15,492 bases of DNA from Synechococcales cyanobacterium. Lineage in GTDB: Bacteria > Cyanobacteriota > Cyanobacteriia > Leptolyngbyales > Leptolyngbyaceae. Both the position numbers and the translations under genes were made by a program. The notes beneath the pieces are model-generated. The model was not told the DNA's origin. It ran no database searches and saw only the letters and a program-made list of their open reading frames with translations. Shown here piece by piece: positions 1 to 15,492 of the stretch (its first letter is position 1; each line of letters starts with the position of its first letter). Location of the stretch: assembly GCA_035285565.1 (NCBI GenBank), contig JAYKGX010000423.1, positions 1 to 15,492 of the forward strand. Reading direction: 5' to 3'.

Positions 1-59
1 TCTGTTTGGTATAGCGTTTCATTGGGTTTTCCTCAAACAAGAATTACGTGGACGAGGAG

Positions 60-110
60 AACCCAAAAAACTAGCCGCCCCGTTTTCTGACATAGCAAAA
101 CAGGGCGGCG
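60..110 (-). terminator. Rho-independent terminator-like element read on the minus strand
   Basis: Imperfect GC-rich hairpin GCCGCCC(C)GTTTT...AAAAC(A)GGGCGGC (74-109, loop ctgacatag). On the minus strand it is followed directly by CTAGTTTTTTGGGT (reverse complement of 60-73). On the plus strand no U-run follows this hairpin. Confidence 0.45.
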
Positions 111-167
111 TGGAATGCTAAAATGCAGTCCAGGTCACCATGCTGGGTTAGACAGCTTGGGGGCTTA

Positions 168-219
168 GCGATCGTTTTGAGTTCGTACCTCAAGGCGATC
201 GCGCTAGGTTTTTGGGTTT
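168..219 (+). terminator. Possible plus-strand terminator: HIP1-derived 7-bp stem plus U-run
   Basis: GCGATCG (168-174) pairs with CGATCGC (196-202) across a 21-nt loop. Two nucleotides later comes TAGGTTTTTGGGTTT (205-219). This U-run is the inverted repeat of 60-73, so the two terminator-like elements face each other. Confidence 0.3.
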
Positions 220-262
220 AAGCAGTAGAAAATGGGATCATCCTCTACGACTCAATCATAGA

Positions 263-292
263 ACTCTAACGGCGATCGTAGGTTCCTGTCAA
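263..292 (-). promoter_or_regulatory. Sigma70-like promoter on the minus strand (-35 TTGACA, 18-nt spacer, -10 TAGAGT)
   Basis: Plus-strand tgtcaa at 287-292 is TTGACA on the minus strand. An 18-nt spacer follows. Plus-strand actcta at 263-268 is TAGAGT on the minus strand. The predicted TSS near 256 would give a roughly 195-nt transcript ending at the 60-110 terminator. Confidence 0.3.
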
Positions 293-352
293 CCTTAACG
301 AGGTGGGAAATGTAGGAGAGGAATCTCAAAGTAGGTTGAGATCGACTGAGCT

Positions 353-439
353 TCGGTTTCCAAAAACTACGCCTCGGTTTCCAAGAACTACAAAAACTAC
401 AAAAACTACTTGACAGTTCCGAAAAATGCAATGTAGTAT
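353..439 (+). promoter_or_regulatory. Plus-strand promoter (-35 TTGACA 410-415, 18 nt, -10 TAGTAT 434-439) preceded by direct repeats
   Basis: Two 18-bp direct repeats, TCGGTTTCCAAAAACTAC (353-370) and TCGGTTTCCAAGAACTAC (374-391). These are followed by AAAAACTAC at 392-400 and again at 401-409, then the canonical -35 hexamer TTGACA. The -10 region is duplicated as ATGTAGTATATGTAGTATAA. Confidence 0.35.
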
Positions 440-520
440 ATGTAGTATAAAGAAAGCAACCGGAGCAAAACCATGCTAACCAGCATACTCCCAGGCTTCC
501 CGAAAGCACCGAAGTCTAAA

Positions 521-654
521 GAGTCTCTGACCTGGTTGACTGACTAATCTCTTCGTTCATTGCGTTGATCCGCGCCGGAATGGAATTCGGCGCGAACAGA
601 CAACGAAGCGAAGGGACTTCCAAGACTTTTGTCAGTCAATCAGGTCTCTGACTG
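521..654. repeat. Long nested imperfect palindrome (cruciform, structured RNA or MITE-like element)
   Basis: Outer helix 523-544 pairs with 631-652: 16 contiguous bp with one G-U, plus 3 more bp beyond a 3x3 internal loop. An inner helix cttcgtt (551-557) pairs with aacgaag (602-608). An apical 7-bp helix CGCGCCG (571-577) pairs with CGGCGCG (588-594) around a 10-nt loop gaatggaatt. All pairings were checked by hand. Confidence 0.6.
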
Positions 655-851
655 TAAAACCCACGACTTCCGCACTTGAGTTATCCAGCTCAGCTTCCGA
701 AGCCTTTCGATCGCAGCGGCTCAACCAGTCCAAACCGCGATCGCACACTATCGAAGTCCGAGAACGCATGTTACAGATCCATCTTCTAGAGTGGCGTTAT
801 CCCTGGTAATTCGCCCGATCAGATCTTAAGTCACCGCATCTTTTCTGAACC

Positions 852-880
852 TTGACAACTGAATCATCAACACCTAAAAC
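852..880 (+). promoter_or_regulatory. Weak candidate promoter about 80 nt upstream of the tRNA cluster
   Basis: TTGACA at 852-857, a 17-nt spacer, then TAAAAC at 875-880, which is a poor -10. An alternative -10, TAAGAT at 908-913, has no good -35. Confidence 0.2.
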
Positions 881-957
881 AACACTAAACAGATACTTTT
901 GGATGAGTAAGATTTTAAATCTAAGAGCCATCTAAAATCCAAAATCCAAAATTTCCT

Positions 958-1033
958 GAGGATGTAGCTCAGCCCGGTCTAGAGCGCCTGTCTGTCGAAC
1001 AGGAGGTCGTGGGTTCAAATCCCATCATCCTCG
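958..1033 (+). tRNA. tRNA-Asp (anticodon GUC), canonical cloverleaf, no encoded CCA
   Basis: Hand fold. Acceptor GAGGATG pairs with CATCCTC (7 bp). D-stem GCTC/GAGC with loop agcccGGtcta. Anticodon stem CCTGT/ACAGG with loop CTGTCGA (anticodon GTC at 994-996). Variable region AGGTC. T-stem GTGGG/CCCAT with loop TTCAAAT. Discriminator G1033. Confidence 0.85.
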
Positions 1034-1047
1034 CCTGATCCAATTTT

Positions 1048-1120
1048 AGCCCTGTGGTGTAACTGGAAACATCCTTCACTTTGAATGAAGAGAGTCTAGG
1101 TTCGAGACCTGGCAGGGCTG
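1048..1120 (+). tRNA. tRNA-Gln-like (anticodon UUG) with A1-U72 and a weak D-stem
   Basis: Acceptor AGCCCTG pairs with CAGGGCT (7 bp). D-stem GTGT/ACAT includes a G-U. Anticodon stem CTTCA/TGAAG with loop CTTTGAA (TTG at 1081-1083, A37). Variable region AGAGT. T-stem CTAGG/CCTGG with one G-U and loop TTCGAGA. Discriminator G1120. Confidence 0.65.
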
Positions 1121-1163
1121 TCGGGGGGGAGGGATGAGATCTACCTAACCTCCTGTCGAATCT

Positions 1164-1237
1164 GCTCCTGTGGCGAAACGGAAAACGCACCTAGCTTAAA
1201 CCTAGTTTAATTGTGAGTTCGACTCTCACCAGGAGTA
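1164..1237 (+). tRNA. Non-canonical tRNA with Leu anticodon UAA but a short (class-I) variable region
   Basis: Acceptor GCTCCTG pairs with CAGGAGT (G1-U72 wobble). D-stem GCG(A)/(A)CGC with loop aacGGaaa. Anticodon stem (C)CTAG/CTAG(T) with loop CTTAAAC (TAA at 1197-1199, A37). Variable region of 6 nt, TTAATT. T-stem GTGAG/CTCAC with loop TTCGACT. Discriminator A1237. Confidence 0.55.
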
Positions 1238-1281
1238 TGGAAAATGTGAGTACAGTTCACGCGCGATCGCATTTTCCGCAA

Positions 1282-1356
1282 GCTCTCGTAGTCCAATTGG
1301 CAGAGGCACTGGTCTTAGAAACCAGGGGTTGTGGGTTCCGACTCCCACCGAGAGTA
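1282..1356 (+). tRNA. Non-canonical tRNA with Leu anticodon UAG, short variable region and an 8-nt T-loop
   Basis: Acceptor GCTCTCG pairs with CGAGAGT (G1-U72 wobble). D-stem GTC(C)/(A)GGC with loop aattGGcag. Perfect anticodon stem CTGGT/ACCAG with loop CTTAGAA (TAG at 1316-1318). Variable region GGGTT. T-stem GTGGG/CCCAC pairs only if the T-loop is 8 nt (TTCCGACT). Discriminator A1356. Confidence 0.55.
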
Positions 1357-1378
1357 CTTCGACTCCTGTCGGAGGTAT

Positions 1379-1456
1379 GGCGGAGATAGAGCTACGGTGC
1401 GCTCGGCAGTCTCATAAGCTGTCACCTACCAGGTTCAACTCCTGGCTCCGCAACCA
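1379..1456 (+). tRNA. tRNA with CAU anticodon (Met or Ile-lysidine type) with genomically encoded 3' CCA
   Basis: Acceptor GGCGGAG pairs with CTCCGCA (6 bp plus a G1/A72 mismatch). Three nucleotides (ATA) lie between the acceptor and the D-stem. D-stem GAGC/GCTC with loop tacGGtgc. Anticodon stem GCAGT/GCTGT has two G-U pairs, with loop CTCATAA (CAT at 1413-1415). Variable region of 6 nt. T-stem CCAGG/CCTGG with loop TTCAACT. Discriminator A1453 followed by CCA at 1454-1456. Confidence 0.55.
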
Positions 1457-1536
1457 ATTTGGGTGAGTTCTGAAGCATATCTTCTAAAGAAGATCGATTA
1501 GTATGATGAATAAGCTATGGTAGAGGACGATCGCCC

Positions 1537-2370
1537 ATGACCGATGTCTATGCTGCTGACTCCTACCCCACCCCCAACCGCGAATGGTGGGCACAACGTT
1601 GGATTGATGTACTAGAATCCTTTGGCTTTCGGCAACGCTTGGCCAGAGCCAGAACCTATGCGCGCGAGGGCAATGTGCTCAGTCTCAGCTTTGAGGGTGC
1701 TAAAGTACAAGCCAAAGTCCAAGGAACTGCCCCAGAACCCTACGAAGTGAACCTGCGCTTAGAACCCTTCAGCGATGAACAGTGGGGCTATATTGTGGAA
1801 TCCATGGCAGAGCGGGCGATTTTTTCTGCGAAGTTGCTTGCTGGGGAAATGCCTAACAATATTGAAGAAGTGTTTACTGCCAATGGGCTGAGCCTGTTTC
1901 CCTTCACCAAATTTGACATTCACAGCCACTGCAATTGCCCTGATCCGGTCAACCCCTGCAAACATATCGGTGCTGTCTATTATTTATTGGGCGATCGCTT
2001 TAGTGAAGATCCCTTTGTCCTGTTTCAACTGCGGGGTCGGGGCAAAACACAAATCATTGAAGCCCTGCGGCAGATGCGCCAAGTCGATGACAGTCCGCTG
2101 CCCACTTCTCCCACGCCCACTGTAACTGCCCCCATCCTAGATCTGACTCGCTTTTGGCAATACCGCGATTCCCTCGATTCTTCCCTGATGGTCATCACCC
2201 CCGCCAGTGGAGAAACGGTGCTGGATATCCTGGGCAACCTTCCCCTGCCAGAGCCTCTTGCTGCCGCCAACCCTATTCTGATGGAACAACTGCGATCGCT
2301 CTACAGCACCCTCAGCCAGCAAGCCGTCCTCCAAGCCATGGCCACCGCCTCCGACTCCGAAAATCCCTAA
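1537..2370 (+). CDS. SWIM zinc-finger domain protein
   Basis: 277-aa ORF with an ATG start. It carries a CxC-x(n)-C-x-H SWIM signature (HCNCPDPVNPCKH). The N-terminal region resembles bacterial SWIM-family proteins. The gene lies 80 nt downstream of the last tRNA. Confidence 0.75.
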   Translation: MTDVYAADSYPTPNREWWAQRWIDVLESFGFRQRLARARTYAREGNVLSLSFEGAKVQAKVQGTAPEPYEVNLRLEPFSDEQWGYIVESMAERAIFSAKLLAGEMPNNIEEVFTANGLSLFPFTKFDIHSHCNCPDPVNPCKHIGAVYYLLGDRFSEDPFVLFQLRGRGKTQIIEALRQMRQVDDSPLPTSPTPTVTAPILDLTRFWQYRDSLDSSLMVITPASGETVLDILGNLPLPEPLAAANPILMEQLRSLYSTLSQQAVLQAMATASDSENP

Positions 2371-2422
2371 CTCCACTGCAGAGACGTTCCACCGAAACAG
2401 CTCTACCCCTCCCTCTCCATCC

Positions 2423-2451
2423 AAGTATGAGTGAGAAATAATACCTATAAT
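2423..2451 (+). promoter_or_regulatory. Candidate tpiA promoter with a consensus -10 TATAAT
   Basis: TATAAT at 2446-2451, about 70 nt upstream of the tpiA start. The -35 is poor (AAGTAT at 2423-2428 with a 17-nt spacer). Confidence 0.3.
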
Positions 2452-2522
2452 GCGCAGATGATCCCCTCACAGCGTAGACTGATAAAGATCAATCTAGAAG
2501 TGTTCTGACGAACAAAGTAGTC

Positions 2523-3254
2523 GTGCGAAAGATTATTCTTGCTGGCAACTGGAAAATGTTTAAGACCCAGGCCGAAACGATGGATTTCGTGCAGGGGTTT
2601 AAGCTGTTGGTGGACGAAGCTCCCGGCGATCGGGACATCATCCTCTGCGTCCCCTTTACTGACCTCGCAATCCTCTCAAAAACCCTCCATGGCAGCCGGA
2701 TTCAAGTCGGTGCGCAAAACGTTCACTGGGCAGAATCGGGGGCTTTCACGGGGGAAATTTCTGCTGCAATGTTGCTGGAAATTGGGGTGCGCTATGTAGT
2801 GATTGGTCATAGCGAGCGTCGCCAATTCTTTGGGGAAACAGATGAAACGGTCAACCTCCGCCTCCGAGCCGCCCAAGCCGCCGGACTCACCCCCATTCTT
2901 TGCGTTGGGGAAACGAAGCAGCAGCGGGATGCCGGAGAAACGGAAGCCGTCATTTTTAACCAGTTGAAGCTGGATTTGGTCGGCGTGGACCAGTCAAATT
3001 TGGTGATTGCTTATGAACCCATTTGGGCGATCGGCACGGGAGATACCTGTGCATCGGAAGAGGCAAACCGGGTGATTGGGCTGATCCGGAGCAAGCTGAA
3101 TACGCCGGATGTGACCATTCAGTATGGTGGATCGGTCAAGTCGGAGAATATTGATGAAATCATGGCTCAGCCGGAAATTGATGGAGCCTTAGTCGGTGGC
3201 GCGAGTTTAGATCCCCTTAGCTTTGCGCGCATCGTCAACTACCAGCCCCTGTAG
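2523..3254 (+). CDS. tpiA: Triosephosphate isomerase
   Basis: 243 aa with a GTG start. Hallmark motifs are [24 protein letters not shown] and the C-terminal GGASL. The translation is collinear with TIM over its full length. Confidence 0.93.
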
Positions 3255-3284
3255 CAGATTCTATTGGGGCACTAGGAACCGATA

Positions 3285-3782
3285 CTAGGAACCGATGACA
3301 TATTTCCGCCATTCTTGATTTGCACCGTTTTTAACGTATTTCGCCACCTCAAAGTAGAGACTGCTATGCGGCTTATGGGGTTGCTTGCGCAGGGGCATAG
3401 CAGCTTCTTTTGGGGTGCGATTTCCTTTCTTGACATTACAGCGGACGCAGGCGATGACGATATTTTCCCAACTGTCTTGCCCCCCACGCGATCGCGGCAC
3501 CACGTGATCCAAGGTCAGTTCATCTCCGGTGTAACCACAATATTGACAACTATGCCCATCTCGGTTGAGCAAATTCTTGCGCGTTAGGGCTATTTCTGCA
3601 TAGGGAACCCGCACATATTGGCGCAACCGAATGACAGAAGGCAAGGGGAAATCGGAATAAATAAACTTCCCATTATGCTCTAACTGTTCAGCTTTGCCTT
3701 TTAACAGAAGTACAACCGCCCTGCGCCAACTGGTGATATTCAGCGGTTCGTAGGAGGCATTGAGCACCAGAACCTTACTCAT
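3285..3782 (-). CDS. HNH endonuclease, small conserved cyanobacterial type
   Basis: HNH motif DHVVPRSRGG...W.N...AC..CN..KG. The start was chosen at the internal ATG MSKVLVLNASYEP (3782), giving 166 aa. The longest ORF reaches 3878 but begins with TTG and a non-conserved-looking leader. The gene is divergent from alr. Confidence 0.75.
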   Translation of the reverse strand: MSKVLVLNASYEPLNITSWRRAVVLLLKGKAEQLEHNGKFIYSDFPLPSVIRLRQYVRVPYAEIALTRKNLLNRDGHSCQYCGYTGDELTLDHVVPRSRGGQDSWENIVIACVRCNVKKGNRTPKEAAMPLRKQPHKPHSSLYFEVAKYVKNGANQEWRKYVIGS

Positions 3783-3995
3783 TCCGTTCAAGAAGAGGTA
3801 ACGCATTATTTCACACTTTAACACAAATTCAAACTTTCCTACGGAGTTTTGCCTTTTTCGTACTCCGGGAGACATCAATTCCCCAGAAGTTCGCTAAATT
3901 ATTGGGACGTGATTCCGGATGGGCAGACTAAATCTGCGATCGCGGATCACAGATCGTGGTGTGTGAATTCTGGTGTGTTTGACAGGAGTGGGGAT

Positions 3996-5279
3996 ATGTT
4001 GAGTTGGGATAGCAGTTCCAGCATTGCTCGGATGCAGCGGGAGCGGGCTTGGGTAGAGGTAGATGAAGGGGCGATCGCCCATAATGTCCAACAAATTCGC
4101 CGCATTCTACAGCCGAAAACTGACTTGATGACCGTGGTCAAAGCTGATGCTTATGGTCATGGTTCTGTGAACGTAGCGCGGACGGCTCTGCAAGCGGGGG
4201 CAACTTGGTTGGGGGTGGCAACCATCCCGGAAGGCATTGAACTTCGAGAAGCGGGGATTGAAGCGCCGATTCTCATCCTGGGGGCAACCCATCTGCCGGA
4301 ACAGATTCGCACCCTCCTGCGCTGGCGGCTGCAACCGACGCTCTGTACGCCCAAGCAGACCATGGTGTTTGCTGAAACGATGGCAGAATGCAAATCCGAT
4401 GCCGACTGGGCGGTGGGAGATTGGGCCGTGGGAGACCGAGCGGGTGGAGAGTGGGAGCGCGATCGCCCCATTTTACCAGTGCATTTGAAGCTGGATACGG
4501 GCATGACCCGGTTGGGAACTTCTTGGGAACAGGGTGAAGACTTTATCAAATTGGTGCAACGGCTGCCCAATTTGGCACTGGCGAGCATCTATTCTCACTT
4601 TGCTACAGCGGATGAATTGGATCAAACGACCCTGCGATCGCAACAGCAACGTTTTGAGTCTGTTTTGCGATCGGTGGGTTTGTTGACTCCGCAAGCTCGC
4701 CAGACCCGTGGACCTAAATTGCATTTTGCCAATTCTGCTGCCACCTTAACCGATCGCAATCTGCACTATGACCTGGTGCGGACGGGGTTAATCACCTATG
4801 GAATTTATCCGGCTGAACATTTACGTCATTGCCTATCCCTTCAGCCCGCTATGCAGGTGAAAGCCCGCGTTACGCAAGTGAAAACCATTGCGGCTGGAAC
4901 TGGGGTCAGCTACGGTCATCGCTTTGTGAGCGATCGTGAGATGCAAGTAGCCGTAATTGGAATTGGTTATGCGGACGGTGTGCCAAGAAACTTATCTAAT
5001 CAAATGGAAGTTCTCATCCGTGGGCAACGGGTGCGACAAATTGGTGCGATTACGATGGATCAAATTATGTTGGATGTGAGTGCGATCGATCATTTACAAG
5101 AAGGAGAAGTAGTAACAGTCCTTGGTAAAAGTGGCGATCAGCAAATTACAGCCGATGATTGGGCACAACAACTGGGCACCATTTCTTGGGAAATTCTCTG
5201 CGGGTTCAAACATCGCTTACCTCGGGTGATGGTACGGCGATCGCTTGTTAAAGAACCGATCAGTTCCCAAATGCAATAG
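3996..5279 (+). CDS. alr: Alanine racemase
   Basis: PLP-lysine motif VVKADAYGHG, plus GIGYADG and the MDQ catalytic-Tyr region. The start was chosen at ATG 3996, which has AGGAG 7 nt upstream. The ORF-track start at 3849 is a TTG. The protein contains a roughly 35-aa insertion with the tandem DWAVGDWAVGD. Confidence 0.85.
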   Translation: MLSWDSSSSIARMQRERAWVEVDEGAIAHNVQQIRRILQPKTDLMTVVKADAYGHGSVNVARTALQAGATWLGVATIPEGIELREAGIEAPILILGATHLPEQIRTLLRWRLQPTLCTPKQTMVFAETMAECKSDADWAVGDWAVGDRAGGEWERDRPILPVHLKLDTGMTRLGTSWEQGEDFIKLVQRLPNLALASIYSHFATADELDQTTLRSQQQRFESVLRSVGLLTPQARQTRGPKLHFANSAATLTDRNLHYDLVRTGLITYGIYPAEHLRHCLSLQPAMQVKARVTQVKTIAAGTGVSYGHRFVSDREMQVAVIGIGYADGVPRNLSNQMEVLIRGQRVRQIGAITMDQIMLDVSAIDHLQEGEVVTVLGKSGDQQITADDWAQQLGTISWEILCGFKHRLPRVMVRRSLVKEPISSQMQ

Positions 5280-5509
5280 GTATCAAATGCAATAGGCATC
5301 ATGCCTGGGTATTTGAAGGGCGAATACAGAGAAGGGGGATAGGGAGATAGTCAATCCCTAATTCCCACCTTCCCAGGATTTACAGCCGTTTTTAGATCAA
5401 TAAGCCACGTCCCCCCTCCCCCCCTCTCCTCATTCAAAATGTGTTGCACCCAACTAAAAATTGCTGTAAGTTAACCGACGACTGAAACCAGAGAGACAGA
5501 AACTAGAGA

Positions 5510-7717
5510 TTAAGTCTGTTCCGGTTTTGGTAAGTCGTTCACGATCGAGTCTACTTTCATCACTCCGTTTTGCTTGGCTAGAGTGGAGGCTTGGGTGGAG
5601 GTTTGGGTGGAGGGTGGCTGGGCTGGGCTGGTGGGGGGCTTGGATTTGGGCATCCCTAAGGAGGAAATTCCCGTGTTGCCCGTTTGCCCTTGGGTTTGGT
5701 TCCACAAAATCATGGAGAGCAAGCCATCGACCAAGCCGGAACCGTTGCCATTCTGCCCCACCAAAATATCGGGAATCAACCGCACATTGCGATCGCCGAT
5801 AATCTGCATCAACTGCATGGCCGTATACCCCTGAGAACCCAGTGCTCGCACCCCGGCTTGATAGCTATCTGCCTTAGCTTGCCCGATCGCCCGGACGGCA
5901 TCAGCTTCCCCAGCAGCTCGTAATTTTGTGGCTTCGGCTTCTCCGCCCGCCTGCTTGACTTGGGAGTTGGCCTGCAGTTCGGCAATACTGACGTTTTGTT
6001 CTGCCCGCACGAGATCCTGCTGAATTTCTGCCAGAGCCGTTTCCCGCACCAGTTGCTGCCGCTGAGTTTGTGCCAGTTGTTGTATTTCGTAGGTTTTGCG
6101 TTGTTCCTCAGCAATTTTCCGGTCTGTTTGAGTTTGCATTAACGAGGTGGGTGGCTGAATATCTCCGATCAGGGTATCGATCGCTTGCACATCATAGCTG
6201 CGGAGTGCCAGTTTGATGTAGTCTGCCCCTTCGGATTGGCGTTCGCTGCGGGCACTGAGGAAATCGAGGACGGTGGAATCCTGCGCCGAGTTGCGGAAAT
6301 AGTTGCCGATCGTTGGCTCTAGGACGTGATCGACTAAGTTTTGCATCGAACCCACGCGTGAAATCACCTTCGGCGCATCCAAGGCTCCCACATGGATAAT
6401 CTGCGCCACTTCCAAGTCAAAGGCAAAGCCATCCCGCGATCGCACCGTTAGGGAAGCAAGTTTTGCATCGTAGTTATGGCGTTCCGTCCGGCTAGACCAG
6501 TTCAGGACAATATTAGTGGTGGGCACCAGTTCCACCTTCATGACACGGGTATTGATGGGATGCTTGCCGGGGTAGAGCGGTTCAGTCCATACGCCTTTGT
6601 GCCCTGGGTACACCAGATCGCCATGGGTAAAGGATTCGCCACTCACGTCCTGATGTTCTTTGCCAACGTAGGAAATCACCACCCCGACGTAACCGATCGG
6701 CACTTCTGTCATGGGCACTTGTTCTACCTGCACCAGCCAAGGGTTGAGGTTCCAAGACCCCGAGAGCAGAATTTGTTCCTGTAAGCCCCGTCGCCCGCCC
6801 GCTTCGATGAATTTTTGTCCGTTTTGGAAGTTGTTGTGTCCGGCGATCGTTCCCCCAGCAATTTCTCCAGCTTCGATCGGTTTGCCATCCAAAGTGGTGA
6901 CAATGCCGACTTTATCGGGACGGACGGTATGCACCATCAACTGATCTGCCGCCATTCCTTGTTTCGTGGCTTGATCAGCGGTAATCACTTTGAACAGGGC
7001 TGTGTTGATCCGGTAGGTTCCGGCGGTGAGAAAGCCCATCTGTCGTCCCTTTTCGCCCCCTTGAGTTAGGAACTTACGAGCATCTTGGAAGTGATCACAA
7101 TCCACGATCCGACCCAGAATGCGATCGGGGGGAATGGCGCGACCATCATTGGCGACGAGGAGAGCAATTTGCCCTTGAGGCACGACGACCACGGGTTCCT
7201 TGCGAACAGAATATTGCCAAGGCCAGTAACCCCAGTGCCAACCCGGCGCTAAAACATCGGCTTGATAGCCTGCTTCCCCATTCAGGGCAATGAGCCGACC
7301 CGCTGTCAATTGTTTCCCGGCGAAGGAGACTTTTTTCACCACAATGCCAACTTCGCGTTCACTGATCACCACCAGACCTGCCCCGACGATGACGGCTAGA
7401 CTACCACCCAGCAACATCAGCGGAATTAAACCCCAACTGGGCAAGAAGGTATCATCCATCACGGCTGCAAGGGGCTGCGTCATCTGATGTTGACTGAGGG
7501 GAGAAACCGCAGAGGCAGAACCTTCAGGCAGTGATCCGATAGGCATCGTGGCGGCCAGGAAAGAGGACGATCGCTCTAGGGTTGGCTGGCTGGCGGAACT
7601 GGCAGCGATCGGCTGGGCTGTTGCCGGAGTCAGGAATCCAAACGAAGCGATCGCGGATGAAACCGACGCTAAAGCCGCTAAACGAATAGCCTGCGACACC
7701 TTATTCAAAGTCTTCAT
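5510..7717 (-). CDS. Flotillin / SPFH (band-7) family membrane protein with N-terminal signal-like and TM segments
   Basis: 735 aa. The N-terminus is MKTLNKVSQAIRLAALASVSSAIASFGF, followed by a hydrophobic TM segment (LIPLMLLGGSLAVIVGAGLVVI) and an SPFH core. The C-terminus has coiled-coil Ala/Glu/Gln-rich flotillin repeats (QLAQTQRQQLV...EAEATKLRAAGEADAVRA). Confidence 0.85.
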   Translation of the reverse strand: MKTLNKVSQAIRLAALASVSSAIASFGFLTPATAQPIAASSASQPTLERSSSFLAATMPIGSLPEGSASAVSPLSQHQMTQPLAAVMDDTFLPSWGLIPLMLLGGSLAVIVGAGLVVISEREVGIVVKKVSFAGKQLTAGRLIALNGEAGYQADVLAPGWHWGYWPWQYSVRKEPVVVVPQGQIALLVANDGRAIPPDRILGRIVDCDHFQDARKFLTQGGEKGRQMGFLTAGTYRINTALFKVITADQATKQGMAADQLMVHTVRPDKVGIVTTLDGKPIEAGEIAGGTIAGHNNFQNGQKFIEAGGRRGLQEQILLSGSWNLNPWLVQVEQVPMTEVPIGYVGVVISYVGKEHQDVSGESFTHGDLVYPGHKGVWTEPLYPGKHPINTRVMKVELVPTTNIVLNWSSRTERHNYDAKLASLTVRSRDGFAFDLEVAQIIHVGALDAPKVISRVGSMQNLVDHVLEPTIGNYFRNSAQDSTVLDFLSARSERQSEGADYIKLALRSYDVQAIDTLIGDIQPPTSLMQTQTDRKIAEEQRKTYEIQQLAQTQRQQLVRETALAEIQQDLVRAEQNVSIAELQANSQVKQAGGEAEATKLRAAGEADAVRAIGQAKADSYQAGVRALGSQGYTAMQLMQIIGDRNVRLIPDILVGQNGNGSGLVDGLLSMILWNQTQGQTGNTGISSLGMPKSKPPTSPAQPPSTQTSTQASTLAKQNGVMKVDSIVNDLPKPEQT

Positions 7718-7990
7718 AGAAGCGTAAAACTCAGGGTTGAAGAAAAGATTTGAAGAGAATCAATCCACCCTAGCGATGCCGATTTGGGATTCTGCCGATC
7801 TTGCAACGTAATTTCACAAAGGGTCTAAACCCAGCATTTTGATCGGAGGTCAGCAACCCCTAACGGATCGGTTACTAGTGGGATTAGCACTCAACTACCG
7901 ATCGCCCTATTCTGATTCCGGAAAACTCGCTCAAAATTTTTTGGTCCGCATTATGATTCTGCTCTGCGGTTCTGCCCCAAGCTAGTCTGT

Positions 7991-8037
7991 AGGCTTGGGC
8001 ACTCTAGGCTTGGATACTCCTCAGGCTTGGGCACTCT
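7991..8037. repeat. Three 15-bp direct repeats AGGCTTGGGCACTCT / AGGCTTGGATACTCC / AGGCTTGGGCACTCT
   Basis: Copies at 7991-8005, 8006-8020 and 8023-8037. They lie about 275-320 bp upstream of the flotillin start (the gene is on the minus strand). This looks like a possible transcription-factor binding array. Confidence 0.6.
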
Positions 8038-8100
8038 TTCCGATCGTTTTGCCCATTACCCAAATAGCATCTGAATCTTCTGCATCTAATGAATATTTTT

Positions 8101-8129
8101 GGACACAATATGTTGCACACAATATGTCC
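8101..8129. repeat. Direct repeat ACACAATATGT x2 bracketed by inverted GGACA/TGTCC
   Basis: ggacacaatatgttgcacacaatatgtcc is seen directly. It lies next to a 6-bp GTGGGG/CCCCAC hairpin (8130-8157), just downstream of the DUF2949-like gene on the minus strand. Confidence 0.5.
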
Positions 8130-8158
8130 GTGGGGGGCGATCGATTGCCAACCCCACC

Positions 8159-8368
8159 CTAACTTAATGAACCAACACTATCTAGCCAATCAAAAATCTG
8201 CTCCAACTGGTTCAAGGAAATGAGTCCATAACGCCAGAGAGTCATGGGTAACAGACTAGGGGTCTGCTCTGAGTGCTGTAGTGCCAGCCGGATTGAATCT
8301 GACGGTAGACCCATCTCCTCTCGGAGGAAATGAATCAATGGATGGTTAAGTAATTCCATAGGTCGCAC
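8159..8368 (-). CDS. Small conserved cyanobacterial protein, DUF2949-like
   Basis: 69 aa with a GTG start; an internal ATG at 8359 gives 66 aa. The ...PLIHFLREEMGLPSDSIRLALQH...LPMTLWRYGLISLNQLEQIFDWL pattern resembles the roughly 70-aa DUF2949 family as I remember it. Confidence 0.55.
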   Translation of the reverse strand: MRPMELLNHPLIHFLREEMGLPSDSIRLALQHSEQTPSLLPMTLWRYGLISLNQLEQIFDWLDSVGSLS

Positions 8369-8868
8369 CCCTGTCCCAATTCATGTTGGGATACGGAACA
8401 ATAAGTAATACCAGTAGACGATGCACCTGAAAACAACTGTCACCCAAAAGATTGAAAGCAGAAATAATCAAGACAGTGAATCAAAACGAGCAAAATCAAG
8501 GCAACAGGTTCAAATTTAGCCAGGAACTCACCAAGGGACGCAATAAAAGCCCTGAAGACCAACAGGTTGGTATTGGGACTTGGTATTGGTACGATTTGCC
8601 CCACCTGTTTGGTTTTGTCTGTTGTTTACAGCACTGAAACTGAAAATTCTCCAGAACCTTTGTGATATTTTGCCTCAACTTTTTCAATTTGTCTCTTTTT
8701 TTTGATTTTCCTTAGATTTGCTTAAAGCGATCGCTGCGCTGAATCAGTAGAAATAACTATTTCCCCTTCGCTGAGGGCAATGCTCCAGTCAGAGGGTAGG
8801 TCTTTTTTTGCAGGTCTTTTGCAGGTATTTTGGGTGTAGCAACTGCCCTATCGTCAAATGGTTTCAGT

Positions 8869-9810
8869 ATGTCGTCCCCCCAGTCTTCTCCTCCCTCTCA
8901 GCGTACTTCGGTATTCCAGTCCTTTTGGCGGAAACTGACTGCCCGGATTCGTAGTCTGTTCCATCGTCTCTTCCGTTGCTCTAGGCAGATGAATCCTATG
9001 ACTACTTTGACAGCGGTTCCCGCCGATCGCTACTTGCCCCCGCCCGCAACCCGACAAGCTGCCGAAGCGGCGATCGCACTGTTTGAGCAATCTCCTCAAG
9101 CGGGAGTCTGGCCGTTTCTCGACAAAACGACCTTGGTGGCAGAATTACGCGATCGGGTTCACAATCCCTTTCAGGTGAACCAAGGCGGACAGCCCTTTTG
9201 TGGCCCAGCGGTGGTGCTGTTTGAGCTGGTTCGCACGCAACCTGTGAAATACGTGCAATTGTGCGAAAGCTTGTTTCAAACGGGCAAATTTCAGGGTAAG
9301 ACCCAAACGATCGTGGCTTCGGAGAAACTGCGTCGTGCCAGCCGGGGCAATCTGCTCATGAGCCAGGTAGATTGGATGGTGTTAGCCACCCTGCGGGAAT
9401 CTGAGAACCTGCTTTTTCCTGTAGAACCGAATGCCCCCGACCTGATTCGCAATCTAGCAGGCATGACCAAATCCTGGGAACTCATCGGCTGGATCGAAGA
9501 ACTGCTGGGCTACAGCCAGGTTAAATACCATCCCGCTTACCTCTTCAATGATCTGAATGCCCTCCAAGCAGCCAACCAAACCCTCCAAGCGGGCGGTATC
9601 GCGATCGCCCTGATCACCGCCGAAACCCTGCTACAAAATAAACCCATGCCTCCCCTGCCCACCCACTGGATTGGCCTCTTAGGGGGAATTCAGATCGATC
9701 GTCGCCAAGTCCATTGCGATCTCTACACCTGGTCCCAAAAATTAACCCTCACTACAGATATTGAAAGTTTCAAAAAATACTTCTGGCTTACGATTACTGC
9801 ACAGCCTTGA
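8869..9810 (+). CDS. Hypothetical protein with a papain-fold (peptidase C39-like) Cys/His signature
   Basis: The 8830-9810 ORF starts with TTG. The first ATG is at 8869 (MSSPQ...) and the next at 8989 (MNPM...). The sequence has Q-x5-C in NQGGQPFCGPAVVL, comparable to C39 QxxxxDCGxAAL, and a downstream HWIGLLGG His motif about 155 aa later, followed by Asp residues. Confidence 0.55.
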   Translation: MSSPQSSPPSQRTSVFQSFWRKLTARIRSLFHRLFRCSRQMNPMTTLTAVPADRYLPPPATRQAAEAAIALFEQSPQAGVWPFLDKTTLVAELRDRVHNPFQVNQGGQPFCGPAVVLFELVRTQPVKYVQLCESLFQTGKFQGKTQTIVASEKLRRASRGNLLMSQVDWMVLATLRESENLLFPVEPNAPDLIRNLAGMTKSWELIGWIEELLGYSQVKYHPAYLFNDLNALQAANQTLQAGGIAIALITAETLLQNKPMPPLPTHWIGLLGGIQIDRRQVHCDLYTWSQKLTLTTDIESFKKYFWLTITAQP

Positions 9811-9944
9811 CCTAACCCGATCGCTGCGTAGCAGCCCCGACGATTCAGGCATCCACGAATTCCACCGATCGAACAGGTTCCAACCCACTCCCTTGGGCTA
9901 TGATCTGAGGGGCATTCTTAGATTCTTAAGATATTTGGCAGCAT

Positions 9945-11048
9945 ATGACGGTGCCCTTCGAGCTAGAAACCCCCCCTCTTTCTGATGCGATCGACCTTCC
10001 CCCCGGAGTTCAGCCCGAGGTCACACCTGCAACGCCATCCGTCCCATCCGATGCAGAAGCGATCGCCCCAAAGTCAGTGGCAACAGAGCCAGTGGCAACA
10101 GAGCCAGTGGCAACAGAGTCAAGCATGACAGAGTCAAGCATGACAGAGTCAGTGGCAACAGAGTCAAGCATGACGGAACAAACAATCTCTGAACCCATCA
10201 TGACGGACCAGATCATGACCGAGCAGATCATGACCGAGCAGATCATGACAGACCAGATTATGGCAGACGATGGGGCTGGCTCCGGGGGATCTGATACGCC
10301 TTTCTCCGGTGGCACCGACGGCTTTGGTTCAGAAGAAGAGGAGGATCTTGATGATGTGGAAATGTCTCTCTTCGATCACCTAGAAGAACTGCGGCAGCGG
10401 ATCTTTTATTCCTTAATTGCCGCAGGGGTTGGGATTGTTGGTTGCTTTACCCAAGTTCGACCGATCGTTGCATTGCTGGAACAACCTGCCCAAGGGGTGA
10501 AATTCCTACAACTGTCGCCCGGTGAATTTTTCTTCGTTTCAGTCAAAACAGCGGGTTATGCAGGGCTTCTCCTGTCTGCCCCCTTCATCCTGTATCAGAT
10601 TATTGCCTTCGTCACCCCCGGTCTCACCCGACGGGAAAAACGATTTTTGGCTCCGATCGTCCTGGGTTCCAGTGTGCTCTTCCTGGCAGGACTGTTCTTT
10701 TCCTACATTGCCCTTATTCCCGCTGCGCTGAATTTCTTCGTTTCCTATGGCGGGGATGTCGTTGAACAGGCTTGGTCGATCGATCGCTATTTTGAATTTG
10801 TGCTACTGCTGATGTTTAGTACGGGCATTGCCTTCCAAATCCCGATCGTGCAAATGCTGCTGGGCTTGCTGGGCCTCGTCTCCTCGCAGCAAATGCTTTC
10901 TGGCTGGCGTGTGGTACTGGTTGGGGCGGCGGTTGCAGGAGCTATTCTCACCCCTTCAACGGATCCGCTAACGCAGAGTTTGTTAGGAGGAGCCGTCGTT
11001 GCCCTCTACTTTGCAGGGATTGGACTCGTTCGGCTGTTAGGAAAATAA
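9945..11048 (+). CDS. tatC: Sec-independent protein translocase subunit TatC with a roughly 140-aa repetitive acidic N-terminal extension
   Basis: The C-terminal roughly 230 aa is a typical six-TM TatC ([21 protein letters not shown]..., [11 protein letters not shown]...). The N-terminus carries pentapeptide repeats VATEP/SMTES/IMTEQ. An in-frame internal ATG at [11 protein letters not shown] would give a conventional-length TatC. Confidence 0.85.
10076..10270 (+). repeat. Thirteen tandem 15-bp (5-codon) repeats inside the 5' part of tatC
   Basis: Units gtggcaacagagcca (x2), gtggcaacagagtca (x2), agcatgacagagtca (x2), agcatgacggaacaa, acaatctctgaaccc, atcatgacggaccag, atcatgaccgagcag (x2), atcatgacagaccag and attatggcagacgat. 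The spurious antisense ORF 10010-10315 is a by-product of these repeats. Confidence 0.8.
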
Positions 11049-11060
11049 TTTGATTGAAAA

Positions 11061-11672
11061 ATGCCAGGGGTTTCTTTTGAAAATTTGATTGCAGCAGGTC
11101 GATCGGGGCACTTAATCAGCTTTCCGACGGATACGGTTCCAGCCTTGGCTGCTCGACCCGATCGCGCCAGTTTAATTTACCAAGCCAAACAGCGAGATCT
11201 CAGTAAACCAATCATCCTGATGATGGCAGAGATTGATCAACTCTGGGATTACGTCCTAGGCAGCCTGGAAGAACGACAACAGTGGCAATATCTCATGCAC
11301 CGCCATTGGCCGGGGGCTTTAACCTTAGTCCTGCCCGCTAGTGATCGGGTCTCACCCGAAATGAATCCGCTCAATCCAGGGACGATCGGAGTCCGAGTGC
11401 CCGATCATGATTTAGCACGTCGGATCCTGGCACAAACGGGAGCTTTGGCAACAACCAGTGCCAATCAATCTGGACAGCCTGCTTTGCTAGAGATGAGTGC
11501 GATCGCCCAACAGTTTCCCGAAGCGTATCAATTAGCAATCGAGCCAGGAGGAGAGGAGTCTGCCAGACTGTCTGGAACCGCTGCTTCTGGGACCCCTTCT
11601 ACCGTGGTGAAATGGGCTGGACAAGGCTGGCAACTGTTGCGGCAAGGGGCGATCGCGATCGAGGCATCTTGA
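11061..11672 (+). CDS. tsaC: L-threonylcarbamoyladenylate synthase (YrdC/Sua5 family, TsaC)
   Basis: 203 aa with YrdC-domain motifs: FPTDTVPALAA, KQRDLSKPIILM, WPGALTLVL, GVRVPDH and ATTSANQSGQP. The start is 13 nt after the tatC stop. Confidence 0.85.
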   Translation: MPGVSFENLIAAGRSGHLISFPTDTVPALAARPDRASLIYQAKQRDLSKPIILMMAEIDQLWDYVLGSLEERQQWQYLMHRHWPGALTLVLPASDRVSPEMNPLNPGTIGVRVPDHDLARRILAQTGALATTSANQSGQPALLEMSAIAQQFPEAYQLAIEPGGEESARLSGTAASGTPSTVVKWAGQGWQLLRQGAIAIEAS

Positions 11673-11713
11673 AATCAGCTTGTGGAAATCCGTATGACGG
11701 AAAGAGGGCGATC

Positions 11714-11760
11714 GGGGGTTGAAAGTTCGGCTAACCCCCACCGTGGGGATTGGTTTTCCG
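11714..11760 (+). terminator. Candidate terminator downstream of tsaC
   Basis: GGGGGTT (11714-11720) pairs with AACCCCC (11733-11739). An alternative hairpin is CCCCA(ccg)TGGGG at 11736-11748. Either is followed by ATTGGTTTTCC (11749-11759). Confidence 0.35.
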
Positions 11761-11780
11761 AGAGAATCAACCGTTAGAAT
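11750..11780 (+). promoter_or_regulatory. Candidate clpP promoter (-10 TAGAAT)
   Basis: TAGAAT at 11775-11780, 35 nt upstream of the clpP ATG. A possible -35 TTGGTT at 11750-11755 would leave a long 19-nt spacer. Confidence 0.3.
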
Positions 11781-11814
11781 GGTGATCTAAGTTTTCACGA
11801 TCGCAGGAAACGCC

Positions 11815-12405
11815 ATGATTCCAACCGTTATTGAACAATCCGGTCGCGGCGAACGCGCCTTTGATATCTACTCGCGGCTGCTGCGGGAGCGTATTGTGTT
11901 TCTCGGGTCTGCGGTAGATGCCGAGGTTGCCAATCTTATCGTGGCTCAACTGCTATTTCTAGAATCAGAGGATCCAGAGAAAGATATTTATCTCTACATC
12001 AATTCCCCCGGTGGTTCGGTCTCGGCGGGGATGGGCATTTATGACACCATTAAGCAACTCCGACCGGATGTTTCCACAATTTGTGTCGGATTTGCAGCCA
12101 GCATGGGGGCGTTTCTGCTCAGTGCTGGAACCAAAGGCAAACGGATGAGCTTGCCCCATTCTCGCATTATGATTCACCAGCCCTTAGGTGGCGCACAGGG
12201 ACAGGCGACCGACATTGAAATCCAAGCTAAGGAAATTCTCTATATCAAGAGTCGCCTCAACAGTTTGCTAGCCGATCACACCGGTCAACCGCTAGAGAAG
12301 ATCCAAGAAGATACCGAGCGGGATTTCTTCATGTCTGCCGAAGAAGCCCAATCCTACGGATTAATCGATCAAGTGATTCAGCGCCGCCCATCCGCCATCC
12401 AGTAA
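11815..12405 (+). CDS. clpP: ATP-dependent Clp protease proteolytic subunit
   Basis: 196 aa with an intact catalytic triad context: [11 protein letters not shown] (Ser), IMIHQPLGG (His) and the ERD Asp. The N-terminal region [11 protein letters not shown]...RIVFLG is canonical. Confidence 0.93.
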
Positions 12406-12447
12406 AGATGCGATTCATTGCGTCTCTACTGGTGTGAAATCGCATCT
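12406..12447. other. Perfect 10-bp stem hairpin immediately after the clpP stop, in the convergent gap with the kinase gene
   Basis: AGATGCGATT (12406-12415) pairs with AATCGCATCT (12438-12447) around a 22-nt loop. No U-run follows on either strand. It could be a U-less bidirectional terminator or an RNA stability element. Confidence 0.4.
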
Positions 12448-12553
12448 GCAGGGTGTGGGTGAAGTATGTTATCCAGAATCATCCACACCTCACCCAATGG
12501 CACTGGATTCGATCGCACACCACCCGATCGCCGCATAACTCGCAGGCTAAAGT

Positions 12554-14152
12554 CTAAGGAGACAGGAGCGGAGGAGTCATCAACTCAGGATTAATACGAG
12601 CTTTGATCTTATCCAACTCATTTTTGAGGGAGTTGCGGGCAGCTTGTTTGTAGGTGGCAGCATCTCCCGCGACCTGCCAAGTATTGGATAAAATAGACCA
12701 CTCTTGCAATTGGGACTGAAGCTGAGCATTGATCGCCACCTCAATCACAAAGGCACACTTGTGGGGTGCTTCTTCGGCAAAGAGCAAAATGTAGTAAATC
12801 CCCTTTTCTCCGAGCAATTGTAAAACGAGCTTACCTTGGGGCGTGTTCATATCAATAAAAGGATGGAGCCAGCGGGGAGGGCGGGTGTCGTGGCAGAAGC
12901 GGTTATAAATTCCAGTGATGCTGACAATCAGGGGATAGGGTGCCGCACAGCAGAGAAAATTTTTGTAAACTCGATTGTTCGGTTGTTTCAGCTTCAGCGT
13001 TTTGATTTCATCAAAGGGCAACATCGCATACATAGCCGGAATCGTGCGATCGAGCACTTTCAGTGGCGCGCAGAAGGTAATGTTGCCTTTGGTGGGAAGG
13101 GTCCAAATGGCGGTGCGATACAGTTCTTCCGTCAAGGAAGTCGTCCGAGGTCGCGATCCAGAGGTCAGGTGATCGACTGGATCAATCCGGCTGCCATGGC
13201 GATCGAGGGCTTGCTCAATCCGATCGGTGAGAGAACCCGGTACCACATTGCCCTTGTCGAGGGATTCGATCGCCTTCAGGATTTCCACCATGGATTGGGG
13301 ACGATCCTTCGGATTTTTCGCCAGACAATCTTGAATCAGATTTTCCAATAATTTGGGAATTCTGAGGGTTGGATTGATGGATTGAAACGATCGCGGCGCT
13401 TGGGTGCTATGGGCACGGTGCCAGCCACCAAAGGAATGGGTCTCTGCTTGGATGGGCAGCTTGCTACTCAGCATCTCAAACATCATGATGCCCAGGCTGT
13501 AGCAATCAGACAAAACGGTGAGTTCTCGTCCTTCCATTTGCTCGGGAGAGGAGTACACCATCGTGCCCATATAGGTACTGGTTTGTTGGGCAACATCAGC
13601 ATCTTCTTGCAAGACGCGGGAAATCCCAAAATCTAATACTTTCACCAGTTCACCTAAACTGGTATCCTTCACCACCAACATATTGCTGGGCTTGATGTCA
13701 CGGTGGATGATGGGACAGCGTTTGCCATCAATTTCGATGCCTTGATGGGCTGCCTGCAAGCCTAGACAAATTTGACGAATAATCTTGATAAATTGCTTGA
13801 GTGAGAGGGGCTGCTGACGGATCAAATCACTCAGACTATCGCCCTGTAGATATTCCATGACATAGTAGGGCACATCATCGTGGACTCCATAGTCCATCAC
13901 GCGAACGATGTGAATACTTTTTTGCCCGAGCTGTGCGCAAATACTGGCTTCTGTCCAGAATCGATCGCGCATGCGCTGGTTTAACAACGTCTGGGATAAA
14001 AACTTGATGGCAACGATTGCGCCACCCAATCGGAGATCTCTGGCTTTATAGACTCGCCCCATCGCACCCTTACCTACCAACTCTAAAAGTTGGTAGCGAT
14101 TGTCTAGGATGTCATCGGGGGTATCGGTCATAGGAGGCACAAGGTACTGCAC
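12554..14152 (-). CDS. Hanks-type Ser/Thr protein kinase with an uncharacterised roughly 230-aa C-terminal domain
   Basis: GKGAMGRVYKA with AIK (subdomains I and II), HRDIKPSN, DFG and SPE in the N-terminal roughly 300 aa. The longest ORF starts with GTG at 14152; the first ATG, at 14131, gives MTDTPDD... The C-terminal half has no motif I can assign. Confidence 0.85.
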   Translation of the reverse strand: MQYLVPPMTDTPDDILDNRYQLLELVGKGAMGRVYKARDLRLGGAIVAIKFLSQTLLNQRMRDRFWTEASICAQLGQKSIHIVRVMDYGVHDDVPYYVMEYLQGDSLSDLIRQQPLSLKQFIKIIRQICLGLQAAHQGIEIDGKRCPIIHRDIKPSNMLVVKDTSLGELVKVLDFGISRVLQEDADVAQQTSTYMGTMVYSSPEQMEGRELTVLSDCYSLGIMMFEMLSSKLPIQAETHSFGGWHRAHSTQAPRSFQSINPTLRIPKLLENLIQDCLAKNPKDRPQSMVEILKAIESLDKGNVVPGSLTDRIEQALDRHGSRIDPVDHLTSGSRPRTTSLTEELYRTAIWTLPTKGNITFCAPLKVLDRTIPAMYAMLPFDEIKTLKLKQPNNRVYKNFLCCAAPYPLIVSITGIYNRFCHDTRPPRWLHPFIDMNTPQGKLVLQLLGEKGIYYILLFAEEAPHKCAFVIEVAINAQLQSQLQEWSILSNTWQVAGDAATYKQAARNSLKNELDKIKARINPELMTPPLLSP

Positions 14153-14299
14153 GAGGGCACTTCTAACAGTTTAAAAGAGGGTTTGACAAAATGCGATCGC
14201 GGACATTCAAAGTATCCAAGATTTCACACCAGCATCGGCGATCTCACAGACCTTAAAAACAGAATCATTCCCGGTGGAGATGATACTAGCCTCAGTATG

Positions 14300-14363
14300 G
14301 ACAGAAAACCAGTGAAAACTAACGTGGCTAGCGGGTTAAGCCATAAAAGGTGACAACCCGCAA
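14300..14363 (-). terminator. Candidate minus-strand terminator downstream of the 148-aa ORF
   Basis: A 9-bp stem, 14329-14337 paired with 14355-14363, whose core is GCGGGTT/AACCCGC. On the minus strand a U-rich run follows (UUAGUUUUCACUGGUUUUCUG, reverse complement of 14301-14322) after a 6-nt gap. Confidence 0.35.
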
Positions 14364-14428
14364 TTTCACCTGATGCTGAATCTACTCTTTATCTTCCAAA
14401 TAGAAAAATATGCACCCGGATAAAAAAC

Positions 14429-14875
14429 TTAACTCACTTGTCGTTCCACGGTTGCCTCTAGCGCACTGGTTAGGTAATGACCTGCCATAATTCCACTAGA
14501 GAGGTAATAACGCTGATCGGCAATGCGGTAAAGTGTTTCAAAACCACTGCGGCGCTGCTTATCCCCCAAGGCCCAATAGCGTTGAATAATGGATTCTGGA
14601 GCAATCCAGCCTTCGCCCTCTACCCGCCCTAGATCACTATGCTGTAGCACAAAGGTATAGCGCCGATCGCCCATGTCAAATCGACCACGATACTGGAAGT
14701 CAATATTGGCTCGTTCGCTCTCGGGAAACACCAACCGCATGACCATGGTAAACCACTCATCCCGGCTCCAGTTGATTAGAATTTTTCCTTTGACAGGGAT
14801 TGGGTTACCATTGCGTTCCAGCCAGCTTCCCTGCAAAAGCCATATGCCAGGTTCCATGAGAAAGGTGTGGGTCAC
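14429..14875 (-). CDS. Hypothetical protein (148 aa)
   Basis: A clean ORF with a GTG start, or an ATG at 14848 (MEPGIW...). It is co-oriented with anmK upstream and is followed by a terminator-like hairpin. It has no family-defining motif I recognise. There is a weak resemblance to small beta-barrel (lipocalin/nitrobindin-like) proteins in LLQGSWLE. Confidence 0.5.
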   Translation of the reverse strand: MTHTFLMEPGIWLLQGSWLERNGNPIPVKGKILINWSRDEWFTMVMRLVFPESERANIDFQYRGRFDMGDRRYTFVLQHSDLGRVEGEGWIAPESIIQRYWALGDKQRRSGFETLYRIADQRYYLSSGIMAGHYLTSALEATVERQVS

Positions 14876-14930
14876 AATACGATCTCGCCTATCTAGACAT
14901 CACGGGAAACGATGCTGGCACGCTGAAAAT

Positions 14931-15492
14931 CTATACTACACAGAGAATTTCCCCTAAAAGCACGGTTTTCATCGCCCCCGTCACTTCTGGAAGATTACCA
15001 GGAATCGCCAATTTCCGCCAGTAGGCCAGCACAGCAAAGGCGATCGCTTCTTTGAAATCTCCATTGAGGCCCACTTCATCGGTAGTGCGCACTTGGGTTT
15101 GGGGGAGATGGGCTTGAATACGATGCCACAGATAGCGATTCCGGCTGCCACCCCCACAGAGTAAGACTTCCTGGGGTAATTGGGGTAAAAACTGACGGTA
15201 GCTGTTTGCGATCGTGGCGGCGGTGAGTTCCGTGAGGGTGGCGAGGATATCGGCATCGGAGAGTTGCAGTGCCTGGGCAGCTTGTAGACAATGATTGAGG
15301 TATTCCACTCCGAAACCTTCGCGTCCGGTGGATTTGGGGGGTGATTGCTGGAAAAAGGGATGTTGTAACCAATCGGCAATTAATTCTAAGTTAGGTTTGC
15401 CACTCGCAGCCCAAGCCCCATCGCAATCGTAGGTGAACTGCCCCTGGCTGAGGTGCTGCACGGCTAGATCGATTAAGACATTACCGGGTCCG
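14931..15492 (-). CDS. anmK: Anhydro-N-acetylmuramic acid kinase, C-terminal portion (5' end beyond the window)
   Basis: The translation continues to the window edge ([18 protein letters not shown]...). Motifs LLCGGGSRN and PKSTGRE and an AnmK-like C-terminus are present. The stop is at 14931. Confidence 0.85.

Follow-up and report, generated by a model that had tools for sequence, protein, structure and literature searches.

The 15,492-nucleotide contig analysed here (the window) contains five tRNA genes according to ARAGORN, all on the plus strand and all within positions 958-1456, in the order Asp-GUC, Gln-UUG, Leu-UAA, Leu-UAG and a tRNA with the anticodon CAU. The coordinates of these genes and of the associated features are collected in the table below. 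The Rfam model RF00005 also recognized all five genes, with scores of 70.5, 56.2, 54.1, 48.5 and 34.5 bits in gene order and E-values from 4e-15 to 3e-5; the CAU tRNA was matched with relaxed filters only, yet its score lies above the 29-bit gathering score. Counted from the discriminator base, the spacers between the genes are 14, 43, 44 and 22 nt long; the ARAGORN coordinates give 11, 40, 43 and 21 nt. An earlier description made from the letters of the DNA (the sequence-only reading) had reported five plus-strand tRNA genes within 500 bp, separated by 14-44 nt, and both programs and the spacer lengths bear this out. The structural departures that it listed are present as well. A1-U72 in the Gln tRNA and G1·U72 in both Leu tRNAs can be read from the sequence and from the Rfam alignments, the 8-nt T-loop belongs to Leu-UAG, the 6-nt variable regions belong to Leu-UAA and the CAU tRNA, and the G1·A72 mismatch and the encoded CCA, as part of a templated ACCA end, belong to the CAU tRNA. 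The Asp tRNA, which it called fully canonical, nevertheless has an unusual anticodon loop, CUGUCGA (G37, A38), which is common to the Asp genes of long tRNA arrays. According to the published definition, an array unit contains at least 20 tRNA genes at a density of at least two per kb, and long arrays have up to 43 genes (PMC4758250, PMC8421152). With five genes and one gene stump in 500 bp, the density of the cluster is high, and its gene count is far below 20. A 2.4-kb Logan contig is identical to the window across 615-1700.

Table 1. Features of the tRNA cluster and its upstream region, in window coordinates.
Feature	Position	Strand	ARAGORN call	Details
Inverted TGTAGTT-type boxes	385-409	-		TGTAGTTTTTGTAGTTC on the minus strand; back-to-back with the plus-strand promoter
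Sigma-70-type promoter	410-439	+		-35 TTGACA 410-415; 18-nt spacer; -10 TAGTAT 434-439
Two exact tandem TrcR-type boxes	432-448	+		TGTAGTAT at 432-439 and 441-448
Leader	449-957	+		About 510 nt from promoter to first tRNA, versus about 80 nt in Nostocales arrays
tRNA-Asp(GUC)	958-1033	+	958-1035 Asp-gtc	Anticodon 994-996; homologue of the first gene of long arrays
tRNA-Gln(UUG)	1048-1120	+	1047-1122 Gln-ttg	Anticodon 1081-1083; A1-U72, G73
Spacer after Gln-UUG	1121-1163	+		Homologous to the Alkalinema spacer after Gln-UUG; the Alkalinema Leu-UAG gene is missing here
Class I tRNA-Leu(UAA)	1164-1237	+	1163-1238 Leu-taa	Anticodon 1197-1199; G1·U72, A73, 6-nt variable region
Hairpin in Leu-Leu spacer	1239-1277	+		GGAAAATG...CATTTTCC; contains the cyanobacterial repeat HIP1
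Class I tRNA-Leu(UAG)	1282-1356	+	1282-1357 Leu-tag	Anticodon 1316-1318; G1·U72, A73, 5-nt variable region
Leu-gene 3' stump	1358-1378	+		T-loop, 3' strand of T stem, 3' strand of acceptor stem; 21 nt
CAU-anticodon tRNA	1379-1456	+	1379-1456 Met-cat	Anticodon 1413-1415; G1·A72, A73, templated CCA
Distal array edge	1457-1510	+		Thr and later array genes absent

Upstream of the genes, a promoter scan found a sigma-70-type promoter with 10 of 12 matches. The tandem boxes overlap its -10 hexamer and the expected transcription start, and the chance expectation of such a tandem pair in the window is about 2e-5. The sequence and position of the boxes and the -10 hexamer are as published for the TrcR-protected trn promoter of Anabaena (PMC10272220), and a tandem pair of repeats that covers the -10 hexamer and start site is the rule shown to confer stress regulation (PMC8421152). 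The same hexamers and box layout are common to all eight of the Nostocales long arrays examined. Judged by its letters, the window promoter has the same TrcR operator arrangement as the trn operon of Anabaena. The inverted boxes on the minus strand may represent additional copies of the operator or belong to a divergent promoter. The promoter motif of trcR itself was not found in the window, and the contig starts only about 400 nt upstream of the promoter described here.

The leader contains a hairpin with arms at 522-553 and 622-653 (fold z = -3.6), an inverted 14-nt fragment of the Asp T arm at 658-671, and a segment at 844-867 that resembles the 3' part of the Nostoc array leader. The stretch from the promoter to the tRNAs is free of terminator-like sites, and the region 1-957 gave no plasmid match and no known RNA in Rfam. 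A weaker promoter-like site, TTGACA-N17-TAAAAC, lies nearer the first tRNA at 851-879. This site could drive unregulated expression, which would be a point against the regulated operon proposed below.

The best matches in PLSDB (blastn) are tRNA arrays on plasmids of Nostoc, Tolypothrix and Calothrix, including pCC7120delta; a Mycobacterium plasmid gave one weak single-tRNA match only. All five window genes align to specific genes of the long arrays (L-arrays), and their order is collinear with the Alkalinema and Nostoc arrays when deletions are allowed. The Asp gene is identical at 65 of 78 positions to the array Asp gene of Nostoc PCC 7524, and its T arm is identical to the T arm of the first gene of long arrays. 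Kinship with the accessory arrays of cyanobacteria, including the plasmid of PCC 7120, had been suggested by the sequence-only reading, and the plasmid matches, gene homology, gene order and promoter all support it. Closest to the window stands the long array found in Alkalinema sp. CACIAM 70d (MUGG01000063.1, locus L011), whose Gln-UUG (A1-U72), Leu and CAU genes are 94-96% identical to those of the window. The Gln-UUG genes agree at 72 of 76 positions in ARAGORN coordinates, with base pairing kept at all four differences, and the CAU tRNAs agree at 75 of 78. The window Leu-UAA is the orthologue of an Alkalinema Leu-CAA (70 of 74 positions identical), with the anticodon changed from CAA to UAA. 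The spacers after Gln-UUG and between the two Leu genes are also homologous, and the hairpin in the latter is kept in Alkalinema with compensatory changes and may be a processing signal. Between the two arrays, the tRNA parts are 93% identical and the spacers 71% (Fisher p = 1e-7). Because of this difference and because the stem differences preserve pairing, we conclude that the tRNAs have been under purifying selection. The Alkalinema array has at least 24 genes in the stretch seen, versus five in the window. Missing from the window are one of the Leu-UAG genes, the Pro to Leu-UAA block, and all that follows the CAU tRNA. Relative to this array, the window has undergone at least four gene-sized deletions, in addition to the reduction of one gene to the 21-nt stump. 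A possible remnant of an Arg-UCU anticodon arm near 1473-1503 is weak, with matches of just 10-11 nt and E-values of 0.25-1.

The trn operon of Anabaena/Nostoc sp. PCC 7120, which is repressed by TrcR and carried by pCC7120delta, likewise has Asp first, followed in the same relative order by Gln-UUG, short-arm Leu and a 78-nt CAU tRNA with templated CCA. Its promoter has TTGACA, a TAGTAT inside the first box and a second box over the start site, as in the window. However, the PCC 7120 operon has 26 genes and lies on a plasmid, whereas the window has five in a chromosomal-looking context. The PCC 7120 leader is about 80 nt and its spacers 2-8 nt, compared with 510 nt and 14-44 nt here; its tRNAs are just about 80-85% identical to those of the window; and its CAU tRNA has C1·U72 as the terminal pair instead of G1·A72. 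An HNH homing-endonuclease gene, which normally lies just upstream of arrays of this lineage, including that of PCC 7120, is absent upstream of the window array. The tRNA clusters of Gordonia phage Phendrix and Lactobacillus phage Iacchus contain 74-75-nt short-arm tRNA-Leu that align over their full length to the window Leu-UAG at about 81-82%, and 78-nt initiator-type CAU tRNAs with a 1:72 mismatch and templated CCA. The phage Leu tRNAs differ in having G1-C72 instead of G1·U72, and the phage clusters belong to other hosts, lack TrcR boxes and have phage genes scattered among the tRNAs. The array units of Mycobacterium and Acidithiobacillus are likewise horizontally spread, supernumerary and dense, with doubtful or conditional expression (PMC4758250, PMC5966550), but by definition they have at least 20 genes, and their regulation may be different. 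With its kinship to the long arrays and the same stress-repressor promoter signature, the cluster is a small variant of a known array system and not a new kind of thing.

The two tRNAs with Leu anticodons lack the long variable arm. At 74-75 nt they are class I molecules, and neither has the variable-arm stem-loop of more than 10 nt that defines a canonical class II tRNA-Leu. According to a current review, tRNA-Leu has the long variable arm in every organism, with the exception of animal mitochondria. The arm is missing, however, in all 47 Leu genes of the cyanobacterial array loci examined. An alignment of 38 distinct short-arm Leu genes has 97.7% of its cells paired, with compensatory change in 18 of 21 pairs. 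The identity set of Escherichia coli LeuRS comprises A73, A14, A15-U48, G18G19 and D/T-loop tertiary pairs (PMC9976931), and the short-arm Leu tRNAs possess the LeuRS set, with A73, U48 and a 3-bp D stem with a AAUUGGCAGA- or AAACGGAAAA-type loop. The missing arm in array Leu tRNAs is not mentioned in PMC8421152 or PMC4758250, and an earlier description elsewhere is possible. Each of the window's two Leu tRNAs also has peculiarities of its own. Leu-UAA carries a C27·U43 mismatch. Leu-UAG is a mosaic, with a 5' half like the Alkalinema Leu-UAG gene at 573 and anticodon and T arms like Nostoc Leu-UAG, and an extra C at 1338/1339, absent from all other family members, gives it the 8-nt T-loop UUCCGACU (1336-1343). 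The extra C may disturb the U54:A58 and G19:C56 contacts, and this tRNA is probably impaired.

In the CAU tRNA, the connector from acceptor to D stem has an extra base and thus three bases, AUA; the molecule also has a GAGC/GCUC D stem (A11:U24), a U31·G39 pair and a 6-nt variable region. The pairing of its family is well preserved: 94.8% of the alignment is paired, a value reached by none of 500 shuffles. Compared with a bacterial initiator, it has the mismatch at 1:72, and within the family 11 of 12 distinct members are mismatched at 1:72 or 2:71. It also combines A11:U24 with a templated CCA; all 12 aligned family members encode CCA and share the same GAGC/GCUC stem, and a templated CCA is typical of cyanobacterial initiator genes (PMC5143459, CCA statistics). 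The three G-C pairs of the initiator anticodon stem are absent, as the window has A29-U41, G30-C40 and U31·G39, the last of which is invariant in the CAU family. These features make the tRNA initiator-like, and we regard it as a candidate initiator, elongator Met or Ile2 tRNA. The stump immediately upstream is explained by the long arrays. In those that have both genes, the parent Leu gene of the stump directly precedes the CAU tRNA, and positions 1358-1457 align to nine arrays as a single 100-nt block. The stump is a deletion scar.

The neighbouring genes, which include tpiA, alr, tatC, clpP and other core genes, give the cluster a chromosomal-looking context. The nearest relative, with a SWIM protein that is 83% identical, has only positions 1511-3244 in common with the window; its homology upstream of the SWIM gene starts at 1511, and no tRNAs occur at its SWIM-tpiA locus. 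Because this locus is free of tRNAs in the relative, we consider the array to be probably an accessory insertion, and its absence from the homologous site fits acquisition. Positions 230-245 resemble the 3' end of the Asp gene over 16 nt; this likeness, considered as a duplication of the integration site, is at chance level. No remnant of an HNH gene of the all8564 type was found in 1-957 by tblastn. The only HNH gene of the window, at 3285-3806 on the minus strand, is not the array-linked one but the pan-cyanobacterial core paralogue: its identity is 39% to all8564, as against 77-91% to chromosomal genes from different cyanobacterial orders. As for the decoding capacity of the cluster, the possibility of alternative decoding raised in the sequence-only reading is not indicated, as the anticodons are standard sense anticodons. 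A supply of tRNAs for rare codons was also considered and rejected for want of a clear pattern: the retained anticodons read both common and less common codons, and in the window genes CAA makes up 60% of Gln codons and GAT 79% of Asp codons, with CUA at 8% and UUA at 13% of Leu codons.

We consider it probable that the cluster is a deletion derivative of an L-array, or trn operon, inserted by SWIM-tpiA in a filamentous Alkalinema-related cyanobacterium (metagenome-assembled, with the label 'Synechococcales bacterium'), and that it serves as a TrcR-repressed, stress-inducible, supplementary or backup tRNA operon that is partly eroded. According to this proposal, the ribbon-helix-helix repressor TrcR would bind the tandem boxes over the promoter and keep the operon silent until impaired translation lifted the repression. 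A transcript of about 1 kb, comprising the 510-nt leader and the five tRNAs, would then be cut by RNase P and 3' processing enzymes; four of the tRNAs would have to receive their CCA, which the fifth gene encodes. The expected products are Asp, Gln, two short-arm Leu tRNAs with the bacterial LeuRS identity set, and the initiator-like CAU tRNA, which together would supplement or back up the housekeeping pool in stress. Of the 26 array tRNAs of Anabaena, 23 are charged in vivo, and the array is induced by translational stress; furthermore, it favours survival under such stress in competition experiments (PMC8421152). Several features count against the proposal, namely the promoter placed 510 nt upstream, the strongly folding leader hairpin and the lack of an HNH gene, as well as the unique T-loop of Leu-UAG and the C27·U43 mismatch of Leu-UAA.

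Those same features could mean that a long array was acquired and then eroded by deletions, leaving a non-functional or barely expressed remnant that is drifting to loss. The gene-sized deletions and the stump agree with such an inert relic, and so do the leader, which has grown to 510 nt and holds a hairpin insert and an inverted tRNA fragment, the two flawed Leu tRNAs, the missing HNH gene and the failure to find another example of the reduced form. In addition, the published view is that arrays are usually disadvantageous when newly acquired and are kept silent (PMC8421152). However, the promoter has kept its two hexamers, and the operator its two boxes, intact and exact; full cloverleaves are found in four of the five tRNAs; the tRNAs are far more conserved than the spacers, with their pairs preserved; and even the change from CAA to UAA gives another valid Leu anticodon. 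We rate an inert relic as possible but less likely. The sequence-only reading had offered a miniature or decayed array, and the deletions and the stump agree with this. Most of the non-canonical features, however, are not decay, because they are conserved in the array lineage and held by compensatory changes; decay in the true sense shows in the 8-nt T-loop, in the gene stump and in the lengthened leader.

The conserved departures have also to be weighed under a different function, in which the altered structures (Leu without the long arm, the CAU tRNA with its mismatched acceptor end, Asp with G37) would help the tRNAs to evade tRNA-cutting toxins or defence nucleases that are induced by stress or phage infection, or to soak them up, and would not serve general supply. 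The short-arm Leu type is common to the array lineage and the Phendrix and Iacchus clusters, and a viral contig of 146 kb contains the CAU tRNA type. Evasion of tRNA nucleases has been suggested for phage tRNAs (PMC10264068), and cutting of the tRNA-Tyr variable loop by a defence nuclease is reported (PMC13096335). Anabaena shows induction of VapC genes and cleavage of array tRNAs, and a 'sponge' role has been put forward (PMC8421152); moreover, the codon usage of the window provides no rare-codon rationale for the retained set. Nevertheless, the window has no array-linked nuclease or toxin gene, and the retained subset could simply mirror where the deletions fell. We regard this backup or decoy role as rather improbable. 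About equally speculative is the idea that the long-array and phage lineage maintains a conserved, functional family of short-arm Leu tRNAs together with an obligatorily acceptor-mismatched CAU tRNA, and that the mini-array kept these, behind an intact stress operator, as a tRNase-immune minimal emergency decoding kit and not as a random leftover. An ordinary housekeeping operon, built by local accretion for the normal supply of Asp, Gln, Leu and Met tRNAs, is largely refuted and very improbable. The chromosomal-looking context would suit it, and small tRNA clusters do exist in cyanobacteria (PMC8421152). However, all genes are homologous to long-array genes and stand in array order, with array-type spacers and the stump; the Leu genes lack the long arm; repressor boxes lie in the promoter; and the array is absent from the corresponding site of the nearest relative. 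Furthermore, an A-array of this kind is often periodic, but no periodic pattern occurs among the five genes, whose pairwise alignment scores are low.

The usefulness of such arrays has been shown only recently, through stress induction and TrcR repression in Anabaena. The present case extends the lineage and its TrcR-type operator outside the Nostocales, to a chromosomal-looking setting in an Alkalinema-related filamentous cyanobacterium. It indicates that arrays can shrink to a few genes with the regulatory module intact, and it represents a natural experiment on which tRNAs persist. For tRNA annotation, traits that look like those of pseudogenes (short-arm Leu, G1·U72, a mismatched acceptor end) are lineage traits under compensatory evolution, and the short-arm Leu tRNAs bear on the textbook claim that tRNA-Leu has a long arm everywhere outside animal mitochondria. 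Should the reduced operon be expressed and its tRNAs charged, it would be a compact test system for array tRNA function.

Searches of the genome, metagenome and viral collections turned up no second copy of the five-gene mini-array, so selection on the reduced form itself is at most a conjecture, a further point against the proposed operon. A scan of the genome collection with a CAU-tRNA motif returned ten long arrays, and a scan of the viral collection with a Gln motif returned no match. In the metagenomes, a motif common to the window and Alkalinema had no match, and a broader motif matched eight contigs, which contain arrays, rearranged arrays and stand-alone CAU tRNAs, none in the five-gene layout. 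No TrcR boxes lie upstream of the stand-alone CAU tRNAs on these contigs, at least two of which (L023 and L027) have a consensus-like sigma-70 promoter.

As the sequence-only reading had proposed, the window holds five clustered tRNA genes: ARAGORN, run over its full length, called exactly that number, all of them plus-strand and packed into 500 bases, and each exceeds the gathering score of the Rfam tRNA model (29 bits). Both the sequence itself and the Rfam alignments also show the departures that this reading listed: A1-U72 in the Gln tRNA, G1·U72 with A73 in both Leu-anticodon tRNAs, the 8-nt T-loop UUCCGACU of Leu-UAG (1336-1343), the 6-nt variable regions of Leu-UAA and the CAU tRNA, and, in the CAU tRNA, G1·A72 and an encoded CCA. 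The Asp-GUC gene, described as fully canonical, is indeed called as a tRNA, but its anticodon loop is unusual (CUGUCGA, with G37). The largest anomaly had gone unnamed: both Leu-anticodon tRNAs are 74-75 nt long and lack the long variable arm.

Coordinates of features in the window and in the comparison loci (L-numbers)
Feature	Locus	Position	Strand	Remark
tRNA-Asp-GUC	window	958-1035	+	ARAGORN; Rfam tRNA model 70.5 bits
tRNA-Gln-UUG	window	1047-1122	+	ARAGORN; Rfam tRNA model 56.2 bits
tRNA-Leu-UAA	window	1163-1238	+	ARAGORN; Rfam tRNA model 54.1 bits
tRNA-Leu-UAG	window	1282-1357	+	ARAGORN; Rfam tRNA model 48.5 bits
CAU tRNA	window	1379-1456	+	ARAGORN; Rfam 34.5 bits, permissive filters only
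Leu gene stump	window	1358-1378		T-loop and 3′ strands, 21 bases
Exact TGTAGTAT boxes	window	432-439; 441-448		two copies
HNH endonuclease gene	window	3285-3806	-	1.9 kb from array
Stand-alone CAU tRNA	L023	743-820
Stand-alone CAU tRNA	L027	3076-3153
Stand-alone CAU tRNA	L026	2228-2305	-
Array-type CAU tRNA	L031	1303-1380
Phage short-arm Leu genes	L021	2504-2578; 3276-3350
Phage short-arm Leu gene	L022	1501-1574
CUA tRNA-like gene	L003	2862-2933
CUA tRNA-like gene	L004	3138-3209
CUA tRNA-like gene	L006	5952-6023
CUA tRNA-like gene	L008	2596-2667
CUA tRNA-like gene	L013	1967-2038
Opposite-strand tandem-box site	L002	near 1368	-
Opposite-strand tandem-box site	L003	near 1484	-
Opposite-strand tandem-box site	L004	near 1618	-	present in others also

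A blastn search of PLSDB with positions 940-1470 returned tRNA arrays on plasmids of Nostoc, Tolypothrix and Calothrix, including pCC7120delta, which belong to the long arrays (L-arrays) already described (PMC8421152); three of the matched loci carry 20-29 tRNA genes each (ARAGORN), with an HNH endonuclease gene in front. Each of the five window genes aligns to one particular array gene, and the suspected kinship with accessory cyanobacterial arrays, the PCC 7120 plasmid included, is thus supported by search and gene-by-gene alignment. The Asp gene corresponds to the first array gene, with the CUGUCGA loop in common and an identical T arm, and the Gln gene to the array Gln-UUG, whose U1-A72 is flipped to A1-U72. 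The Leu pair corresponds to array Leu genes of 75-78 nt, all ending in ...GUA (G71, U72, A73), and the CAU tRNA to a 78-nt array gene that shares its three-base AUA connector, GAGC/GCUC D stem and ACCA end. The D-arm motif of the CAU tRNA, scanned across a genome collection, found ten loci, every one a long array and none of them from the host. Alkalinema sp. CACIAM 70d carries the most closely related array, with identities of 72/76 for Gln, 70/74 between the window Leu-UAA and its Leu-CAA, and 75/78 for the CAU tRNA. The mini-array departs from the L-array definition in two defining features, length and a linked HNH gene.

Deletions were read from a segment-by-segment alignment with the Alkalinema CACIAM 70d array. 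The spacer 3′ of Gln is homologous in Alkalinema, and the gene that follows there, a Leu-UAG, is absent from the window. The Alkalinema Leu-CAA, spacer and second Leu-UAG have collinear counterparts in the window, namely Leu-UAA, the spacer after it and the 5′ half of Leu-UAG, the anticodon CAA of Alkalinema having changed to UAA in the window; the remainder of the window Leu-UAG resembles Nostoc Leu-UAG genes, and we therefore consider this gene a mosaic. A stump of a Leu gene lies between it and the CAU tRNA. In long arrays that have both genes, Leu-UAA directly precedes the CAU tRNA, and positions 1358-1457 align to nine arrays as a single block. The window has none of the array genes that lie 3′ of the CAU tRNA (Thr, Gly, Val, Arg, Ala, His, Ser). 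The segment alignment, the stump and the missing genes therefore indicate that at least four deletions have reduced a longer array to the five genes. Identity to Alkalinema is 93% in the tRNA parts versus 71% in the spacers (Fisher p = 1e-7), and stem substitutions preserve pairing (in Gln, for example, C3-G70 versus U3-A70 and G·U versus A-U). The spacer between the window Leu genes (1239-1277; 527-566 in the Alkalinema locus, L011) forms a hairpin with a HIP1 repeat, which is kept in Alkalinema by compensatory changes (GGAAAATG/CATTTTCC against GGGAAGTG/TACTTCCC); Alkalinema spacers hold more small palindromes immediately after tRNA 3′ ends.

The view that the non-canonical features represent decay survives only in part. 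Compared across loci, the odd features appear to be mostly lineage traits of the arrays, including the short-arm Leu tRNAs, position 72 and the CAU mismatches, and damage is likely for those found only in the window: the extra C in the Leu-UAG T-loop, C27·U43 in Leu-UAA, the stump and the long leader. All 47 Leu genes of the examined cyanobacterial array loci (L002-L014, L025, L029 and L030; 38 distinct sequences) are 74-81 nt long and lack the long variable arm. In the 38 sequences, 97.7% of cloverleaf cells are paired, compensatory changes occur in 18 of 21 pairs, position 72 is U in 36, giving G1·U72 or A1-U72, and A73 is invariant. As in ordinary tRNA-Leu, the array Leu genes have a D stem of 3 bp and a D loop of the AAUUGGYAGA type; long arms are retained by the Ser and Tyr genes that these arrays carry. 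Bacterial LeuRS requires A73 and D/T-loop tertiary contacts but can do without the long arm, and it still accepts tRNA-Leu variants that are truncated (PMC9976931). Therefore, array Leu genes that lack the arm but possess A73 and a Leu-type D arm are consistent with LeuRS identity rules. A 2023 review places the long arm in the tRNA-Leu of all organisms except animal mitochondria (PMC9976931), and a text search of two array papers (PMC8421152, PMC4758250) found no mention of a short-arm Leu exception. Comparable Leu genes of 74-75 nt are also carried by Gordonia phage Phendrix and Lactobacillus phage Iacchus.

The 12 distinct sequences of the CAU family are all 78 nt long with a templated CCA, and they are 94.8% paired with 10 compensatory pairs, which none of 500 shuffles reached; unpaired cells cluster at the acceptor end, with a mismatch at 1:72 or 2:71 in 11 of the 12. 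CCA templating in cyanobacteria is found mainly in initiator genes (PMC5143459). Because of A11:U24 and the templated CCA with an acceptor mismatch, the CAU tRNA looks initiator-like; against this, the three G-C pairs that initiators have in the anticodon stem are missing from the family, and U31·G39 is invariant. Three metagenome contigs (L023, L026 and L027) carry the array type as a lone gene, again 78 nt long with the AUA connector, mismatched acceptor end and templated CCA. On L023 and L027, which are HIP1-rich and therefore taken as cyanobacterial, it adjoins a T5orf172-like ORF and is preceded by a consensus-like sigma-70 promoter, where no boxes for TrcR, the ribbon-helix-helix repressor of the Anabaena trn operon, were found. 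A viral contig of 146 kb and 35% G+C contains a related tRNA that shares this D arm. In several Nostoc arrays, the slot of the PCC 7120 CGA 'Ser' gene (71 nt, without a long arm) is filled by a tRNA-like gene that ARAGORN labels 'Pyl' and whose anticodon, CUA, is amber-reading; this occupant is probably a pseudogene, given its poor acceptor stem.

The surrounding genes are core genes (SWIM-type zinc-finger, tpiA, alr, SPFH, tatC, Sua5/YrdC, clpP, a Ser/Thr kinase and an anmK fragment), and the cyanobacterial repeat GCGATCGC occurs 22 times in the window. An independent Logan assembly matches 615-1700 at 100%, a stretch that spans the array-SWIM junction. For SWIM, the closest homologue (83% identity at the amino-acid level) lies on two JGI metagenome contigs, whose DNA similarity to the window extends from 1511 to 3244 only, that is, over SWIM and tpiA; a different gene lies 108 bases upstream of it, and no tRNA was found within 20 kb. 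No array adjoins the SWIM gene in Alkalinema FACHB-956 or Phormidesmis. Judged from these sequence comparisons, the mini-array is probably an accessory insertion. The HNH gene of the window was ruled out as an array-linked endonuclease: only 39% identical to all8564, it is a highly conserved pan-cyanobacterial core paralogue (77-91% identity across orders; 89% to the Alkalinema sp. FACHB-956 counterpart), with no TrcR boxes upstream. No HNH gene or remnant was found upstream of the mini-array, where the contig ends only about 400 nt from the promoter. At 1-33 (minus strand), a gene apparently starts near 33 and runs off that end (MKRYTKQ...).

In a simple promoter scan, a single strong site emerged on the plus strand, where TTGACA at 410 is separated from TAGTAT at 434-439 by 18 nt, with two exact TGTAGTAT boxes in tandem; the chance expectation for such a pair in the window is about 2e-5. 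In Anabaena, the trn promoter has a TGTAGTAT that overlaps its TAGTAT -10 box and is protected by TrcR (PMC10272220), and two tandem repeats over the -10 box and start site suffice for stress regulation (PMC8421152). All eight Nostocales arrays whose 5′ end was examined have TTGACA, 17-18 nt ending in TGTAGTAT, 3 nt and TGTAGTGA. Their first tRNA lies about 80 bases downstream of the promoter, whereas in the window the distance is 510, with no terminator-like site between promoter and tRNAs in the scan. The leader contains an imperfect hairpin (arms 522-553 and 622-653, 32 nt each, 78% complementary, with a 68-nt loop region) that folds far better than shuffled sequence (z = -3.6) and that had no database counterpart; an inserted palindrome is one possibility, an element for processing or stability another. 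The Logan contig begins within the 3′ half of this hairpin. The leader also holds an inverted 14-base piece of the Asp T arm, and 844-867 resembles the end of the Nostoc leader (20/24 bases, beating all 200 shuffles in one of three comparisons). The length, the hairpin, the inverted fragment and this similarity together suggest an insertion into the leader.

The best reading of our analysis is that the mini-array would operate like the Anabaena trn operon, as a TrcR-repressed, stress-inducible operon giving a small extra tRNA set: TrcR would bind the tandem boxes, stress would induce transcription, and the tRNAs would be processed and charged. In Anabaena, 23 of the 26 tRNAs of the array are aminoacylated in vivo, and in long-term competition experiments the array favours survival under translational stress (PMC8421152). 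The main rival is that the five genes are an inert relic; however, the operator and promoter are intact and the substitutions are pair-preserving, and we consider this reading rather unlikely. A role as a nuclease-resistant backup or decoy is possible, in line with the phage links of the array tRNA types and with published proposals (PMC10264068; PMC8421152). That a cluster so closely matched to L-array genes is a housekeeping operon is very unlikely. Supply of tRNAs for rare codons was rejected, since the codon usage of the window's genes offers no rationale for it.

The L-array family, its regulator TrcR and its stress role are already published. A five-gene chromosomal derivative that has kept the operator architecture appears to be new, as do its occurrence in an Alkalinema-related cyanobacterium and the demonstration that the peculiar tRNA features are conserved lineage traits.

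Similar boxes occur at other sites. Inverted TGTAGTT-type boxes (385-409, minus strand) stand back-to-back with the array promoter. Seven Nostocales loci have a further tandem-box site (TGTAGTATTTGTAATTA), located some 1 kb upstream of the trn promoter and on the other strand, which suggests another TrcR-controlled transcript there. A third exact TGTAGTAT in the window, a single box at 14933-14940 (minus strand) at the extreme end of the anmK fragment, sits 58 nt upstream of a 148-aa ORF without a Pfam match (14429-14875, minus strand); it could mark a member of the TrcR regulon or be a chance occurrence, about 0.5 exact copies being expected per window.

What the first reader, a model, noticed from the sequence alone, without database searches (positions are those of the whole stretch)
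1164..1356. Two Leu-anticodon tRNAs (UAA and UAG) built on a class-I scaffold (no long variable arm), both with A73
Bacterial tRNA-Leu is a class-II tRNA with a long variable arm. Here two adjacent genes have unambiguous 5-bp anticodon stems and 7-nt loops presenting UAA and UAG with A37, but variable regions of only 5-6 nt. Both carry the discriminator A73, which is the major LeuRS identity element in E. coli. This recalls organellar or engineered short-arm Leu tRNAs. Alternatively they could be charged by a different synthetase and mistranslate Leu codons, or they could be decoys or pseudogenes. Cyanobacterial trnL-UAA normally carries a group I intron in its anticodon loop; this copy is intronless.
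Basis: seen in the sequence. Interest (0 to 1): 0.75.

Follow-up and report, generated by a model that had tools for sequence, protein, structure and literature searches.

The report
Short-arm leucine tRNAs in truncated tRNA array
The two short leucine tRNA genes are real, but they belong to a widespread lineage of "armless" leucine tRNAs carried by mobile tRNA arrays and phages, and sit here in a cut-down, probably stress-inducible five-gene copy of such an array in a filamentous cyanobacterium.

Summary
Window 1164-1237 and 1282-1356 are class-I-shaped tRNAs with anticodons UAA and UAG, A37, A73 and variable regions of 6 and 5 nt (ARAGORN; Rfam tRNA 54.1 and 48.5 bits). They are not isolated oddities. 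They are genes 3 and 4 of a five-gene cluster: Asp-GUC, Gln-UUG, Leu-UAA, Leu-UAG, Met-CAU (958-1456). This cluster is homologous to the long tRNA arrays of Nostocales plasmids, including the Anabaena 7120 trn operon, and to phage arrays. In those arrays leucine tRNAs are almost always short-armed (69/69 in cyanobacterial-type metagenomic arrays), while Ser and Tyr tRNAs keep long arms. With anticodons masked, the nearest relatives of both genes are leucine tRNAs. Both carry LeuRS elements (A14, A15-U48, G18G19, A73, G1.U72). Upstream lies a TTGACA-18-TAGTAT promoter with two TGTAGTAT boxes, the TrcR operator of the Anabaena trn operon. The cluster is absent from the syntenic site in 80 related genomes, so it was acquired. 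Type-I tRNA-Leu charged by LeuRS is already documented in Streptomyces coelicolor, and short-loop tRNA-Leu has been noted in Mycobacterium clusters. Verdict: a new member of a known kind, of moderate interest. Both copies carry rare defects, so decay is not excluded.

The parts
362..409 (+). Repeated AAAAACTAC / AGAACTAC units (362-370, 384-391, 392-400, 401-409) just upstream of the -35 box. ACTACA is the reverse complement of TGTAGT, so these are possible extra operator half-sites in inverted orientation.
   Evidence: Read directly from the sequence; repeat family D1. An operator role is inferred only.
410..448 (+). Promoter-operator: -35 TTGACA 410-415, 18-nt spacer, -10 TAGTAT 434-439. Two tandem TGTAGTAT boxes lie at 432-439 and 441-448. 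This 8-mer is the one footprinted by the repressor TrcR at the Anabaena trn operon promoter.
   Evidence: The promoter scan gives 10/12 consensus matches. TGTAGTAT occurs 3 times in the window against 0.11 expected, with 0/200 shuffles reaching 3. The same TTGACA-17/18-TGTAGTAT-(A)TGTAGT layout lies upstream of the arrays in Nostoc 7120 and 7524 and in metagenomic arrays. TrcR binding to TGTAGTAT is reported in PMC10272220.
520..655 (+). Long imperfect hairpin in the about 510-nt leader between the promoter and the first tRNA. It may be an inserted element or a processing or attenuation structure. It is absent from the Nostoc arrays, whose leaders are about 90-120 nt.
   Evidence: Inverted repeat I1. 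RNA fold gives -63.9 kcal/mol, z = -7.67, and 0/200 shuffles fold as well. The function is unknown.
958..1033 (+). tRNA-Asp(GUC), the first gene of the cluster, as in most cyanobacterial long arrays.
   Evidence: ARAGORN; Rfam 70.5 bits. The best anticodon-masked match is Asp-GUC of the Nostoc 7524 array. Asp-GUC is first in 13 of 19 HIP1-rich arrays.
1048..1120 (+). tRNA-Gln(UUG).
   Evidence: ARAGORN; Rfam 56.2 bits. The best match is Gln-UUG of the Nostoc 7524 array.
1164..1237 (+). Type-I (short variable arm) tRNA-Leu(UAA), 74 nt. It has G1.U72, A73, a 3-bp Leu-type D stem, A14, A15, U48, G18G19, a 6-nt variable region and a C27.U43 mismatch. No CCA is encoded.
   Evidence: alignments A1 and A2. 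Nearest neighbours are Leu tRNAs, 20 of the top 25.
1239..1277 (+). Spacer hairpin between the two Leu genes; it contains a HIP1 site (GCGATCGC).
   Evidence: Inverted repeat I19. Fold -14.7 kcal/mol, z = -2.3. A role in processing is speculative.
1282..1356 (+). Type-I tRNA-Leu(UAG), 75 nt. It has G1.U72, A73, A14, A15, U48, G18G19, a perfect 5-bp anticodon stem, a 5-nt variable region and an 8-nt T loop (UUCCGACU). No CCA is encoded.
   Evidence: It is 82% identical to the annotated 75-nt tRNA-Leu(CUA codon) of Gordonia phage Phendrix. Leu tRNAs are 21 of its top 25 neighbours. Its 8-nt T loop is the only one among 114 family members.
1380..1456 (+). tRNA(CAU), annotated Met, with encoded CCA. 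It is the last gene of the cluster and its acceptor stem is irregular.
   Evidence: ARAGORN; Rfam 34.5 bits. It is 83% identical to the CAU tRNA that follows Leu-UAA in the Anabaena 7120 trn operon. The same Leu-UAA, Leu-UAG, Met-CAU order occurs in metagenomic array L232.

Best explanation
The two genes are type-I (short variable arm) leucine tRNAs. They belong to the lineage carried by horizontally mobile long tRNA arrays ('L-arrays', such as the Anabaena 7120 trn operon) and by phage tRNA clusters.

In this window they sit in a truncated, chromosomally integrated array: promoter, Asp-GUC, then an internal deletion, then Gln-UUG, Leu-UAA, Leu-UAG, Met-CAU. The host is a Leptolyngbyales-type cyanobacterium.

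Shown here:
- the cloverleaf shape of both genes;
- the Leu-type body and LeuRS elements (A73, A14, A15-U48, G18G19, G1.U72);
- homology of all five genes to array tRNAs;
- a promoter carrying the TrcR operator sequence;
- absence of the cluster from related genomes.

Inferred:
- The cluster is silent under normal growth because a TrcR-like repressor sits on the -10 region, and it is transcribed as one precursor under translational stress.
- The two tRNAs are leucylated by the host LeuRS, which reads neither the anticodon nor (necessarily) the variable arm.
- They then act as supernumerary decoders of UUR and CUN leucine codons alongside the housekeeping class-II tRNA-Leu.
For: Shape and significance.

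Homology to arrays:
- blastn hits to Nostoc, Calothrix and Tolypothrix plasmids, including pCC7120delta, and to actinophage tRNA-Leu genes.
- ARAGORN finds four short Leu tRNAs in the 7120 trn operon, two in the 7524 array and two in phage Phendrix.
- Alignments A1 and A2 show a shared Leu-type D arm, U72 and A73.

Family breadth:
- 56 metagenomic arrays in which 146/156 Leu tRNAs are 79 nt or shorter, while 53/53 Ser and 28/29 Tyr are 80 nt or longer.
- 69/69 Leu tRNAs are short in HIP1-rich arrays.

Selection as tRNAs:
- 114 unique type-I Leu sequences at 62% mean identity keep 99% of stem cells paired.
- 19 of 20 pairs show double compensatory changes.
- A73 100%, A15 97%, G18 100%, U48 89%.
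- The formal control on A3 gives 99.0% paired against 61.5% in shuffles, 0/500.

Leu body: with anticodons masked, Leu tRNAs are 20-21 of the top 25 neighbours, including a long-arm Leu.

Regulation: TTGACA-18-TAGTAT with two TGTAGTAT boxes. The architecture matches 7120 and 7524 and many metagenomic arrays. TrcR footprints TGTAGTAT at the trn promoter (PMC10272220).

Function of homologues:
- 23 of 26 trn-operon tRNAs are detected, aminoacylated in vivo and found in polysomes (PMC8421152).
- Four of the 26 are short Leu tRNAs and only three are dead, so at least one type-I Leu is charged in a cyanobacterium.
- ScoLeuRS and human mitochondrial LeuRS leucylate a bacterial type-I tRNA-Leu (PMC6614811).

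Acquisition: none of 80 related genomes has tRNAs upstream of the SWIM-protein orthologue, including 9 with conserved SWIM-TIM synteny.
Against: - No expression or charging data exist for this locus.
- E. coli LeuRS could not leucylate the S. coelicolor type-I tRNA-Leu (PMC6614811), so charging depends on the LeuRS. The host LeuRS is unknown.
- Each copy has a feature that is rare in its family. C27.U43 is one of 4 non-pairs among 114 at that position. The 8-nt T loop is 1 of 114. The 6-nt variable region occurs in 8 of 114.
- The array is reduced to 5 genes.
- The leader is about 400 nt longer than in Nostoc and holds an inserted hairpin.
- These points fit relaxed selection.
- The TrcR link rests on sequence identity of an 8-mer and on promoter layout. 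No trcR gene lies in the window.
- The viral and metagenomic family samples were selected by patterns that required U72-A73 or a particular anticodon arm. Frequencies of those features are therefore biased.
Confidence: 0.7

Rival explanations
1. The two genes are decaying remnants. The cluster is a broken fragment of an acquired array that no longer yields functional tRNAs, or yields poorly folding, uncharged ones.
For: - Only 5 of the usual 20-33 genes remain.
- The cluster is absent from 80 related genomes, so it is not conserved.
- The 8-nt T loop is unique among 114 family members, and the C27.U43 mismatch and 6-nt variable loop are rare.
- The leader is long and carries an inserted hairpin.
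- The MFE folds are not cloverleaves, and the UAG gene has z = -0.5.
- In Anabaena 3 of 26 array genes are dead. One of them is likely Leu-GAG, which has a broken T stem.
Against: - All five genes exceed the Rfam gathering score with full-length alignments.
- The acceptor stems, T stems and the D-arm tertiary nucleotides A14, A15, G18, G19 and U48 are intact.
- The promoter and both operator boxes are perfect matches.
- An identical copy was assembled independently from SRR13425444.
Confidence: 0.22
2. They act as mistranslators or non-translational tRNAs. Either a synthetase other than LeuRS charges them, inserting another amino acid at Leu codons, or they serve as decoys or substrates outside translation.
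For: - Aberrant acid-gel mobility of two other operonic tRNAs (Phe, Ile) in Anabaena raised the possibility of misacylation, and the authors do not exclude non-canonical roles (PMC8421152).
- Array tRNAs have been proposed as an anti-defence system (PMC12803027).
Against: - The body is Leu-type, not another isotype.
- There is no G3.U70 (Ala identity): both genes have U3-A70.
- There is no long arm or G73 (Ser identity).
- By established identity rules, synthetases that read the anticodon should reject UAA and UAG.
- No mistranslation was detected in Anabaena for the one case tested.
Confidence: 0.06

Closest known systems
Anabaena/Nostoc sp. PCC 7120 trn operon (L-array on plasmid delta; Santamaria-Gomez et al. 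2021, PMC8421152; TrcR control, PMC10272220)
   Same: - Member tRNAs are homologous: Met-CAU 83% identical, and Gln, Asp and Leu also related.
- All of its Leu tRNAs are short-armed.
- Asp-GUC is the first gene.
- The promoter has TTGACA, a TAGTAT -10 box and tandem TGTAGT(A/G)T boxes.
- A related HNH endonuclease gene lies nearby (39% identity).
   Different: - 5 genes here rather than 26.
- Chromosomal here rather than on a plasmid.
- The leader is about 510 nt with a large hairpin, against about 90 nt.
- The Leu-UAA/Leu-UAG order differs. The window's order matches metagenomic array L232 instead.
- Neither induction nor charging has been tested here.
Type-I tRNA-Leu(CAA) of Streptomyces coelicolor (Fan et al. 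2019, PMC6614811)
   Same: It is a bacterial tRNA-Leu with a 5-nt variable loop that coexists with class-II tRNA-Leu in one cell. It has A73 and the U8-A14 pair, and is leucylated by a bacterial LeuRS.
   Different: - That tRNA is an essential housekeeping isoacceptor for UUG.
- The window's genes are supernumerary UAA and UAG isoacceptors in an acquired array.
- Direct homology to the Streptomyces gene was not tested here.
- E. coli LeuRS does not charge the Streptomyces tRNA, so the result does not transfer automatically to the cyanobacterial enzyme.
Cluster-encoded short-variable-loop tRNA-Leu(TAG) in Mycobacterium tRNA gene clusters and actinophage tRNA arrays (Behra et al. 2019, PMC6582537; Gordonia phage Phendrix)
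   Same: - A short-arm Leu-UAG inside a horizontally acquired tRNA cluster, next to normal long-arm chromosomal copies.
- An HNH endonuclease is associated with the cluster.
- The Phendrix Leu-UAG is 82% identical to the window's UAG gene.
   Different: The host phylum differs, and no TrcR-type promoter is described for those clusters.
Animal mitochondrial type-I tRNA-Leu
   Same: A short variable region with A73.
   Different: - It is organellar and structurally relaxed, and a dedicated mitochondrial LeuRS charges it.
- The window's genes keep a canonical elbow (G18G19, T54-A58 context) and a bacterial Leu-type D arm.
- Nothing suggests a direct relationship.

Membership tests
Type-I (short variable arm) tRNA-Leu | Cloverleaf with a 4-6 nt variable region (no extra stem-loop) and a Leu anticodon | tested here: met
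   ARAGORN and Rfam alignments give variable regions of 6 nt (UAA) and 5 nt (UAG). In the family 104 of 114 members have 5 nt.
Type-I (short variable arm) tRNA-Leu | Leu-type body and LeuRS identity elements: A73, A14 (U8-A14), A15-U48, G18G19 (list from PMC6614811) | tested here: met
   All are present in both genes. Family frequencies are A73 100%, A15 97%, G18 100%, U48 89%. Anticodon-masked neighbours are Leu tRNAs.
Type-I (short variable arm) tRNA-Leu | Leucylation by LeuRS | not testable with these tools
   Only indirect evidence exists. At least one of the four short Leu tRNAs of the Anabaena trn operon must be aminoacylated in vivo, because 23 of 26 genes are charged and 4 are short Leu genes. 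ScoLeuRS charges a type-I Leu tRNA and E. coli LeuRS does not.
Cyanobacterial long tRNA array (L-array / trn operon) | At least 20 tRNA genes at 2 or more per kb (array-unit definition of Tran et al., PMC4758250) | tested here: not met
   There are only 5 tRNA genes in 499 bp. The density criterion is met and the number is not. The cluster is therefore best called a truncated derivative rather than an array unit.
Cyanobacterial long tRNA array (L-array / trn operon) | Member tRNAs homologous to those of known arrays, in related order | tested here: met
   Shown by blastn and anticodon-masked best hits to the Nostoc 7120 and 7524 arrays. Array L232 has the same terminal order: Gln-UUG, Leu-UAA, Leu-UAG, Met-CAU.
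Cyanobacterial long tRNA array (L-array / trn operon) | Promoter with the TrcR box TGTAGTAT overlapping the -10 box, upstream of an Asp-GUC first gene | tested here: met
   The TrcR footprint is reported in PMC10272220. Binding by the host protein has not been tested.
Cyanobacterial long tRNA array (L-array / trn operon) | Supernumerary and horizontally acquired (absent from close relatives) | tested here: met
   None of the 80 related loci has tRNAs upstream of the SWIM orthologue. Whether the host also has housekeeping class-II tRNA-Leu genes could not be checked, because the host genome is not in the collection.
Cyanobacterial long tRNA array (L-array / trn operon) | Silent under normal growth and induced by translational stress | not testable with these tools
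   Needs RNA data from the organism.
Canonical bacterial class-II tRNA-Leu | Long variable arm (more than 10 nt, with a stem) | tested here: not met
   No alternative fold gives a long arm.
Housekeeping cyanobacterial trnL-UAA with group I intron | Group I intron in the anticodon loop | tested here: not met
   The anticodon loop is an uninterrupted 7 nt. No intron family appears in the Rfam scans of the window.

The most novel reading that the evidence does not exclude
Loss of the variable arm in array- and phage-borne leucine tRNAs may be an adaptation rather than an accident. It is specific to Leu, since Ser and Tyr keep their arms in the same arrays. On this reading the armless Leu tRNAs stay chargeable by LeuRS but escape tRNA-targeting toxins or nucleases, or other stress damage, that recognise class-II tRNA-Leu. 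Cyanobacteria would then have domesticated them under TrcR control as a backup leucine-decoding set. The five-gene cluster here would be a minimised version retaining only the isoacceptors that matter.
Probability: 0.12. Interest if true: 0.7.

Novelty: new member of a known kind. Interest (0 to 1): 0.38.

Why it matters
Textbooks state that bacterial tRNA-Leu is class II, and the one biochemical study of a bacterial type-I tRNA-Leu called it rare.

The searches here give a different picture:
- Short-arm tRNA-Leu is the rule in mobile tRNA arrays and common in phage contigs.
- tRNA-Ser and tRNA-Tyr in the same arrays keep their long arms.

This locus adds three things: a chromosomal copy, a very reduced copy, and one that keeps the TrcR-type stress promoter. 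It is a compact natural test case for two questions. Can cyanobacterial LeuRS charge armless tRNA-Leu? Which array tRNAs are worth keeping?

There is also a practical caution. Annotation pipelines and isotype classifiers should not treat such genes as errors or mistranslators without checking this lineage.

Tried and rejected
- **Another isotype with a mutated anticodon** (for example Val-UAC to Leu-UAG). The Leu model R1 scored the 7120 Val gene at 70.6 bits, which prompted the check. Anticodon-masked nearest-neighbour analysis puts Leu first for both genes and Val far behind. Rejected.
- **Antisense Rfam hit 'Plastid-ycf2 5'UTR'** on 1164-1238(-). It scores 35.5 bits against a gathering score of 65.7. 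It reflects the tRNA-like shape and is not a real match.
- **Single-sequence MFE folding**. It did not give cloverleaves. This is uninformative for tRNAs, so I used comparative evidence instead.
- **Synteny search for the host or orthologous clusters**. The best relative is only 69% identical in the flanking protein, and no orthologous cluster was found. The host genome is not among the GTDB representatives. I therefore could not check for housekeeping tRNA-Leu genes or for trcR.
- **Upstream region 1-957.** It has no homologue in any fetched locus apart from a 27-nt match.
- **Puerto-Galan and Vioque 2012** (first description of the Anabaena cluster). The paper is not held.
- **Supplement of PMC8421152.** It is not held, so I could not learn which three trn genes are the dead ones.
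- **HNH endonuclease at 3285-3878(-).** It is related to the HNH gene next to the Nostoc arrays. Two housekeeping genes separate it from the cluster, so I do not count it as part of the element.

Full report
**1. The observation**

ARAGORN finds five tRNA genes on the + strand between 958 and 1456: Asp-GUC, Gln-UUG, Leu-UAA, Leu-UAG and Met-CAU. The Rfam tRNA covariance model aligns 1164-1237 (54.1 bits) and 1282-1356 (48.5 bits) from model position 1 to 71. Both exceed the 29-bit gathering score. These are the finding's exact coordinates.

Both genes have a 7-nt anticodon loop with U33 and A37. The anticodons are UAA (1197-1199) and UAG (1316-1318). The variable regions are 6 and 5 nt, and both have A73.

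- The UAA gene has a C27.U43 mismatch, so its anticodon stem has 4 standard pairs.
- The UAG gene has an 8-nt T loop.
- Both have a G1.U72 wobble pair.

A half-tRNA pattern that matches both genes is expected 0.00 times in shuffles of the window. Single-sequence energy folding does not recover the cloverleaf. It also gives no fold with a long arm or a different anticodon.

**2. Context**

The flanking genes are ordinary chromosomal ones: a SWIM-like protein, triosephosphate isomerase, alanine racemase, TatC, a Sua5/YrdC protein and ClpP. HIP1 sites (GCGATCGC) are frequent, so the host is a cyanobacterium.

The flanking SWIM-like protein finds 533 relatives in the genome collection. The best 80 are Leptolyngbyales-type genomes (Phormidesmis, Alkalinema, Stenomitos, Leptolyngbya) at 59-69% identity. 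None of the 80 loci has a tRNA gene upstream of the orthologue. This includes nine loci that keep the SWIM-TIM gene pair, with TIM up to 88% identical in Alkalinema. The tRNA cluster and its roughly 950-bp upstream region are therefore a lineage-specific insertion. The host species itself is not in the collection. An identical copy of the cluster lies on a short contig assembled from SRR13425444.

**3. Relatives of the cluster**

blastn of 940-1470 hits plasmids of Nostoc, Calothrix and Tolypothrix, including pCC7120delta, which carries the Anabaena 7120 trn operon. It also hits annotated tRNA-Leu genes of Gordonia, Rhodococcus, Streptomyces and Myxococcus phages.

ARAGORN results on the fetched loci:
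- The 7120 operon holds four Leu genes (CAA, UAG, GAG, UAA), all 75-78 nt.
- The Nostoc 7524 array holds short UAG and UAA genes.
- Phage Phendrix holds 75-nt Leu-UAG and Leu-CAA genes, plus an 82-nt Leu-UAA with a miniature arm.

The alignment shows one family. Its D arm is GUGGCG-AAUUGG-AGACGC, of the kind seen in canonical tRNA-Leu. A14, A15 and U48 are invariant, position 72 is almost always U, and A73 is constant.

With anticodons masked, Leu tRNAs make up 20 and 21 of the 25 nearest neighbours of the two window genes. The best match of the UAA gene is the long-arm Phendrix Leu. The window's Asp, Gln and Met genes find their best matches in the Nostoc 7524 and 7120 arrays. The bodies are therefore Leu bodies, and the whole cluster derives from an array.

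**4. How common the family is**

ARAGORN finds 142 Leu tRNAs of 79 nt or less in these contigs.

A second pattern, specific for the UAG anticodon arm plus a 5-nt variable region, hit 56 metagenomic contigs. Nearly all are long tRNA arrays, with a median of 16 and a maximum of 33 tRNAs. In these arrays:
- 146 of 156 Leu tRNAs are 79 nt or shorter.
- All 53 Ser and 28 of 29 Tyr tRNAs are 80 nt or longer.
- In the 19 arrays with two or more HIP1 sites, all 69 Leu tRNAs, across five anticodons, are short.

A covariance model of the family retrieved 114 unique type-I Leu sequences with 62% mean pairwise identity. In these, 99% of stem cells are standard pairs and 19 of 20 pairs show changes on both sides. 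The tool's own control on the full 150-row alignment gives 99.0% paired against 61.5% in shuffles, and a covariation score of 0.984 against 0.221 (0/500).

These samples were chosen by patterns that fixed U72-A73 or the anticodon arm, so frequencies of those features are biased. In the CAA and GAG members, which the patterns could not select, A73 is 13/13 and G1.U72 is 7/13.

**5. Promoter**

Positions 410-439 read TTGACA, an 18-nt spacer, then TAGTAT. The 8-mer TGTAGTAT occurs twice in tandem, at 432-439 and 441-448. The window has three copies against 0.11 expected.

In Anabaena 7120 the RHH repressor TrcR footprints TGTAGTAT where it overlaps the TAGTAT -10 box of the trn promoter. Deleting trcR derepresses the operon (PMC10272220).

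The 7120 and 7524 promoters have the same layout: TTGACA, 17-18 nt, TGTAGTAT, 2 nt, ATGTAGTG. Many metagenomic arrays have one or two same-strand boxes 80-300 nt upstream of an Asp-GUC first gene. The window keeps both this promoter and the Asp-GUC first gene.

Array L232 ends with Gln-UUG, Leu-UAA, Leu-UAG, Met-CAU, which is the window's order. The window therefore looks like an array that lost the genes between Asp and Gln-UUG, and those after Met.

The leader is unusually long, about 510 nt. It contains a 130-nt hairpin (-63.9 kcal/mol, z = -7.7) that the Nostoc arrays lack.

**6. Likely mechanism**

By analogy with Anabaena, I infer the following:
- The cluster is repressed by a TrcR homologue and transcribed under translational stress.
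- The precursor is processed. Four of the genes lack an encoded CCA, and only the CAU tRNA has one.
- The two tRNAs are leucylated and used at UUR and CUN codons.

Support from the literature:
- In Anabaena, 23 of the 26 trn-operon tRNAs are detected, aminoacylated in vivo and present in polysomes (PMC8421152). Four of the 26 are short Leu genes and only three genes are dead, so at least one type-I Leu is charged.
- Identity elements listed for bacterial LeuRS are A73, A14, A15-U48, the G18G19 elbow contacts and the tertiary core. The E. coli LeuRS-tRNA-Leu(UAA) structure involves a G1-U72 pair (PMC6614811). Both window genes have all of these.
- S. coelicolor LeuRS and human mitochondrial LeuRS leucylate a bacterial type-I tRNA-Leu. 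Removing the arm of a type-II tRNA-Leu does not harm its charging by ScoLeuRS.

By elimination, from established identity rules, AlaRS needs G3.U70 and SerRS needs the long arm. Most other synthetases read anticodon bases that UAA and UAG do not offer.

**7. Reasons for caution**

- E. coli LeuRS failed to charge the Streptomyces type-I tRNA, so charging depends on the enzyme.
- Both window genes carry features that are rare in the family. The 8-nt T loop is 1 of 114. The C27.U43 mismatch is one of 4 non-pairs at that position. The 6-nt variable region occurs in 8 of 114.
- The array is truncated and not conserved in relatives.
- Decay after acquisition is therefore a serious rival, which I put at about 0.2.
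- Mischarging or a non-translational role has no positive support here.

**8. Comparison with what is known**

- Type-I tRNA-Leu coexisting with type-II in one bacterial cell was described and characterised in S. coelicolor (PMC6614811).
- A cluster-encoded tRNA-Leu(TAG) with a short variable loop, next to an HNH endonuclease gene, was noted in Mycobacterium (PMC6582537).
- A survey of cyanobacterial tRNAs tabulated tRNA-Leu variable loops of 5-7 nt without comment (PMC6933170).
- The Anabaena trn operon papers do not mention the short arms in their text.

The kind is therefore known. What is new here is a chromosomal five-gene derivative with an intact TrcR-type promoter in a Leptolyngbyales-type host. 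As a by-product, the searches show that short arms are the rule for Leu, but not for Ser or Tyr, in these arrays. The cluster fails the numerical definition of an array unit (at least 20 genes), so I file it as a truncated derivative.

**9. Verdict**

The genes are real and correctly read. They are best explained as type-I leucine tRNAs of the mobile-array and phage lineage, in a reduced and probably stress-inducible operon. Classification confidence is about 0.9. Confidence that they are functional leucine acceptors is about 0.6-0.7. Novelty: new member of a known kind. Interest: moderate.

Noticed in passing
window 520-655: A 130-nt imperfect hairpin lies in the leader between the promoter and tRNA-Asp (-63.9 kcal/mol, z = -7.7). 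A 27-nt piece (622-648) matches unrelated places in the Alkalinema and Stenomitos loci at 92%, which hints at a small repeated element.
   Followed up: partly
window 14933-14940 (- strand): A third exact TGTAGTAT box lies at the very end of the anmK gene. It is about 60 nt upstream of a 148-aa ORF (14429-14875, -) with no Pfam match. This could be another TrcR-type target or a chance match.
   Followed up: partly
window 1380-1456: The CAU tRNA is the only gene of the cluster with an encoded CCA. Its acceptor stem is irregular: either A7 is unpaired in a 6-bp stem, or there is a G1.A72 mismatch with 3 nt before the D stem. I did not determine whether it is an elongator Met or an Ile2 (lysidine) tRNA. 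Its 7120 homologue is 83% identical.
   Followed up: partly
window 3285-3878 (- strand): This HNH endonuclease gene is 39% identical (E 5e-35) to the HNH gene immediately upstream of the trn operon in Nostoc 7120, and Nostoc 7524 has one in the same place. It was not found in the 6-kb flanks of any of the 80 related loci, so it may also have been acquired. SWIM and TIM separate it from the tRNA cluster.
   Followed up: partly
metagenomic and viral array loci L205-L260, L005-L124: Within the same arrays, Leu tRNAs have lost the long variable arm (146/156 short), while Ser (53/53) and Tyr (28/29) keep theirs. The loss is specific to Leu.
   Followed up: partly
L003 2862-2933; also L218 and L255: ARAGORN calls a 72-73-nt tRNA with a CUA (amber) anticodon, labelled 'Pyl', inside cyanobacterial tRNA arrays. 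This is a possible suppressor tRNA.
   Followed up: no
L003 4091-4191: The family model finds a Leu-CAA gene in the Nostoc 7524 array that is 101 nt long because of an insertion of about 27 nt. ARAGORN does not call it.
   Followed up: no
window 658-671 vs 1002-1015: A 14-nt stretch of the leader is 93% complementary to the variable-region and T-stem part of tRNA-Asp. It could be a remnant of an inverted tRNA fragment or a chance match.
   Followed up: no
window 958-1033: The Asp-GUC tRNA has G37 and A38 in its anticodon loop (CUGUCGA).
   Followed up: no

Follow-up and report, generated by a model that had tools for sequence, protein, structure and literature searches.

A tatC reading frame in the 15,492-nucleotide stretch of cyanobacterial DNA analyzed here (the window) contains a run of short tandem repeats in its 5' part, and the locus thereby raises the question of whether TatC in this lineage carries a repetitive amino-terminal extension or whether the repeats form part of an untranslated leader. 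The protein deposited at NCBI for this gene (P0001, MEB3295140.1) is 228 residues long and starts at the ATG at 10362, beyond the repeats. A related question is whether the array is an actively varying element, an artifact of assembly or an expanded spacer.

The tatC gene and its surroundings

The full-length tatC open reading frame, as given by the ORF list and its translation, occupies 9945-11048 on the plus strand and encodes 367 residues followed by a stop codon. The carboxy-terminal part is matched by the TatC family models, with 218.4 bits (cut-off 25.1) for Pfam PF00902 over residues 144-347 and 260.9 bits (cut-off 132.7) for NCBIfam TIGR00945 over residues 142-355, position 1 of the latter model aligning to residue 142. 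In an AlphaFold2 model, the core (10362-11045, plus strand) contains six long helices, at residues 130-182, 192-223, 229-276, 279-308, 314-335 and 341-365, with pLDDT values of 75-89, and residues 130-365 are thereby predicted to have the six-helix architecture that defines the family.

An in-frame TAA stop lies five codons 5' of the ATG at 9945, which is the first possible start thereafter. Alignment with a related locus (L023, described below) reveals a conserved non-coding block at 9895-9944 (plus strand) that is a putative promoter and short 5' untranslated region. A -10-like TATGAT is found at 9899-9904, about 40 nt 5' of the ATG, and the alignment conserves GGCTAT(G/C)AT..AGGGG.ATT.TT and TTGGCAGC.TATGAC upstream of and at the start codon, whose context is TTGGCAGCNTATGAC. 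Because a scan for consensus promoters and terminators across 9600-10450 found nothing, we can only infer a promoter within 9895-9944. No Shine-Dalgarno-like sequence precedes the ATG at 9945.

The neighboring genes have Pfam matches to triose-phosphate isomerase, alanine racemase, a Band_7 protein, Sua5/YrdC, ClpP and a Ser/Thr kinase. The gene directly upstream of tatC (8830-9810, plus strand) has no Pfam or NCBIfam match; it is syntenic with tatC in two other loci (L022 and L023), with 63% identity that begins at residue 59, and is not beside tatC in Alkalinema (L021). The TTG listed as its start probably lies too far 5'. A Pfam scan of the nine window ORFs of at least 196 residues detected no homolog of TatA/B, the partner proteins of TatC; according to one table in PMC3827258 ('C <-> A2'), cyanobacterial tatA genes are usually unlinked from tatC. 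Five tRNA genes (Asp-GTC, Gln-TTG, Leu-TAA, Leu-TAG and Met-CAT) are packed into 500 bp at 958-1456 on the plus strand, four of them identified by Rfam and the fifth by ARAGORN; the Rfam scan reported these four tRNAs only, and nothing within the tatC tail region. Other repeats are also present in the window, namely several short tandem repeats with periods of 5-16, clustered at 5268-5689 at the 3' end of the Band_7 gene (minus strand) and past it, and an intergenic 15-bp repeat of 3.1 copies at 7990-8037, upstream of that gene. The HIP1 palindrome GCGATCGC occurs 22 times in the window, against an expectation of 0.23.

Anatomy of the 15-bp array

Thirteen 15-bp units placed head to tail make up the array, which spans 10074-10268 and is in frame with the tatC ORF; this confirms the thirteen in-frame repeats and the long amino-terminal TatC extension of a preliminary description of this locus. 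With TRF the array comes out as three adjoining stretches of period 15, at 10075-10118 (100% matches), 10113-10174 (80%) and 10197-10262 (90%), and a repeat search recovered 11 copies in register with a spacing of 15. The same description had treated all of 9945-10380 as the repeat extension; the whole N-terminal tail is indeed found there, but just 65 of its 139 residues come from the repeats.

The tail, which is entirely on the plus strand, begins with the motif MTVPFELET (9945-9971), the counterpart of a homolog consensus MT[AV]PSELET. A Pro/Val/Ser/Ala-rich pre-repeat tail follows (9972-10073), in which the codon-usage log-ratio is positive in the ORF frame only; a copy of HIP1 is found within it at 10059-10066, 8 bp upstream of the array. 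Units 1-7 (10074-10178) interleave four members of a sub-family A ([S/P]VATE) with three of a sub-family B (SSMTE). Unit 8 (10179-10193; QTISE) is degenerate, with 4-8 of 15 positions in agreement with the other units, and it retains the register and the terminal Glu. Units 9-13 (10194-10268), as delimited by TRF and unit comparison, make up a sub-family C ([P/Q]IM[T/A][D/E]). The tail then continues as a Gly/Ser-rich segment and an acidic run that ends at an invariant Glu139 (10269-10361), and the next codon is that of Met140 (10362-10364), which is the start codon annotated by NCBI and an invariant internal residue in the homologs.

Comparison of the units shows that the array is layered. 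Identity within a sub-family is 13-15 of 15 positions for A, 13-15 for B and 10-15 for C, and between sub-families only 4-11 of 15, so that an earlier characterization of the repeats as perfect to near-perfect applies inside the sub-families and breaks down between them. Every unit conforms to xxx xxx xxx [A/T/G]CN GAN in the DNA and to x-x-x-[T/A/S]-[E/D] in the protein. There are four identical pairs of units (1=2, 3=4, 9=10 and 0=5, in a numbering that includes a unit 0), at most three neighboring units are identical, and no word longer than the maximum of 29 bp is repeated exactly. For each sub-family unit the window contains 3-4 matches against 0.06 expected, none of them outside the array, which rules out chance. 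The newest copies must be recent because they are identical, and to that extent the repeats are as young as had been proposed. The three diverged sub-families, however, point to slow turnover, and in combination with the identical pairs they indicate that the array records both old and recent rounds of duplication rather than a single burst.

An unusually long acidic tail

The tail is about 140 residues long (139 before Met140, or 141 by the measure used for homologs), roughly three times the cyanobacterial norm. Measured from the N-terminal motif up to LFDHLEELR, homolog tails (n=122) range from 32 to 64 residues with a median of 49, and none of the 115 motif-bearing homologs has a tail of 65 residues or more, which places the window outside the range of the family. 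Even the array-free tail, at about 75 residues, is longer than that of any of these 115. With 31 Asp and Glu residues against a single Lys or Arg, the tail has a net charge of -30, whereas homolog tails run from -6 to -18 (median -13); the acidic, Thr/Glu-rich character ascribed to it at the outset is thus upheld.

In the AlphaFold2 prediction, which used a 30-sequence alignment, residues 1-130 have pLDDT values of 42-56, compared with 75-89 for the core, and the only helix in the tail (residues 89-102, within sub-family C) is of low confidence. This prediction is consistent with a disordered tail. Among the cyanobacterial proteins the conserved nonapeptide MT[AV]PSELET is found at the extreme N-terminus, and a variable acidic linker lies between it and the core. 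A literature search returned nothing specific on cyanobacterial TatC tails and no description of the nonapeptide.

A sister lineage with a different long tail

Clustering at 90% identity groups P0001 with a single other protein, P0274, which is 381 residues long. Both JGI and Logan called it at full length, the contigs numbering seven and the samples four (JGI 3300081957 and Logan SRR326 runs; loci L023-L026). The P0274 core is 90% identical to that of the window TatC, and the two loci share the upstream gene order Band_7, DUF2949, unknown protein and tatC. The P0274 tail, which begins MTVPSDLEQ, is 153 residues long with a net charge of -40; its DNA is open in this frame only (just 0.125% of shuffles lack a stop) and is identical in the four samples. 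Several CGATCG cores are present in the DNA of this tail.

Between the two lineages, most changes in the alignable blocks of the tail are synonymous, and its middle does not align at the DNA level. Across the core, the codons differ by 108 synonymous and 14 non-synonymous changes. A 10-codon block common to both tails (SGGTDGFG plus two) shows five synonymous differences and one non-synonymous, the four DDVE codons show two and none, and the MTVP..LE codons two and two. The flanking DNA, including some intergenic stretches, is 77-80% identical between the window and L023, and blastn aligned the whole syntenic block of 5637-11047 except for the tail itself (window 9945-10303 versus L023 8001-8392). 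The P0274 tail lacks the 15-bp array and has instead a 12-bp repeat of 2.7 copies along with two copies of EPTA, the latter at an aligned position where the window has three copies of EPVAT. The 15-bp amplification is thus specific to the lineage of the window. Part of the lengthening predates the split between the lineages, judging from the roughly 75-residue length of the array-free tail and the Gly/Ser-rich block common to the sister.

Where translation begins

The preliminary description had left open whether the tail is translated, and had taken the internal ATG to give a conventional TatC. The second idea fails: a start at that codon would delete a tail possessed by all 122 close relatives. 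An MT[AV]PSELET-type motif (in its fuller form M-T-[AVP]-P-S-[EDN]-L-E-T) is present in 115 of these 122 closest cyanobacterial homologs, at residue 1 in 105 of them. At the other end of the tail, the homologs have a consensus D-D-[VL]-E-M-S ahead of LFDHLEELR, to which the window conforms; the Glu and Met of this junction (positions -3 and -2 before the core, preceded by D-D-[VL]) are invariant in 122 of 122 homologs, which argues that Met140 is an internal residue rather than a start. In the 30-sequence alignment the window protein fits its homologs at both ends of the tail, and the repeat block stands out as a single large insertion.

Properties of the DNA point in the same direction. With a codon-usage log-ratio derived from the genes of the window itself, the ORF frame scored +0.16 ahead of the repeats, a weak +0.08 within them and +0.31 behind them; values for other frames of the tail segments were no higher than +0.02 and mostly clearly negative, and intergenic DNA was negative in all six frames. 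Stop codons are absent from the tail in the ORF frame and number from one to nine in each of the other five. Among the minimal substitutions within sub-families, seven of 10 are at codon position 3 (five of them synonymous and one Asp/Glu), a bias with a binomial estimate against equal thirds of p ~0.02 from 10 events only. An antisense ORF at 10010-10315 (minus strand, 101 residues) was considered and rejected; it is open owing to the repeats, its codon scores are neutral or negative, and it is at odds with the plus-strand frame, which is conserved. The strongest line of evidence for translation of the tail is the sister lineage. Considered jointly, the N-terminal motif, the internal Met, the alignment, codon usage, the variation among the repeats and the sister tail make it very likely that translation starts at the ATG at 9945 and not at the internal ATG at 10362, and on the question left open the evidence favors a translated tail. 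The deposited 228-residue TatC would then probably lack 139 real residues, the true product being one of 367.

The competing possibility, that translation starts at 10362 to give the 228-residue protein and that the repeats belong to a long 5' untranslated leader, was the choice of the NCBI pipeline. That choice may be explained by the TIGR00945 model, which begins at residue 142; the Pfam and TIGR00945 matches together begin at residues 142-144. A purine-rich GGAGG located 17 nt 5' of the ATG at 10362 means that some internal initiation is possible, but this sequence falls inside a run of Glu/Asp codons. Exclusive use of the internal start would also require that the conserved N-terminal motif coincide with the ATG at 9945, that the frame stay open for 139 codons here and 153 in the sister lineage, that codon usage favor that frame, and that blocks 5' of Met140 change mainly synonymously relative to the sister, all in a leader; in addition, Glu139 and Met140 are internal in each of 122 homologs, every one of which has 32-64 more residues upstream. 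We consider an internal start very improbable. A variation on this theme would use the nine in-frame ATGs of the array together with Met140 as alternative starts, producing a ladder of TatC isoforms with tails of varied length. ATG is indeed present in sub-families B and C, and an unrelated soil membrane protein starts with MTDQI repeats that span its start codon. However, no ribosome-binding-like sequence precedes any array ATG within the repeat units, every shorter isoform would lose the conserved N-terminal motif, and Met holds a fixed position in the pentapeptide just as the other residues do; such a ladder is scarcely credible.

Is the array variable, or an artifact?

Searches for the array elsewhere turned up no second assembly that carries it in the protein, genome or metagenome collections examined, and the exact 367-residue sequence is absent from a collection of 15 billion proteins. 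A protein search with the window tail found no related tail, only weak matches to TatC (E 0.25-5.2, 14-24% query coverage), and one with the sister tail had no matches. DNA pattern searches gave candidates that were set aside: two adjacent C units matched two unrelated Firmicutes loci among genome contigs, and a slightly shorter C-unit pattern matched 18 loci among metagenome contigs, with no tatC locus among them and with some encoding unrelated MTDQI-type repeats by construction of the pattern. Three loci surfaced only through their match to this search pattern. In two of these (L019:4685-4830 and L008:4458-4605, both minus strand), from soil metagenomes, an unrelated hydrophobic protein of 159 residues starts in 15-bp tandem repeats that span its start codon, and the third (L009:8515-8625, plus strand) has a shorter relative of that N-terminal repeat. 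A DNA alignment in which MAFFT compared the window to the loci of Alkalinema and P0004 was also discarded, in favor of the protein alignment, when the start was found to be mis-registered against ATGAC-containing repeats.

Could the array be a contingency-type locus, in which rapid changes in repeat number provide selected variation in TatC tail length between strains or within a population? The repeats are tandem and in frame with identical adjacent copies, and the tail, unalignable by blastn, has evolved faster than any other segment of the syntenic block. Contingency loci, however, have a long tract of identical units and act by shifting the reading frame or the spacing of a promoter, and the array does neither: identical neighbors number three at most, the longest exact repeat is 29 bp and the unit is five codons long, unlike in a locus of the classical kind, and a 15-bp unit inside a coding region provides no on/off switch of expression. 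The diverged sub-families imply slow turnover, the sister lineage lacks the array and has tail DNA that is identical in four samples, and the collections searched hold no second assembly of the window's lineage. Rapid, selected length variation is therefore an unlikely explanation. It is less likely still, indeed highly improbable, that the array or its copy number was created during metagenome assembly. The source is a short contig from an uncultured MAG, the copy number comes from this single metagenomic assembly, and tandem repeats are error-prone in assemblies of short reads. Against these concerns, the 29-bp longest exact repeat is shorter than usual assembly k-mers and reads, which makes collapse unlikely; the array is heterogeneous with its frame preserved, and a tail of similar overall length exists independently in the sister lineage.

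Origin and possible role of the tail

The best account of these observations, and one in which we place considerable confidence, is that tatC is translated from the ATG at 9945 and that slippage has driven an in-frame expansion of a weakly constrained, disordered acidic linker, which serves as a tolerated spacer. The tail keeps to the plan usual in cyanobacteria, with a conserved N-terminal nonapeptide, a variable acidic linker almost devoid of basic residues, and an invariant ..DD[VL]E-M-S junction with the core. Some lengthening of the linker would have occurred in the common ancestor with the P0274 lineage, and the rest would have come from successive in-frame tandem duplications of the 15-bp (five-codon) unit. 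From the head-to-tail, in-register arrangement of the array we infer that these duplications arose by replication slippage or unequal recombination, and they would have left behind three diverged sub-families and a few neighbors that are still identical.

TatC has a cytoplasmic N-terminus, which together with the first cytoplasmic loop forms the binding site for the twin-arginine signal peptide; work by Holzapfel et al. reportedly bears on this site. The product of the expansion would accordingly be a disordered leash, strongly anionic with its net charge of -30, at the translocase's cytoplasmic face, adjoining the signal-peptide binding region at the TatC N-terminus and first loop. Selection seems to target the composition of the tail, its reading frame and the motifs at either end rather than the sequence of the linker, and the repeats are for that reason most likely a tolerated expansion of a spacer. 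The array most likely makes that spacer longer while hardly affecting fitness, and is itself probably nearly neutral.

By analogy with the plant protein discussed below, the tail may also touch precursor proteins transiently, the N-terminal motif being perhaps an interacting element and the acidic linker its spacer. In a more ambitious 'peptide on a leash' proposal, the nonapeptide (MTAPSELET) would dock onto a partner or precursor, the polyanionic linker would be tuned by repeats, and such a tail would be the evolutionary source of the extension of plant cpTatC. This proposal is unlikely to hold. If it were true, the lineage of the window and that of P0274 would represent naturally long leashes, with tails at least as long as those of plants. 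Whatever the role of the tail, the feature is real, very probably coding and unusual in degree, and it is of a known kind, namely the in-frame repeat expansion of a disordered tail, here in a family noted for the long N-terminal extensions of its plant members. One practical consequence is a probable correction of the start codon, which would change the protein from 228 to 367 residues.

Comparison with other TatC proteins and related systems

An ordinary cyanobacterial TatC such as P0002, from Alkalinema sp. CACIAM 70d (284 residues, with a core 87% identical to that of the window), has the same tail plan, with an MT[AV]PSELET start, an acidic linker and the junction, but such tails are 32-64 residues long and have no 13-unit array. 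Other TatC proteins have short in-frame repeats of their own in the N-terminal tail, including four copies of SNLES in P0074, three of SNVDD in P0089, and ESAQA/ESVQA/EPAQA in P0207. P0118 and P0084 are also among the TatCs with repeats in this tail, and three copies of DLDA and two of DEVPD are found among the units. The repeats or long low-complexity tails of P0074, P0089, P0118, P0131, P0207 and P0257 differ from those of the window in having fewer units with unrelated sequences. Long low-complexity tails recur among diverse TatC representatives, one of them about 170 residues long and starting MDPSTLESE. The N-terminal tail of TatC is thus a recurrent site of in-frame expansion, and one small clade has stretched it to 140-155 residues.

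The array should be distinguished from the repeats of the Pfam pentapeptide-repeat proteins, which form a beta-helix from A[DN]LXX units. The window motif is x-[VSI]-[AM]-T-[ED], in a segment predicted to be disordered, and it does not belong to that family; a Pfam scan of the full protein returned TatC only, with no pentapeptide-repeat profile.

A further parallel is with the chloroplast protein of plants. Pea cpTatC has a stromal N-terminal extension of 70-100 residues that crosslinks to the precursor's mature domain, along the N-proximal and middle parts of the extension and not beside the first stromal domain; the function of the extension was described as unsettled and prokaryotic TatC as devoid of such extensions (bioRxiv 10.1101/2024.11.24.625085). 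The predicted cyanobacterial tails contradict the latter description: long N-terminal extensions of TatC would not be confined to plants, an acidic tail being encoded in all 122 relatives, with the motif in 115. Plant cpTatC and the window protein both have a long soluble extension that would lie on the cis side of the membrane, of 70-100 residues in plants and of 139 before Met140 in the window. In plant cpTatC (P0128, P0130) the extension ends in ..DD.EM[ST]IFDHLEELR, and the DD.EM junction is visibly common to the window and these proteins (P0128-P0130); beyond the junction the plant extension has no similarity apparent by eye, and it is not built of tandem pentapeptides. The cyanobacterial tail would thus provide a bacterial system for genetic tests of the unexplained role of the cpTatC extension.
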